DNA of 64,000 nt. Origin: Candidatus Latescibacterota bacterium. GTDB taxonomy: Bacteria > Latescibacterota > UBA2968. The notes under the pieces are model-generated. The model did not search any database and was not told the origin of the DNA. It saw only the letters and a list, made by a program, of their open reading frames with translations. Position 1 is the first letter of the stretch. Each line of letters opens with the position of its first letter. The translations under genes and the position numbers were made by a program. The stretch lies in contig OZ242195.1 of NCBI GenBank assembly GCA_965205975.1, positions 1,760,001 through 1,824,000 on the forward strand. Reading direction: 5' to 3'. This document shows, one piece after another, positions 1 through 64,000 of the stretch.

Positions 1-1205
1 CGATACCCCTGTTCGGCTCGAATAGCCCAGTCAATTGCCCTGTGTACATCGGGTGTGCGAACAATGGGGACAAACGGCATCATCTGCTCGTGTTGAACAA
101 AATCGTGCTCATTCTCAACCTCGCCAATTAAAAGTTCTGTATCGGGCGAAATATTGAGGCCAATTTGAGCAGCAAGCACATGCGCGCTGCGACCGACGAG
201 ATCGCGACTGAGCATCCAATCGCCCTTTTCATCGCGAGGAAAAGCGATTTTGGTCAGCGCATCAATTTGAGATCGGTCGAGTTCCACACAATTATTTGCC
301 TTCAGATGACGCATCAGATCATCGACCACGGATTGAACAGCAAAAACTTCCTTTTCACCAATACACAGAATATTATTGTCAAAACCGCCACCTTCAATAA
401 TGCTGATAGCGGCCTTTTCGATATCGGCGGTCTCATCCACCACCACAGGTGGATTACCAGGACCGGCCGCGATCACGCGCTTGGGCGCTTGCATGGCTGC
501 CTTGACAACACCGCCCCCACCGGTGACGAGAACGAGATCGATGCCGGGATGCACAAAAAGGCTCTGCGCCGTTTCTATGGAAGGTTCCCGCACAGCAACG
601 AGCAAATTTGGTGGCCCGCCCGCACCAGCAATGGCGCGATTGAGCATTTGAAGACCTAGAGCCGAAACATTTTTTGCGCTCGGATGGGGCGCAAACACCG
701 CACTATTGCCCGCAGCGATAAAGCTAATTGCATTGTTGACCATCGTGGGGACCGGGTGCGTGGATGGCGTGACCGCTGCTATCACACCAAAAGGTGCCAT
801 TTCAACAACCGTCAAACCATTGTCGCCCGTCCACGCCGTGGGCTGCAAATCTTCAACGCCAGGCGTGTGCTGTGCAACAACCTCGAATTTGCGAATTTTG
901 TGCGGCACCTTGCCCATGCCGGTTTCTTCAACGGTTTTTTGCGCGATACCCTTTGAATGCGCCATAGATTCGCGGCGGATCGCAGAAATAAGCCCGCGGC
1001 GCTGCTCCAGGCTCATCGCTTCGAGGGCACGCTGGGCTTCTGAAGCCGCGGCAATAGCTTCTTCCAGATCTTCAAAAAGACCATCGTCGCCTTTGTCTTC
1101 ATAGCGAGCTGGCGGTGCAATAACCGCAGGAGCTTCGCGCTCAGCCACAAGGCGACGCACAACCTGCTCAACCACCGATTGGATTTGGATTTCGTCTAAG
1201 TTCAT
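1..1205 (-). CDS. eutE: BMC-associated CoA-acylating aldehyde dehydrogenase (EutE/PduP family), partial, runs off the left edge
   Basis: Absent from the ORF track because it has no stop in the window. Read manually from ATG at 1205: MNLDEIQIQSVVEQVVRRL (encapsulation-peptide-like), TGDNGLTVVEMAPFGVIAAVTPSTHP, VTGGGGVVKAA, AGPGNPPVVVDETAD, FDNNILCIGEKE, EQMMPFVPIVR. Sits in a BMC operon. Confidence 0.92.
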   Translation of the reverse strand, partial: MNLDEIQIQSVVEQVVRRLVAEREAPAVIAPPARYEDKGDDGLFEDLEEAIAAASEAQRALEAMSLEQRRGLISAIRRESMAHSKGIAQKTVEETGMGKVPHKIRKFEVVAQHTPGVEDLQPTAWTGDNGLTVVEMAPFGVIAAVTPSTHPVPTMVNNAISFIAAGNSAVFAPHPSAKNVSALGLQMLNRAIAGAGGPPNLLVAVREPSIETAQSLFVHPGIDLVLVTGGGGVVKAAMQAPKRVIAAGPGNPPVVVDETADIEKAAISIIEGGGFDNNILCIGEKEVFAVQSVVDDLMRHLKANNCVELDRSQIDALTKIAFPRDEKGDWMLSRDLVGRSAHVLAAQIGLNISPDTELLIGEVENEHDFVQHEQMMPFVPIVRTPDVHRAIDWAIRAEQGY

Positions 1206-1206
1206 A

Positions 1207-1230
1207 TCTCACTTCACACTTCTCACTTCT
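1207..1230. repeat. Degenerate heptamer tandem repeat (TCACTTC-like) at the eutN/eutE junction
   Basis: tctcacttcacacttctcacttct; contains the eutN stop codon. Confidence 0.5.
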
Positions 1231-1513
1231 GATAAACCGCTTCACCATCGATTTCTGCCGTGTCGATAATAGCAACGATCACAGCATCGACAGGACGATT
1301 TTCAGTCACACTTGTCAGGCGAGCGGAACTCCCACTACAACAGAGCACGACTTCGCCATCGCCTGCACCAACAGCATCTACGGCGACCAAAAAATTTTCT
1401 TTAAGTTCGAATGCGGGCAAATCGAACGTTTGGACGATCTGGAGCTTAAAACCCGCCAGGCCGCTGTCTTTTTGGGTGGCAACCACCGTTCCCACCACCT
1501 TGCCGAGGGTCAT
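1223..1513 (-). CDS. eutN: BMC pentamer shell protein, EutN/CcmL family
   Basis: GKVVGTVVATQKD...VAVDAVGAGDGEVVL..SGSSAR...PVDAVIVAIID. Confidence 0.95.
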   Translation of the reverse strand: MTLGKVVGTVVATQKDSGLAGFKLQIVQTFDLPAFELKENFLVAVDAVGAGDGEVVLCCSGSSARLTSVTENRPVDAVIVAIIDTAEIDGEAVYQK

Positions 1514-1516
1514 AGT

Positions 1517-1801
1517 TTAGTCGTTTGAAGAGCCGATAGGCAGAATATTTTCAAGGCTACCATGTGGTCGCGGAATGACGTGTACGGAAACGAGTTCGCC
1601 AATTTTGCCAGCAGCAGCAGCACCGGCTTCCGTTGCGGCTTTGACCGCTGCCACATCGCCGCGAACAATAGCAGTGACATATCCCGCGCCAATGCGTTCC
1701 CAATTGACAAATTGGACATTGGCGGCTTTGACCATTGCATCTGCCGCTTCAATCATCGCTACGAGACCTTTGGTCTCAATCATACCGAGGGCTTCACCCA
1801 T
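1517..1801 (-). CDS. BMC hexamer shell protein (EutM/PduA-like)
   Basis: [26 protein letters not shown]...[14 protein letters not shown]...VHVIPRPH. Confidence 0.96.
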
Positions 1802-1825
1802 GTTGCTATTCCTCCTGAAAAATGA

Positions 1826-2098
1826 TCATTGGGTACTAAAAATAACTGCTTCTACTTGTGGATCGAGACTTGGGATAACGTGAGCGGAAATGAGATCTCC
1901 AACGCGCTCGGCAGCTTCTGTTCCCGCTTCGATAGCTGCGCGAACCGCCCCCACATCGCCGCGCACCAGTGTAGTGGTATATCCCGCACCGATTTTTTCG
2001 TACTTTTCAATCGTGACCAGGGCTGTCTTGACCATCGCATCGGCAGCTTCTGTTGTGCCAATAACGCCGAGTGTTTCAATCATACCAAGTGCGGTCAT
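1826..2098 (-). CDS. BMC hexamer shell protein
   Basis: ALGMIETLG...EAADAMVK...RGDVGAVRAAIEAG...HVIP. Confidence 0.94.
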   Translation of the reverse strand: MTALGMIETLGVIGTTEAADAMVKTALVTIEKYEKIGAGYTTTLVRGDVGAVRAAIEAGTEAAERVGDLISAHVIPSLDPQVEAVIFSTQ

Positions 2099-2109
2099 TA
2101 AGCCCCTTC

Positions 2110-2817
2110 TTATCTTATCATAAATGCCGTATCACCGCAGACGAGATCGGCTGCGTTGGCATCGTCGGTATCCAGATGGAGTTCGGGCAAATAGCTTTCG
2201 TCTATTTTGAGGCGCACATTGTCATATACAACGCCTTTTTCGCCTCCCACGCGCACCCTGACAGATTCCCGTCCTTGAAAGCCATAATCTATTACATCAG
2301 ATGGACGCAGGTGAATATGGCGCGCCGCGCGAATGGCTGCGTTGACCGTGACCGACCCTCTGGGACCGATAAAAGTAACAGGTGGCGCATCTCTCAGGTC
2401 TCCAGAATCCCTCACAGGAGGATCAACGCCGATATAGATGGCATCTGTTCGGGCGAGTTCAACCTGATTATAGTCGCGACTGGGACCGAGAATCCGCACG
2501 CGCTCGATCGCACGCAGCCGGGGACCAACAACGGAAATGACTTCCTCGGCGGCAAAAGCACCCGGTTGGTAAAGCTCGCGATAAGGCGTTAAGGTATGAC
2601 CTGCACCAAAAAGGATCTCCAAGGTTTCGTCATCAACATGCGCATGCCGAGCAGATACACCTACGGAAACGGGAATATCTTTGCTGTCTCCACCGCGTAT
2701 CTGACGTACGACTTCTCGTGCAATGCGGTCAATCGCATCGCTTTCCCCACTGTTTTGCCCGAAAGAACAAAGACCGCAGTCATCGCATGCAGAGGCATTT
2801 TTTCGCATTGGAAGCAT
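2110..2817 (-). CDS. pduL: Phosphate propanoyltransferase (PduL) with N-terminal Cys motif and encapsulation peptide
   Basis: VGVSARHAH, LYQPGAFAA, RILGPSR..QVELARTD, VRDSGDL, RHIH, LHLDTDDANAA. Confidence 0.93.
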   Translation of the reverse strand: MLPMRKNASACDDCGLCSFGQNSGESDAIDRIAREVVRQIRGGDSKDIPVSVGVSARHAHVDDETLEILFGAGHTLTPYRELYQPGAFAAEEVISVVGPRLRAIERVRILGPSRDYNQVELARTDAIYIGVDPPVRDSGDLRDAPPVTFIGPRGSVTVNAAIRAARHIHLRPSDVIDYGFQGRESVRVRVGGEKGVVYDNVRLKIDESYLPELHLDTDDANAADLVCGDTAFMIR

Positions 2818-2976
2818 TGTCTAAAGTTTTGTATCAGGTGCTGTTTACAAGAGGCGAAAAATAGCCCATGACTGCTGTAAAGTCAAGAGCTAAACACGCC
2901 GTAAAAAGCGCCATGCTTGACAAGTATCGCGCTTTGAACCAAATTCAGAGAGATTGTTTTATTTTTTCTAACCATC

Positions 2977-4596
2977 ATGAGAAATATACACTTGCTACTC
3001 AGATTGCTCAGGTGCATCCTGCTGTTTTTCTGTATAGTCAGTCCAGTAATCAGCGAAGATGCCTCACCCGATATCCCGCTGCGACATCCCGTGTATTCCC
3101 TGTTAGATCGCCTGAATGCGCGAGGTTGGATTGCCGCGCCCGATACGCGGCCCTTGACCCGGATACAAGTTGCACAGATACTCTCCGCCGTATCAAATCA
3201 ATCTATGTCGGCAACCGAGCGCGACCTCACCGACCGATATATCGCAGAACTGGAAAATCTCGCGGCTTTTACACGCGAACCCCGCTGGACCTGGCGCGAT
3301 TCTGCGACATCCATCATCATCGAACCGCTGGTGCGGCAACAGGTGATTGCACGCAGGGGCGATGGATTTGTGAACGAGACCGCGTCTCAAACCCATATCG
3401 GCGGTTCTGTGCGCGGGCGATTCCACACATTGGGATTTTATACCCGCCACTTTGAGGCCCGCGAATGGAGCAACCAACCGCGTCTTCGCCGAGAAGATGT
3501 GCTGGCTCACCCCATTGAAGACGTACAACTCAAGGACAAAAAGGCAGATTTTCGCGAAAGTATATTTCAACTGGCCTGGGCAAATTCATGGATGCGTATA
3601 GATGCGGGTAAAGGAAGCCTCAGTTGGGGGCCTGGGCGCACGGGGAATTTATTGATCTCCAACAATGCGCCTTCTTATGGCCTGTTTCGATTGCAGGCAT
3701 CTCGCGGCCGACTGCGCTATACCCATATCGCTTCATCACTGCGCGCCCGCCCGGGATTAATCGACACAACGCGACGGTGGATCGACAATGGGCATGTGCG
3801 TATTTTTTTGCGACAAAAGCGACTGGCCGCGCACCGACTGGAGATTGCGTTCTCAAAAGTGCGAATTGGGTTGCACGAAGCCGTGGTATATGGTGACCGG
3901 GGATTTGAGCTGCTCTACGTTCTGCCGGTGGCCGTATTTGCCGGAACTCAAAATCACCTGGGAAATCGCGACAATCTCGTAATAGGAGCCGATATATCGG
4001 CTCGCATCCGGACGGGACTGACGTTTTACGGCGCGTGGTTTTTCGACGATATGGTCAAATTTGATCCCGATGCATTTTCCAACCAGTTTGCCTTTCAAGT
4101 GGGTGCGTTCTGGGTTGATCCGATGGGCTTGCGAGATACTGATGTGCGCGCCGAATACGTGCGCGTGGAGCCTTATGTGTACGCGCACAATTTTGACATC
4201 AATACGTATGAACACTACGACACCCTGCTGGGCTATCCAACCGGACCAAATGCAGACCGATATTTTGCGCAAGTGACACACCGCTTTTCATCGAGCTTGA
4301 ATGTGTCTTTAACTTTTGCAAAAGAGCGGCAAGGTGAAAATCCAGTAAATCCAGATGGAACAATTGTCAATGTGGGAGGCAATGCACAACTGGGACGTCG
4401 GTTACAGGATGCCCCCACGCGAGACTTTATGTCGGGCGATGTGGAGACATACCAAAAAATAGGTGGCCGCGTGGAATTTACACCCGTGACAAATTGGATT
4501 TTACAGATACAGTATCAACACCATCGTATTATAACCCCGCAAAATAGAACAACGGGGCATGAGTGGACAGCGACAATGGATGTAAACTTCTATTGA
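2977..4596 (+). CDS. Capsule assembly Wzi-like outer-membrane protein
   Basis: Signal peptide; RPLTR..VA; SWGPGRTGNLLISNNAP; LGYPTGPNAD; C-terminal aromatic residue (VNFY). Confidence 0.7.
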   Translation: MRNIHLLLRLLRCILLFFCIVSPVISEDASPDIPLRHPVYSLLDRLNARGWIAAPDTRPLTRIQVAQILSAVSNQSMSATERDLTDRYIAELENLAAFTREPRWTWRDSATSIIIEPLVRQQVIARRGDGFVNETASQTHIGGSVRGRFHTLGFYTRHFEAREWSNQPRLRREDVLAHPIEDVQLKDKKADFRESIFQLAWANSWMRIDAGKGSLSWGPGRTGNLLISNNAPSYGLFRLQASRGRLRYTHIASSLRARPGLIDTTRRWIDNGHVRIFLRQKRLAAHRLEIAFSKVRIGLHEAVVYGDRGFELLYVLPVAVFAGTQNHLGNRDNLVIGADISARIRTGLTFYGAWFFDDMVKFDPDAFSNQFAFQVGAFWVDPMGLRDTDVRAEYVRVEPYVYAHNFDINTYEHYDTLLGYPTGPNADRYFAQVTHRFSSSLNVSLTFAKERQGENPVNPDGTIVNVGGNAQLGRRLQDAPTRDFMSGDVETYQKIGGRVEFTPVTNWILQIQYQHHRIITPQNRTTGHEWTATMDVNFY

Positions 4597-4609
4597 TCGG
4601 AAAAGAGAA

Positions 4610-5776
4610 ATGAGTCATCGCCAGTGCCTGTGGGGCCTTCTCGCATTCGCATTGTTATTGCGCGTAGGCTTTGGGTTGACGCAATCCGATTTGACCAATG
4701 CATCTGATGAGGTACACTGGGATCGCCTCGGGCAGGCTTATGTCGCCTTGGGGATTTTGCACCCCGATACTGGAATGTACCGCCCCCCATTATACGGCTT
4801 ATTTCTGGCGGGCATGTATCGTACATTTGGTCATAATCTCGTCCTGGTGCGGATTGTCCAGGCCATCATGGGCACAATCACATGCTATCTCATCTATGTT
4901 CTGGGCTGTAAAATGGGCAAGGTTGCAGTCGGTTTGTTCGCTGCGGGTTTGTTCGCTATTTATCCGTTATTTGTATTTTTTTCTGGCGTATTGATGGCCG
5001 AAACCCTTCTGATTTTGCTGACGACTATTAGCTTTGTGTCTTGTATTCAATTTTGGCAAAAGAGCACCTTCACAATGGCGATGGTATTTGGCGGGATTGT
5101 GGGGCTGTCCGCACTTTGCAAGCCCATTTTATTGCCCTGGCTGCCTCTTATTTTCTTTTTTTGGTGGCGAAAATCGAGCCTGACACCTGTACAAAAAACA
5201 GCGCGTGTACTAACTGTAATCGGCGTACTTTGCCTGATTATTTTGCCGTGGACAGCGCGCAATCATATCATCTCGGGCGAATTCGTTCCCATCTCGACAA
5301 ATTTGGGAATCAACTTGCTGGTGGGGGCACATCCCGAGGGACACGGTGTTTACGACAATCGCATCGATTATCTGGCACTTTATCACACACTGGCCGACAC
5401 ATCTCAGGGCGCAACAGCCGACCGCCGCGTCGCAGGCATTGTGCTGAAGTGGATAATCGCACAACCACTGCACTATCTGAGTTTGAGCATTGACAAATTG
5501 CTCTATTTTTGGTGCTCCTGGGTTCCGGGAGAACCGCCATTGTACAATGCAATTGCCGTGATTTCCTGTACCCCCCTCCTGATACTGGGACTTGCCAGCA
5601 CATTTATCCAACGCCACAGGCCCGAAGGTCTGGTGCTTATTCTACTGATAATTTGCATGTCACTATTGCACATGGTATTCTTTGCTCACACACGCTTTCG
5701 GCTACCTATTGATGCGGTTTTGTGCGCGCCTGCTGCGTGGATATGCGTACAGTGGATTAATGGGACGGAACGGTAA
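4610..5776 (+). CDS. GT-C glycosyltransferase, family 39 (ArnT/PMT-like)
   Basis: SDE near N-terminus, YRPPLY, LMAETL, LPWTARN, RFRLP; many TM helices. Confidence 0.85.
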   Translation: MSHRQCLWGLLAFALLLRVGFGLTQSDLTNASDEVHWDRLGQAYVALGILHPDTGMYRPPLYGLFLAGMYRTFGHNLVLVRIVQAIMGTITCYLIYVLGCKMGKVAVGLFAAGLFAIYPLFVFFSGVLMAETLLILLTTISFVSCIQFWQKSTFTMAMVFGGIVGLSALCKPILLPWLPLIFFFWWRKSSLTPVQKTARVLTVIGVLCLIILPWTARNHIISGEFVPISTNLGINLLVGAHPEGHGVYDNRIDYLALYHTLADTSQGATADRRVAGIVLKWIIAQPLHYLSLSIDKLLYFWCSWVPGEPPLYNAIAVISCTPLLILGLASTFIQRHRPEGLVLILLIICMSLLHMVFFAHTRFRLPIDAVLCAPAAWICVQWINGTER

Positions 5777-5782
5777 TTGTAA

Positions 5783-7021
5783 ATGCGCGTGGCAATGCAC
5801 ATACGCGGCAATCGGGTTTTGCGATATATCGTCGTTTGTGGCATTTTATTTTTGTCTCTATGGGTTGCTGTTTTCGGGTTTTCATCGTTCAGACAGTTTT
5901 GGAACATGCCGCAAACGCCTCTTATTTTTCCCGACTCACACACCATTATAACCGGTTCCGAATCGCATGCCTTGGGCTACGATCCGATGTTTGAAAACAT
6001 CGCAGATCCTTATGATAGAGAGATGAACTATCCAAGAATCTGGCAATGCCTGTTTTGGCTGCCGATCAACAGCGATCACCTGGTAATTTTAGCTGGGGCT
6101 TTTATCCTGCTGTTCTTTGTCGGAATTTTTTTGTTTTTAAAAACAATTGATACCCAAACAGCTTTCTTTTTAGGGGCTGTGACGTTTTCACCTTCAGCGA
6201 TTTTTGGGCTACAATCTGGCAACAACGATCTCGTTGTTTTTTTTGTCGTAGCACTGGCATTGAGGTTGGGGGATCGCTCGAAACTTTGGGGATCAGTCGC
6301 TATGTTCTTCGCAGCTGTGCTGAAGGTATTTCCAATTTTTGGATTGGCACAGCTTTTGACAGAAGATAAACGCGACTTCTGGCGAATTCTAATGCCACTT
6401 GCTGCGCTTTTTCTGGCCTACTGCTGGATATCACTCGATGATTTTCGGCAAATTTACAGTGTAACACCTCGAGGACGCAGTGGTGCTTATGGCGTATATG
6501 TTCTGCCCCTGATGATTGAAAAAAACCTGCAAAAGTGGGCGATTTTCCCCGACTTGCGCGCAGGGATAATTGCGGCAGCACCGATATTTTTTTACGTCAT
6601 CGCCGGTTTGATCTTTTTGATTTCGCTTTACGCGCTGGTTAACAAAAATACCTCGCCTCGCCCGGTTGCGGGGATACATATCAGTCCATTTCGAGTGGGA
6701 GCGTGTATTTACATCGGCAGCTTTTTGCTCGCCAGCAACTGGAATTACCGGATGATCTTTCTCATTTTTACAATTCCCCAACTCTTTGCATGGTTGCCCG
6801 TCGCAGATATCCGACTTTTGCGTATTCTTCGGATCATCCTGGCCTGCATTTTATTTTCTTGCTGGTCAATGTTTATACAGGGTATTTTGGGATCTTACAT
6901 TTTTATTCTGGACGAGATTGCCAATTGGGTCGTTTTTGCTGGACTCATATACCTATTTCTCGCATCACTGCCCAACTGGCTATTCGATACCCTGCTATGT
7001 CTTGTTCCTGTTCGACGATAA
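5783..7021 (+). CDS. Polytopic membrane protein, probable GT87-like GT-C glycosyltransferase
   Basis: NYPRIW, GNNDLVVF, LKVFPI, NWNYRMIF motifs; about 10 TM segments. Confidence 0.6.
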   Translation: MRVAMHIRGNRVLRYIVVCGILFLSLWVAVFGFSSFRQFWNMPQTPLIFPDSHTIITGSESHALGYDPMFENIADPYDREMNYPRIWQCLFWLPINSDHLVILAGAFILLFFVGIFLFLKTIDTQTAFFLGAVTFSPSAIFGLQSGNNDLVVFFVVALALRLGDRSKLWGSVAMFFAAVLKVFPIFGLAQLLTEDKRDFWRILMPLAALFLAYCWISLDDFRQIYSVTPRGRSGAYGVYVLPLMIEKNLQKWAIFPDLRAGIIAAAPIFFYVIAGLIFLISLYALVNKNTSPRPVAGIHISPFRVGACIYIGSFLLASNWNYRMIFLIFTIPQLFAWLPVADIRLLRILRIILACILFSCWSMFIQGILGSYIFILDEIANWVVFAGLIYLFLASLPNWLFDTLLCLVPVRR

Positions 7022-7086
7022 TTGAGACGCGAACAAAGCAATCCATTTTTGAATAAAGACCTCACTACTGGAACCTTTTTTATTTT

Positions 7087-8484
7087 ATGATGACGCTTCG
7101 AGCAGATTTTTTTGACCCTGCAAAACCTCACCTGCTGGTTCTGGTGTGCTTTGGGCAGATATTGTTGATTGCACTGCCGTTTTTAGTAAATGACGCGCTT
7201 GCGGCGATTCTCGTCTTGAGCTTGTTGTCGGCGATCGCACTTTTTGGCTCTCTCACGCTATCAGTGCTCTATTTGTGTTTCACCGCCGCGGTTGTGCCTT
7301 CCTGGTTTTACGAAGACTATCTGACCTTGCCTCTGGACTTCAAATTTTATGAAGGCCTTCTCGTCGTGGTAATGGGCATTGCCGGGCTCAACTATTTGTT
7401 GGAAGGCCGATGGAATTGGCGACGGCATACGTTTTTGGATCGACCAATGCGCGTATTGCTGGGGCTGGTCGTATTTTCCTGCTTATTGGGGTTGATCTAC
7501 GGACAATCGATCTCGCAAATGTTACGCGACGTGCGCTATCCATTGTACTACGCGTTGTTCTTTGTGGTAACATGGTTTTTGGATGTGCGGCGATTCTCCA
7601 CATTCCTGCATTTATTTTTGCTCATCGCCGCAATTGTCGGCATCGAGTATTTGTTTGAATTCCTTTTACAGGTGGATACGGACATTGCGGGTGGTTTCGT
7701 TAGAGTCGCACGGCTCGAAGGCATTGTGTTGCCAATGGGCATGCTCATCATCGCCGCCATTTTGTTATTTGAAGCACGGGCATATAGACGAGCATGGGCG
7801 TGGGGCGCGATATTGCCTATCGGGCTGGCCCTGGTTTTGACAATGGGTCGGGGCATGTGGATTTCCCTATTCGTAGGGCTGGGTAGCCTGGTCGCGTTGA
7901 CCGCACTGGATAAACAGGCTCCACCCCGACGCCTGTCGCGTCTTTTTGTCGTGGCATTGATCCCCCTGTTGCTACTGGCGATAGGGTATATTTTTCAGCA
8001 ACAAACCCGTGCTGCCGTCAGTGATATCGCATTGGACCGCGTAACGCGTAGCGTCGAAGCCATAAGTGGGCGATTGATATCTTATGGCAATGCACTGGAA
8101 AAAATTCGTCAGCGCCCTTTACTCGGCGGCGGACACGGTGAAACTGTGACTTCTTTGGTGACATTTCCGCCACCGCCACAGATATTGACAGTAGGTGCAG
8201 TTGACAATGTTTATTTAACGATTGGGATGCGAATGGGGCTGGTTGGCATCGCGGCGTTTTTGTGGGTCTTTGGTTTTGCCCTCTGGCGTGCGTATCTATT
8301 ATTCCAACGAAGTTCCGATGCTCGCGTACGTCTGTTTTGTGCGGCATTTATCGCTATCTACGCTGCACTCCTCGTCTATGGTATGGCAGATGCAACCCTC
8401 TTTGCCAATCGGTTGATCTTTATCCATGCGACATTTTTGGGACTTATCGCGCGGCTGGTAGCAGAGGAAAAAAATGATGCCTGA
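7087..8484 (+). CDS. O-antigen ligase/polymerase family protein (Wzy_C)
   Basis: LTMGRGMW, R.....A...I.QRPLLGGGHG, VDNVYL..GMRMGLVG; polytopic. Confidence 0.8.
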   Translation: MMTLRADFFDPAKPHLLVLVCFGQILLIALPFLVNDALAAILVLSLLSAIALFGSLTLSVLYLCFTAAVVPSWFYEDYLTLPLDFKFYEGLLVVVMGIAGLNYLLEGRWNWRRHTFLDRPMRVLLGLVVFSCLLGLIYGQSISQMLRDVRYPLYYALFFVVTWFLDVRRFSTFLHLFLLIAAIVGIEYLFEFLLQVDTDIAGGFVRVARLEGIVLPMGMLIIAAILLFEARAYRRAWAWGAILPIGLALVLTMGRGMWISLFVGLGSLVALTALDKQAPPRRLSRLFVVALIPLLLLAIGYIFQQQTRAAVSDIALDRVTRSVEAISGRLISYGNALEKIRQRPLLGGGHGETVTSLVTFPPPPQILTVGAVDNVYLTIGMRMGLVGIAAFLWVFGFALWRAYLLFQRSSDARVRLFCAAFIAIYAALLVYGMADATLFANRLIFIHATFLGLIARLVAEEKNDA

Positions 8485-9397
8485 GCACGTAACAGCAATA
8501 GTGGTCAATTGGAATGCCGGAGAAAATCTGGCACAGTGCATTGCCGCCTTGATCAACCAGGAGGGAATTGATCTCGATGTGATCGTAGTGGATAACGCAT
8601 CGTCTGACGACAGCCTGGAGGTATTGGAAATTTATGGTGATCGCGTACGCGTGATTCAAACCGGCGCAAATCTGGGATTTGGGCGTGCCGTGAATCGCGG
8701 TGTGGCTGTCTCGCATAGCGCGATAGTCGTGGCTCTGAATCCCGATGTCGTGCTGCGACCAGATGCAGTGAATAGGATGGTGGAATTTTTGAACACACAC
8801 ACCAATGTGGGCCTGGTGGGGCCAAAGCTTAAAGACCCGGATGGACAGGTGTTCGCCTCATGCGGTGAAACACCCAGACTCAGAGACGAAATTTGTCGTA
8901 AATTCTTATTGCATCTAATATTTCCATTGCTTAAATTTCGGCGACGAAAGCCCTCCAAACCCGAAGCTGTAGCCTGGGTGACCGGGGCGTGTTTCGCGGT
9001 TCGCCGCCGCGTGCTGGATGCTGTCAACGGGTTGGATGAGGCCATTTTTATGTACTACGAAGATGTGGATCTCGGCCTGTGCATCAACCGGGCGGGTTGG
9101 CAGGTTATATATTTGCCCGACGCTGAAGGCATACACATTGGGGGCGAAAGTTCCAAACAGGCATTGACGCGGATGCTCGTGGTCAGCGAAGCATCTTATA
9201 CCTATTTTATTTCCAAACACCTGGGACAATGGGCCGCACGCTTACTCAGGCTCCTGCGTCCTGTAGAAATGACGTTGCGCACATTACTCTGGGGAAGTGT
9301 GTTTTTATTTGCACGCAGGCATCGCACAGAAGCGCAAGCGCGTTTGCGGGCTTACTGGTTTATCCTAACTCACGGTGCTGTGGAGGAAGGTCCATGA
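8474..9397 (+). CDS. Glycosyltransferase family 2
   Basis: VVDNASSDDS, NLGFGRAVN, LNPD, WVTGAC, FMYYEDVDL. Confidence 0.93.
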   Translation: MMPEHVTAIVVNWNAGENLAQCIAALINQEGIDLDVIVVDNASSDDSLEVLEIYGDRVRVIQTGANLGFGRAVNRGVAVSHSAIVVALNPDVVLRPDAVNRMVEFLNTHTNVGLVGPKLKDPDGQVFASCGETPRLRDEICRKFLLHLIFPLLKFRRRKPSKPEAVAWVTGACFAVRRRVLDAVNGLDEAIFMYYEDVDLGLCINRAGWQVIYLPDAEGIHIGGESSKQALTRMLVVSEASYTYFISKHLGQWAARLLRLLRPVEMTLRTLLWGSVFLFARRHRTEAQARLRAYWFILTHGAVEEGP

Positions 9398-10506
9398 TTC
9401 CCATTTTTCGTCCCTGGTTTGACGACGCAGAAGTCGAAGCTGTCCGCGAGGTATTGATGTCCGGTTGGGTTGGTCCCGGGGAAAAAGTCGAAGAACTCGA
9501 AGCGCGATTTGCCCATTATGTAGGGGCACAACACGCCGTATCTGTCAACTCGTGCTCTGCAGCACTTCTGTTGGCTCTAAAAATACTGGATATCGAAGGG
9601 GGCGAGGTCATTACCACACCGCTGACCTTTGTCTCAACCAATCACGCAATTTTGCAAAACGGAGCCACGCCAGTATTTTGCGACATCAATCCCGAAACAC
9701 TCAATATCGATCCAAATGCAATTGCCGCCAAAATCACGCCGCGCACCCGAGCGATTATGGTCGTGCATTTTGCCGGACATCCCTGCGACATGGATGAGAT
9801 TCTATCCATTGCAAACCAGCACGGGATTCCAGTTGTGGAAGACGCCGCACACGCCAGTGGCGCGCGTTACAAAGATCGGATGATCGGCGGTGTAGGCACA
9901 GTGACGTGTTTTAGTTTTGATGCGCGCAAAAATTTGTCAACCTGTGACGGTGGGATGTTGACCACCAATAATTCAGACCTCGCCGAACGCGCGCGAAAAT
10001 TGCGCTGGATGGGCATTTCGCGCGGCACTTATGATCGTTTTCGAAAAAATGGCGCAGAGCGCCGATGGGAATACGAAGTAGGCGAACTCGGCTATAAATG
10101 CTATATGAACGATCTCAATGCGGCAATTGGGCTGGTACAATTGGGTAAATTGGAGTCAGCCAATGCACAACGCCGAGAGATTTTTTTGGAATACGGACGT
10201 GCATTTGCCGCCCTCGACTGGATGCAAACACCTGTAGAAAAACCCCATGTTCGCAGTGCAATGCACGCTTATGTGGCACGCGTGTCCCAACGCGATGAAT
10301 TGATAGATCATCTGGGACAGCACAATATCGACGCGGGCGTACACTACAAACCCTGCCATTTATTTGAAGTGTACAAACCCTATCGCACAGACTTGCCTGT
10401 CACCGATGCTGTGTGGCGCGATCTGGTCACGCTGCCCTTGTTCCCAAGCATGACCGAAAACGAAATTGGACAAGTCATCGCAGCAGTAAAGAAGTTTGAA
10501 GTTTGA
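9394..10506 (+). CDS. DegT/DnrJ/EryC1/StrS sugar aminotransferase
   Basis: Start moved to ATG 9394 (GGAGG RBS, ATGA overlap with GT2). VVEDAAHASG, CFSFDARKNLSTCDGGM, LPLFP. Confidence 0.93.
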   Translation: MIPIFRPWFDDAEVEAVREVLMSGWVGPGEKVEELEARFAHYVGAQHAVSVNSCSAALLLALKILDIEGGEVITTPLTFVSTNHAILQNGATPVFCDINPETLNIDPNAIAAKITPRTRAIMVVHFAGHPCDMDEILSIANQHGIPVVEDAAHASGARYKDRMIGGVGTVTCFSFDARKNLSTCDGGMLTTNNSDLAERARKLRWMGISRGTYDRFRKNGAERRWEYEVGELGYKCYMNDLNAAIGLVQLGKLESANAQRREIFLEYGRAFAALDWMQTPVEKPHVRSAMHAYVARVSQRDELIDHLGQHNIDAGVHYKPCHLFEVYKPYRTDLPVTDAVWRDLVTLPLFPSMTENEIGQVIAAVKKFEV

Positions 10507-10535
10507 AATCCATCCTTTCACACTTCCTACTTCAC
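10491..10535. repeat. Inverted heptamer repeat pair (GAAGTTT x2 / CACTTC-like) at the DegT 3' end
   Basis: gaagtttgaagtttgaa...ttcacacttcctacttcac; the first arm encodes the terminal KFEV*. Confidence 0.5.
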
Positions 10536-10583
10536 CGTGAACTGGTCTGAACTGCGACCAGTTGTACCCCGTTCCACACTTCT

Positions 10584-12188
10584 ATGACGCCTGTTATCTT
10601 ATTTGGTATTATCGCAATTCTATCGGCTTTATTCACGGCGGTTGCACGCCTGATAGCACGCCGTTTTGATGCGCCCGATGCGCCTGTTTCAACTCTGGGC
10701 GGTACAGCTTTGCTGGCCGCTCTTTTTTGTGGCTTTTGGTTCTTGCCTCAATCGCTTCCATTAGGCCTCGTTATCGGTGCTGTGGGGATGGCATTTATCG
10801 GCATTTTAGATGACTGGAAGCCTTTTGCGCCGCTACACAAATTTGCATTGACCCTCGCAGTCGCAGGCATTGCCGTCTGGCTTGGGCCGCGTATCCATCT
10901 CACAAATATTATCTGGATAGATGCCCCTCTGACCGCGTTGTGGATGGTCTGGATGTGCCATGCGTTCAATGTTCTGGACATGGAAGACGGCCTTTCGGCG
11001 GGCAGTGGAACCATTGCTTCGCTGAGTTTGTGGCTGATAAGTGCTGGCGATTGGGCACTCGTAACAGCGGGTGCACTCCTGGGATATCTAGTACACAATT
11101 TTCATCCCGCCCGTATCCTGATGGGCGATACCGGAAGCCTGTTAATTGGCTTTTTGCTGAGTGGTATGGCTGTAGTTGTCGCAAATCATATTGGTGGTCT
11201 CATGGGCGTCATCGGACCTTTGGTCGCCCTGGGCCTACCCATCTTTGAAGCAGTATTTATCAGTGCGATCCGATTTGCCAAAGGTCGGTCCATTGTCCGA
11301 CCCAGTCGAGACCACGTCGCACAGCGATTGATACAATGGGGGCTACCAGTGCATGCAGCAGTCGCTCTGATGTGGTTAGCAGGCATTGTTTTGGGTGGTC
11401 TGGCCCTCGTATTCGCCCTGGGACACTGGATCAGTCTGGTTGGTGTTGCGTGTCTCGCCATTGGTGCGTGGAGGGGATTGTCGCGCGTGGATATGGAAGG
11501 CGATGAATGTGATGGACGCCCAGTTGGCCTATTTGGCAAAAACTGGTTGATTCACCGCACAATGCGCCAGATAATGGACGAAATAAAAGGGTTTGTGAGT
11601 GGGAAATTGCTTGATGCAGGATGTGGCAATAAGCCTTATGTCGGCATTTTTGGGTCGCACGCACAACAATACATCGGCCTGGAAAAAGGACGCACGCGAT
11701 ATGAACGCGCCGACGTATGGGGCGATGTGCTGGCCCTCCCCTTTCGCGATGGGACCTGCGATACCGTGTTGTGCAATCAGGTCCTGGAACATGTGCCGCA
11801 ACCCCAATTGGCGATTGATGAAATGGCACGCGTATTGCGACCGAATGGCTACTTGATTCTCACCGCACCCCATATTTGGGGTTTGCACGAAGTCCCCCAC
11901 GATTATTTTCGCTTTACGCCTTATGGATTGCGCCATCTCGCTGAGAAATCGGGTCTGACGGTCCATACAACGCGAGCGCTTGCGGGATTTTGGGTCACAG
12001 CCGGGACGCGATTCTGTTATTATCTGGCGCGTTTTGAACGCGGCCCTCTAATCCCCTTTGTGCGCGTTGGATTTTTTGTCGTCCAACTCGGTGCTCTATT
12101 TTTAGATCGCTTGCACCGCGTGGAGAGCGATGCGTGGAATTTTCTACTCATCGCACAAAAGCGCGCAAAGGATTTATCCCATGAGTGA
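10584..12188 (+). CDS. Fusion: MraY/WecA-like polyprenyl-phosphate sugar-1-P transferase (GT4) plus class I SAM methyltransferase
   Basis: N-half GILDD, FNVLDMEDGL, NFHPARILMGDTGS; C-half LLDAGCGNKPY, LCNQVLEHVP, RVLRPNG, PHDYFRFT. Confidence 0.85.
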   Translation: MTPVILFGIIAILSALFTAVARLIARRFDAPDAPVSTLGGTALLAALFCGFWFLPQSLPLGLVIGAVGMAFIGILDDWKPFAPLHKFALTLAVAGIAVWLGPRIHLTNIIWIDAPLTALWMVWMCHAFNVLDMEDGLSAGSGTIASLSLWLISAGDWALVTAGALLGYLVHNFHPARILMGDTGSLLIGFLLSGMAVVVANHIGGLMGVIGPLVALGLPIFEAVFISAIRFAKGRSIVRPSRDHVAQRLIQWGLPVHAAVALMWLAGIVLGGLALVFALGHWISLVGVACLAIGAWRGLSRVDMEGDECDGRPVGLFGKNWLIHRTMRQIMDEIKGFVSGKLLDAGCGNKPYVGIFGSHAQQYIGLEKGRTRYERADVWGDVLALPFRDGTCDTVLCNQVLEHVPQPQLAIDEMARVLRPNGYLILTAPHIWGLHEVPHDYFRFTPYGLRHLAEKSGLTVHTTRALAGFWVTAGTRFCYYLARFERGPLIPFVRVGFFVVQLGALFLDRLHRVESDAWNFLLIAQKRAKDLSHE

Positions 12189-14334
12189 TTTTATCGCGTC
12201 CATCAAAGCCAATTTTAATAAGCGATACTCGGGTATCCACCATGCGATAGTGAAGCACTATTTCACATCTATCATCATCTTGGTCATCTTCTTTGCATTT
12301 ACCCTTCGATATTTTCAATTAAACATCGGTTTGCCCTATTTGTATTTTTGGGATGAACCGCTTACGGCCAGCAACGCGCTTCAGATAATGAAAACGGGGG
12401 ATTACAACCCCCATTTTTTTAAATATGGTTCCCTGATGATTTATTTGAACCTGCTGATTGATCAATTATACCGTATTCATCTCTCACTCACAGGCGGGTT
12501 ATCAAGCTTAGAAAACATACGTATTGCAGCCGATACTGGCTGGCATTGGACGATATCTCATCCGAACTTTTATTTTTGGAATCGTTTTTTGACTGCCACA
12601 ATGGGCACCGCAACAGTATTTATCACCTATTTAATCAGCAAGACGATATGCAACAGATGGACGGGCATCATATCGGCCCTTTTCTTATCTGTTCTATCTA
12701 TCCACATCGTTCATTCGGGCTTTGTAACAATGGACGCACCAGTCGCCCTATTTGTCTCGCTTGTCGCCCTATGCTCCATTTTGTTCATCGAACAAAAAAA
12801 AATCATCTATTTCATTTTGAGTTTAATATGCGTCGGATTTGCCACAGCGACAAAATACAATTCGGGTCTGGCTATTTTGCTGCCCATTGCATCGCTGATT
12901 TGGATGTCTTATCGAGATGAAATCTCGCGCCAAAAATTTTACTGGCTCGCGATCCCTTGCCTACCTGCGGTGACTTTCTTTCTCTTTATGCCCTATGCAA
13001 TTCTCGACTTCCCAACTTTTATCAAAGACATTTTACATCAAATTACATACTACAAAACCACGGGACACCCAGGCGCTACAATCAACCCTGGATGGGATTA
13101 TTTTGCGTTTCAGATACAAAAATTTTACCAAAATATCGGACTAACCGGCACCATCCTGTTTGCGATCGGTCTGGCGGGGACAATTTCCCGACCGATATTG
13201 CTCCTGATTATATTATTTCCCGTGATCTATCTTTTATTTATGAGCGACATGACCGTCAATTTCCACCGCAATTTTATACAGGTGTACCCATTTATCGCCG
13301 TTTTTGCAGGTGTTGCTTTTCACAATCTGCATGTGGCATTGGTGCACTTTTACCCAAAGCTCAAAAAACCAATTCCGATTGTATATCTTGCAGCCTCGCT
13401 CGTTTTACTACCGCGCGCTTATGACGCCTATCAAACAGGCATAGTATTGCACAACACCAGAGATACCAGAAGCGCAGTCATAGATGCTCTCAACACGATG
13501 GAAAATGTGCAAAAAGTCGTCTTTGCCAGAGAACTGCGTATTCACAAACAAGACCTCGACAGATTAAAATACGACTATGCGATACAACCCATTGAAATAA
13601 TGAGCGCGGAACAAATCCGAGACCGCACACACTATGTCTTGCCAGCCGAAGTATCTCAGATTTACACTTATCACCAGGAGGAAATACAGGCCAAACAAGC
13701 AATCATCGACAAAATCTCCGGCGAGCATATTCTGCAATACATCGACAACAATTACATCAGTCAAAATATTGGAAAGGGTTATATCAAACAAAATGCCGCA
13801 ACCATGCTCGATGTATTTTCCACAAGTCCCTCGCTGATCATCGCAAATCAAATACCACACGAACCATTGCACCCCGGTGTTATTGCATTTGATACCTGCA
13901 AGCTATCTCCCGCAGGCGTGCAAATCAACATCCGCAATACCGCAACACTTCGCGAAGGCGTCACAACAACCCCGACTTACAACCTGAAACCCGGAAAATA
14001 CCTGTTCACATTTCAAGCAAAAAAACCTGCGATCCCAGAACGATCACAAAGTTTTGTCTTTGGTGAATACGAAACAAGACTCACAGTAAAACGCCTGAGC
14101 GCATTCCGCGAACAGGCGAGCATCAGGGTTTCAATCTTTGCAGATCAGACGCTCTTAACACAACAAATCTTCATCCCAACGGAAAACTTCGCCCAAATGG
14201 ACGCCTTTTTTTCTCTCCAAAAAAAACAGCGCGTTTCAGTCCAAATAGAAAATCTCCATGATATATCCGATCCCCTTTTACCTGTAGAAACAACGATTAA
14301 GCAACTGAAAATAGAGAAAACAGATAAAAGGTAA
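12181..14334 (+). CDS. GT-C (family 39-like) glycosyltransferase with large C-terminal extracytoplasmic domain
   Basis: Start at MSDF 12181 (overlaps upstream stop). FWDEP, NPHFFKYG, ATKYN, PYAILDF, then a soluble C-terminal domain. Confidence 0.78.
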   Translation: MSDFIASIKANFNKRYSGIHHAIVKHYFTSIIILVIFFAFTLRYFQLNIGLPYLYFWDEPLTASNALQIMKTGDYNPHFFKYGSLMIYLNLLIDQLYRIHLSLTGGLSSLENIRIAADTGWHWTISHPNFYFWNRFLTATMGTATVFITYLISKTICNRWTGIISALFLSVLSIHIVHSGFVTMDAPVALFVSLVALCSILFIEQKKIIYFILSLICVGFATATKYNSGLAILLPIASLIWMSYRDEISRQKFYWLAIPCLPAVTFFLFMPYAILDFPTFIKDILHQITYYKTTGHPGATINPGWDYFAFQIQKFYQNIGLTGTILFAIGLAGTISRPILLLIILFPVIYLLFMSDMTVNFHRNFIQVYPFIAVFAGVAFHNLHVALVHFYPKLKKPIPIVYLAASLVLLPRAYDAYQTGIVLHNTRDTRSAVIDALNTMENVQKVVFARELRIHKQDLDRLKYDYAIQPIEIMSAEQIRDRTHYVLPAEVSQIYTYHQEEIQAKQAIIDKISGEHILQYIDNNYISQNIGKGYIKQNAATMLDVFSTSPSLIIANQIPHEPLHPGVIAFDTCKLSPAGVQINIRNTATLREGVTTTPTYNLKPGKYLFTFQAKKPAIPERSQSFVFGEYETRLTVKRLSAFREQASIRVSIFADQTLLTQQIFIPTENFAQMDAFFSLQKKQRVSVQIENLHDISDPLLPVETTIKQLKIEKTDKR

Positions 14335-14458
14335 GACGACCCTACCCTATCCCCCTCATACCTCACGTCTCACCGCCTTCCAAACTGTTGTAAAAATTCA
14401 CACCTGTGCCATAGCGTCACATATCCCGCCCTCACCGATCTATTTATATCTCATTTTA

Positions 14459-14504
14459 ATTCAATAACTTAAAAAAATTTATCCCAATTGGCACGCTATT
14501 TGCA
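14459..14504 (+). promoter_or_regulatory. Sigma54 (-24/-12) promoter with upstream IHF-like site
   Basis: TGGCAC-gctat-TTGCA at 14489-14504 matches the consensus exactly. ATTCAATAACTTA at 14459-14471 is one mismatch from WATCAANNNNTTR. Confidence 0.75.
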
Positions 14505-14548
14505 GAACACTTTTACCGCACGCAAAAACCTCAACGGAGAAATGCGCG

Positions 14549-15907
14549 GTGAAATCAATTTACTACACAGTGCTTCTGATAGCAGTCTCGCTACACGGCT
14601 GCACAACATATTCTCACTTTTCAGGCGACTTTCGCACGAGCCTGCGCGCGCGCAATTACGAAGATGCCCGTGCAAAAATCAAAAAGTCGAGAAAAAGAGG
14701 TAACCAATTACTCTATCTCCTCGAAAATGGTCTCCTCACCCACTATCAGGGCCACTACGAAACATCCAATCGCTATTTTGCCGAAGCCGAGTGGCTATCA
14801 GATCGACTCTATACCCGCTCTGTTTCCCGAGAAGCCGCCGCATTTTTGACCAACGATGCCATACGCAACTACCGGGGCGATAGCTTTGAAATGGTTGCTA
14901 TCTACTACTATCGCGCGTTGAACTACTGGTATCTGGGCCTTCCTGAAGACGCCCTTGTCGAATGCCGAAAAGCCAATTTGAAACTCGACCAATACGCCAT
15001 TCACAATGGGCAGGCGAGTTACAAAAATGACGCCTTCATTCACTACATCACCGGCCTGTTCTACGAAGCCACTGGCGAACTCAACGATGCCCGCGTCTCC
15101 TACCAACACGCACAAGATGCCTATTCATACTACGAAAAAAAGTTCCACACCGCCCCACCTCAAACCGTCGCCGAAGACCTCAAACAGATAGATAACATTC
15201 TCAATGGCGAAGGAACCGACATGCGTTTTGCCTCCCTCAACACCCCGCCCTTTGTACCGCCCGCAGGCAATGGCGAACTCGTAATCTTTTCTGAAATCGG
15301 TTTTATCCCCCGCAAAGTGCAAGAGGAAATAGATCTCCCCATTTACGAAGAAGACATCAAACGCAGCAAGGGCGACAAAGTATCTTCCATCGCCACTGAA
15401 ATCTCACACCGTCGTCACCGCGTATATCCCATTCGCGATGTCGAATACTGGTTGCGCGTCGTCCTTCCCAAATACGAAGCCATCGCCCCGCGCACAAAGC
15501 GCATTCTCATACGCGCAGGAAGCCGCACCATTCAAACGCAGATCGCCCAAAATTACGCCGCAATTGCAAAAACATCACTCAGTGATCACTACCCGAGGAT
15601 TATGATCAGAACAATTGCACGTGGGCTTGTGAAATACATAGCCCACCGAGAGGCCAAAGACGAAAATGAAGTCCTCGGTTTCTTCGTCAACCTGTTCAAC
15701 ATCTCAACCGAAATCGCCGACACGCGCAGTTGGGTTTCATTGCCCCACAATATACAAATCGGCCGCCTCGAACTGCCACCCGGCACCCACACCATCACAC
15801 TCGAAGCACTCGACGCCAACGGGCGCATTATCGAAACCGAAACATTTACCAACATCGAAATCAAGCCCAGCCAACGCACGTTCTTGAATCACAGGGTCTA
15901 TCAATAA
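14549..15907 (+). CDS. COG3014-family TPR-like lipoprotein
   Basis: Lipobox LHGC; YRGDSFE, EDALVECRKAN, ADTRSWVSLP; upstream of lpoB-like gene. Confidence 0.8.
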   Translation: MKSIYYTVLLIAVSLHGCTTYSHFSGDFRTSLRARNYEDARAKIKKSRKRGNQLLYLLENGLLTHYQGHYETSNRYFAEAEWLSDRLYTRSVSREAAAFLTNDAIRNYRGDSFEMVAIYYYRALNYWYLGLPEDALVECRKANLKLDQYAIHNGQASYKNDAFIHYITGLFYEATGELNDARVSYQHAQDAYSYYEKKFHTAPPQTVAEDLKQIDNILNGEGTDMRFASLNTPPFVPPAGNGELVIFSEIGFIPRKVQEEIDLPIYEEDIKRSKGDKVSSIATEISHRRHRVYPIRDVEYWLRVVLPKYEAIAPRTKRILIRAGSRTIQTQIAQNYAAIAKTSLSDHYPRIMIRTIARGLVKYIAHREAKDENEVLGFFVNLFNISTEIADTRSWVSLPHNIQIGRLELPPGTHTITLEALDANGRIIETETFTNIEIKPSQRTFLNHRVYQ

Positions 15908-15926
15908 TTCCACAAGGAGGAACACA

Positions 15927-16739
15927 ATGAAATTTTCATACCAAAGCCTTCTGTTGATCGTCGTTCTCAGCTTATTAGTTTCAACGGCAAACGCGGCAAA
16001 ATCAGACCTGCCGCCCACGCGGGGCATTGTCGTCAACCTCGTCGAATGGGACGGCGGAGAATTGCCCGCGGTTTATGAACGCACGGACCAACTCCCCTTC
16101 ACCCGTGAGGACCTTTTGCAATTGGTACAAAGCGACTTCAAACCCGATCAAATCGCGCAGATGATTTCCGAGCGCCGATATGCGGGCGATGCGTCTGCTG
16201 AGGGGCTGATCGCGCTCAAACAAGCCGGTCTTGAGTCCGTCGTCATACAGGCCATCTCCAAACACGCGCTCGCGCCCAATCAATCACTCAACCTCACCAT
16301 TTACCTGACCTTTGACGGGCATTCCCAAACAGCGCGCCATCGCTTTCTCTACGTCATCATTCCCGACGGCGAGATCCAGCGCGTCTTCACTGCCGACTTA
16401 AACACAGTGCTCGCCGGACAGTGGAAAAGAGACACCCTGATCGATGCCACAGACCCATTGCTCCCGCGAAAAATTCGACGCGTCACCTTCTCGGGAACAA
16501 TCCCACTCAAAACACACGGCAGCAAAACCGTACGAATTTTTACATCTTCGCGCCCGGGCATCCATCAAATCGACGAGATACCGGCGATAGACCTCTCGCG
16601 GGTTCAAACATATCAAATGGATTATCCAGTCAGTTCACCCATTCAAGACTGCCGCGCCTACATTCGCTACAAACAGGATGTAGTGCTGCCGGACAAATGG
16701 CACATGATTGACACGCGCATGGAATGCGAATGGCGGTAA
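15927..16739 (+). CDS. Secreted hypothetical protein
   Basis: AGGAGG RBS, signal peptide (STANA), operonic position. Confidence 0.75.
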   Translation: MKFSYQSLLLIVVLSLLVSTANAAKSDLPPTRGIVVNLVEWDGGELPAVYERTDQLPFTREDLLQLVQSDFKPDQIAQMISERRYAGDASAEGLIALKQAGLESVVIQAISKHALAPNQSLNLTIYLTFDGHSQTARHRFLYVIIPDGEIQRVFTADLNTVLAGQWKRDTLIDATDPLLPRKIRRVTFSGTIPLKTHGSKTVRIFTSSRPGIHQIDEIPAIDLSRVQTYQMDYPVSSPIQDCRAYIRYKQDVVLPDKWHMIDTRMECEWR

Positions 16740-16773
16740 GATACGCCTTCACCTCTCAACAAGGAGTTAAGCC

Positions 16774-17361
16774 ATGAAACTCATCACCTATGCAGCAATC
16801 GCCCTGATCGGCCTCACAACCGGATGCGCTGGTCCCAGAGCCTTTACAAAAGGGACGTATGAAGATCCCAAAACCATTGCCTTGCTCGACGACCGCTTTA
16901 ATGAAAACGACATGCAACTCATCGCCAAAAAAGTCGTCAACTCAATCCTCGAAGCACCGTTGAACAGGCCCGACCCCGCCATCATGCTCGGCAAAATGCG
17001 CAATCGCACCACCGAACACATCGATATGGTGGCCCTCTCTGACAAAATCAAAACCGCATTGATCCAGAGCGGCAAAGTACGCTTTGTCGATGTCACCAAC
17101 CGCAAAGACATCGCCACAGAATACGAATATCAACAATCGGGCTACGTCGATCCCGCACAGGCCAAAGCACCGGGCAAACAGACCGGATCAGACCTGATCC
17201 TCACGGGCACACTCAGCGCGAACGTGCAGGAAGTGGGCAAAGACAAACTCATCTACTACAAAGCCACCTTCCAACTGACGGACCTGGTCTCATCAGAAAT
17301 TATATGGACAGACGAGAAAGAAATCCGCAAAGCCTACAAAAAGCGCAGCATCGGATTGTAA
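16774..17361 (+). CDS. lpoB: Penicillin-binding protein activator LpoB-like lipoprotein (CsgG/HfaB-like fold)
   Basis: Lipobox TTGC; NRTTEHID, LIQSGKVRFV, LTDLVSSEIIWTDEKEIRK. Confidence 0.8.
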   Translation: MKLITYAAIALIGLTTGCAGPRAFTKGTYEDPKTIALLDDRFNENDMQLIAKKVVNSILEAPLNRPDPAIMLGKMRNRTTEHIDMVALSDKIKTALIQSGKVRFVDVTNRKDIATEYEYQQSGYVDPAQAKAPGKQTGSDLILTGTLSANVQEVGKDKLIYYKATFQLTDLVSSEIIWTDEKEIRKAYKKRSIGL

Positions 17362-17475
17362 TTGCGCTGAAAGCCTGGGATTATTAGGTTGAGCATAAAA
17401 AAATTAAAGGTTGGGCGGTTGGGTATTCTGCACATCCTTCCATCCTTTAATCCTGATCAAGAAAGGAGCAAAACC

Positions 17476-18021
17476 ATGAAACACCTGTTCTACACACTCG
17501 CAATCGCTCTGCTTTTGGGGAGCAGTGCCAGCGCGCAAACTGGCCGCACTGATGGGGCGGAAGAAAGCGAATTTGGCAAAGGGGGATACCCGTTTGGTGG
17601 CCCGAGTCATCGCGTCTATCTCAACACCGCCTTTGGCTCCGGATTTTTTGATCTGACGGACGTCAACAAAACGCGCACGGGTTTTCTCTACGGGATTGAT
17701 CTCGGCGTCGAAATGGACCAGTGGCTCGGCATTCAGGCGAGCTATAATTATCTTTCCGACCGCGACATGTCCATCTTCAGCCTCGGCTCGCGTTTTGCCT
17801 ACGCCTTTGACCCCTTTGTGTACCACGTCTCGCTCAACGCCGGGCTATATGCGCCCAATGAGGGCAGTCGCAACTTTGGTCTGGCCCCCGGTGCTGGTAT
17901 AGACATCGTCCTCCACAAAAGGGTGCGTATCGGACTCGACTACAAACACGACTTTATCTTTACCGACAACCGCACCACCGACATGGACCGGATTTACGCG
18001 GGTCTCAAATTCTTCTTTTAA
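17476..18021 (+). CDS. Small outer-membrane beta-barrel protein (OmpA/OmpW-like)
   Basis: AAGGAG RBS before ATG 17476; signal peptide; alternating beta-strands; C-terminal GLKFFF. Confidence 0.75.
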   Translation: MKHLFYTLAIALLLGSSASAQTGRTDGAEESEFGKGGYPFGGPSHRVYLNTAFGSGFFDLTDVNKTRTGFLYGIDLGVEMDQWLGIQASYNYLSDRDMSIFSLGSRFAYAFDPFVYHVSLNAGLYAPNEGSRNFGLAPGAGIDIVLHKRVRIGLDYKHDFIFTDNRTTDMDRIYAGLKFFF

Positions 18022-18023
18022 TG

Positions 18024-18062
18024 AAAAAACAAGAGGCGAGGGACTGTTTGGCCCTCGCCTCT
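18024..18062 (-). terminator. Intrinsic terminator hairpin between convergent genes
   Basis: agaggcgaggg / ccctcgcctct stem, T-run on the minus strand. Confidence 0.7.
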
Positions 18063-18084
18063 CTCCGTCTTAGCCACATACCAC

Positions 18085-19107
18085 CTATCCAAACACCTCA
18101 CTCGCGACAAAAGCCATACCCAGTGCAGCGGCAGAATCGCCGCCGCGCGCCCATTCGAATTGCGTTGAGACAGCCTGAGAATCAAACGGATTTTCGAGAT
18201 AGATCGGCCATGACCCATCCTGAAATCCTTCGATTATCCACGCCATATACCGATCGCGAAAAGACGCTTCTGAAAGTCCCCCACCGATCACCACAAGCCC
18301 CGGATCGAATAACCGCACCCAATTCGCTATCGCATAACCCAGAATAAATGCCTGCTCCTTAAAAAGCGACACCGCGAGTGGATCGTCATTCTCCGCATAA
18401 TCGCGGAGTTGATACGCCTTTTCCTCAATCGACGCGTCAGAAGCATTCAGCGCGTGATCTTTCCATTTATCCCCTGCTAATTCAATCCCGAGCCTGCGTC
18501 GCAATGCCATAAGCGATACCCAAGCCTCCGCACACCCTGTAAGCCCGCACGAACAATCTGGTAACTCCCCATCCACCTCCCGAAACGGAACCGAAGCATG
18601 CCCCACTTCCAGCGCGAGGCCATTTGCCCCCTCGTAAATCTGCCCACCGGACAAAACCAATCCACCGCCCAGACCCGTTCCAGGCGCAACGAGCAAAAGG
18701 CCTGCATCGGAATCCGGACGCGCCGCGTATTCACCAGCCGCCGCTGCATTGCCATCATTTGTCATATATACAGACACACCCACACGCGTAGAAAACTCGC
18801 CGCGAATATTCGTCCCCACCCAATCCGCACCCAGATTGGCCTGCACCCGAATCACCCCACTGCTACTCGGCGCGGGAACATCCAGCCCAATACCCGCGAT
18901 ATCCGATTGACGCCTCCCTGCGCGACCCGTCAATAACTTCAGTGCTTCCTCAAGCTGTACAAACGTAGCCTCATACCCATCTTTGACGCGACTGGGCACT
19001 TCCACCATATCGCCCAATAAATTGCCAGAAGCATCGACGAGAATGGATTTTACACTCGTCCCCCCAATATCCAAACCCGCAAAACAGCGCGTATCGCTCT
19101 CTCTCAT
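18085..19107 (-). CDS. ROK family sugar kinase
   Basis: GLDIGGT, NDGNAAA, GTGLGGG, EVGH, CSCGLTGCAE. Confidence 0.92.
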   Translation of the reverse strand: MRESDTRCFAGLDIGGTSVKSILVDASGNLLGDMVEVPSRVKDGYEATFVQLEEALKLLTGRAGRRQSDIAGIGLDVPAPSSSGVIRVQANLGADWVGTNIRGEFSTRVGVSVYMTNDGNAAAAGEYAARPDSDAGLLLVAPGTGLGGGLVLSGGQIYEGANGLALEVGHASVPFREVDGELPDCSCGLTGCAEAWVSLMALRRRLGIELAGDKWKDHALNASDASIEEKAYQLRDYAENDDPLAVSLFKEQAFILGYAIANWVRLFDPGLVVIGGGLSEASFRDRYMAWIIEGFQDGSWPIYLENPFDSQAVSTQFEWARGGDSAAALGMAFVASEVFG

Positions 19108-19117
19108 AATCCCATTC

Positions 19118-20296
19118 CTATCTTCGGGTAATCACAAATAACTGGCGCGTCCCATCTCGGGAAATCGATGGAAAAAGCACCTGATCACTCGTGCGATTCC
19201 AGCAAGGCGCGGGATCGCTCCTCAAATCCCCCGATATCCACTTCCCCTGATCGTATCGCTCAGTTCGCGCCCATACCCCATCAGCCATGCGATACATCAC
19301 ATAAACCGTTCCACACTTTGGTCCCGAACCATTGATGATCCACTTTCCGTCTGGAGAAAACGCATTGTCTCCGCCAGGCTCTGGAAAAACGGACTGATCC
19401 CCCAGCGTCCGTACAATTTTCTGCTCATCGGTATCGTACACCACCAGATCATCGGCATTGTGACCGAGAATCTCATGCCCTTCCAACCACTCGGGATGAC
19501 CGCCAATAAAAACCTTCTGTATGGTCAGATCGCTACCATCGGGATTCACGGTAAAAGGCACATTGAGCCGCGCTTCGCGCTTATTGAACTTGCCTCGCGC
19601 ATAAAAATAAATCCGATCATCATCCCGGTTCCAAAGCGTATGATTGATAAACATCTCCTTGCTCTCAACTTCCGGGTGGTAATCCCGCAACGCATCTCCC
19701 AATTGGGCAAAAGATGCAATCAGCTCTTTTTCGCCCGTATTCACATCAACCTTAAAAATCCCATCGTCCTCGGGATGTGCAACCCCTTCGGTCCAGTCCG
19801 CCGCGCCGAGATACCCAGTCACCAACCGCAGACGCGCCATGCGCGCGTAATTTAATCCCAGAAAATAGCCGCCATTTTGCGCTACGCCGCTGTTGCCAAA
19901 CGGCGTATCCTCATAGCGATATTCGCGGATCCTTTTACCTCTGGAAATATCGAACAAAACCGTAAAAACTTTCTGCGTCTCCAGATCGCGATCATTAAAG
20001 AAAAACTGCGTCTCCGGCAATTCGGGATTCCAATAAAACATCGTGCCCTGCTGAGGATTCCATCCCTGCGATTGATCAACCACCTGGATCGCATGCTCAT
20101 TCTCAGTATCGATCAAAATCACATCTGCCGCCTCGCCAGGCCCGGGCATATGATCCTGAAAATCATTCCGCAATGCGACGATATAGCGACCGCTCTGGTT
20201 CCAGGGAATGGTCTGCGATTGACCGATATACCCAAAAAAGTGATGTTTGGGACCATACGTGATCTGCTCAACTTCAAGCTTAAATGAATCCAGCAA
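19118..20296 (-). CDS. Beta-propeller protein (TolB/oligogalacturonate-lyase-like), function unknown
   Basis: Probable TTG start at 20296 after GAGGAG. HHFFGY, PWNQSG, WNPQQG, HTLWNRD, FSPDGKW, DPAPCWNR..DQVLF. Confidence 0.65.
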   Translation of the reverse strand: MLDSFKLEVEQITYGPKHHFFGYIGQSQTIPWNQSGRYIVALRNDFQDHMPGPGEAADVILIDTENEHAIQVVDQSQGWNPQQGTMFYWNPELPETQFFFNDRDLETQKVFTVLFDISRGKRIREYRYEDTPFGNSGVAQNGGYFLGLNYARMARLRLVTGYLGAADWTEGVAHPEDDGIFKVDVNTGEKELIASFAQLGDALRDYHPEVESKEMFINHTLWNRDDDRIYFYARGKFNKREARLNVPFTVNPDGSDLTIQKVFIGGHPEWLEGHEILGHNADDLVVYDTDEQKIVRTLGDQSVFPEPGGDNAFSPDGKWIINGSGPKCGTVYVMYRMADGVWARTERYDQGKWISGDLRSDPAPCWNRTSDQVLFPSISRDGTRQLFVITRR

Positions 20297-20322
20297 TTTA
20301 TTCTCCTCGTGTATTTTACGGA

Positions 20323-21948
20323 CTAAATTCCTATCGCATATCCATCGCGCCTCGGATCTGCGCCGCCCATCAGCGCGCCGGATTCTGTATCCACCACAAT
20401 ACCCTGCGCACCCCCGCAAACAGGTGAATAATCGGGCAACACTTTCACATCGTGCCCACGCGCTTTCAGCGCGCGCCGAACAGACTTCGACATCCGCCTT
20501 TCAATGGACACCTGCGTACCCGCAGTTTCAATACGGAACCGGGGTGCTTCAATCGCCGCCTGTATATTCATACCGTAATCCAGCACATTGGTCAAAAATT
20601 GCACCGATGTTTGTTGAATCCCCCAGCTTCCCGGCGTACCCAACGCAGAAAAAAGTGCGCCATCTCGAAACACCAGCATCGGCGACAGGCACATATCCAC
20701 TTTTTTGTAGGGCGCAATACAATTTGGGCTATTGGGCACAAGATCGCCCCATCGAATAAAATTGTTCAAAAACATACCCGTATCACCCATCATCACTCCG
20801 GACCCAAAACCCGACCCCAAACTCTGGGTTATAGCCACGGCATTGCCATCGCCATCAACCACATCGAAATGTGTCGTGCATTCATTCAGCCATGCCTTTG
20901 GATCGCCCGGTTCAATCTCACCCGGCAACTTCGTCGCCGGATACCACTCGCCCCGATGCACGCCCGCGCGATTCCCAATCAGCTTTCGGCGTTCTTCCGC
21001 ATAGCCCTTCGCCAGCAATCCTTCAACAGGAGCCTGCGGGGCTGCGGCGTATTCTATCCGATCCGCATTGCCCAACTTCACAGCTTCGATGAACAGATGT
21101 AATGCCTGCTCCGAGTGGTGTTCCATCTCCGCCAGATCGTATCCCTCCAGCATATTGAGCGTCTCGAGAATCTGAAATCCCGCACTCGGTGGCGGCGGAC
21201 AAAACACCTCATAACCTCGATAAGTCGTCGCTATCGGATCAACCCATTCCGGTTCAAAATCCGCCAGATCGCGCTCGGACAACCAGCCGCCTTCTCCCTG
21301 GATATATTCCGCCATTTCGCGCGCGAGATCGCCGCGATAAAAAACCTCTGCTCCTCCTTCAGCAACCCGCCGAAACGTTCGCGCCAGATCCTTTTGAATT
21401 AAAATCTCCCCCGGCAGAGGTCCGCGCCCACGCGACAAAATAACCCGCTCCCCCCTGTCGTTCAACCGCCCTCCACTACTCATCGACTGACTATTCCTCA
21501 CCGTCACAGCATACCCGTTCTCCGCCAGATCAATCGCAGGCCCAAATACTTGTGCTGGCGCCATCGTGCCATAGCGTTCCAACAATTCCAACCAGCCACC
21601 ACAAGCACCCGGCGTCAAGCACGAACGCGGCCCAGCATCTTTATCCGCCGATCCATCGAACAACTCGGCACGCGCTTGATACGGCGTTCGCCCGCAATAA
21701 TCCAGCACGCGCCTGTGGTCATTTTTTGCATCATACACAATCGCATACCCCACCCCCGCAATACCAGACATATAGGGTTCTACAACATTGAGCGCAGCGG
21801 CAACCGCAACCGCAGCATCAAACGCATTACCCCCTTCGAGCAACATCCGCGCGCCGGATAGTGCAGCCAGCGGATGTGCGCACGCCACCATACCACGCGT
21901 ACCCGTAACCGTTGGTCTATGTGTCACACCATGTGCTGAAAAAGCCAT
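20323..21948 (-). CDS. ggt: Gamma-glutamyltransferase
   Basis: GGNAFDAAVA, NVVEPYMSGI, autoprocessing TTHFDVVD, GTPGS, GGADPRRDG. Confidence 0.93.
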   Translation of the reverse strand: MAFSAHGVTHRPTVTGTRGMVACAHPLAALSGARMLLEGGNAFDAAVAVAAALNVVEPYMSGIAGVGYAIVYDAKNDHRRVLDYCGRTPYQARAELFDGSADKDAGPRSCLTPGACGGWLELLERYGTMAPAQVFGPAIDLAENGYAVTVRNSQSMSSGGRLNDRGERVILSRGRGPLPGEILIQKDLARTFRRVAEGGAEVFYRGDLAREMAEYIQGEGGWLSERDLADFEPEWVDPIATTYRGYEVFCPPPPSAGFQILETLNMLEGYDLAEMEHHSEQALHLFIEAVKLGNADRIEYAAAPQAPVEGLLAKGYAEERRKLIGNRAGVHRGEWYPATKLPGEIEPGDPKAWLNECTTHFDVVDGDGNAVAITQSLGSGFGSGVMMGDTGMFLNNFIRWGDLVPNSPNCIAPYKKVDMCLSPMLVFRDGALFSALGTPGSWGIQQTSVQFLTNVLDYGMNIQAAIEAPRFRIETAGTQVSIERRMSKSVRRALKARGHDVKVLPDYSPVCGGAQGIVVDTESGALMGGADPRRDGYAIGI

Positions 21949-22153
21949 AACACTGCTCCTGATAGTTTGATTTCACGCCACAATAGGCCGAATTGAGATC
22001 GGTATAATCTACGTCCGAGAAAAAAAATTGGCAACCGTAGAGTCATAGCGATTATTGTTGCAGAATCTATTGCTCCATTTGTCACACCAACGTATATTTC
22101 CCCATCCGCTATCACATTCATCCATTTCTGACTCAAATATGGAAAGAAACCTT

Positions 22154-23266
22154 ATGGACCCTATACAACTCACGCGCGAATTTGTATCCTTCAACTCAAC
22201 CAGCTATTTGAGCAACGTCGATTGCTCAAATGCCATGGCAGAAAGAATGCGCAAAGCTGGCCTCGCGGTTGAACGCATTCCCTACACAGACCCAAACGGC
22301 GTTCCCAAACTGAACCTCGTCGGCAAAAAAGGAAATGGCACCGGTGGCCTCGCCCTGATGGGACACAACGACGTCGTACCCGCCGAAGGTTGGGCCTGGG
22401 ACCCCTTTGAAGTCGTCGAAAAGGGATCCCGCATCTACGGACGCGGCGTAGCCGACATGAAAGGTTCGGTCGCCTGCATGATCGCCACGGCAAGCCGTTT
22501 CTCCATCGACGAACTCACACAACCTATCTACGTAGTCGTCACCGGAGATGAAGAAATCAACTGCGGAGGCGCCGATGTCATCGCCCAAAAATCCGAAGTA
22601 TTAAAAGAATCCAACGTGCGCTACGGCATTATTGGCGAACCGACCCTGCTCGACGTGGTACACGCCCACAAAGGCTCGGTCAAAATCAGCGTCACAGCCA
22701 CGGGAAAAGCCACGCACAGCAGCATGGGAACAGGCATCAACGCCAATCACAAACTCATCCCCTTCCTCAACGACATGCTCGCCATAGACCGCGAACTCCA
22801 AACCGACGAAAAATACCTCAACAACGCCTTCACCCCCCCACACGCCACCCTCAACACCGTCATACATGGGGGTGAACAAGCATCGAACATCACCACGCCA
22901 GAAAGCGGGGCAACCCTCAACATGCGCCCCATGCCGGGACAGGATTTCGCGCCCTTGCTCGACAAAATCAGAACACTGGCCGAAGAATGCGGAGTCCACG
23001 TCGATATCTACGACGGCCTCGCCCCACTCCACACCCCCATAGAATCTCGCATCGTGCAAGAAGCCCTATCCGTCACAAACAAGGGTGAGCCCAAAACCGT
23101 AGCTTATGGCACCGACGGCATGATCTTTGGCAAAACCATGGAACTCGTCGTACTCGGTCCCGGCAATATTCAACAGGCGCACACCATTGACGAATGGATC
23201 GAAATCGAACAACTCCATCAAGCTGTGGATACCTTCTCAGAAATGGTACGGCGGTTTTGTAGTTAG
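22154..23266 (+). CDS. M20 family deacylase (acetylornithine deacetylase ArgE-like)
   Basis: GHNDVVP, GRGVADMKG, DEE, GEPT, GPGNIQQAHTIDE; start at 22154 or 22139. Confidence 0.9.
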   Translation: MDPIQLTREFVSFNSTSYLSNVDCSNAMAERMRKAGLAVERIPYTDPNGVPKLNLVGKKGNGTGGLALMGHNDVVPAEGWAWDPFEVVEKGSRIYGRGVADMKGSVACMIATASRFSIDELTQPIYVVVTGDEEINCGGADVIAQKSEVLKESNVRYGIIGEPTLLDVVHAHKGSVKISVTATGKATHSSMGTGINANHKLIPFLNDMLAIDRELQTDEKYLNNAFTPPHATLNTVIHGGEQASNITTPESGATLNMRPMPGQDFAPLLDKIRTLAEECGVHVDIYDGLAPLHTPIESRIVQEALSVTNKGEPKTVAYGTDGMIFGKTMELVVLGPGNIQQAHTIDEWIEIEQLHQAVDTFSEMVRRFCS

Positions 23267-23411
23267 CGTTCAGCAGTCAGCCATCCAGTACCAAGACGCA
23301 AACTTGGATTCATAAATAAACAGCGATTATGATTTTGTACCATATCAGACGGCAAGTACACTCTCATGAAAATTCTAACGACAGCCTAGAAATCAATATG
23401 GAGACGAAAAC

Positions 23412-23972
23412 ATGGCCATACCAGATCCGACGACGGTTCGCGAACAGATCGCTTGGTCATACGCGAACCTTGCAAGGGCTCACGCGGCACTTGAACATGG
23501 TGTCACTAAATACAAGGTGGTCCATCACGTCATTCGGAACAGGACGTACCATGGATTGCTGTCTGGGAAGATAGCTATGCGTTCTCTATACGACGATGAA
23601 CGCCTGAAGATGACGATGCCACAAGCATGTTACTACTGCCGTCACAGGGACAACCTGACGGTTGATCATCTCGTTCCTCTAGTGCGTGGAGGTCCAGACG
23701 AAGCGGACAACCTGATCTGGGCGTGCCGCTCGTGCAATAGCTCCAAGCATGGACGAGATATGCTGGTTTGGGCAAAGTCAAATGGATTTTTCCCCTCAAT
23801 ATTGTTATTGCGACGTTATATCAAGATCGTTGCTCGTTATTGTGAAGAGATGGGTCATATGGATACCAACCTCGAAAATTTCAATCAAGTGAACGCCCCG
23901 TTCGATGTGCGTTTGTTGCCGACGAAGTTCCCGCCATTGGCCGAATTGAAGTTGTGGGTCAAGCCGAAATAG
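23412..23972 (+). CDS. Stand-alone HNH endonuclease (McrA-like Zn-binding HNH)
   Basis: CYYC...LTVDHLVP...GG.D..DNL..ACRSCNSSK. Confidence 0.88.
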   Translation: MAIPDPTTVREQIAWSYANLARAHAALEHGVTKYKVVHHVIRNRTYHGLLSGKIAMRSLYDDERLKMTMPQACYYCRHRDNLTVDHLVPLVRGGPDEADNLIWACRSCNSSKHGRDMLVWAKSNGFFPSILLLRRYIKIVARYCEEMGHMDTNLENFNQVNAPFDVRLLPTKFPPLAELKLWVKPK

Positions 23973-24143
23973 CAAGAACTCGACAATTTGACTGCATTCC
24001 CATTGCCCTCATTAGATCAGATTCGCCTTAAGCCACTCAACTACAGGCCCTCTATATTGACGACAGCTACTCGCTGAATTAGACTTTGACACATCCCCAC
24101 AGAGATGACGAAAGTAATGTGTGACTTCAAATCTATCCCATAC

Positions 24144-24181
24144 AAAAACAGCCCCGTGACCTTTCAATCATGGGGCTGTTT
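24144..24181. terminator. Intrinsic terminator, possibly bidirectional
   Basis: aaacagccccgtga / tcatggggctgttt stem between convergent genes. Confidence 0.75.
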
Positions 24182-24207
24182 GAATGTGCTATCCGAAAAA
24201 GCGTTTT

Positions 24208-24471
24208 TCATTCCAATTTGAACAAAATAAGCGTTCCAAGTGTCAGCAATGTTGTGACTTGAATCCCCACAAGCCAACAGAACAGTGTAAGCATCCGATT
24301 TGACAAGCCATCAATCCGAGTCGTCACACTATCAACCCGGTTCGACAAATCACGGTGGGATTGCTCAAGGCCAGTCAAGCGCGTTGCGACTTGCTCAATA
24401 ATCCCCTCAATGCGAGATAACCGAGCATCTATTTCCGCCAGCTTGCTGTCAACAGGTGTTGGAATCTGCAT
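24208..24471 (-). CDS. Small coiled-coil protein with C-terminal TM helix (paralog A, 87 aa)
   Basis: GGAG RBS before ATG 24471; heptad pattern followed by a hydrophobic helix; near-identical to 25091-25375. Confidence 0.75.
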   Translation of the reverse strand: MQIPTPVDSKLAEIDARLSRIEGIIEQVATRLTGLEQSHRDLSNRVDSVTTRIDGLSNRMLTLFCWLVGIQVTTLLTLGTLILFKLE

Positions 24472-24511
24472 TATGATTCTCCAAATCAAGGTTGTAGTAG
24501 TGTATCTCTTA

Positions 24512-24766
24512 CTAAAGCCCAAAGTGGCGAGCATACCGGGATCCAATACGTCTTGTCCACATTTGTGCATCTAATCTGCGGGCAAGAAGCCGGTCAGATG
24601 CAGCCAGTTCATCTCGATCAACCTCATATTCTCCCATCTCGATGTCGATAACCACGAATTTACCCTCATCGGCAGGTTCAATATGAGGCCTTATGTCTCG
24701 GTCATAAATCTCATCGCCGAGTCGCGCGAATTCCTCTTTGCTATACCGTGGTTTTGATATGGACAT
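24512..24766 (-). CDS. Small hypothetical protein (DUF5678-like)
   Basis: GAGGAGG RBS; GDEIY...GKFVVIDIEMGEYEVD...RRIG pattern. Confidence 0.65.
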   Translation of the reverse strand: MSISKPRYSKEEFARLGDEIYDRDIRPHIEPADEGKFVVIDIEMGEYEVDRDELAASDRLLARRLDAQMWTRRIGSRYARHFGL

Positions 24767-24800
24767 ATCATTCCTCCTCACGCCTGTCCTATCATTCCCA

Positions 24801-25067
24801 TTACCCACCCGCAATCGACGTTACAAAATGAACCTCGCTATCGGGGGGTATCTGTGTCCGCAACCCTTCTTCGGTGACAACGCCATCAATCGCAACAGCC
24901 AGTCCAGGTGCAATCCGATAATCCTCGTACACCACCCGATCTTTAATACCGGGAAATTGTGCATCCAGATTTTCGATCACCTCACGCAAGGTATTACCAC
25001 CAACAACCACCTTCTCCTGGCCATCGGTCAATTTGCGCATCAGCGAGGGAATCCACACTTCAGGCAT
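24801..25067 (-). CDS. MoaD/ThiS family sulfur carrier
   Basis: Start MPEVWIP at 25067 (GGAG RBS); ubiquitin-like; C-terminal IAGG. Confidence 0.88.
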   Translation of the reverse strand: MPEVWIPSLMRKLTDGQEKVVVGGNTLREVIENLDAQFPGIKDRVVYEDYRIAPGLAVAIDGVVTEEGLRTQIPPDSEVHFVTSIAGG

Positions 25068-25090
25068 GTCAACACTCCTATTTCTCTCGC

Positions 25091-25375
25091 CTATTCGAGT
25101 TTGAACAAAATGAGCGTGCCAAGTGTCAGCAATGTTGTGACCTGAATCCCTACAAGCCAACAGAAAAATGTGAGCATCCGATTTGACAAGCCATCAATCC
25201 TGGTCGTCATACTATCAACCCGAGTCGTCATACTATCAACGCGATTCGACAAATCACGCTGACCTTGATCCAGGCCGGTCAAGCGCGTATTCATTTGCTC
25301 CGTTATGCCTTCAACGCGAGATAACCGGGCGTCTATTTCCGCCAGCTTGCTATCAACAGGTGTTGGAATCTGCAT
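25091..25375 (-). CDS. Small coiled-coil protein with C-terminal TM helix (paralog B, 94 aa)
   Basis: AGGAG RBS; one more heptad (RVDSMTT x2) than paralog A. Confidence 0.75.
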   Translation of the reverse strand: MQIPTPVDSKLAEIDARLSRVEGITEQMNTRLTGLDQGQRDLSNRVDSMTTRVDSMTTRIDGLSNRMLTFFCWLVGIQVTTLLTLGTLILFKLE

Positions 25376-25400
25376 TGTAATTCTCCTGTTTATCAGCGGA

Positions 25401-27701
25401 TCAGGCCGAGCCGTTCCCACCGTTTTTATCCCACCAGGCTTCCAACACGCGCGGAGGCGACATGGGCAACTCTGTCAGACGCAGGCCAATAGCATCGTAA
25501 ATCGCATTGGCAACCGCTGCTGTAGGTGGCACAATCGGCACCTCTCCCACCCCGCGCACACCATAAGGATGCCCCGGATTGGGAACCTCGACAATATGCG
25601 CATCAATCATCGGCAAATCCAGACACGTTGGCATCCGATAATCCAGCAAGCTGCTATTCCGCAAAATGCCATCTTCATCGTACACATACTCTTCGTTGAG
25701 CGCCCAACCAATCGCCTGTGCCACGCCGCCCTGCATCTGCCCCTCCACATAAGGAGGATAAATCGCTTTCCCCGCATCCTGGAAAATCGACGCACGCAAA
25801 ATATCGACCTTGCCCGTATCGGGATCGACCTCCACATCCACAATCGCCACCGCATAAGCCCCCCCAACACCTGTGGGTTTTGCCGTGGCGCGCCCCATCA
25901 CTGGCCCGCCCGTTGAATCGAGCTTGGCCGCCAAATCCTTAAACGTAATCGACTTCGACGGATCGGACTTCGATTGGAACACCCCTTGATCGAACTCGAC
26001 ATCATCCTCAGAAATCTCCCAAAGGATCGCCGCACGCGCCATCATCTGCTCTTTGATATCCTGCGCGCATTTATAAGCCGCCCAACCCGTCGCAAATGTC
26101 GTGCGCGAACCACCCGTCACACCCGTATAACCAATCGAATCCGTATCGCCTACCTGCGGACGAATCTCCTGTTCTGAGATACCCAGCACCTCTGCCATCT
26201 GCATCGCAACCGACGTACGCGTGCCCCCAATATCTGTCGAACCTTCCACCAGATTAATCGTACCATCGTCATTCACACTCGCAGCTGCACTCGAAACACC
26301 GCCTCCATTGCCCCAGAAACCAGACGCCACGCCGCGACCGCGATATTTCCCATTGAGTGCCATCTGATAGTGGTCAGAAGAAGCCGCAGCGCGAACGCAT
26401 TCCTCGTGCCCAATGCGCTTATTCACGGGACCATCTGCGCGGCGCGTGCCTTCTTTTGCAGAATTGCTCAACCGAAATTCCAGCGGATCGACCCCCAATT
26501 TCTCTGCAAGCTCATCCACCACAGTTTCAACGGCAAAAGCCGCATTTGTCGTGCCCGGCGCACGATAAGCCGAAGAGGAAGGCTTGTTGTTCACAACATC
26601 ATAACCATCCACCAGAACATGCGGAATAACATAAGGGGCCAGCATATTGCGCGCGCCCGCGCCCACGGGACTGCCGGAAAAAGCCCCCGCCTCATAAACC
26701 AATTCACTCTCTGCTGCCACGAGCTTGCCATCATTGGTCGCGCCCATCTTCACCCGAATCCACGAACCCGACGTTGGACCAGTCGCCTGCAAGACCTCAG
26801 TGCGGCTCATAATCATTTTCACCGGATGCCCGGTCTTCCTCGACAACAGCGCGGCAATCGGTTCCAGATACGCTTTGATCTTGCCGCCAAATCCCCCGCC
26901 AATCTCCAGGGGCACAACCTTAATTTGCGACACGGGAATGCCCAAAATTCTCGCGGTCTGATCCCGCACGCCAAACGCGCCCTGATTGCTGCACCAGATC
27001 GTCACCACGCCATCGGCATTCCACAACACCGTGGCATTTTGCGGTTCGATATAGCCCTGATGCACCATATCCGTGAGAAACTCGCGCTCGACAATCACAT
27101 CGGCTTCGGCAAATCCCTGTTCGATATCGCCCAATTCCGTGCGAAAATGCGACGCCACATTGCTGAAATTCTCGCTCTGCTCGCCCATCGAACGGGTTCT
27201 CTGATCTTCATGCACCAGAGGGGCACCATCCTCCATCGCCTCCCGCACATCCAGAACATGGGGCAGCACCTCGTACTCTACCTCAATCAAATCCAGCGCT
27301 TCTTCGGCAATATGGACATTAGTCGCCGCCACCGCCGCCACGGGATACCCCTGATAGAGCACCTTTTCGCGTGCCAGTACTGCCGCACACATATCCTTAA
27401 CCCGCACCACCTCTTCGCCCAAATCGGCCAACTGCTCCTCGGCATTGAGCGCCAAATCCTGCCCCGTGACAATTGCGCGCACGCCTTCAAGTGCTTCGGC
27501 CTTACTCGTATCAATCGACTTAATCCGAGCATGCGCATGCGGGCTTCGCAAAACTCTGGCATGCAACATATCGGGCAAATTGAGATCCGTACCGTAAATC
27601 GCCCTGCCCGTCACCTTATCCGCGCCATCGTGCCTCACGGGCCGCGTCCCCACGACCTTGTAATCTGTAATGCCTAAATAATCTTCCTGTGGAATCGCCA
27701 T
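25401..27701 (-). CDS. Xanthine dehydrogenase family molybdopterin-binding subunit
   Basis: KVTGRAIY, LRSPHAHA, GGGFGGK, YRAPG, GQMQGG, RGVGE. Confidence 0.94.
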   Translation of the reverse strand: MAIPQEDYLGITDYKVVGTRPVRHDGADKVTGRAIYGTDLNLPDMLHARVLRSPHAHARIKSIDTSKAEALEGVRAIVTGQDLALNAEEQLADLGEEVVRVKDMCAAVLAREKVLYQGYPVAAVAATNVHIAEEALDLIEVEYEVLPHVLDVREAMEDGAPLVHEDQRTRSMGEQSENFSNVASHFRTELGDIEQGFAEADVIVEREFLTDMVHQGYIEPQNATVLWNADGVVTIWCSNQGAFGVRDQTARILGIPVSQIKVVPLEIGGGFGGKIKAYLEPIAALLSRKTGHPVKMIMSRTEVLQATGPTSGSWIRVKMGATNDGKLVAAESELVYEAGAFSGSPVGAGARNMLAPYVIPHVLVDGYDVVNNKPSSSAYRAPGTTNAAFAVETVVDELAEKLGVDPLEFRLSNSAKEGTRRADGPVNKRIGHEECVRAAASSDHYQMALNGKYRGRGVASGFWGNGGGVSSAAASVNDDGTINLVEGSTDIGGTRTSVAMQMAEVLGISEQEIRPQVGDTDSIGYTGVTGGSRTTFATGWAAYKCAQDIKEQMMARAAILWEISEDDVEFDQGVFQSKSDPSKSITFKDLAAKLDSTGGPVMGRATAKPTGVGGAYAVAIVDVEVDPDTGKVDILRASIFQDAGKAIYPPYVEGQMQGGVAQAIGWALNEEYVYDEDGILRNSSLLDYRMPTCLDLPMIDAHIVEVPNPGHPYGVRGVGEVPIVPPTAAVANAIYDAIGLRLTELPMSPPRVLEAWWDKNGGNGSA

Positions 27702-27783
27702 TTATTCCTCCTGTAATAATAAAATTGCGGTCCTGATCAACTATAAAAAATAATGCAGACCGCGCACCCTGTCCAGTCTTTAA

Positions 27784-28683
27784 TCATCCATCGCTGATCT
27801 TGATACCTGACAGAGTCTCAATAGTCTTTGTCACGGCTGAAAAATCGAGCGCGCCAGCACCCAGGCTACTGGCGGCCGCATACATTTGATAAGCCACAGC
27901 TCCCAGGGGCACGGGCACATTCATCGCGCGGCCCATCTCCACGCCGATACCGATATCCTTCTTCATCAAATCGAGCATAAACCCCGGCGCGTACTCATCC
28001 TTGAATACAAAATCTGCAACGCGCGCCTGAAAAGCCGACGAATCGCCCGAACTCACGCTAATCACCTGCCGCATCACCTCGGGATCAGCACCCGCTTTAA
28101 CACCGAGGGTAAGCCCCTCTGCAATCGCAGCCATGGTAATACCGCCGAGCAACTGATTCACAATTTTAACCGTTTGCCCCACCCCAACATCCCCCACATG
28201 AAAAATATTCTCGCTATTGCCCATCGCGTCAAAAATCCCCTGACAGCGATCAAAATCGGCTTTTGCCCCGCCCGCAATAATAGTCAGCGTACCGTTAATC
28301 GCCCCAATATCGCCACCACTCACCGGCGCATCCATCACGCGAACCCCTTTTTGCGATGCCTGTTCTGCCACACCCTGAATCGTCAGCGGCGAAATCGTAC
28401 TCATATCCACAATGAGATCGCCTTCCGACGCCCCGGCCAAAACCCCCTGATCGCCCAAAATAACCTCGCGCACCTCGGGATCAGCCGTCACAATCGTAAT
28501 AATAATATCCGCTATTTCGCCCACCGCCTGCGATGAAGGCGCAAAAGTCGCCCCCGCGCCCTCCATCTCCGCCACAATCTCGTCTCGCCGCGCGTAAAAT
28601 GTCACATCAAAACCGGCTTTCAACAGATTGTGGCACATAGGTTTGCCCATAATCCCCAGACCGACAAATCCAATCTTATCCAT
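27784..28683 (-). CDS. 2-hydroxy-3-oxopropionate reductase-like beta-hydroxyacid dehydrogenase
   Basis: IGFVGLGIMG, DMSTISP, DAPVSGG, GQTVKIVNQ, KKD; start MDKIG at 28683 after AAGGAG. Confidence 0.9.
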   Translation of the reverse strand: MDKIGFVGLGIMGKPMCHNLLKAGFDVTFYARRDEIVAEMEGAGATFAPSSQAVGEIADIIITIVTADPEVREVILGDQGVLAGASEGDLIVDMSTISPLTIQGVAEQASQKGVRVMDAPVSGGDIGAINGTLTIIAGGAKADFDRCQGIFDAMGNSENIFHVGDVGVGQTVKIVNQLLGGITMAAIAEGLTLGVKAGADPEVMRQVISVSSGDSSAFQARVADFVFKDEYAPGFMLDLMKKDIGIGVEMGRAMNVPVPLGAVAYQMYAAASSLGAGALDFSAVTKTIETLSGIKISDG

Positions 28684-28720
28684 CTCATCGCTCCTTCTCT
28701 GGTAAAACATCTATTTGTCT

Positions 28721-28749
28721 TTGACAACTGAAATGCTTCGATATAATAT
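28721..28749 (+). promoter_or_regulatory. Putative sigma70 promoter for the FGGY kinase
   Basis: TTGACA-17-TAATAT (TATAAT at 15-nt spacing). Confidence 0.5.
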
Positions 28750-28788
28750 AACCCTAACCCGCCCTATCATCAGAAAAAAGAGCCAACC

Positions 28789-30357
28789 ATGAACACAAAA
28801 ACATCCTCCGACCCTTTACTCATCGGCATCGACGTTGGAACCACCAATATCAAAGCCCTGATCTTTGATCATCGAGGTCGCGAAATCGCACGCGCACAGG
28901 CCAAAACGCCCACACACCATCCACAGCCAGAATGGGCGTATTACAAACCCGATGAACTCTGGGAAACCGTATGCGGCGTCCTGAAAAATACTGTTGCACA
29001 AATCGACAATCCCGCCAACATCACTGGCATAGCCACCGCGAGCATCGGCGAAACAGGCGTCCCAATCGACAGGAGCGGAAATCCAACCGGTCAGGCAATT
29101 GCGTGGTTTGACCAGCGCACCCGCCCGCAATGCGAACAACTGCAAAAAACCTTTGATCGAGACAAACTCTTCTCGCTTACAGGGCTTCCACTACAACCCA
29201 TTTCCAGCCTGTGCAAAATCCTCTGGATACGCGAACATCAGCCCGAAGCCTTTGCGCGAACCGCCACCTGGCTCAACACTGCCGATTATATTGCTTTCCG
29301 ACTATCGGGCATACCCGCCACCGACTATTCCCTCGCCTCTCGCACCCTTGCTTTTGACCTCCACAGGCGTCAATGGGCAAATGATCTCCTCAGTGAAGTC
29401 CGTATTTCTCCAAATCTCTTCGCGCCACTTTGCAATGCAGGAACAAACCTGGGTCCCATCCTTCCCGACATCGCACGCGAAATCGGCTTGCCCCGACACA
29501 CGCGGATATGCGCTGGAGGACACGATCATATTTGCGGCGCACTTGCTGTTGGCGTTACAGAACCGGGAACAATGCTCAATTCTCTGGGCACCGCAGAAGC
29601 CATGTGCCTGCCCATTTCCCAGCCGCTTACAGACCCGCAAATAGGCCGCCAAAACTTCACCATAGGCGCGCACGTCGCACCCCACCAATATTACTTCCTC
29701 GGCGGATTATTCACAAGTGGTGCGAGCATCGAGTGGTTCCGCAGTTTATTTGGCGAAGGCGCAGACTATAACACCTTAATTTCCGAAGCGAGCGAATCGC
29801 CCCCCGGCAGCCTGGGTGTCGGCTTTCTTCCACAACTGCGCTTTACCAACCCGCCCCATGCAGAAGCCATAGCGCGCGGAACATTTATTGGCCTGACACC
29901 CGACGCCAACCGCGGCACGCTCTTTCGCGCAATCCTCGAAGGTCTATCTATGGAAATGCGCCATATTATCGACACGTCCAAATCTCATCCCGGTGTGCCC
30001 AAAACAAAAAATATCGTCGCAATCGGCGGTGGCATACGCAACCAACTCCTCATGCAAATCAAAGCCACCGTTTTGAACCAGCCCATCGCCCTGGCCGAAA
30101 TGGATGAAGCAACAGCTCTGGGTGCGGCAGTGCTCGCGGGATTGGACACAGGTGTTTACGCGGACGTCGCCGATGCCTTGCACACGCTCGACATCCCCAA
30201 GCAGACCATTTACCCCATACCCGATCAGGTCGCGCTCTACAACACAATTTACAACCGCGTACACAAACAAATTTATCCAGCAGTGCAAGACCTCCACCAA
30301 CAGATTGACCAGATCCAGATGGAAAACGAATCAACGAATAGACGAATCAACGAATAG
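28789..30357 (+). CDS. FGGY family carbohydrate kinase (xylulo-/fuculokinase-like)
   Basis: GIDVGTT, AWFDQR, TDYSLASRT, GGHDH, RAILEG, GGG, EATALGAA. Confidence 0.92.
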   Translation: MNTKTSSDPLLIGIDVGTTNIKALIFDHRGREIARAQAKTPTHHPQPEWAYYKPDELWETVCGVLKNTVAQIDNPANITGIATASIGETGVPIDRSGNPTGQAIAWFDQRTRPQCEQLQKTFDRDKLFSLTGLPLQPISSLCKILWIREHQPEAFARTATWLNTADYIAFRLSGIPATDYSLASRTLAFDLHRRQWANDLLSEVRISPNLFAPLCNAGTNLGPILPDIAREIGLPRHTRICAGGHDHICGALAVGVTEPGTMLNSLGTAEAMCLPISQPLTDPQIGRQNFTIGAHVAPHQYYFLGGLFTSGASIEWFRSLFGEGADYNTLISEASESPPGSLGVGFLPQLRFTNPPHAEAIARGTFIGLTPDANRGTLFRAILEGLSMEMRHIIDTSKSHPGVPKTKNIVAIGGGIRNQLLMQIKATVLNQPIALAEMDEATALGAAVLAGLDTGVYADVADALHTLDIPKQTIYPIPDQVALYNTIYNRVHKQIYPAVQDLHQQIDQIQMENESTNRRINE

Positions 30358-30360
30358 ACG
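30326..30360. repeat. 8-nt tandem repeat (ACGAATCA/ACGAATAG) spanning the FGGY stop
   Basis: acgaatcaacgaatagacgaatcaacgaatagacg; same family as 33978-34115. Confidence 0.8.
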
Positions 30361-30453
30361 GAGCGGGGTACAACTGCGCCAGCAGTTTATCAACGGAGTG
30401 GTGTACCTGTCTGCCTCCATCACAGGCAGGCAACTGCACCGCCTCACCAGCCT

Positions 30454-30487
30454 TTCATCCGTGTTTATCTGTGTTCATCTGTGGTTG
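30454..30487. repeat. 10-nt degenerate repeat (ATCTGTGTTC-like) spanning the ABC transporter stop
   Basis: ttcatccgtgtttatctgtgttcatctgtggtt; same family as 52929-52980 and 48551-48573. Confidence 0.7.
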
Positions 30488-32260
30488 CTTTTTTTCCATA
30501 TTCCGAAATTGCAAATCGCACAACTCGCGATAAAGCCCACCCCGGGCAAACAACGCCCCATGCGTTCCACTCTGCACGATCTCTCCCTGATCCAGCACCA
30601 GAATGCAATCTGCATGTTGTACTGTTGACAACCGATGTGCAATAATAAACGTCGTGCGTCCCGCCATCAACCGTTCCAAAGCCTGTTGCACCTGTGCCTC
30701 TGAAGCCGAATCCAGCGATGAAGTGGCTTCATCCAACAACAAAATGCGCGCATCTCTCAGCAAAGCACGCGCAATCGCAACCCTCTGCCGCTGTCCCCCA
30801 CTCAATTTCACGCCCTTTTCCCCAACCAACGCACCGTACCCCTCCGGCAAATCCACAATAAAATCGTGGGCATTCGCATCTCGGGCTGCCTGCTCGACCT
30901 CATCGTCCGTCGCATCCAATCGCCCATATCGGATATTTTCGCCAATGGAAGTACCGAACAAATCCACATCCTGTGATACCAGCGCAATCTGTTCGCGCAG
31001 CGATACAATCTGCACATCGCGCACATCCACGCCATCCACGCGCACAATCCCAGAAGTCGCATCGTAAAATCTCGGAATCAGATTCATCAGCGTCGTCTTT
31101 CCCGCGCCACTCACCCCCACAAGTGCTATCGTCTGCCCTGGCAAGGTCTCAAATGAAATCCCTTTGAGCACCGGGCGGTCGGGCTGGTATCCAAACCAAA
31201 CATCTTCAAACGCCACAGCACCGCGAACATCTGCAAGCGGAAACGCACTATCACTATCGGCAATCTCCGGTCGCGTATCGAGCAACTCAAAAATGTGTTC
31301 TGACGCACCCACCGCAGAATTTAAAGACGCATAAAGACGCGAAATCCCCATCACAGACCGGGAAATATTCATCGCGTAAAAGATAAACGCCACCAGATCG
31401 CCCGCCGACAAGCGCCCGGCCAGCACCTCTGTGCCCCCATACCAGAAAATCACCACCAGCGCCAGCATAAAAAGAAACGCGATACAAGCCGAAAAAACCG
31501 CTTCCATAATTACGCGATAGCGCGATGTGCGAAACAAATCTTCGTTTGCTTCGCCATATCGCTTCACCTCAAAAACTTCGCGTGCAAACGCCTTGACAAC
31601 CCGCACAGCCGACAGGGCTTCTTCGGCAATCGCCGTCGTATCGCCCAGCCGATCCTGAACCGTGCGAGACAACTCGCGGATGCGCTGTCCAAAATAGCGC
31701 GCCCCAACAGCGGCAACCGGCGCAGCAGCAAACACCACCAGACTCAATCGCCAATTGAGAGCAACCATAGCCGCCACAGAGCCGACAGTCATAATCCCCG
31801 TCATCAAAACCTGCGAAATAGCCCCCGTCGCGGCATTTCTGATGGCCCCCACATCATTGGTTAGACGCGACATGAGTTCGCCCAACCTGTGATCGGCATA
31901 AAAGCGAAGTCCCAAAAGGTGCAAATGCGCGTAAACCTTCTTTCGCAGATCCGTCACCACGCGCTCACCCACCCAGGAAATCCAGTAATGGCTGCCCACA
32001 TGCAAAAGCGACTGAAGCACAAAAAGCACCAGCATGCCAAGCGCCAGCAAATCCAACTGGTGTCTATCCCCCTGCTCGAACACAGAATCCAAAAGCGACC
32101 GCAAGCCCAGCGGAATCATCAGCCACACACCTGAGGAAAACGCGGTAAATACCAGCCCCAGGACGAGCCGCAACAAGTATGGCCGGGCAAAAGCAAAAAT
32201 GCGCTTCCACGCCAGCCACAATGCCACGGGGGAATATGTCTGGCTATTTTTTTCAGTCAT
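30455..32260 (-). CDS. MsbA-like ABC exporter (TMD plus NBD)
   Basis: [35 protein letters not shown]; six-TM N-half. Confidence 0.93.
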   Translation of the reverse strand: MTEKNSQTYSPVALWLAWKRIFAFARPYLLRLVLGLVFTAFSSGVWLMIPLGLRSLLDSVFEQGDRHQLDLLALGMLVLFVLQSLLHVGSHYWISWVGERVVTDLRKKVYAHLHLLGLRFYADHRLGELMSRLTNDVGAIRNAATGAISQVLMTGIMTVGSVAAMVALNWRLSLVVFAAAPVAAVGARYFGQRIRELSRTVQDRLGDTTAIAEEALSAVRVVKAFAREVFEVKRYGEANEDLFRTSRYRVIMEAVFSACIAFLFMLALVVIFWYGGTEVLAGRLSAGDLVAFIFYAMNISRSVMGISRLYASLNSAVGASEHIFELLDTRPEIADSDSAFPLADVRGAVAFEDVWFGYQPDRPVLKGISFETLPGQTIALVGVSGAGKTTLMNLIPRFYDATSGIVRVDGVDVRDVQIVSLREQIALVSQDVDLFGTSIGENIRYGRLDATDDEVEQAARDANAHDFIVDLPEGYGALVGEKGVKLSGGQRQRVAIARALLRDARILLLDEATSSLDSASEAQVQQALERLMAGRTTFIIAHRLSTVQHADCILVLDQGEIVQSGTHGALFARGGLYRELCDLQFRNMEKKQPQMNTDKHG

Positions 32261-33956
32261 TTATTTTCTGCCTCAAAACAGCGGTCTCCTCAACATTCAC
32301 CTCGAGATCAGCCGTAATCGCCACGCCGTAAGCATCTCGCGCAGCTTCAATCGACAACCGCTCCTGTTTAACATCCTCCAGCACCCTTTGGGGATCGCGT
32401 TCAAAAGGTGCCCCATAGCCTCCACCACCCGGAATACGCAATGTCACCGACTGACCGGGTTGGAGATCATAGCGCCCCTTTGGCGGCAAAACAGTGCCAT
32501 CCGACAAAAAAAGTTCGCCGCACCTGCCATCGCGCCCCCCCAAAAAACCGCGCGGTGCATAGCGCGTGCGATCGTACATACACGAATGCAGCGCGGGATG
32601 TTCGGAATCAACAGACAACACCATCTCCTGCCCCAGACCACCCCTAAAAGTACCCGCACCACCAGAATCGGGAATCAACCCGCGCCTGTGCATAATTACC
32701 GGCGACACGGACTCAATCGCTTCGGCAGGCACGCCCTTAATCCCACTGGGAAAAGCCGTCGCCGAAATCCCATCATCGCCGGGACGCGCACCCATACCAC
32801 CCGCGGAAAAAAAGATATACGCAAAGCGTTCACCCGTGCGCCCTATCCCCTCCAACTGCGTATTCCAAAGCCCAGCCGACCCATCGGCAATCACGCGATC
32901 GGGAATCGCCTGAGAAAGTGCCCCAAACAGCGGTTGTGAAAGAAAATGCCCAACGAGGTGCCGCGCGCCCACAGCACATGGAAATTGCGCGTTTAAGATA
33001 CATCCCTCAGGTGCCGTAACTGTTATGGGACGAAAACTGCCTTCATTATTGGGAATATGCGGACTAATGGCGCATTTCAAAGGATAAGTCGTATAAGCAT
33101 GCGTATAATTGTACACCACATTGATCCCGCGATCCACCTGTGGCGATGTGCCCGTATAATCAACTACCAAACTGCGATCTTTAATAATAACTTTTGCGCG
33201 AATAACCAGCGGTCTATCGTACCCATCGAGTTTCACCTCATCCTCATAAACGCCATTTGCAATCTCCGAAATCGCCTCTCGGGTTGCCGATTCTGACCGA
33301 TCCAAAATCAGTGTCGATAACCCTTCGAGATCTGCGAGATCGTAATTTTCCAGTGCCTGAAGCAACTTGACAGCCCCCACATCATTCCCTGCCTGCTGCG
33401 CGTACAAATCGCCGACGACCTGATCTGGCTCGCGCACATTTGCCCGCACAATGGCGATCAAATCGCGATTGATCTCCCCTTCATCAAACAATTTCATAAT
33501 AGGGATATTCAGGCCCTCTTCATACACCTGACGCGCACCGGCTCCCAGCGTACGACCGCCAATATCCATTGCATGGCAGGTATTGGCAAACCACCCCACG
33601 CCCCTGTCCCGGTAAAAAACAGGCGTAACAACCGTAATATCGTGCAAATGCCCCGACCCCAGCCACGGATCATTGGTGAGCAAACTATCGCCGGACTTCA
33701 GCGTATCAATCGGATATGCTTTCACAAAATGCCGCACGCAATTCGCCATTGTATTGATATGCCCCGGCGTCCCCGTCACTGCTTGCGCCAGCATATTACC
33801 CGCGCGGTCAAACACCCCCGCAGACAAATCGCCAGCCTCGCGCACTACCGTTGTAAAAGAAGCATGCATCAGTGCTGCAGCCTGTTCATTCACAATAGAA
33901 ATGAGGCGATTCCAAAGCACTTCCAGCTCAACTGCATCGATCTCGCGCCCCGTCAT
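32253..33956 (-). CDS. Hydantoinase B/oxoprolinase family protein
   Basis: NDPWLGSGHLHD, HAMDIGG, EEGL.IP, DSGGAG..RGG, PGGGGYG. Confidence 0.93.
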   Translation of the reverse strand: MTGREIDAVELEVLWNRLISIVNEQAAALMHASFTTVVREAGDLSAGVFDRAGNMLAQAVTGTPGHINTMANCVRHFVKAYPIDTLKSGDSLLTNDPWLGSGHLHDITVVTPVFYRDRGVGWFANTCHAMDIGGRTLGAGARQVYEEGLNIPIMKLFDEGEINRDLIAIVRANVREPDQVVGDLYAQQAGNDVGAVKLLQALENYDLADLEGLSTLILDRSESATREAISEIANGVYEDEVKLDGYDRPLVIRAKVIIKDRSLVVDYTGTSPQVDRGINVVYNYTHAYTTYPLKCAISPHIPNNEGSFRPITVTAPEGCILNAQFPCAVGARHLVGHFLSQPLFGALSQAIPDRVIADGSAGLWNTQLEGIGRTGERFAYIFFSAGGMGARPGDDGISATAFPSGIKGVPAEAIESVSPVIMHRRGLIPDSGGAGTFRGGLGQEMVLSVDSEHPALHSCMYDRTRYAPRGFLGGRDGRCGELFLSDGTVLPPKGRYDLQPGQSVTLRIPGGGGYGAPFERDPQRVLEDVKQERLSIEAARDAYGVAITADLEVNVEETAVLRQKIND

Positions 33957-33977
33957 ACATCCTCCATATAAAAAATC

Positions 33978-34115
33978 ATCAACGAATCAACGAATCAACG
34001 AATCAACGAATCAACGAATCAACGAATCAACGAATCAACGAATCAACGAACCCCACCCATCCTCCCAAAACCGATATGTATTTCCATTCGTCCATTCGTC
34101 TATTCGTCTATTCGC
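33978..34115. repeat. Perfect 8-bp tandem array (ATCAACGA x9) plus inverted degenerate copies
   Basis: 33978-34050 perfect array; 34085-34115 cattcgtccattcgtctattcgtctattcg is the reverse-complement family and overlaps the hydantoinase A stop. Confidence 0.92.
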
Positions 34116-36196
34116 ACTTTTCCTACATCCTCCCTGATGAGAATCAGATTACCCGTATCATCGACATGCAACACCCATCCGGGCGGCAATACCGTCGTGG
34201 ATTCAACTTCCTCGACAATAGCGGGACCTTGCAAAACAGCCCCCTTTCCGAGCTTGTCTCGCCTGTAAACCGCGGTCTCGTATTTCCCTTTCGAAAAAAG
34301 AACGTCGCGCTGGCCCTCAACCTCCTGACCACCTATGTCCCCAACAGACGCAACATCGCAAATTTCCGGCTCTGGCCCCGAAACCGTCACGCGCCAGTGG
34401 ATGGCCTCAACGGGAACCCCATCGCACAGACGCCTGTATAATTTTTTATAAGACGCATCAAAAGCTGCTTGAAGCGCGTCATCGGAACTTTCAATCAACT
34501 CTCCCAAAGGCACGGGAACGCTTATCTCGTGCCCCTGCCCCACATATCGCATGTCAGCCGTGCGCACCACGCGAATCTCAGAATCATCGATCCCAGCCTC
34601 TCGCATGAGCGCGCGTCCCTCGTCTTCCATCTCGCCATAGAGCTTATTGACAACCTCGCGATCCAATGCGGCAATCCGCGACACAAAACTCCGCACATAA
34701 TCAAAAGCAATGGGCGCGAGCATCAAACCAAAAGCCGACCCAACACCCGCAGCCGGCGGCACAATTACCCGGTCAATCCCCAAACGCATCGCAACGCCGC
34801 ATGCGTGTACAGGCCCGGCTCCACCCGTTGCGACAAGCGCGTACCCATTCAAATCAATCCCGCGCTCAGCAGCGTGAACCCGCGCGGCATTGGCCATATT
34901 TTCATTCACCAAATCGTGAATTCCCTGTGCGGCACGCACGCGATCCAATCCGGTAAAACGCGCAAATTCATCAACCGCATCCGCAGCGCGCCCCGCACTT
35001 AGCTCCATCTGTCCCCCCAAAAAATACCCGGCATTCAAATAGCCCAACAAAAGATCGGCATCCGTCACCGTAGGCAACTGCCCCCCGCGCGCATAACAAG
35101 CAGGACCGGGATCTGCCCCCGCACTTTGCGGCCCAACCGTGGGCAAACCCAATTCACTCGCCTGCGCGATACTGCCCCCACCTGCTCCAATCTCGATCAT
35201 ATCGAGCACGGGCACAAGCAGGGGTAAGCCACTACCGCGCTTGAAGCGATAAACCCTTGCTACTTCTGATTCAGTCGTAATAGGAAACGCCCCATTTTCG
35301 CTCAAAATGGCCTTTGCCGTCGTGCCCCCCATATCAAATGCGAGAATCTGCCGATATCCCGACCGATTGCCATAATGCGCCGCGGCAAGCGCGCCGCCAC
35401 ATGGACCGGATTCTACGAGACGCACGGGAAAACGCACCGCGGTCTGCACAGAACACGACCCGCCGTTTGAAAGCATAATATGCAGCGGTGCCAAAATCCC
35501 CAGTGCCTTTAATCCATCTTCTAAACGCGCGAGATATTTTTCCACCATAGGCTGCACATAAGCATTTGCCACAGTCGTGGAAGTGCGCTCAAATTCTCGA
35601 AGTTCGGCGGCAACCCTGTGCGAAACCGAAATGCCTACATCGGGCATAAGAGAACGCACAATTTCCTCTGCACGACGCTCGTGGTCGGGATTGACATAAG
35701 CGTGTAAAAATACAATGGCGACTGCATCCACCTCGGCTTCGCGCAACACCTCGCAGGCTTTGACCACATCATCTTCGTTTAAAGGCGTCATCACCTCGCC
35801 ACGCGCGTACAGCCGCTCCCGCACCTCAACGCGCAACCGCCTCTCAACGAGAGGCTCGGGCAATTTCAAAAACAAATCGTATATATCGTAACGCCCCTCC
35901 CGCCCAATCTCCAGCGCATCTCGAAAACCCGCCGTCGCAATCAGCCCGGTCTTAGCCCCCCTGCGCTCAATCAGGGCGTTTGTCACCAGTGTCGTGCCGT
36001 GAACCGCCCGGGAAATCGCGCCGGGCGACACCCCATTGAGCACCTCTTTTACACCTTCCAGCACACTGACCGAAGGATCTGGAGACTGCGTCAACACCTT
36101 CGCCACAGACAAAATACCCGAAGTATGTGCTCTCAACACAACATCTGTAAACGTACCGCCGATATCTATTGCAAGTGTGTATGACTCCTCACTCAC
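34100..36196 (-). CDS. Hydantoinase A/oxoprolinase family protein
   Basis: DIGGTFTD, HGTTLVTN, EFERTST, SGP, DMGGTT, GAGGGS, GADPGPACY. Confidence 0.94.
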   Translation of the reverse strand: MSEESYTLAIDIGGTFTDVVLRAHTSGILSVAKVLTQSPDPSVSVLEGVKEVLNGVSPGAISRAVHGTTLVTNALIERRGAKTGLIATAGFRDALEIGREGRYDIYDLFLKLPEPLVERRLRVEVRERLYARGEVMTPLNEDDVVKACEVLREAEVDAVAIVFLHAYVNPDHERRAEEIVRSLMPDVGISVSHRVAAELREFERTSTTVANAYVQPMVEKYLARLEDGLKALGILAPLHIMLSNGGSCSVQTAVRFPVRLVESGPCGGALAAAHYGNRSGYRQILAFDMGGTTAKAILSENGAFPITTESEVARVYRFKRGSGLPLLVPVLDMIEIGAGGGSIAQASELGLPTVGPQSAGADPGPACYARGGQLPTVTDADLLLGYLNAGYFLGGQMELSAGRAADAVDEFARFTGLDRVRAAQGIHDLVNENMANAARVHAAERGIDLNGYALVATGGAGPVHACGVAMRLGIDRVIVPPAAGVGSAFGLMLAPIAFDYVRSFVSRIAALDREVVNKLYGEMEDEGRALMREAGIDDSEIRVVRTADMRYVGQGHEISVPVPLGELIESSDDALQAAFDASYKKLYRRLCDGVPVEAIHWRVTVSGPEPEICDVASVGDIGGQEVEGQRDVLFSKGKYETAVYRRDKLGKGAVLQGPAIVEEVESTTVLPPGWVLHVDDTGNLILIREDVGKVRIDE

Positions 36197-36275
36197 CCTA
36201 ATCTCCTTGTGTATTTATTTTTTTTCATTTCAAAAATAAAGAACAGTTCCTTTACCAACAAAGGCAAAAATGACC

Positions 36276-36304
36276 TTGACAAGCCATGATCCTTTTTGTA
36301 ATTT
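36276..36304 (+). promoter_or_regulatory. Sigma70 promoter of tRNA-Gly
   Basis: TTGACA-17-TAATTT, 17 nt upstream of the tRNA. Confidence 0.65.
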
Positions 36305-36321
36305 TTGGTTCCTCATAATGA

Positions 36322-36398
36322 GCGGGAATAGCTCAGCTGGCTAGAGCATCTGCTTGCCATGCAGAAGGTCGCGGGTTCGAATCCCGTTTCCCGCTCCA
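36322..36398 (+). tRNA. tRNA-Gly (anticodon GCC), CCA encoded
   Basis: GCGGGAA/TTCCCGC acceptor stem, D-arm GCTC/GAGC, anticodon arm TCTGC-TTGCCAT-GCAGA, GGTTCGAATCC T-loop, TCCA end. Confidence 0.97.
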
Positions 36399-36405
36399 TT
36401 AACTC

Positions 36406-36432
36406 AACCCGTTAAATTAACGGGTTTTTTTT
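36406..36432 (+). terminator. Intrinsic terminator after the tRNA
   Basis: aacccgttaa-a-ttaacgggtt followed by a T-run. Confidence 0.8.
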
Positions 36433-36446
36433 GTGGAGCAAACCGC

Positions 36447-37586
36447 TTGTCGTCAGCCTTTGCCCGAGAAATAGCCAACCTGCGCCTGCCTGTGCTTGCC
36501 CTTTGGGCACCTGGACCGCACATGCTCACCCCGGCGGTCCGCAGGGTTTTGCAAACATATCAGGCGACCTATTCTCACCGATCCACTGCATTTCAAGCCC
36601 GCTACCAAAAAACCGTGGATTTGCTGCGCGAGGTCTTTCAAATTCCGCGCGGATTTACCCCGCTCATCTTCGGCCACACCGGCAGCTACAACTGGGAAAT
36701 GGTCGTCACCAACACGCCTTGCAATAGTGCAACATTGGGCATGGACATCGGTGCTTTTTCAAAAAAATGGGCACAGGTTTTCACAAGTCACGGACGCGAC
36801 ATCGACATCTTAAAAGCAGCCTGGGGCGACGGCATCTGCGCTCGGACCTGGTCCAACGCCATTGCAAAAAACTACGACCTCACCCTTTTGACCCACAACG
36901 AAACATCTACCGGTGTTATGCTGCCCATTCAGGAAATGTGTGACACCATCCGCAACACATCTCCCAAAACCCTGATTGCCATCGACGCAGTCAGCATAGC
37001 AGGGGCATCAGATACACCAATTGAGGCCCTGCGCCCCGACTACTATCTCTGGAGCCTGCAAAAAGACTTCGCGTGTCCCACCATCGGCTCTGTCATGATT
37101 GTATCAGACCGCGCGTTTGACATCGCAGCCAACACGCCAAACCGCGGTTATGTCCTCGACTTAATCGAATGGCGAACGCGCGCAAAAACAGCCCAAACCC
37201 CGATGACCGTAGCCGACCTGACCTTACAATGCCTGAGTGCGCGTCTCGAAGAAATGAAACGAGAAGGCGACCAGCGCTTCAAACGCCACCAGAGCCTCGT
37301 CCGCATGCAACGCGAATGGGCAAAAAAACACGACCTGAATCTCATCGCCAAACCGGGATACGAGAGCCTGACCGTAAATGCCATCCTCTTACCAGACCAC
37401 ATCTCGGGTTCCGATTTCGTCGATCACGCAAAAAAATTGCTCAATGTTCAACTCGCCCCGGGCTATGGCGATACCAAAGACAAAGCTTTTCGCATTGCAG
37501 CTATGGGCCACACGTCAGAACGCGATATGCGGCGCGTACTCAAGGGCCTCTCGCTCATCCTCAACAACTGGTCAAAATTCGAGTAA
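36447..37586 (+). CDS. Class V PLP aminotransferase (alanine-glyoxylate/serine-pyruvate type)
   Basis: Probable TTG start after GGAG. PGP, SHRS, HNETSTGV, DAVS, SLQK (PLP lysine), FRIAAMG. Confidence 0.87.
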   Translation: MSSAFAREIANLRLPVLALWAPGPHMLTPAVRRVLQTYQATYSHRSTAFQARYQKTVDLLREVFQIPRGFTPLIFGHTGSYNWEMVVTNTPCNSATLGMDIGAFSKKWAQVFTSHGRDIDILKAAWGDGICARTWSNAIAKNYDLTLLTHNETSTGVMLPIQEMCDTIRNTSPKTLIAIDAVSIAGASDTPIEALRPDYYLWSLQKDFACPTIGSVMIVSDRAFDIAANTPNRGYVLDLIEWRTRAKTAQTPMTVADLTLQCLSARLEEMKREGDQRFKRHQSLVRMQREWAKKHDLNLIAKPGYESLTVNAILLPDHISGSDFVDHAKKLLNVQLAPGYGDTKDKAFRIAAMGHTSERDMRRVLKGLSLILNNWSKFE

Positions 37587-37590
37587 TCCT

Positions 37591-38415
37591 ATGCAAACCC
37601 CCACCTCAATGATCTGTCCAGGCTGTGGGACCCTCATCAATACCGATGAGAAACGATGTCCCCATTGCGGCGCTTATAATCCCAATCTCTGGGGTCTCGG
37701 TCCCGCGCTGAACCGACTTTTTGGCGGTCGCATCGATGTCCTCACCCTGATACCCACCGCGTGTATTGCCCTTTACGCAGTCAGTCTATTGCTCGACCTC
37801 GGCGCCGCGCTGTCTATGGGTGGTGGGCTTTTTGGCATGCTAAGCCCCGGTAATATCCCGCTAATCGTTCTCGGTATGACCCACGGCGAAGCACCCTGGT
37901 GGACAGTACTCACCGCGACATATCTCCACGGCAGCCTCCTCCACATCCTGTTCAACGTCTTGTGGATCCGGCAACTCGGTCCCGAGGTCGGGCAGTTCTT
38001 TGGACCCGCGCGCTATTTTATCATCTACACCGTCGCAGGGGCTATCGGCTTTATCCTCTCCAATCTGATCTCAGGCTACCCAACCGTCGGTGCTTCAGGG
38101 GCTATTTTTGGACTTTTTGCCGCCATCATTGTATATGGCCGCAACCACAAAACGCAGATGATGTCACTCATGACGCGACAGATGTGGCAATGGGCCATCA
38201 TGCTATTCGTCCTGGGCTTTCTCATGAGCGGCGTCAACAACTGGGCGCACCTGGGCGGTTTTATCGGCGGCTGGATCGCAGCACAAATCCTCGTCTCAAG
38301 TGCAGAATACCGCGAAGGACGCATCACCATTCTCATAGCCCTGCTCTGTCTTTTGCTCACTGTCCTCGGCTTTGTCCTCTCAATCTTAGAATACTTCCCA
38401 CTCCTCTTGTCCTGA
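37591..38415 (+). CDS. Rhomboid intramembrane serine protease with N-terminal zinc ribbon
   Basis: CPGC...CPHC; LHGSLLHILFN; GASG; NWAHLGG. Confidence 0.9.
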   Translation: MQTPTSMICPGCGTLINTDEKRCPHCGAYNPNLWGLGPALNRLFGGRIDVLTLIPTACIALYAVSLLLDLGAALSMGGGLFGMLSPGNIPLIVLGMTHGEAPWWTVLTATYLHGSLLHILFNVLWIRQLGPEVGQFFGPARYFIIYTVAGAIGFILSNLISGYPTVGASGAIFGLFAAIIVYGRNHKTQMMSLMTRQMWQWAIMLFVLGFLMSGVNNWAHLGGFIGGWIAAQILVSSAEYREGRITILIALLCLLLTVLGFVLSILEYFPLLLS

Positions 38416-38422
38416 CACAGGC

Positions 38423-40030
38423 CTATCCCCCCAATCGTACATCCACAGGCTCAGGGATCCAAGAAGCAGTAATACCCAGATCACTGTGAATAACCTGTGC
38501 TGCATTATACCCCGGCAACCCAGTCACATTACCGCCGGGATGGCAGCACGCCCCGCAAAGATACAGCCCCTCAAAACATCCCCGATAATGCCCTGCACCG
38601 GGAAAGGGGCGGTTATACCCCGTCTGCCCATTTGTAAACGCACCCACGAGCAAATCCCCCTCCCGCATATTGGGCAATGCGCGTTCAACATCCAGAGGAC
38701 TGCGAACAAAAGAATCGATCACACAATCCTTCAAATTGGGCGCGTATTCAGACCACATATCCAGCATATCGCGACCAACCGCATCCCGCTGGCGATCCCA
38801 GTTTGCAGAATCACCATACAGGTGAAATGGCAACTTCTGCCACATAAACGCCGTGTGTTTTCCCAAAGGAGCCTGTGTGGCGTCAAAATGCGTTGGACAC
38901 GCGCCCCACATCACAGTCGGCGGAATCGTCCCCTTCTCGTGATGGGCAACAATATCCACATATTGATCCGCGTGTTCCAGCCCCAGAATAACCATCAGCG
39001 CATCCGCCACTTCCGGATGTTTTTCCAAAGCCCGATAACGCGGCGATTCATTCAAATTCAAATGGAGCGCGAACAGCGGAGCCAGCTCATTGTACTGAAA
39101 TTTTTCGACCCGGTTTTGCCAGGTTTTGGGCAACGCCTCGCGGTCAATCAAATCGAGAAAGGTCTGATGGGGATTCAGACTGGACACAACCACAGGTGCT
39201 TTGATATACTTGCCATCCACCGTTTCAACACCTCTAACACAATTATCCTCCACCACAATGCGCCCGGGTTCGGTTTGCAACCAGATCTCCCCACCCATAT
39301 CAGAAATAGCAGCAATTAGTGCGCGCGCCAGCCCGGCTGCCCCGCCCACACACATCTGCGCTTTCCCCTTGCTCGCCAGCAAAGCCGGTATATGGTGTCC
39401 AAACCCCGTGGCGCGCAAATCCACTTCGCGCAGCCCATTGAAAAACAACAACCCGGCTCGAATAACCGGGTGTTCAAATTCCCGATTCACAAACTCGTGC
39501 GGAGAAAGCGTACTGACATCGAGCAACATCTTCCCCTCTCGAGTCTGCGACAGAATCTCTTGCCTCTGTTCTTGCGGCAAAGGTGGCGCCTGCGCCTCTA
39601 CAGACAGAATATTTCGTACAACAGGATCAAACGCATCGCGCCATCGCCGAAGTGTCTGTGCATCCCTCTTGCTAAACCGCGCAAAACTATCTTCCGTGCG
39701 TTCAAAATCTGTGTACCATTTCAGCACATCGCCATTTCGCAGCACAAGCGCCACATTCAGTTCGGGTTCAATATAGCGCGCGCCATACCGTTCCAGATGC
39801 AAATCGCCAAACCACGGCATTTGCGTGATAGCGCGATGAAAAAAAGAATGCGTATTGTGCAAAAAACCCGGATAACGGGGGTCTTCAACAGTCGCCAGCC
39901 CGCCTCCGGGTTTATCCGATCGCTCCAGACAAATCACATTGAGTCCTGCGCGACACAAATACGCCTGCAAAATGAGGCCATTGTGCCCGGCACCCAGCAC
40001 AATCGCATCAGTCGTTATATCCTCTCCCAT
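38423..40030 (-). CDS. Phytoene desaturase-like FAD-dependent oxidoreductase (COG1233)
   Basis: GAGHNGL, GLYLCGACCHPGGNVTGLPGYNAA. Confidence 0.88.
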   Translation of the reverse strand: MGEDITTDAIVLGAGHNGLILQAYLCRAGLNVICLERSDKPGGGLATVEDPRYPGFLHNTHSFFHRAITQMPWFGDLHLERYGARYIEPELNVALVLRNGDVLKWYTDFERTEDSFARFSKRDAQTLRRWRDAFDPVVRNILSVEAQAPPLPQEQRQEILSQTREGKMLLDVSTLSPHEFVNREFEHPVIRAGLLFFNGLREVDLRATGFGHHIPALLASKGKAQMCVGGAAGLARALIAAISDMGGEIWLQTEPGRIVVEDNCVRGVETVDGKYIKAPVVVSSLNPHQTFLDLIDREALPKTWQNRVEKFQYNELAPLFALHLNLNESPRYRALEKHPEVADALMVILGLEHADQYVDIVAHHEKGTIPPTVMWGACPTHFDATQAPLGKHTAFMWQKLPFHLYGDSANWDRQRDAVGRDMLDMWSEYAPNLKDCVIDSFVRSPLDVERALPNMREGDLLVGAFTNGQTGYNRPFPGAGHYRGCFEGLYLCGACCHPGGNVTGLPGYNAAQVIHSDLGITASWIPEPVDVRLGG

Positions 40031-40033
40031 ATC

Positions 40034-40852
40034 TCACCAGTAGCGTTCTATATGTATCTGCCCGGGATCTCTCCGCTTGTGCTCCTTAAAGCCCTCTGAA
40101 ATCAAAATTTCTGTCACATCATCGCACATATAGGGATTACCACATACAAACACATGCGTATCTTCCGGTGTGGGATGCCCACCCCAAACCTCATCGAGCG
40201 GGCCATCTGTCCACAAATTCTGCACATAGCCCGTATATCCGCTCCACGCCACATGCTCATTTGCCGGACGGCTAATCTGGGGGATATAAATAAAATTAGC
40301 GCATAAATCTTGCATCATCTCCAACTCTGACCGATATCCCAAATCCCAAGAATGTCGCGCCCCGTGCAACACCACAAATCGCCGCTCTGTGTTTTCCTTC
40401 AAATAAGTCCGCAGCATACTCATATAAGGCGCCAATCCCGTGCCCGTCGCCACCATCACGACATTTTTATTTGGCGGAACATCTTGCAGCGTAAACATAC
40501 CCGTTATTTTTGGTCCCAACCAGAGGCGGTCGCCAATTTCGAGCGCGAATAATCTGGGCGTCAACGCCCCCGACCTCACCAGGGTAATATAAAACTCGAG
40601 GTACTCTGTTGCCACCGAAGAAGATGCAATAGAATACGCCCGCCGGATCAAACCTCTCTGTGGCTTCTCATAATCTTCGACAGGATCTGAATACTCGGTG
40701 CGGGATGCCTCGGGAGGCAATCCGATCACGCCAAATTGCCCAGCCTCAAAAGCTGGCAATTCCCATCCGTCGGGCACAACGCGAAGAATAATCAAATCGG
40801 GGGTCACTTCGAGGCGCTGTGTCACAACGGCATTGAGTTCATCCTTCGGCAA
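40034..40852 (-). CDS. fpr: Ferredoxin--NADP+ reductase (bacterial FPR type)
   Basis: RAYSIAS, GALTPRL, ATGTGLAPY, CGNP, C-terminal ERYW. Confidence 0.9.
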   Translation of the reverse strand: MPKDELNAVVTQRLEVTPDLIILRVVPDGWELPAFEAGQFGVIGLPPEASRTEYSDPVEDYEKPQRGLIRRAYSIASSSVATEYLEFYITLVRSGALTPRLFALEIGDRLWLGPKITGMFTLQDVPPNKNVVMVATGTGLAPYMSMLRTYLKENTERRFVVLHGARHSWDLGYRSELEMMQDLCANFIYIPQISRPANEHVAWSGYTGYVQNLWTDGPLDEVWGGHPTPEDTHVFVCGNPYMCDDVTEILISEGFKEHKRRDPGQIHIERYW

Positions 40853-40862
40853 ACCACCCTCC

Positions 40863-41909
40863 TTAAGCTAAGTTTATACCAACTGCCTGTCCTGTTTCGC
40901 AAATCTGTCGCCAGGTCTCGTCATCTATATCTACACCACGCGCTTCTTTCTCACGCCGCATGCGCGCTTCCATCTCGCCTGGCATCAAAATTTCATCAAA
41001 CCCGGGCGCGAGCCGGGCACTCTTCAAAAATTGCACAAAGGATTGCATCTCATCGCGAAATTGATCTCGCCCGACAAAAGCCCCAATATCCAGCGCCATA
41101 ATAAACACCCCATTGCCACCGGAAAGCCCGCCCTCGCGGCTACAACCACCGCCACCGAGTGCGCCAGACAAAACATCAACCACCACGGAAAGCGCGTAGC
41201 CCTTATGCGCGGAAAGCCCGCCAAAAGGCAAAATAGCCCCTCTGGGTGGACCGTAGAACTTTGCCGGATCCGTCGTCGAATCACCTTCTGCATCAATAAC
41301 CCATCCTTCGGGCAGCGATTCCCCCAAATTGCGCTTCACCCGGATTTTCCCTTCCGCAACAACACTCGTGGTCAAATCCACGACAATCGGAAAATCGCCC
41401 CCCGTGGGAATACCCACGGCAATGGGATTGGGCGACATGCGCGCGTCAATGCCGCCAAACGGATGCTGAAGCAATCCCCCGCCGTGATTATTGCACATCA
41501 CAATGCCAATCATCTCGGCCTCGGCAGCGACCTCCACATATTCACCCAAACGCCCAATATGCCCGCTATTGAAAAGCTCGACCACCGCAACCGACCGCTG
41601 TTTTGCCTTCTCCATAGCCAGCGCCATAGCCTGATGGCAAACGGTTTGCCCAAACCCCCAACCACCATCGACAACCGCCGAAGCATCGGCCTCGCGCACA
41701 ACCGCGATCTCCTGCCCGGCCTGCACGCGCCCTTCCTCAAGTGCTTGAACGTACTGCACAAGCCGAATCACACCGTGAGAATCGTGTCCCATCAAATTGG
41801 ACAACACCAGCGAATGCGCAATCTGACGCGCTTCTTTCGCGTCCAGACCCGCGCCTTCAAACACCTGTGTACAGGCCCCTTTGAGCCTCTCAACATCCAA
41901 AACAGGCAT
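40863..41909 (-). CDS. Ldh_2 family oxidoreductase (malate/L-sulfolactate/ureidoglycolate dehydrogenase-like)
   Basis: GHDSHG, HIGRLG, NPIA.G.P, LPFGG..HKGY, PGE; start 41909 after GAGGAGG. Confidence 0.9.
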   Translation of the reverse strand: MPVLDVERLKGACTQVFEGAGLDAKEARQIAHSLVLSNLMGHDSHGVIRLVQYVQALEEGRVQAGQEIAVVREADASAVVDGGWGFGQTVCHQAMALAMEKAKQRSVAVVELFNSGHIGRLGEYVEVAAEAEMIGIVMCNNHGGGLLQHPFGGIDARMSPNPIAVGIPTGGDFPIVVDLTTSVVAEGKIRVKRNLGESLPEGWVIDAEGDSTTDPAKFYGPPRGAILPFGGLSAHKGYALSVVVDVLSGALGGGGCSREGGLSGGNGVFIMALDIGAFVGRDQFRDEMQSFVQFLKSARLAPGFDEILMPGEMEARMRREKEARGVDIDDETWRQICETGQAVGINLA

Positions 41910-41997
41910 ACGACACCCTCCTCGCCAGATCAGAATCGGGCCTAAATCTACCATTAACGGGCATAATGGTCAATAATTGAGTCTAACTACTCACCCC

Positions 41998-42384
41998 TCA
42001 AAGCATCTTTTCTTTGCGATGCACCAGTTGCACGCAAACGCCCCAGGGATCGCGCAACATCGCCAGCGTATCCCCTGCATCCGTGGGTTCGGGTTCCTGC
42101 ACAACTGTTGCACCCGCGGCTTTCAAACGCGCAAAATCGGCCTCAATATCCTCCGTCGCATAAGCAAAATGCAGTGCCAGATGGTGCATCGAAGCATAAT
42201 CTGGCGTCTCCACCTCTGGCTGATGATAAAGCTCGTACATCGTCTCCCCCTCCGAATCCGCCACAAACGTCATCTTGATAGGTGGCGGTCCCTGGCGCAC
42301 AACGCGCATACCCAGATTATCGCAATACCACTTTGCAACCACATCGGGATCATCAACCACAAAAGCAATGTGTTCAACCTTCAT
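41998..42384 (-). CDS. VOC/glyoxalase family protein
   Basis: EHIAF, LHFAY, LRDPWG..VQL. Confidence 0.88.
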   Translation of the reverse strand: MKVEHIAFVVDDPDVVAKWYCDNLGMRVVRQGPPPIKMTFVADSEGETMYELYHQPEVETPDYASMHHLALHFAYATEDIEADFARLKAAGATVVQEPEPTDAGDTLAMLRDPWGVCVQLVHRKEKML

Positions 42385-42428
42385 CTCTTTCTCCTTATTA
42401 AAATGATGGGCAGATAACCGGGTCTGCC

Positions 42429-43442
42429 CTAACCCGTCATACCTTCCAACTGCAATACATCGCTCAAATGACAGCGCACCGCCTGCCCTGGCGCGATCTC
42501 GCGTAATTCTGGAACTTCCTCCTTACACCGATCCTCAGCATAAGGACAGCGCGGATGAAACGCGCATCCCGAAGGCGTATCCCCGGGATCCGCCACCTCG
42601 CCAGAAAGTAAAACGCGCTTCTTCTTGCGTTTGGGATCTGGATTGGGCACCGCCGACAAAAGTGCCTCGGTATAGGGATGCGCGGGACTTTGAAAAAGCT
42701 GATCAACCGGCGCCAATTCCACAACCTTACCCACATACATCACAGCCACGCGGTCAGAAATATGGCGCACCACACTCAAATCGTGCGCGACAAACAAATA
42801 CGTCAACCCGAACTGTTCTTGCAATTCCTGAAGCAAATTGAGCACCTGCGCCTGCACAGAGACATCCAGCGCGGAAACGGGTTCATCCGCCACGATCAAC
42901 CTGGGATGCAATGCCAGTGCCCTCGCAATGCCAATACGCTGCCGCTGCCCCCCGCTAAAAGCGTGTGGATACCGCCGCAAAAAATGGGGATTCAACCCCA
43001 CCTGAGCGAGCAATTCCCGCACGCGCGTCTCCCGCTCAAGACGATCTGCAACTCCATTGACCAGCAACGGTTCACCAATAATATCGAGCACCGTCATACG
43101 CGGATTCAAGGAGGCATAAGGGTCTTGAAAAATCATCTGCATATCTCGGCGCAGAGACTTGAGCACATCATGAGGTGCCTGTGCAACATTGACCTCCTCA
43201 CTGTCTCTGCGGAACCACACCTCGCCAGCCGTGGGAGCTATCGCCCGCAAAATCGTGCGCCCAACCGTTGTTTTACCCGATCCGCTTTCCCCAACCAGCC
43301 CCAGGCACTCCCCTTCAAACAAATCAAAACTCACGCCATCTACGGCCTTGACCTGACCGACAACCGTATTAAAAAAACCGCGCGTAATGGGAAAATACTT
43401 TCTCAAATCGCGCACCCGCAACAGGGCGTTCTGTTCACGCAT
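42429..43442 (-). CDS. Oligopeptide/dipeptide ABC ATP-binding protein (OppF/DppF-like)
   Basis: [36 protein letters not shown]; start 43442. Confidence 0.93.
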
Positions 43443-44442
43443 CGCGCACATCCTCTCCATAGAGCACACACGCAACCCCATGCCCATCCTCAACAGCGAA
43501 CAATTCTGGCCTATCGCCCGCATTGCACACCCCGTCCTGCGCCACGTCACATCGCGGATGGAAAGGACACCCCTGCAATTGCGTATAGGGATTGGGCACG
43601 GACCCCCTGATCGTTTGCAACCGCGTCTTTCTCGCCTGACTCATTCCTGGGATAGACTGCATCAGCGCCTGCGTATAGGGGTGTTTGGGATTTTCAAAAA
43701 TCTCCTCTGTCGCCGCGTGTTCCACAATGCGCCCCATATACATCACCGCAACCTCATCTGCCATTTCTGCAACCACGCCCAAATCGTGTGTAATCAGCAT
43801 AATCGACATCTGAAATTCGTCTTGCAAATCGCGCATCAAATCCAGTATCTGCGCCTGAATGGTGACATCTAATGCCGTCGTGGGTTCATCGGCAATCAAC
43901 AGCGACGGACGGCACGAAAGCGCCATGGCAATCATCACGCGCTGTCGCATCCCACCGCTCATCTCGTGCGGATATTGTGCAAACCGTCGATCCGCATCTG
44001 GAATCCCAACCCGATCCAGCATATTTACGGCGAGTGACCGCGCTTCTTCACCCCGCAAATCGAGATGCAGCCGAATCGCCTCAACAATTTGAAATCCCAC
44101 CGTATGCACCGGACTCAGCGACGTCATCGGCTCCTGAAAAATCATCGCAATCTCATGCCCGCGAATCGCGCGAATATCCTCGCCCTCCTCGTCCAGATCC
44201 GTCAAATAAATCTCGCGGTCTGGACGGTGCAAAACAATCTCACCCGCCACAATCCGCCCGGGCGATGACACCAGGCGCAAAGCCGAAAAAGCCGTCACGC
44301 TCTTCCCGCACCCACTCTCCCCCACAATCCCCACCGTCTTCCCCCGGGGAATATCCATCGTCACACCATCCACTGCGCGAACCGTTCCCTCATCGAGAAA
44401 AAAGTGCGTCTTCAAATTATTTATGGTCAACACATTGTCCAA
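43435..44442 (-). CDS. Oligopeptide/dipeptide ABC ATP-binding protein (OppD/DppD-like)
   Basis: [33 protein letters not shown]. Confidence 0.93.
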
Positions 44443-44466
44443 ATCACACGGCTCCCTTTGCCCGCG

Positions 44467-45306
44467 CTATGAATCCCTTTGCACCCTTCTAAACCGACCC
44501 CCTTGCTCTCTATCTTGCTCTCTTTGCTCTTTAGACCGAGAGTATGATGACCTGCGTCTTGGTCTTTTTGCCCGCGCTATAAACGCCTTTGCACCCTCTT
44601 GCAGCCACCCGGTGCTATTCACCAGCAGCATCTGTACCCCGGCAGCGGCAAATTTGCCCACATTATCCGACGAGGTCATCGTACCCGCAACACGCCCCGA
44701 CGCGATAATCTTCGCAAGCGCGTCGTCAATTGTCTTTTGCACCACTTTATTTTCCAAATCGCCAATATATCCCATCGACGCCCCCAGATCTGAAGGCGCG
44801 ACAAAAAATACATCGACCTGATCCACAGTCAGGATCTCATCCAAATTCTCCACCGCGACGATGTCTTCAATCAAAATGGTGAGCAACACCTCGTCATTGG
44901 CCTTTGCAAAATAATCCGCAACCCCATAGCCCTGCCGGCTCGTGAACATACCGCGCTGACCAATGGGTGCAAACCGACCCCCCGCCACGACATTTTCCGC
45001 TTCTTCGCGCGTATTCACATGCGGCACCACAATACCCTGCGCCCCCCTGTCCAGCGTGCGATAAATAAGCGTCTGATCGTTGCGATTCACGCGCACAATC
45101 GACGTCATGCCCCACAGATCACAGGCGCGCGTGAGATTGCCCAACTCGTCAAAAGCCATGGGGCCGTGCTCCCCCTCAATCCATATCCCATCAAAATTTG
45201 CGGGACCAAATGCGTCGATATCATCCGCGTGCGTAAATCCACCGGCGATATACGCCTGTTCGCCGCGTCGCAACTTGTGTTTTACCCGATTCTGTCGAAG
45301 TTCCAT
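44467..45306 (-). CDS. HpcH/HpaI aldolase family protein with an aberrant C-terminal extension
   Basis: IEGEHG, LDRGAQGIVVPHV, APIGQRG, IED..AVENLDEI, APSDL. Confidence 0.9.
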   Translation of the reverse strand: MELRQNRVKHKLRRGEQAYIAGGFTHADDIDAFGPANFDGIWIEGEHGPMAFDELGNLTRACDLWGMTSIVRVNRNDQTLIYRTLDRGAQGIVVPHVNTREEAENVVAGGRFAPIGQRGMFTSRQGYGVADYFAKANDEVLLTILIEDIVAVENLDEILTVDQVDVFFVAPSDLGASMGYIGDLENKVVQKTIDDALAKIIASGRVAGTMTSSDNVGKFAAAGVQMLLVNSTGWLQEGAKAFIARAKRPRRRSSYSRSKEQREQDREQGGRFRRVQRDS

Positions 45307-45318
45307 AAGTCTAATCCC

Positions 45319-46454
45319 CTAACGTGAATAAGGATCGGCGGCGTCGCGCAGACCGTCGCCGACAAAATTAAATGCGAGAACAGTAATAATCACAAAAATC
45401 ACAGGCGTCAAAAGCCACGGCTGAAAAGCCACAGCCTGAACATTTTGCGCCTCTTTCAACAGCACCCCCCAACTCGTCACCGGCGGACGCAACCCAAGAC
45501 CGAGAAAACTCAGCGAAGTCTCGCCCAAAATCATACCCGGCACAGCGAGCGTCAAACTCACGATAATATGGCTCATAAACGAAGGCAGCAGATGCCGCGT
45601 CATAATCCGCCAGCGACTCGCGCCGGCAAGCAGCGCAGCAGTTGCAAAATCCTCCTCGCGCAACGACAAAATTTTTCCGCGCACCTGCCGCGCCAAACCC
45701 GTCCATCCAATAAAAGACAACACAACCGTAATGCCCATATAGATCTGCAAGGGCGACCACGACGAAGGCAGTGCCGCAGCCAGAGCCATCCACAGCGGAA
45801 TAGACGGAAAAGACCTGAGAATCTCAATCCCGCGCTGAATGAGATTGTCGATCCAACCCCCGTAGTACCCGGACACCACGCCGATCACCAGACCAAACAC
45901 AAAACTCAGTGTCACCCCCACCAGCCCTATCGTCAGCGAAATGCGCGAACCGTAAATAATCCTCGAAAGCAAATCCCGCCCGAGATGATCCGTCCCCAAC
46001 AGAAAAAGCGTCCCCCCATCATCAACGCCAAAAGATGGACATCCGTCTCAAACAAGCCCCAGAACCGATAGGGCGCGCCCCGCACAAACAACCGTACGGC
46101 ATAGCGCTGTGAGCGGTCTTCGATATAGAACTTCCGAAGCGTTTCCGGATGTCGCACGCCCTTGATCCCATACACAAACGGCCAGAAATGCACGCCCTCA
46201 TCCGACACAAATTGCAAACGCTGGGGCGGGGCAAACGCATAGGCAACCTGCCGATGATTGAGCGTATAAGGCGCCAAAAACTCGCAAAACACAGCCACCA
46301 CATAAAGCGCGACAATAACCATACCCGCAGCCATCGCCAGGTGGTGCTTGCGAAACTTCCACCACATCAACTGCCACTGAGACGCGGCATAAGCCTCCGT
46401 TTCCCCGGTCTGAACATCTCGCTCGACCACCTCTTCCCGCTTGGGCATAGCCAT
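45319..46454 (-). pseudogene. Opp/Dpp ABC permease (OppC-like) split by a -1 frameshift at about 46030-46033 (real lesion or sequencing error)
   Basis: ORFs 45933-46454 and 45319-45999 join into ...DVHLFGVDDGGTLFLLGTDHLGRD... if one base is added to the A4 run. Confidence 0.85.
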
Positions 46455-47450
46455 CTAATGCTCCCCCTCTTCGTAGCGAATACGCGGATCGAGCCACAAC
46501 AACAAAATGTCTGAAATGAGCGTACCGACAAGCGTCAACAGGCTCAACATCATCACCATACTGCCCGCCAGATACATATCCTGATTCATAAGCGCGCGCA
46601 ACAACAGCGGTCCCGTCGTCGGCAAGCCCAACACCACCGACGTAATCGTCGCCCCAGACACAATGCCCGGCAAAACCCATCCCACAGTACTGACGAGCGG
46701 ATTGAGCGCCACGCGCACCGGATACCGCATCAACAACACCCAGTAGCGCACGCCTTTGGCGCGGGCAGTCATCACGTATTGTTTCCGCAATTCATCCAGC
46801 AAATTGCCCCGCATCACCCGTATCAATCCCGCCGTACCCGACGTGCCAATCACAATCACAGGGATCCACAAATGCCAGAGCAAATCGAGAAATTTGCCAA
46901 AGGACCACGCCGCACTCTGATACTCCGGTGAAAACAGACCGCCTGCACTCACCCCAAACACGGAATACCCGATGTACATAAAAACGAGCGCGAGTAAAAA
47001 ATTGGGCGTAGCAAGCCCGATAAAACCCAAAAACGTAAAACAATAATCCGGCAGTGAATACTGCTTCACAGCCGAATAAATCCCAACTGGAATCGCCAGT
47101 GCCCACGTCACCAGCAGCGTCACAATCGAAATAATAGACGTCAGCAAAATGCGTTCGCCAATCAGCTCTGTCACGGGCCGATTCCACTCAAACGACATCC
47201 CCAAATCGCCCCGCACCATGCCTTTCAACCACCGCCAGTATTGCACTATAAAAGGCTGATCGAGATTGTACCGCGCCCGCAGTGCCGCAGCCTGCGCCTC
47301 ATCCACCGTCTCTCCCGTCTCACCCAGCGCAGCAATATACGACGTGAGATAATCCCCTGGTGGAAGCTGGATAATTGAAAACGAAATGAATGAGATGATA
47401 ACCATTGTGGGGATCATCCACAACAGGCGTTTGACGATGAGAATGAGCAT
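46455..47450 (-). CDS. Opp/Dpp ABC permease (OppB-like)
   Basis: IQLPPGDY, GDLGMSF, ATPNF, YVMTARAKG, DPRIRY. Confidence 0.93.
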   Translation of the reverse strand: MLILIVKRLLWMIPTMVIISFISFSIIQLPPGDYLTSYIAALGETGETVDEAQAAALRARYNLDQPFIVQYWRWLKGMVRGDLGMSFEWNRPVTELIGERILLTSIISIVTLLVTWALAIPVGIYSAVKQYSLPDYCFTFLGFIGLATPNFLLALVFMYIGYSVFGVSAGGLFSPEYQSAAWSFGKFLDLLWHLWIPVIVIGTSGTAGLIRVMRGNLLDELRKQYVMTARAKGVRYWVLLMRYPVRVALNPLVSTVGWVLPGIVSGATITSVVLGLPTTGPLLLRALMNQDMYLAGSMVMMLSLLTLVGTLISDILLLWLDPRIRYEEGEH

Positions 47451-47492
47451 ATAAAAATTTCCTGGGAGGTAAAAAAACTATCCGCAGATGAA
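47333..47492. repeat. Direct repeat copy 1: permease 5' end plus upstream leader (functional copy)
   Basis: Aligns with 48394-48563 with scattered substitutions and small indels in the leader. Confidence 0.9.
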
Positions 47493-47514
47493 TAAAAATA
47501 AAAATATTTTGAAT

Positions 47515-48093
47515 TCAGCCATTATGGTCTTCAGACCCTTCTCGTGCCCGTTGCAATAATTCAGACAAATTTAGAGATTCCGCCCAGTGCTTCAGGTAAT
47601 CCCAATCTAACCTGTCGCCCTGTACTTTCAATATACCCGATACATCCCGTAATTGTCGGTCTGAAACTTCGCCACCTTTTCGATACCAGATCAATTTTTG
47701 CAGTACAATATCCTCTGGCGTTGCCACGACCAATTGCGTGCCAGCAATGGTCTGCGACCTTCGACGACGCATTTCTTCACGGTCAATCGCTTCAGAACCA
47801 GGTACAAAAATATCTACCTTAATCATTGTTTCGAGATGGATAACATTGAAGGAACTGTGCCGAGAAACAGCGCGAATAACATCTTCTTCTTCGATGTAAA
47901 ATGCGTTTTGGGTATTTGCAATGAGAGCTTGAATATGGTGATTCTTCAGTTCTGCAACCATGTCGATATCCTGTGTGGCGCGAGGCTCTCCGTAGATGGA
48001 ACTGGCAATTGACCCGCCCACCAGATATGGAATATCCAGGTTTTCAAAAATTTCAGCCATTTGCAGAGCGACGCACAGGGGTTCAGAAATCAC
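47515..48093 (-). CDS. Nucleotidyltransferase-fold protein (AbiEii/DUF6036-like)
   Basis: GGSIASSIYGEPRATQDID, KVDIF, ATPEDIVLQKL.WYR; probable GTG start next to the upstream stop. Confidence 0.75.
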   Translation of the reverse strand: MISEPLCVALQMAEIFENLDIPYLVGGSIASSIYGEPRATQDIDMVAELKNHHIQALIANTQNAFYIEEEDVIRAVSRHSSFNVIHLETMIKVDIFVPGSEAIDREEMRRRRSQTIAGTQLVVATPEDIVLQKLIWYRKGGEVSDRQLRDVSGILKVQGDRLDWDYLKHWAESLNLSELLQRAREGSEDHNG

Positions 48094-48094
48094 C

Positions 48095-48361
48095 TCAATA
48101 GCCCTCTTTGTGTGGGTCCCAGCCAAATGCTTTAATCATGGTCTGCCGGGGGAGCCGCAACGCGCCGAGGCGAAGGCGAATTTCTCGCTCATCTGCTTCG
48201 GGATACCGGCTGCGAATGCCCGAAATTGCAAGGTCTGTACACGCCTGAGAGAGTTGGGATATTTTTTCGGCTTTTTCGTGTGGTGTCATTCGCCGATACG
48301 CTTCAATGAGCAGGCGTTCTACCCTATGATTCGTGTCCCGCGATTGTGTTTTATAAGCCAT
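48095..48361 (-). CDS. Small helical protein, putative antitoxin-like partner of the nucleotidyltransferase
   Basis: GGAG RBS; SRDT..VE..IEAYRRMTPHEK...GIRSRYP; tightly coupled to the downstream gene. Confidence 0.65.
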   Translation of the reverse strand: MAYKTQSRDTNHRVERLLIEAYRRMTPHEKAEKISQLSQACTDLAISGIRSRYPEADEREIRLRLGALRLPRQTMIKAFGWDPHKEGY

Positions 48362-48373
48362 ACGACTCTCCAG

Positions 48374-48563
48374 CTATTTGGGTTTTGATATTTCAATATA
48401 CGACGTGAGGTAATCCCCCGGTGGAAGCTGGATAATTGAAAACGAAATAAATGAAATAATCACCATTTTGGGAATCATCTACAACAGGCGTTTGATAATG
48501 AGGACGAGCATGTAAAAATTTCCTAGAGGTAAAAAACAACCACAAAAACTATCCGCAGATGAA
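48374..48563 (-). pseudogene. Direct repeat copy 2: dead 5' fragment of the OppB-like permease
   Basis: ATG 48511: MLVLIIKRLL*(TGG>TAG)MIPKMVIISFISFSIIQLPPGDYLTSYI, then diverges. Confidence 0.88.
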
Positions 48564-48660
48564 CGCAGATAAAAGGCGAAAGGGCAATCCAACCCCGAAT
48601 CAGGATTTACAGGATTAAATGAGGGCAGGATTAGCGGTCATCAACGAACACAGGCACACA

Positions 48661-48714
48661 CGTCATTCCTGTGCATGCCGTAGGCAGGGCTTAATAGCCA
48701 CTCTCAGGAATCCA
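48661..48714. repeat. REP-like palindrome (GTCATTCC...GGAATCC) with an inner GCCGTAGGCAGG element
   Basis: cgtcattcctgtgcatgccgtaggcagggc...caggaatcca. Confidence 0.5.
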
Positions 48715-48716
48715 AG

Positions 48717-50543
48717 CTATGAGATTAAGGGAATTCCGGAAAAGCCAGAAACTATTGGTATTAGTAGAGACTTTAAAATTTCCATGGCTGAACTAGCTGC
48801 AAAACTAGAAAAAAAATTTTCTACCCATCGCTTCAATCGCTCCCTTCCGTTGCCATCCCCAGAGTTTATTGAGGCTAGTTCTTTGATGTGTTCTTCAATG
48901 TGTTCTTCAATGTGTTCTTTAATGTGTTCTTTAATGTGTTCTTTAATATGTTTTTCAAGCAACTTAACGAGTTCAGCAACCTTATTCCATTCGGGACTCT
49001 CAGCGGTAATATGTTTTTCAAGCTGCTTAACGAGTTCAGCAACCTTATTCCATTCGGGACTCTCAGCAGTTTTTTGGTCTAGTTCGGCAAGATGCTTTTT
49101 GGCCTGCTCAACAAATCTCTGAACCCTATCCTTATAGTCTTTTGACAGTGCATCTATAGTATCTTGGATATTTTCATTAGCGAGAGACTTTATCTTTGTC
49201 CCGTTTTTCTTAGTCTCAGTCTCAAGGGTGGTAATGCGGTCTGTCGCTTCAGTAAGGGAGGTGTTGCTACTTTCCATATCAGTCTCAAGGGTGGAAACGC
49301 GATCTGTCGCTTCAGTAAGGGAAGTGTTGCTACTTTCCATATCAGTCTCAAGGGTGGAAACGCGATCTGTCGCTTCAGTAAGGGAGGTGTTGCTACTTTC
49401 CATATCAGTCTCAAGGGTGGAAACGCGATCTGTCGCTTCAGTAAGGGAAGTGTTGCTACTTTCCAAACCAGTCTCAAGGGTGGTAATGCGGTCTGTCGCT
49501 TCAGTAAGGGAGGTGTTGCTACTTTCCAAACCAGTCTCAAGGGTGGAAACGCGATCTGTCGCTTCAGAAAGGGAGGTGTTGCTACTTTCCAAACCAGTCT
49601 CAAGAGTAGAAACGCGATCCGTCACTTCAGAAAGGGAGGTGTTGCTACTTTCCATATCAGTCTCAAGAGTAGAAACGCGATCTGTCGCTTCAGTAAGGGA
49701 GGTGTTGCTACTTTCCATATCAGTCTCAAGGGTGGTAATGCGGTCTGTCGCTTCAGTAAGGGAAGTGTTGCTACTTTCCATATCAGTCTCAAGGGTGGTA
49801 ATGCGATCTGTCGCTTCAGAAAGGGAGGTGTTGCTACTTTCCATATCAGTCTCAAGAGTAGAAACGCGATCCGTCACTTCAGTAAGGGAGGTGTTGCTAC
49901 TTTCCAAACCAGTCTCAAGAGTAGAAACGCGATCTGTCGCTTCAGTAAGGGAGGTGTTGCTACTTTCCATATCAGTCTCAAGGGTGGAAACGCGATCTGT
50001 CGCTTCAGTAAGGGAGGTGTTGCTACTTTCCAAACCAGTCTCAAGAGTGGTAATGCGATCCGTCACTTCAGAAAGGGAGGTGTTGCTACTTTCCAAACCA
50101 GTCTCAAGAGTAGAAACGCGGTCTGTCGCTTCAGTAAGGGAGGTGTTGCTACTTTCCAAACCAGTCTCAAGGGTGGAAACGCGATCCGTCACTTCAGAAA
50201 GGGAGGTGTTGCTACTTTCCATATCAGTCTCAAGAGTAGAAACGCGGTCTGTCGCTTCAGTAAGGGAGGTGTTGCTACTTTCCAAACCAGTCTCAAGGGT
50301 GGAAACGCGATCCGTCACTTCAGAAAGGGAGGTGTTGCTACTTTCCATATCAGTCTCAAGAGTAGAAACGCGATCCGTCACTTCAGTAAGGGAGGTGTTG
50401 CTACTTTCCAAACCAGTCTCAAGAGTGGTAATGCGGTCTGTCGCATTTGCCACATCACCTATGGCGAGGATTGCCAATATCATCGCCATTAATGCCATAA
50501 CGATCAAGATAATCCCTAACATCACCATCAAAGTCGTCTCCAT
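48717..50543 (-). CDS. Membrane-anchored long coiled-coil repeat protein (608 aa)
   Basis: AAGGAG RBS; N-terminal TM; 19+ copies of a 21-aa (3-heptad) unit; further internal repeats; hydrophobic C-terminus. Confidence 0.85.
   Translation of the reverse strand: METTLMVMLGIILIVMALMAMILAILAIGDVANATDRITTLETGLESSNTSLTEVTDRVSTLETDMESSNTSLSEVTDRVSTLETGLESSNTSLTEATDRVSTLETDMESSNTSLSEVTDRVSTLETGLESSNTSLTEATDRVSTLETGLESSNTSLSEVTDRITTLETGLESSNTSLTEATDRVSTLETDMESSNTSLTEATDRVSTLETGLESSNTSLTEVTDRVSTLETDMESSNTSLSEATDRITTLETDMESSNTSLTEATDRITTLETDMESSNTSLTEATDRVSTLETDMESSNTSLSEVTDRVSTLETGLESSNTSLSEATDRVSTLETGLESSNTSLTEATDRITTLETGLESSNTSLTEATDRVSTLETDMESSNTSLTEATDRVSTLETDMESSNTSLTEATDRVSTLETDMESSNTSLTEATDRITTLETETKKNGTKIKSLANENIQDTIDALSKDYKDRVQRFVEQAKKHLAELDQKTAESPEWNKVAELVKQLEKHITAESPEWNKVAELVKLLEKHIKEHIKEHIKEHIEEHIEEHIKELASINSGDGNGRERLKRWVENFFSSFAASSAMEILKSLLIPIVSGFSGIPLIS
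49217..50444. repeat. 63-bp coding tandem array, about 19.5 units
   Basis: Unit encodes TDR(V/I)(S/T)TLET(GL/DM)ESSNTSL(T/S)E(A/V); 19 ESSNTSL copies counted. Confidence 0.95.
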
Positions 50544-50569
50544 GACACACTCCTTATGGATATAAAACG

Positions 50570-50767
50570 CTAAAATTCTCCTGGCGTGCCTCTTGCGTGA
50601 CCTTCTGCAATATTCGATGAAATAGAAATTCTTGCACGCCGCATCTGACTGATCAAGCCAAACTTTTCCTGCTCTGGAAACTTTTCTGTTGCACGATAAA
50701 GTTCTTTAGCCAACACAATGCCCTGTTTCCAAACTTCAAGATCGCGATAACTTCTAATGCCCTTCAT
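50570..50767 (-). pseudogene. Truncated four-helix-bundle protein (23S rRNA IVP / Avd-like family)
   Basis: SYRDLEVWK..I.LA..LY..T..FPEQEKFGLISQMRRA..SISSNIAEG; stops after 65 aa, about half the usual family length. Confidence 0.85.
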
Positions 50768-50824
50768 ACACCACCTTCCCACTTACAACCACCAACCAGC
50801 CCCAACTCTTAATCCCCAGCCTCC

Positions 50825-52918
50825 TTATTCAATCGCATAACATTCAACCGCCGTATTCCCTGGCGTGCGAAATGCCCAGCCGGACATCGCGACCTCGGGC
50901 ACATTGCGAAATGAATTTTTGACCAGATAAAACGAGGGCAATGCTCCCACCGTGCCGATGACCCACAGATTCTTTCGATTCAAATCGATAATTTCTCCCA
51001 TAAGCCGGATTTGTTCATCTTCGTCAATCGTCTTCTCAATCTCCCAAAACAGCTCAATACACCGCCGCATATCACTGGGGGGTTCTTCACCGCGTTTTTT
51101 CTCCGTGCGATACCAACGCGCATAATCCACTGCGTGTACAGACTCATCGCTAAATGGAACGAGCCAGCGCGGATCCAGAACAGCGATCTGCTCATCTGAC
51201 CCACCCCACACGCCGACATCGTGCAGCAAACCCTTTTTGCGCTCATAAAACAACTGCCGCGCTTCTTCCTTCACCTCTGACTGCACCCCCACCGCAGTCC
51301 AGTAGCTCGCCACCAGTTCCAGAATGCGATTATTCAGAGACGTCGTCTCAATATAGAGCTTAATCGGTTCGCCATCAGCCCGCAATCGCATGCCATTGCT
51401 CCCGCGCTTCAGCCCCATCTCGTCGAGCAATGCATTTGCGCGGTCTGGATCGTATTCGATATATGCGTGCTCGTAATCCGCATCGTAAAACGGCGACGAT
51501 GGCGGCGGACAAACTTGCCTCGGCTTCCCAATCCCAAAATAATCCGCCTCGTTTAATTCATCGCGATTCAGCGCGTGCGACAGGGCTTTTCGAAAGCGGC
51601 GATCCCCGATAATTCTCTTCATTTCCGGATCGCGGTGATTCAAATTCAACGCCAGGATATTTGACCCCGCCGACCCATTGATCCAATGTACAACCCGATA
51701 ATCGCCCTTCTTTCTCCCCTCCATAAACAGCGGATAATTCTGGAACTGCAGGTGCCGCCCCTGCATGCCTATTTCCCCGTTGATCGCCTTGAGATTGATG
51801 GTCTCGGGATCAAAAATCTCAAAGGTCATGCGGTCGATGTACGGCAGTTGATTCCCATCGGGATCGACCTTCCAATAATAGGGATTGCGCTCCAGCACTG
51901 CCGGACGCGCAGGCGGCGGCGCAACCACAATCCACGGCCACAAACGCGGGATATCCGGATTGCGCCAATCGCGCATATCTTCAAAAAGCTGCTTCCACAA
52001 ATCAAATCCCGCGGCCTCGCTCATGGCCTCGAGCTTTTCCAAAGACGTGTACTTCGGATGAAATTGCTTCATATAATGGGCCGGATAGCGCAGCATCTCA
52101 TAACCGCGTCCCGACGCCAACTTCATAATAAACAACCCATTGGGCTCCAAAAACGTGAACCGCACCGTATAATCATCGACCCTCTCCAACCCCATCACCC
52201 GTCCACCCCGCTTAAAATCGCGCGGCACAACAGGCGTTATCTCCTCGTCTTGCAACACATCTTCATACCAGAAAATGAGATCATCAACCGTAAACGGATG
52301 CCCGTCTGACCACCTTACCCCTCTGCGCAAATAAAATGTAAAACTGCGTCCCCCATCGGCAATCTCCCACCGCACAGCCAGATTGGGAATCACCTCCTGC
52401 GCCATCGCATCCCACCGCACCAGACCCTCATACGCAAACCGGGCTTCGACAATACCCACATCGCGGGGACCAGTCGCAAACCGCGTCCACGTCCCCCCAT
52501 AAGGCCCATGCTGTTGCGGCGGTACAATAACAAGAGGATCTTCCGGCAGGCGTTCCGATACCGACGGCAAGATCCCCTCTCGCACCCGCTGGGCGAGCAT
52601 AGGCGCTTCGGCAAATCGTCCCTCCGACCATTCAGCCACCTGATGCACCGCCCCTGTTGCCTCGGGATGGCGATTGGGAATCTCAACATCCGCCATCACA
52701 GCCTCGAGATCCCGCGTCCCATCTGCTGGCACCACAGGCACAACACCATCCTCGGGCGCACGCACCAGACTGCCCATCACGGCCTCAAATTCCGATGCCC
52801 GTTGTATCGCATCCGGATCGCGCGGCGACAGGTAAAATGCGACATATCCCATCCCCTGCACCAGAAGCACAAAACTGGCAAAAACACCGATAAGCGTGAT
52901 CCACACTTTAATTCCCAT
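50825..52918 (-). CDS. ABC substrate-binding protein, family 5, with N-terminal TM and extension
   Basis: EAPMLA..V..G.LP.V.ERLP..P, YGGT, LRRGVRWSDGHPFT, RNPYYWKVD.DGNQLPYID. Confidence 0.92.
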   Translation of the reverse strand: MGIKVWITLIGVFASFVLLVQGMGYVAFYLSPRDPDAIQRASEFEAVMGSLVRAPEDGVVPVVPADGTRDLEAVMADVEIPNRHPEATGAVHQVAEWSEGRFAEAPMLAQRVREGILPSVSERLPEDPLVIVPPQQHGPYGGTWTRFATGPRDVGIVEARFAYEGLVRWDAMAQEVIPNLAVRWEIADGGRSFTFYLRRGVRWSDGHPFTVDDLIFWYEDVLQDEEITPVVPRDFKRGGRVMGLERVDDYTVRFTFLEPNGLFIMKLASGRGYEMLRYPAHYMKQFHPKYTSLEKLEAMSEAAGFDLWKQLFEDMRDWRNPDIPRLWPWIVVAPPPARPAVLERNPYYWKVDPDGNQLPYIDRMTFEIFDPETINLKAINGEIGMQGRHLQFQNYPLFMEGRKKGDYRVVHWINGSAGSNILALNLNHRDPEMKRIIGDRRFRKALSHALNRDELNEADYFGIGKPRQVCPPPSSPFYDADYEHAYIEYDPDRANALLDEMGLKRGSNGMRLRADGEPIKLYIETTSLNNRILELVASYWTAVGVQSEVKEEARQLFYERKKGLLHDVGVWGGSDEQIAVLDPRWLVPFSDESVHAVDYARWYRTEKKRGEEPPSDMRRCIELFWEIEKTIDEDEQIRLMGEIIDLNRKNLWVIGTVGALPSFYLVKNSFRNVPEVAMSGWAFRTPGNTAVECYAIE

Positions 52919-52928
52919 TATTGCCTCT

Positions 52929-52980
52929 CATCTGCCATTCATCTGCGTACATCTGCGTACATCTGCGTATATCTGCGGAT
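52929..52980. repeat. 10-bp tandem repeat (ATCTGCGTAC x4)
   Basis: atctgcgtacatctgcgtacatctgcgtatatctgcggat; inverted relative to 48551-48573 and 47480-47492. Confidence 0.85.
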
Positions 52981-52984
52981 ACCC

Positions 52985-53722
52985 TCATCTACTATATGCC
53001 CCACTGACAAACTTCTCAATCTCATCTCGCCCTCGCGCAATAGCTTCATCGACAAAACGCGCTTTTATATTCTCATCAAAAAACGCATCTGCCCGTCTTC
53101 TGTTCTCAGCAAGATGCTTTTCCATATCATCAGACAGAGGGCGACCTATCATCTTGAGAAATATCTGCTCGAGAACAACGGGGTCTGCATTCTCTGCCCA
53201 TCCCCGCGCGCGCCTCACAAATCGAGATACTGTTTTGCGATCAATAAATCCCACCTCTCCACGTCCATCAAACTGATCCAGCACTCCCGCGACACCTGGA
53301 TAATTGATCGGCAATTCATCTACATAAGACCACAACCCATAAATAATGGGCCGCCAGTCCTCAACGCCGTGGACGTGAATCGTCACCTCATCGCGAAACG
53401 CTTCATCCGTCGTCAAATGCGCGATATACCCCATCAACAAAACGCGATCTCGCGGGTCCATATTCTGATAATCTGCCAGATTGGGATGCGCCTCAAACAT
53501 ACCCGAAACGGATTTGCCCCACGTCTCGCGCTGCTCCTCTGTATAAAAATGCGACCCGTACTTGCCCATCTTTCCGAGCAAACGCATCGCATCCGGCGCC
53601 ATAGAACCCGCCACAAGATCCGGCAAATACCGCCGATTTAGAGCACCGACCTCAGGCAAATCGCGCTCGAGCTGTACCTGCAACCCGAGCACCAATGCAA
53701 AATGACATCGCCCACGAGGCAT
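52985..53722 (-). CDS. Zinc-dependent phospholipase C-like protein
   Basis: N-terminal H, GSMAPD, SHF, GYIAHLTTD metal motif. Confidence 0.65.
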   Translation of the reverse strand: MPRGRCHFALVLGLQVQLERDLPEVGALNRRYLPDLVAGSMAPDAMRLLGKMGKYGSHFYTEEQRETWGKSVSGMFEAHPNLADYQNMDPRDRVLLMGYIAHLTTDEAFRDEVTIHVHGVEDWRPIIYGLWSYVDELPINYPGVAGVLDQFDGRGEVGFIDRKTVSRFVRRARGWAENADPVVLEQIFLKMIGRPLSDDMEKHLAENRRRADAFFDENIKARFVDEAIARGRDEIEKFVSGAYSR

Positions 53723-53746
53723 CCATTTTCCTTTCTCAAGCAGAAT

Positions 53747-53884
53747 TCATCTGTAATTCTGATCGTATTTCAGAATATGCTCGAAAAGCCGTTGCATCAA
53801 TGCGCGAAAATCTTTGATTGACAGCACGACTGCGGTCTTCCGCCCTTTTGCATCCACGACATATTTGGGTTTGATATTGAGCAT
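53747..53884 (-). CDS. 45-aa RelB/Phd-like antitoxin N-terminal fragment (orphan, probably truncated)
   Basis: Read manually: MLNIKPKYVVDAKGRKTAVVLSIKDFRALMQRLFEHILKYDQNYR*; start overlaps the PIN stop (TGATG). Confidence 0.55.
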   Translation of the reverse strand: MLNIKPKYVVDAKGRKTAVVLSIKDFRALMQRLFEHILKYDQNYR

Positions 53885-54306
53885 CATTGTTCAACCGTTT
53901 TGAGCACAGTTATTCCCATCATCGCAAAATGATCGTCAAATGCATACGTCTCAGAAATGTTATGCTTCTGACAAACCGCGAAGCTGGTGCAATCTGTAAA
54001 TGATAATTGTACGGAATCATATTGCCGAAAGAGTTTCTTTGCTTCTTGAAACAGGATCTTATCAATTTCCGCGACAGTTAAAACACCAGTTTTTTCAACG
54101 CTTTCAACCAAGTCAAGAAACTGCACTGCTACCTGATGGCTCGATCTATATTTAAGCCATGTCACAGTCTCATCAATCACATAATCTGTCGTTAAAAGTC
54201 TCGCTTTCTGCTGTTTTAAGCCGTTGTAAATTACAACAGCATCGTCATGATATTGATCCCTCTGATTTAAAAGAGCAATCCAGGCACCGCTATCGACAAA
54301 AATCAT
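53884..54306 (-). CDS. vapC: PIN-domain (VapC-like) toxin
   Basis: IFVDSGAWIAL...DQYH..A, VIDET, SFTDCTSF, AFDDHF. Confidence 0.92.
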   Translation of the reverse strand: MIFVDSGAWIALLNQRDQYHDDAVVIYNGLKQQKARLLTTDYVIDETVTWLKYRSSHQVAVQFLDLVESVEKTGVLTVAEIDKILFQEAKKLFRQYDSVQLSFTDCTSFAVCQKHNISETYAFDDHFAMMGITVLKTVEQ

Positions 54307-54338
54307 TATTTTGAACGCTCTCCATAGATAACTTCATC

Positions 54339-55386
54339 ACGCGATGTGTGACTTCAAAATGTTACGAGGCCGTCAAAATCCAGCGGGTCTCTGTAATTGA
54401 TGATATTTAGAAAGACACACATGGTATGGGTTAAGATTTTGGTATGCCACAAGTTTAATAGATGCCAAGCATCTCGCACTTTCATGCGCGCAATATGCAA
54501 ACGTTCAGTCAATTGTGCGTAAACGGTTTCGACTAATCGCCTTGTGGTTCTCTTGGCTTTGGGCAAAATGAAAGGGGTGCGTTGTGGATTGTCTTTCATA
54601 TTGGACTTTAAGGGTGTCTTTATGCGTATGCGGTAGGTATCAAAGCACCTTTTTTGCCAGTCCAAATCCATAAATGCTGAATCGGCTAAGACGGTTGTAT
54701 CTCCCATTGTGCCTTCTATGAGTGCGTCTCGGCACTGCTTGTCGTGTCCATAGGCTTGCAGGATGGGTGCGTGGAGGATAAGGCCATAATCCGTGATCCT
54801 CAGACCGCCCTTAAAACCAAAATAGGCTTCGTTTTTAGCAGCACAGAAGCCTTTTGAAGGGGTAGGGAACTCAAAGACAGGCTCTGTTTTAAAAATCTTG
54901 CGCGTGTGTCGCCTTGCCAGTTTACAGATGGGTAAGGGCAAGGTGTCTATGATCTGACAGGACGCCTGATGCCCTTCGAGGCAGGCCACAATCCGCTGTT
55001 GCATCCACATCTTGACAACCCACAAATTGGCACATTGACGCACAAAGGCCGGACGATCTTTCAAAGTGGGAAACCAGCAAGAAAAATGTTCTTTCATCTG
55101 CTCATAAAGTTTCTTCTGGCTTGAATACCCCAAAAAGTGACCCACAATTTCTATGGTGAGGCATTCCACATCACTTAAACCGGGGTCAAAGCCTGCCCGA
55201 CGCGGCTTGCCATGCACCTCACAATACGCTGGATAGAGGTCGTCTTCAATAAAACAGTAGATTGCAATGACAAAAAGGGCTAAATTATACATCGGAGGTT
55301 CCTTTCGTTGTATGGCTTCTTGTTTTATGGACAATCCAAGATAGCCGAGGAACCTCTTTTTGTCTATTTAAAGTCACACATCACGT
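54339..55386 (-). mobile_element. Complete IS982-family insertion sequence with 16-bp terminal IRs and a 9-bp target duplication
   Basis: IRs acgcgatgtgtgactt (54339) and aagtcacacatcacgt (55371-55386), 15/16 match; AACTTCATC at 54330-54338 and 55387-55395. Confidence 0.93.
54354..55292 (-). CDS. IS982 family DDE transposase
   Basis: LSDVE, IIDTLPLPIC, YFGFK, ADSAF, KSNM, RRLVETVY.QL. Confidence 0.9.
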   Translation of the reverse strand: MYNLALFVIAIYCFIEDDLYPAYCEVHGKPRRAGFDPGLSDVECLTIEIVGHFLGYSSQKKLYEQMKEHFSCWFPTLKDRPAFVRQCANLWVVKMWMQQRIVACLEGHQASCQIIDTLPLPICKLARRHTRKIFKTEPVFEFPTPSKGFCAAKNEAYFGFKGGLRITDYGLILHAPILQAYGHDKQCRDALIEGTMGDTTVLADSAFMDLDWQKRCFDTYRIRIKTPLKSNMKDNPQRTPFILPKAKRTTRRLVETVYAQLTERLHIARMKVRDAWHLLNLWHTKILTHTMCVFLNIINYRDPLDFDGLVTF

Positions 55387-57051
55387 AACTTCATCATGAT
55401 TGACAGACCCATCAGTTCGGTCAGATTTTGCAAATCCAACCATCTCATCGAGAATCGCGTATCCTTCTTCTATTTTATTTTTTTCTACGATTTCGGGGTT
55501 GATTGGACCGCTCCGCACAAGAAAGATAAAGTAATCGAGAACGTCTAATGCCTGCCAGATAATTCCTGTGAACACATCTCGTAAATGCTGACTCTCAATG
55601 CCAAAGTCCTTAGCAATTTTTCGATAGTTGCGACCTTTGCGATGCGCGGCACTGCTGGAACGCAGACTCTGAAGCTTTCGCAGAAAGGCGATGCGCTCGG
55701 CAACACCTTCAACATCATGGGCACTAAGCACAGCTTCCAGGCGTGCAATGCTACCTTTAAGTCTCGCTTTCTGATCCTCAGGAATAAGCGTGTTTAGACG
55801 TCTTTCGTTTAGGGAATCAATGAGTATCTTTGTGAGACTCAAAATCAACGCATCAAAATCGCGTTGCTCGTCAGTAGATGGAATTCTCAAGCCTTGGAAA
55901 TGATAATCATCATCTGTGTCCAGTGGCAGCAACAACTGCCACCCCAGATATTCTTTACAGGTATCTTGCAACTTCTGATAACGTGCCCTAAACAAGTGTT
56001 CTGGCTGGTCTGATTCCGTAGCTTCTCCCATGAATTGACGACTAAAATAAGTCCTACTCACACCGCCTTCGGGTGGGATATTGTGTGATCGCCAGTGTAG
56101 CTGTTCTGTATAGGGAAGGGCTTGCCCAAGATCGCCCAACCACGCACAGACTTTGTCGTCGTGATGGTTGTCAATAGTCACTATCCACAAAGAGCCACAG
56201 TGCAGCGTCGAATCCTCTACGGTGTATTTACTGGGCTCTTGGTAGTATTTGTCTAAAACCTGTTTGCGAAAATGCACAGGGGTCAGATAATGGGGAGCAT
56301 CGGGGTTTGCGCCAGAATAATTTGCCAGAGTACTCGGGTCAGATGTATGGGTAATTTCATCTCCGTTCTCATCAACATCAATGATAAATTCCACATGCTT
56401 TTTGTTTCGTTTTTTAGATTTCGGTAGGGGTTCAATAAGTCTCTTTCCTTGTACCAGACTAACCGCTGAAGAGTTACTCTGATCGAAAAAATCATACTTC
56501 CAACACATAAGTCCATCCCTCTGCTCACTATCGCCTTTCTTAAATCCAAGTTCTCGCAACGAATACTTCGAGTGCTCTGGAAAAAAGAATTGGACTGATA
56601 GGTACATATCTTTGGCCGCTAAAAACTGACGAATTTCCTTAAGCCTTATCTTGATGCAGTCTGGCTTCACAATAGCTACTATTTCTTCATTACCTGCATC
56701 ATCAATCTTAATGTATTCATCCGCCTCTCTATCGTGATATAGATTGTGAAAAAGGCGAAACTCCTCGGATATTTCCCTGTAGCCCTCCCGCATTTCATCA
56801 AAGTTACGATCAATGATCAAAGGTTTAATTTTGTCGGTGGCTCCATTATCGGGTGAAAAGTCCCAATATGGGATAGAAAGTGTTTGCTCAATCTGAGCAG
56901 GGGGAATTAAAGCACAAGAGATATCGTAATCGTGGGACTCTTGGCGGTCCAGTAGATACACAGTGATCATCTCGGTCATTTTTAGATCGCGTTGCAACCA
57001 CTCCAGCCTCTCAGCTTGCGATAGCCGTTTTCGATCTAAATCAATGCTCAT
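55381..57051 (-). CDS. Large hypothetical protein with HEPN-like motif and antitoxin-like C-terminal tail, clipped by IS982
   Basis: AGGAGG RBS before ATG 57051; helical C-terminal region with LRSSSAAHRKG; tail LDEMVGFAKSDRTDGSVNHDEV. Confidence 0.75.
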   Translation of the reverse strand: MSIDLDRKRLSQAERLEWLQRDLKMTEMITVYLLDRQESHDYDISCALIPPAQIEQTLSIPYWDFSPDNGATDKIKPLIIDRNFDEMREGYREISEEFRLFHNLYHDREADEYIKIDDAGNEEIVAIVKPDCIKIRLKEIRQFLAAKDMYLSVQFFFPEHSKYSLRELGFKKGDSEQRDGLMCWKYDFFDQSNSSAVSLVQGKRLIEPLPKSKKRNKKHVEFIIDVDENGDEITHTSDPSTLANYSGANPDAPHYLTPVHFRKQVLDKYYQEPSKYTVEDSTLHCGSLWIVTIDNHHDDKVCAWLGDLGQALPYTEQLHWRSHNIPPEGGVSRTYFSRQFMGEATESDQPEHLFRARYQKLQDTCKEYLGWQLLLPLDTDDDYHFQGLRIPSTDEQRDFDALILSLTKILIDSLNERRLNTLIPEDQKARLKGSIARLEAVLSAHDVEGVAERIAFLRKLQSLRSSSAAHRKGRNYRKIAKDFGIESQHLRDVFTGIIWQALDVLDYFIFLVRSGPINPEIVEKNKIEEGYAILDEMVGFAKSDRTDGSVNHDEVT

Positions 57052-57090
57052 CACTATCCTCCTTCCGCTATTTTGAATCCTGATCAAACA

Positions 57091-57120
57091 AATGTATAGC
57101 ACAAAAACCACGTTTGTCAA
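57091..57120 (-). promoter_or_regulatory. Putative sigma70 promoter of the HEPN-like/PIN cassette
   Basis: TTGACA-18-TACATT on the minus strand, about 40 nt upstream of ATG 57051. Confidence 0.5.
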
Positions 57121-57142
57121 CTTAATCCCCTCATCTGACTCT

Positions 57143-57985
57143 CTATCTCACCTCATAACTACCCGTATCATCCCGCCGCAGTCTTCCCCATGCAATATCC
57201 GGATCGTGCGGCCACACCATAATCCAGTCCTCGGAAACAGCCCTCTCCATAACCTCTTGCTTAACCAGATAGGTCTGCCGGGGATACAGATCGTAAGCCA
57301 TCACATAAATCGGCTTTAAGTGATGCGTCGTAGGAATCAAATCCCCCACAAAACAGAACGTATCCTTCCCTGTATGCACCAGCACAGATTGATGCCTGCG
57401 GGTATGCCCTGGCGTAACTATGACCTCGATAAGAGGACAAATACGCTCATCCCCCTCCAACAGCGCGAGCACAGGTGACAACGGCCTCATCACCTCATCG
57501 TATCGATACCCATTCACCGTCTGCCCATCGGCATTCTCCGCATCCTCCCATTCCCCCTTTTGCACATAATAAGTCGCATTTGGAAAAGCGGGCACATATT
57601 CACCACCCTCTTGCACCGTACACCCGCCAGCATGATCCTGGTGCAAATGCGTCAGCACAACCCGTGTAATCTCCTCGGGCGCAATCCGCAACGTCTCCAG
57701 AGACGATAGGAGACCATCCGACTCATCAAGCGCGTAAATCTCCCGCAGCTTTTCCGTCACTTTGCCCCCAAACCCGGTCTCAATCAGCACGGTCTCCCCT
57801 TTCCCTCTCACAAGCAAACAATTCATCGTCAACCCAATGCGGTTGCGCTCATCGGGCGGGTAACACCTCTCCCACAGCGGACGGGGCACAACCCCAAACA
57901 TCGCGCCGCCATCCATCCTCACCTGCCCAGCAGATAAAACCCACACATCGCAACCACCACTTTGCTTATAATCTACAATCGCCAT
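57143..57985 (-). CDS. MBL-fold metallo-hydrolase (YtnP-like)
   Basis: DGGAMFGVVP, THLHQDHAGG, TPGHT, GDLIP, YDLYP, PHD. Confidence 0.92.
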   Translation of the reverse strand: MAIVDYKQSGGCDVWVLSAGQVRMDGGAMFGVVPRPLWERCYPPDERNRIGLTMNCLLVRGKGETVLIETGFGGKVTEKLREIYALDESDGLLSSLETLRIAPEEITRVVLTHLHQDHAGGCTVQEGGEYVPAFPNATYYVQKGEWEDAENADGQTVNGYRYDEVMRPLSPVLALLEGDERICPLIEVIVTPGHTRRHQSVLVHTGKDTFCFVGDLIPTTHHLKPIYVMAYDLYPRQTYLVKQEVMERAVSEDWIMVWPHDPDIAWGRLRRDDTGSYEVR

Positions 57986-58077
57986 ACTTTTACCTCCAAC
58001 TTTGCACTTCGCACTTAACCCTATATATCTTATCTTATCCCCATAAAAAATATTCGCAACCAAAAACAGGAGGAACC

Positions 58078-58845
58078 ATGCCAGCAGCACTCGTCACCGG
58101 ATCCAGCAGAGGCATAGGCAGAGGCATAGCTTTCTGCCTTGCCGACGCGGGCTACGACATCCTCGTCAACTACGCGGGCAATCTAACCGCAGCAGAAGAA
58201 ACCGCAACAGGTATTCGAGAACGCGGACAAAACGTCCACATTTGTCAGGGCGACGTAACCCGCATAGAAGACAGCAAACGCCTCGTAGATACCACACTCG
58301 ACGCCTTTGGTCGCCTCGACATGCTCGTCAACAACGCCGGCATTGCCCCTCGCGTACGCGCCGACATCCTCGAAGCCACCCCAGAAAGCTACGAAGACGT
58401 CATGAACACCAACCTCAAAGGACCCTACTTCTTAACCCAATACGCGGCAAACCACATGATCGCACTCAAAAAACAGGAAAAAATACAAACACCGCGCATC
58501 GTCGTCATCACCTCCATATCGGCCTACACCTCTTCAACGGCACGCGGCGAATACTGCGTCTCAAAAGCTGGCCTGAGCATGATGACGCGCCTATTTGCCG
58601 ACCGGCTCGCAGAACACGGCATCCCCGTCAATGAAATCCAGCCAGGCATCATCCAGACCGACATGACAGGACCCGTCAAAGAAAAATACGACCACCTGAT
58701 AGCCGATGGTCTGACCCCCATCCGCAGGTGGGGACAACCCGAAGACATCGGCAAAGCCGTAGCGGCCATTGGACTCGGCTATTTCGACTTCACAACCGGC
58801 GCGGCAATCCCGGTTGACGGCGGATTCCACATGCACCGGCTCTGA
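58078..58845 (+). CDS. Short-chain dehydrogenase/reductase (3-ketoacyl-ACP reductase-like)
   Basis: TGSSRGIG, NNAG, YCVSK, PG.I.TDM, VDGG. Confidence 0.93.
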   Translation: MPAALVTGSSRGIGRGIAFCLADAGYDILVNYAGNLTAAEETATGIRERGQNVHICQGDVTRIEDSKRLVDTTLDAFGRLDMLVNNAGIAPRVRADILEATPESYEDVMNTNLKGPYFLTQYAANHMIALKKQEKIQTPRIVVITSISAYTSSTARGEYCVSKAGLSMMTRLFADRLAEHGIPVNEIQPGIIQTDMTGPVKEKYDHLIADGLTPIRRWGQPEDIGKAVAAIGLGYFDFTTGAAIPVDGGFHMHRL

Positions 58846-58899
58846 TTTAGCAGCCAGTCTATATACCCCAAATGGCCTTTGATTTTTTGGGGTATGTAG

Positions 58900-58928
58900 T
58901 TGACATATTTTCTCTTATATCGTACCTT
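58900..58928 (+). promoter_or_regulatory. Putative sigma70 promoter
   Basis: TTGACA-17-TACCTT upstream of the 58991 ORF. Confidence 0.45.
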
Positions 58929-58990
58929 ATAAGTAAGCATAATAAGTAATCATAAACATCGCAATTCTACGCTTTCAAGTGAGGACGCAA

Positions 58991-59767
58991 ATGCTGAAGC
59001 GCTTTTTTAGTAAAAATGCTGAACCAGAGAATGGTACAACCAAAGAAAGACAAATCCACATCGAAGGGCAAGACGAGCACGTTCAGGAAGCCATGGACCT
59101 CCTCGCACAAGAGGATCAAGATGATCTCGACGAAGCTCTTGACGAAGTTAATGAAACCGTGCGAGAAGCCGCCAGAGCCTCACTGCGCGACCTGAGACTC
59201 ATGCAAGAAGGCCACTGTCCATCCTGTGGTCACAAAACACTGCGTCAATTTCTCTTTACCACTGTGTGTTCCAGTTGCGGTTGGTTTTCATTTATCTCGC
59301 CCGAAGAAGGCAAATCTCACATCCACCTGCAAAGTGGACGCACCATCGAATGCGGCACCACATTTGACACCAAAGGAGACTTTGTACTCGGCATCACAAA
59401 TGGCGTTGTTCGCGCCAAGGTACCCAAAGAAAATGTCGAATACATCGAATTTGCATGGACTGCTGAAGAAATCCAGCGCAAACGCGAATCCCGCGCAAAA
59501 GAGGAAACGGGAATATGTAGCTGGTGCGAAAAAGCGCTCGCAGATGATGGTGATGAAAATATCATTGTCTATGCGGCCTTCGGCACCACCCAGATGCGCT
59601 ATGTCTTCTGTTCAAACAAATGCAACGAAGCCTTCCAAAAACAATACCCCATTCGCATTCACAAAAATTGCTACGAACGCTCCTGCCTCGATTGCGACCT
59701 GTGCGACAAACGCTACCTGGGCGAAGACGAGACCTTTCTCAAATTGCTCGAGCAAGGGAAAGTCTGA
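58991..59767 (+). CDS. Cys-rich multi-zinc-finger hypothetical protein
   Basis: GAGG RBS before ATG 58991; CPSC, CSSC, CSWC, FCSNKC, HKNC...CLDCDLC. Confidence 0.75.
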   Translation: MLKRFFSKNAEPENGTTKERQIHIEGQDEHVQEAMDLLAQEDQDDLDEALDEVNETVREAARASLRDLRLMQEGHCPSCGHKTLRQFLFTTVCSSCGWFSFISPEEGKSHIHLQSGRTIECGTTFDTKGDFVLGITNGVVRAKVPKENVEYIEFAWTAEEIQRKRESRAKEETGICSWCEKALADDGDENIIVYAAFGTTQMRYVFCSNKCNEAFQKQYPIRIHKNCYERSCLDCDLCDKRYLGEDETFLKLLEQGKV

Positions 59768-59797
59768 TAAGGCGGTCACTCATCAACCTAAAAAATC

Positions 59798-59835
59798 AGT
59801 CCCCCATCGCAATAATACGCGATGGGGGACTTTTA
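59798..59835. terminator. Intrinsic terminator between convergent genes
   Basis: agtcccccatcgc / gcgatgggggact 13-bp stem, A-run before and T-run after. Confidence 0.8.
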
Positions 59836-59868
59836 TTATGTCCTCAAAACCGCTTTGCATAAAGTCTT

Positions 59869-60471
59869 TTACTCGAGTTCAAATACACCCCACTTTGAGT
59901 CGGCTGAGTCCTTGAGGATTTCCCTGTCCGAAAGCAGGACATGAAATCTGTATCGACTGCCATTAACAGGCATCTGAGCATAGATCGAATAGCAACGCCT
60001 ACAAGCCGTTATCTTGATCTCTGTGTCGCAGGGGATACAGTCCCAAACCCCCAAAGGTTTTCTTTGACATCGCAGGCACTCGATTTGTTCGATCAGATTT
60101 TTGTTGCGTTCCCGAAATTTTTCCAACTCGCCAGAAACCACCATGGGACCTATATACGATACACCTGCAGAGTTGCACACCTTGCAGAATGACCTTTCGT
60201 CACCATCCATCGTTCGCCTTTCGCCCGAAAAGTCGTCGTACACCAGCAGGCAATGCCCACACGCGAAAATGCCCTCTTCGTCTGGCTCGCGGTCCTCAAA
60301 ACGCCTGAAATACGCCAGAATATCGGACTTATCACTATCGGGCAATTTCTCGAATGGCTGCATTTTGGTTCCACATTCATGGCAGCAACAGCCAAAGAAA
60401 CCCTTTGCCCATCGGCCAAAAGTTCCAAGGATTACGATAATGAGAATGGCTAAAATGATAAACGCTTCCAC
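59869..60471 (-). CDS. Membrane-anchored Cys-rich (six CxxC) hypothetical protein
   Basis: N-terminal TM; CHEC, CGHC, CKVC, CLRC, CIPC, CRRC; GAGG RBS before GTG. Confidence 0.72.
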   Translation of the reverse strand: MEAFIILAILIIVILGTFGRWAKGFFGCCCHECGTKMQPFEKLPDSDKSDILAYFRRFEDREPDEEGIFACGHCLLVYDDFSGERRTMDGDERSFCKVCNSAGVSYIGPMVVSGELEKFRERNKNLIEQIECLRCQRKPLGVWDCIPCDTEIKITACRRCYSIYAQMPVNGSRYRFHVLLSDREILKDSADSKWGVFELE

Positions 60472-60666
60472 AGTCGGTTCCTCATGTTAGTAGTTATCAC
60501 ACTTGCAACCACACCTGCTTACCTGTAGCTATGAGCTTTGCGATGGCGCACTGATTTTTCCAGAATTGGTAAATTGCATTAGAAAATTGAACATCTATCT
60601 CTTTCCTCTGATCTACGGGTTTTTAGCTCTATCCATCCCCGTTTTCACAGGGACATGCCTGCGGCT

Positions 60667-60888
60667 CTATTCAATCAATTCTTTACCACCGTGAACGCGA
60701 ATATCAACTTCAGGCAAGTGTTTATTCAGAATGTCTATGATGTGATCCTTCGGTCCGACAAAGATCATGATCATATTTTCTGGCACAAAAAACTTCTCGA
60801 GATAGTCACGTACCTCATCATCGGTAACCGACGTAGAACCGCCTTTGTGAGTTGGCGGATTATAGATGGATAAACCGTTGCACGTCAT
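60667..60888 (-). pseudogene. 73-aa ORF resembling the C-terminal fragment of an M16 (insulinase/PqqF-like) peptidase
   Basis: VTDDEVRDYLEKFFVPENMIMIFVGP matches the M16 inactive-domain pattern; ATGA overlap with the ABC gene. Confidence 0.55.
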
Positions 60889-62600
60889 ATACTCGCTGTT
60901 TTTTTATTTAAATGAGCATAAACCCCATCTTGCATAGTCAGCCACTCAGGCGTGCCCTGCTCTGCGATCTGTCCCTCATCCAATACCACAATTTCATCTG
61001 CGTTTTGAATGGTCGATAGCCGATGTGCGATGATGATTGTCGTCCTTCCTTTTCGCACGGTTTTCAATGCTTCTTGAATGTGATATTCAGATTCCATATC
61101 CAAGGCGGCAGTAGGTTCATCTAAAATCAAAATGGGCGTGTCCATCAACAGCACACGCGCCAAGGCAATGCGCTGTTTCTGCCCTTCAGACATCTGCGCC
61201 CCTTGTTCTCCTACCAGTGTTTCATATCCTTCGGGCAATGATGCGATGAAGTCGTGGATGTACGCAGCCTGTGTTGCAGCCTGAACATCTCGCAAAGGTA
61301 TGTCGTGTCCAAAGGTCAGGTTGTCCAAAATACTGCCCTGAAATAAGGTGCTACCCTGCATGGCGAATCCTACCTGCTGACGGACAGATTTTAAGCGGTA
61401 GTTCCGAATATCGTAACCATCAATAGACACATATCCCTCTTGCGGATCATAAAATCTCGGGATCAATTTGGCAAGTGTTGATTTGCCAGACCCACTCTTG
61501 CCGACCAGAGCAATGGTGGTCTGCGCGGGAATGTGCAGGTTGATGTGGCGCAAAACGGGTTGGTCTTCTTGATACGAAAAACACACACTGTGAAACCCGA
61601 TTTCACCTCTCACCTGTGGCAAGGAGGGCATATCAGGACGCTCCTGTATTTCGGGTTGCAAGTCATAGACCTCAAAAAAGCGATTGATGCGAACCAATGC
61701 CATTTCAACCTGTCCTACGAGACCGATGAGATTGCCGATTGGACCGTAGAGATATCCCACATACCCCGAAAAAGCCATATAACTGCCCAGAGAGAGATTG
61801 CCGTTTAGAACTTCTGTCCAACCGTACCAGCCATACGCCAAAGTACCCGCTGTTTTTACCAACGACCCGATAAACCCAAATCCCCCACTTAAATGCGTTG
61901 ACCGGATTCGCAATTTGGAAACATCAATAAAAATATCTCTGATCTTATAGTAAAACGCGGCTTCCAGTCCCAGTGCTTGCACAGTGCGAATGCCCGAAAG
62001 CGATTCGTATGATGTGGCAGATGACTCAGCCGAGGCTTCGGTTAATTTTTTAGACACTCTGCTAAGATATTTCTTTGAAATCATAACCAATACGGTATCG
62101 AAAGGTAGTACCGCCAGACTGATCAATGCCAGTTTCCAGTTAATATAAAGCAAAATAGGTGGAAAAATGAGCAACTGAAGCGAGTTCATAATCAGGCTGT
62201 TCACCATCCCTACGGTGCTATTGACAGAACTATCCATATCTCTAAATCGAGACAGGATTTCGCCCGTCTGCCGGTTGTCAAAAAAGCTGAAGTCCAGCGA
62301 TTGTATGTGGGAATAGAGTCGCGATTTGAAATCCAACCCCATGTTGACACCCACATAACGCGCGAAATAAGTGCTCAACAGATTTGTGAATCCCAATCCT
62401 GTCGAGAGCACAGCACCCAAAATCAGAATAAAGGTCAGGAGCGTGTAGTCTTTGTGCGGATACACATCATCAATCAAAACCTTAGTGATGTACGGTCCCG
62501 GAATTTGCAAAAACATGACCATGATGCCCACGAGAAGAGACTGAAAGATAAACCGCCAGTAAGGACGGAGCATTTTGATGATTTTGAATATCTGGCGCAT
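60885..62600 (-). CDS. ABC exporter (TMD plus NBD, no C39 peptidase domain), probable peptide exporter
   Basis: FFDNRQTGEILSRF, GKSGSGKST, MSEGQKQR, ILDEPTAALD. Confidence 0.88.
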   Translation of the reverse strand: MRQIFKIIKMLRPYWRFIFQSLLVGIMVMFLQIPGPYITKVLIDDVYPHKDYTLLTFILILGAVLSTGLGFTNLLSTYFARYVGVNMGLDFKSRLYSHIQSLDFSFFDNRQTGEILSRFRDMDSSVNSTVGMVNSLIMNSLQLLIFPPILLYINWKLALISLAVLPFDTVLVMISKKYLSRVSKKLTEASAESSATSYESLSGIRTVQALGLEAAFYYKIRDIFIDVSKLRIRSTHLSGGFGFIGSLVKTAGTLAYGWYGWTEVLNGNLSLGSYMAFSGYVGYLYGPIGNLIGLVGQVEMALVRINRFFEVYDLQPEIQERPDMPSLPQVRGEIGFHSVCFSYQEDQPVLRHINLHIPAQTTIALVGKSGSGKSTLAKLIPRFYDPQEGYVSIDGYDIRNYRLKSVRQQVGFAMQGSTLFQGSILDNLTFGHDIPLRDVQAATQAAYIHDFIASLPEGYETLVGEQGAQMSEGQKQRIALARVLLMDTPILILDEPTAALDMESEYHIQEALKTVRKGRTTIIIAHRLSTIQNADEIVVLDEGQIAEQGTPEWLTMQDGVYAHLNKKTASI

Positions 62601-62887
62601 TGGATCGTACCGTGGTATTTCAAAAGAAGGTCTATAACGAATGCCGAAAGCGTGTCATCTATCAGGACTGGCGTTGTGCCTATACGTTGACGAGCCTGCC
62701 GCAGAGTACAGTACTTTGATATAGTGGCCTATGAAAACCGGTTTGCAGACTGCCCTACCTCCGGTAGGCAGGCACGCGGGCAAGAGGTAGATAGGCGCGA
62801 ACACAACATAGCGATCCACCGTCGAGAAATTATTATGGGTGTTCAACACACTCCTATAAGACAATACGGTAAGCATTGAACACCCAA

Positions 62888-63368
62888 TGATCAGAGGTCA
62901 TATATTTTGTTCTTCTAAGCGGCTATCAATGATTAAATCCGAAATTCATTTGATCTTTTGACATCCGCTAATTACCCTCATCCTTCTTCTTTTCTTCCTC
63001 CTCTTCATCCTCTGTTTCTATTTCCGGTACAGGCGGTTCCTTTGGAGGACTTTCATCGTGGCAAGCCACCCAACAAGATTGATATGATGAGGCTAATCCA
63101 GTAACGGTCGCCGCGATGGCTGCGCCACCTGGTCCACCGCCACCAAAACCTGCCCCAAGAGCAGATGCCAACATGTTTGATCCAACTGTATTCACGGCAT
63201 CTTCATGCACTTCTTGAACTGCTTGGTTACGCTGATGAATTTCTAAACTTCTTTCGAGAGCCCTTTGCTCAGCAATAGGCGTTTCAGTGGTATCCACCTC
63301 CACTGTCGGCATAGGGAGATTCAGATTCATGGTTTACTCCTTTCTTGAAAAGTGATGACCTCTGATCA
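62888..63368. repeat. Perfect 14-bp inverted repeat flanking the precursor-like gene
   Basis: TGATCAGAGGTCAT at 62888-62901 and ATGACCTCTGATCA at 63355-63368. Confidence 0.85.
62968..63330 (-). CDS. Putative RiPP/bacteriocin precursor (120 aa)
   Basis: AAAGGAG RBS; acidic leader, Gly/Ala-rich hydrophobic core, SCWVACH, Pro/Glu-rich tail; lies between a CAAX protease and an ABC exporter. Confidence 0.6.
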   Translation of the reverse strand: MNLNLPMPTVEVDTTETPIAEQRALERSLEIHQRNQAVQEVHEDAVNTVGSNMLASALGAGFGGGGPGGAAIAATVTGLASSYQSCWVACHDESPPKEPPVPEIETEDEEEEEKKKDEGN

Positions 63369-64000
63369 AAAAATAAAAAATTCTCTATATTGAAATACCA
63401 CTATAGCGACCAAATTCGCAATAGAATGAAACACAAAGCTTGCGGTTAGTGAATTTGTACGTTCTACTAAGTATGCTGTTACCAAACCATATAAGAATAC
63501 AAAAGGAAGGTTTGTAACAGCTAACCAGTATTGAAAATGGTATGCTGTAAAAATGATGGCTGAAATTAAAACGGCATTTCGTTCGAGATAACGTTTACGT
63601 AAGGTTCTGTACAACATCCCTCGAAAGTACAATTCTTCTTGAAATGGAATTAAAAATCCCATCACTATTATTTGGTTATAAAATATCGCCCCAGAATACT
63701 TCGCGGGTATGTTGTCAAAATTTACGATTTTCCAGTTCCATATAAGTGACAGGAAAGCACCGAGGATTAAAGCAAAAACGATATCTTGAGTTTGAGGAGC
63801 CTGGATACCCCATATTTTCCTGAGTGATAACTTCACTTTTTTATATTGCCATATAAGAAATGCAAGAAAGGCAAGTATCAAAACCAATCCGAGATATATT
63901 TGCCCAATAAGAACAATATTTTGAACCTTTAAACCCCATCTGTTGACGTGATTAAAATGTGCCATCAAAAGGCCAAACACGGCAATAACTACGAAACCGA
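63366..64000 (-). CDS. CPBP (CAAX/Abi) intramembrane glutamic protease; start near or beyond the right edge
   Basis: EELYFRG, FTAYH, FHSIAN motifs; multi-TM. Confidence 0.88.
   Translation of the reverse strand, partial: GFVVIAVFGLLMAHFNHVNRWGLKVQNIVLIGQIYLGLVLILAFLAFLIWQYKKVKLSLRKIWGIQAPQTQDIVFALILGAFLSLIWNWKIVNFDNIPAKYSGAIFYNQIIVMGFLIPFQEELYFRGMLYRTLRKRYLERNAVLISAIIFTAYHFQYWLAVTNLPFVFLYGLVTAYLVERTNSLTASFVFHSIANLVAIVVFQYREFFIF

Follow-up and report, generated by a model that had tools for sequence, protein, structure and literature searches.

The closest described relatives of the locus reported here are toxin-antitoxin and anti-phage systems. VapBC52 is described as having a large multi-domain antitoxin that cleaves itself on ssDNA (PMC13273310), and HEC-03 is reported as a defence system with an ATPase and a PIN protein and without a VapB (10.1101/2024.01.29.577857). 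Among the Avs sensors, Avs2 is described as contacting the terminase ATPase through its C-terminal region, the deletion of which, together with the TPR, leads to auto-activation (10.64898/2026.08.25.746987). Here we analysed a PIN gene, and the large gene upstream of it that ends in an antitoxin-like tail, in a 64,000-nucleotide stretch of DNA (the window) from a Candidatus Latescibacterota bacterium. From comparisons of genes and loci, we propose with moderate confidence that the two represent a VapBC-like type II module in which a defence protein has replaced the DNA-binding domain of the antitoxin and the tail serves as an antidote tag.

The gene interrupted by IS982

In the window, an IS982 element with a 9-bp target duplication interrupts a 562-codon gene, the native stop of which overlaps the start of the PIN gene. 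The element (1048 bp; 54339..55386, minus strand) is flanked on both sides by AACTTCATC (copy 1, 55387..55395; copy 2, 54330..54338), its ends are 20-bp terminal inverted repeats that are 90% complementary, and its transposase (54354-55334), which reads towards the PIN gene, scored 163 bits against NCBIfam NF033520 (cut-off, 130 bits); all the characters of the IS982 family, namely a transposase match above the cut-off, terminal inverted repeats and a target duplication, are thus present. Four full copies occur in the genome, each surrounded by short duplicated flanks. In its present state the body gene (55381..57051, minus strand) encodes 556 aa and ends one codon inside the element, and the last seven tail codons plus stop (54306..54329, minus strand), which contain an invariant Ile and a near-invariant Tyr, are orphaned. 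Subtracting the element and one repeat gave a 562-aa open frame from the ATG at 57051, the TAA of which shares one base with the PIN ATG (TAATG, 54304-54308), confirming what a preliminary description of this DNA had stated. Natural alleles that lack the insertion and end in the same way were found (P0008, P0011, P0016, G037 and G070), and contigs from two public runs span the empty site (1057 nt skipped; 85% likeness), at least one of them coming from a related strain. For the start, ATG 57051 is preferable to the TTG at 57120 assigned earlier, since it fits the N-termini of homologues better. Also in its favour, a sigma-70-like promoter match (57091..57120, minus strand; 10 of 12 consensus positions) lies 40 nt upstream of this ATG, although such matches were not in excess in the region, with six found and 6.5 expected by chance from shuffled sequences.

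The window copy is probably a dead allele, dead or dying because the insertion removed the last seven residues of the tail and uncoupled the PIN gene, which now lies 48 nt after the transposase stop and 1075 nt from the stop of the upstream gene. In addition, about 20 and 8 residues found in the N-terminal domain of relatives are missing from the body. Such a broken copy, with conserved N-terminal residues lost, together with the decay seen at many loci and a fusion whose origin was probably accidental, is what a functionless one-off accident of cassette stacking would leave behind; given the conservation and linkage of the tail described below, we consider that reading very improbable. The PIN gene of the window is intact beside a truncated tail, which counts against the antidote-tag explanation. 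This tolerance would be expected if the tail were an adaptor, either bringing in PIN as an additional effector of the cargo or serving only to couple translation, with the cargo activating an otherwise inactive PIN, and HEC-03 provides a precedent for PIN-containing defence without VapB; for reasons given with the tail and linkage data, an adaptor seems improbable to us.

The PIN gene and its coupling

The predicted PIN/VapC-type ribonuclease (140 aa; 53884..54306, minus strand) matched PF01850 above the cut-off (E = 1.8e-12) and contains the acidic residues D5, E46, D105 and D124, which are kept in 90-100% of 49 PIN sequences. Its nearest solved relatives are VapC20 (5wzf, 5wz4; profile match, E = 4.9e-16) and AF_1683 (1w8i), and it scored 17 against the NCBIfam VapC model, the cut-off of which is 80. 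The PIN gene had a dN/dS of 0.20. Judging from its family, and from the decay of PIN at loci with damaged tails, the protein would be predicted to arrest growth by cleaving RNA.

As in VapBC modules, the upstream frame overlaps the toxin start in intact loci, by TAATG or ATGA, and in the window this arrangement is broken by the IS. The TAATG overlap given in the preliminary description holds for the window, but most relatives show ATGA. Nearly all loci have a gap of -3 or 0 between the upstream frame and PIN, a tightness of coupling that would also suit an adaptor. Under the antidote-tag explanation, ribosomes that re-initiate where the stop overlaps the PIN start would translate PIN, and the toxin would therefore be made only once the antidote had been made. 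No N-terminal DNA-binding domain of the AbrB, RHH, HTH or Phd type was found in the 562-aa upstream protein with Pfam or in its structure model.

The antitoxin-like tail

The tail of the window gene, the 5' part of which (55387..55494, minus strand) encodes a helix followed by a flexible stretch that runs as far as the H-D in a D-x-S-x-x-H-D-x-x-I-Y motif, matched the tail profile with E = 1.7e-21; the pLDDT falls below 50 at the end of this part. About 35 aa long, the tail corresponds to the C-terminal half of free antitoxin-like proteins of about 76 aa that precede the same PIN clade. One of these, the 76-aa L065, scored 48.5 bits on a tail profile built without it, and on the same profile the RHH-type L039 scored 23.8 bits; a second free copy is present in G108. 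A comparison of the tail profile with the C-termini of 17 small proteins that precede distant PINs gave a probability of 95.8 (E = 6.6e-9; 26 columns), and 4 of the 16 such proteins scanned had RHH, Phd/YefM or AF2212-like domain hits. The resemblance to small-antitoxin C-termini noted earlier was therefore borne out by profile comparisons as homology, and this homology argues against an adaptor. Since the tail profile matched nothing among solved structures, no characterised VapB is tied to the tail by a tool. The first acidic residue of the PIN is changed in the L065 pair and part of the PIN of G108 is masked, and these free donors may therefore not be working pairs; L065 also lies inside the fused clade of the PIN tree, on a long and poorly placed branch, so that it may represent either the donor or a tail that has re-acquired a DNA-binding domain.

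The dN/dS of the tail was 0.24 in its own frame and reached 1.41 and 1.37 when the two remaining frames were read, and five tail residues were invariant among 49 sequences. By these ratios, the tail is under purifying selection at the peptide level. Selection on the peptide also argues against an adaptor, and both the ratio and the invariant residues argue against an accident. By homology, the tail corresponds to the second half of a small antitoxin-like protein, and once fused it would bind and silence the PIN RNase.

Linkage of tail and PIN across loci

A PIN gene lay directly behind the body gene at 14 of 14 tailed homologues and at none of 8 tailless ones, and the tail was present in 88 of the best 120 homologues; tail and PIN are conserved together across four phyla. 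The preliminary description had proposed asking whether homologues keep the tail and the PIN neighbour, and had offered an accidental one-off fusion as an alternative; these counts answer the first in the affirmative and exclude the second.

We then compared the states of tail and PIN at 79 mutually related loci, chosen through PIN and tail searches, of which 11 were omitted from the two-by-two count. Damage to the tail was seen at 3 of the 51 loci whose PIN is intact and at 8 of the 17 whose PIN is broken or missing (Fisher p = 3.5e-4, a value overstated by kinship), and all three loci with a damaged tail and an intact PIN have lost the normal stop/start overlap. This pattern would be expected if, in the presence of an active PIN, a change survived only when the tail is still translated after it, or when PIN is uncoupled or inactivated along with it. 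Counting against the antidote-tag explanation are nine loci with a complete tail and a broken or missing PIN, and L020 and L021, in which the body is frameshifted and both tail and PIN are intact, a state for which the only explanations are coupling, an internal start and an assembly error. Nineteen shortened loci, with eight distinct deletion breakpoints, have kept the start and the tail in frame, and the smallest product is a 66-aa mini-protein found in four genomes. The retention of the tail once the cargo has been deleted makes little sense for an adaptor. The antidote tag, by comparison, would lock the frame and not the function of the cargo: the module would depend for its promoter, start and frame on whichever gene happens to precede it at a hotspot for defence genes, and deletions and recombination would pass the tag to the next gene. 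The chimeric antitoxin-defence module suggested in the preliminary description is thus supported in part, by a tail that is homologous to antitoxin-like proteins and kept with PIN; the frequent loss of bodies with survival of tails fits a hitch-hiking addiction module no less well than it fits a dedicated sensor.

The body family and other cargos

In the window, the tail is fused in frame to an HEPN-like protein of about 540 aa, with the PIN start overlapping the native stop. The body belongs to an unnamed and widespread family (2451 clusters at 50% identity) that combines an Avs3-C-terminal-like domain with an HEPN-like bundle and occurs in defence-type neighbourhoods. Its N-terminal beta-rich domain (aa 1-210; 56422..57051, minus strand) has a fold like that of the Avs3 C-terminal domain and may represent a sensor, and its helical HEPN-like domain (aa 349-516; 55504..56007, minus strand) carries an R-x5-H motif (R464, H470; 55642..55662, minus strand). 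H470 was invariant and R464 present in at least 90% of 128 diverse homologues, in agreement with the R-x4-6-H pattern of HEPN proteins; the HEPN-like nature claimed earlier was thus upheld by motif conservation and, weakly, by the fold. Pfam, with libraries restricted to described families, gave no HEPN match for the window protein or for any of 39 relatives, and the body had no sequence match in Pfam, NCBIfam, PADLOC or PDB; a scan of three window proteins against PADLOC-DB 2.0 gave one weak match (E = 0.0084 over 43 residues). The motif was intact in all 36 full-length tailed bodies and in 7 of 16 truncated ones.

The same tail and PIN also follow DUF2806 (Belisama-like) proteins (PF10987, 133 bits) and Type ISP-like restriction-modification proteins, which are N6-MTase/ISP_C enzymes (PF18135, PF22240, PF02384). 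By sequence, the pair is portable, standing behind at least three unrelated proteins that are known or likely to be anti-phage, a portability that is new here. Cargos range from 330 to 1070 aa in length, loci with the DUF2806 cargo fall into two distinct regions of the PIN tree, and the tagged restriction-modification cluster has 35 members.

The tag may have a guard role beside its proposed antidote role. As a portable peptide of about 35 aa that could be added to any defence protein, it would wire PIN to the state of that protein: if a phage destroyed, cleaved or remodelled the protein, or stopped its synthesis, the RNase would be released and cause abortive infection. A guard would add a function to the antidote tag, the PIN-binding step being common to both, and we regard it as rather unlikely. 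It would be consistent with the defence character, known or likely, of all three cargos, including the Belisama domain (10.1101/2024.07.02.601686), the N6-MTase/ISP_C enzyme with its 35-member tagged cluster, and the body with its Avs3-like domain; with the occurrence of tailless body relatives in a GMT island, at variable sites of P2-like prophages and near Abi_2 and methylase genes; with the persistence in four phyla of full-length fusions with an intact motif; and with VapB52 as a precedent for a large multi-domain sensing antitoxin (PMC13273310). However, most of the body family is untagged (of the 150 best-ranking cluster representatives, 3 are tagged), so the cargos work without the tag, and tags might be found on defence genes only since these happen to sit upstream at hotspots. 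Moreover, several genomes retain truncated bodies that have a dead motif but are still joined to an intact tail and followed by an intact PIN, and in these a guard would have nothing to protect.

From natural variants alone, the antidote-tag explanation would show how a toxin-antitoxin module can drop its own regulator, become a peptide tag on defence genes and switch cargos, and it opens to testing the standing question of whether such modules, where they lie in defence islands, guard the defence genes or travel with them as passengers. If the tag works on an inert carrier, it would also give synthetic biology a compact means of locking a gene in frame. The untagged carriers form an unnamed family and a candidate anti-phage RNase, the Avs3-like domain of which has been seen so far in this analysis only in an Avs sensor. 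If the guard role were true, the tag would provide bacterial immunity with a fail-safe of modular design, and the commonest carrier would be a new single-gene defence family, in which a free-standing Avs3-CTD-like domain senses a phage protein.

Comparison with known systems

Belisama (DUF2806) and Type ISP-like enzymes are here tagged at their end and followed by PIN; the passage on Belisama in its source mentions no such tag (10.1101/2024.07.02.601686). Like the single-gene HEPN defence RNases HEC-08, Esos and Taranis/AbiJ, as far as these are described, the body has R-x5-H in a helical bundle, HEC-08 having Rx4-6H and the likeness to Esos being one of description and not of sequence. The N-terminal fold of the body resembles the C-terminal domain of Avs3, but the likeness to Avs is limited to this domain, no STAND NTPase or TPR region being found in the 556-aa body model. 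As is described for fused toxin-antitoxin sensors such as CapRel-SJ46 (10.1101/2023.12.08.570793), an antitoxin element would be joined to, or act as, a phage-sensing part; toxin and antitoxin form one chain there, whereas here the toxin has a gene of its own and a third protein carries the antitoxin. As in type II VapBC, a PIN toxin lies downstream of an overlapping antitoxin-like frame, but the antitoxin part is a tag on unrelated proteins and the absence of a DNA-binding domain implies that there is no ordinary autoregulation. Like VapBC52, as reported (PMC13273310), the locus would have a large protein as the antitoxin of a PIN RNase and a proposed anti-phage role; the VapBC52 antitoxin is described as a dedicated, peptidase-containing protein that binds through its N-terminal domain, whereas here the binding element would be a C-terminal peptide on interchangeable cargos that also occur alone elsewhere.

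Insertion in the window gene and its surroundings

In the window, the gene for the HEPN-like protein (the body) is split by a 1048-bp IS982-family element (54339-55386) with 20-bp inverted repeats and an IS982-family transposase, flanked on each side by a 9-bp duplication; the genome carries four full copies. Once the element is removed, the minus-strand frame from the ATG at 57051 is 562 aa long, with a stop codon overlapping the start of the 140-aa PIN gene, confirming both the split gene and the PIN coupling proposed in the preliminary description, and in relatives the allele lacks the interruption and ends in the same way. The empty site was also bridged by contigs from two public runs, one or both of which came from a related strain. 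The insertion cut off the last seven residues of the antitoxin-like C-terminal peptide (the tail), including an isoleucine that does not vary among 49 tails and a tyrosine conserved in at least 90%, and the upstream stop now lies 1075 nt before PIN.

The gap between the metallo-beta-lactamase-fold gene (52985-53722) and the Zn-dependent phospholipase-C-like gene (57143-57985) is a defence hotspot in the genus, variably containing an R-M enzyme, the body, DUF2806 or a STAND protein (window and loci L053 and L059-L062). Elsewhere in the window, a 608-aa minus-strand frame (48717-50543), with long open frames also on the opposite strand, begins with a hydrophobic stretch and repeats a ~21-aa Thr/Ser/Glu-rich unit many times in tandem, and coupled frames of 88 and 203 aa (47515-48361, minus strand) may be a nucleotidyltransferase-type pair.

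Antitoxin likeness of the tail

Before more distant PINs sit small proteins that differ at the N-terminus and have a C-terminal motif in common; RHH, Phd/YefM or AF2212-like matches were found in four of the 16 scanned and none of these in the other 12. The predicted likeness of the tail to small-antitoxin C-termini held up, its profile matching those of these proteins with a profile-profile probability of 95.8 over 26 columns. Two free 75-76 aa proteins precede PINs of the same clade, one on a metagenome contig (L065) and one in genome G108 (L159); a tail profile that excluded the L065 protein gave it 48.5 bits, against 23.8 for the runner-up among the small proteins and no more than 12.7 for any other. 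The N-terminal halves of both may be AbrB-like; a Pfam scan of the L065 protein gave no match. Selection acts on the peptide, tail dN/dS being 0.24 in frame versus about 1.4 in other frames (28 codons, 48 tails) and that of PIN 0.20, as pooled pairwise values from non-independent pairs; that the tail is a functionless accident is highly improbable. PIN keeps its four acidic residues. [quoted passage not shown] Judged by its sequence, the tail is antitoxin-like.

A second, distant PIN outside the window (G000:C1:3918779-3919443, 31% identity) forms an ordinary free pair with an upstream small protein whose C-terminus has the same H-D-x-Y-L-Y type motif, a pair that could possibly cross-protect the split window copy.

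Distribution of tail and PIN

The body homologue search gave 1920 matches among 8000 scored candidates, and among the matches listed, 88 of 120 homologues had the tail. At the 22 genome loci examined, PIN lay directly behind all 14 tailed bodies (one of them truncated at a contig end and another carrying an internal deletion) versus within none of the eight tailless loci, so homologues do keep tail and PIN neighbour together. The tailed loci span Latescibacterota, Poribacteria, Caldilineaceae and Nitrospinota; lineages with the tail are common sponge symbionts. Across the body family few members have the tail (3 among the best 150 of 2451 cluster representatives), which makes it a derived state in the tailed lineages.

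The family shows further fusions (P0130, P0182, P0250 and P0267): one of 764 aa, a C-terminal HTH_3-matching protein (Pfam match at its N-terminus), one of 857 aa with a C-terminal PNP_UDP_1 phosphorylase domain, and others with unnamed ~230-aa extensions. Tailless body genes also occur in P2-like prophage and plasmid settings (L179:5974-7584, L180:5899-7563, L183:7974-9554), adjoining the baseplate V gene in two prophages and directly after gmtX, a GMT-island gene, on the plasmid.

Portability among cargos

The tail is portable: genome G070 has it at the same chromosomal site at the end of a DUF2806 protein, and the PIN there is 94% identical to the window PIN and its sister in the tree (100/99 support). 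Two Caldilineaceae genomes, in another part of the PIN tree, have DUF2806-tail as well, as do five protein clusters; Belisama, an anti-phage system, has DUF2806 as its domain (10.1101/2024.07.02.601686). In four genomes (G126, G116, G141, G039) and three protein clusters, one with 35 members, the tail terminates an N6-MTase/ISP-coupler/ISP_C enzyme; since this enzyme often lies immediately upstream of the body, body deletion would be a simple origin of at least the G039 fusion. One PIN clade holds all fused forms and L065 (54 rows, support 95/92), in a tree that is unrooted for the donor question, places L065 unsurely and omits two damaged PINs and PINs under 120 aa. An adaptor role for the tail is unlikely.

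Directly upstream of the G070 DUF2806-tail gene is a 1552-aa Avs-like SMEK_N + NACHT protein (L053:6020-10678, minus strand). In genome G018, a DUF2321 + DpnII/MboI-type nuclease gene (L058:4785-5564, minus strand) occupies the usual place of the body, with a 52-aa remnant of the tail and a stop-containing PIN behind it.

Degeneration of the module

PIN and tail searches gave 79 loci, of which 11 were left out of the count (eight PINs of full length whose acidic motif was altered, two at contig edges and one masked). The tail was complete at 48 loci and damaged at three where PIN was intact, and complete at nine and damaged at eight where PIN was broken or missing (Fisher's p 3.5e-4, overstated since the genomes are kin). 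At all three damaged-tail loci with intact PIN, window included, the normal stop/start overlap was gone. Shortened bodies occurred at 19 loci with eight distinct breakpoints, start and tail kept in frame; in the most extreme case, found in four genomes, about ten body residues plus linker and tail make up a 66-aa protein. R-x5-H was intact in 36/36 unbroken versus 7/16 truncated bodies; the body remnant therefore decays while the tail is kept.

The tail is probably the antidote to PIN: it would bind PIN, which would be toxic and may be translated by re-initiation, and the body may act in defence. A passenger module that locks the reading frame of the upstream gene is somewhat favoured, and because many cargo-dead survivors exist it fits better than a guarding role for the tagged protein, its tail again the antidote, which we consider rather unlikely. 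Against this pattern of tail retention stand the nine loci with a good tail but without a good PIN, two loci with a frameshifted body before intact tail and PIN, and contigs of run X1 with body and PIN deletions side by side; the module is thus readily lost.

A divergent Poribacteria sub-lineage (L134, L135, L136, L138) has lost the body except for its last ~360 aa, with the tail clipped, PIN separated from it and R-x5-H lost in three of the four. In genome G049, a 68-aa gene, possibly antitoxin-like, follows PIN (L022:7198-7404), and the PIN deletions in G039 and G086 (L174, L176) end at the 68-aa gene.

Comparison with known systems

The tail and PIN tag arrangement was not described in the literature searched, as far as its text was available and with subscription journals and bioRxiv supplements outside its scope. 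Nearest in concept are VapB52 (PMC13273310) and CapRel (10.1101/2023.12.08.570793), neither of which is a tag common to unrelated cargos. The module would work as VapBC does, but without the small DNA-binding antitoxin that defines VapBC.
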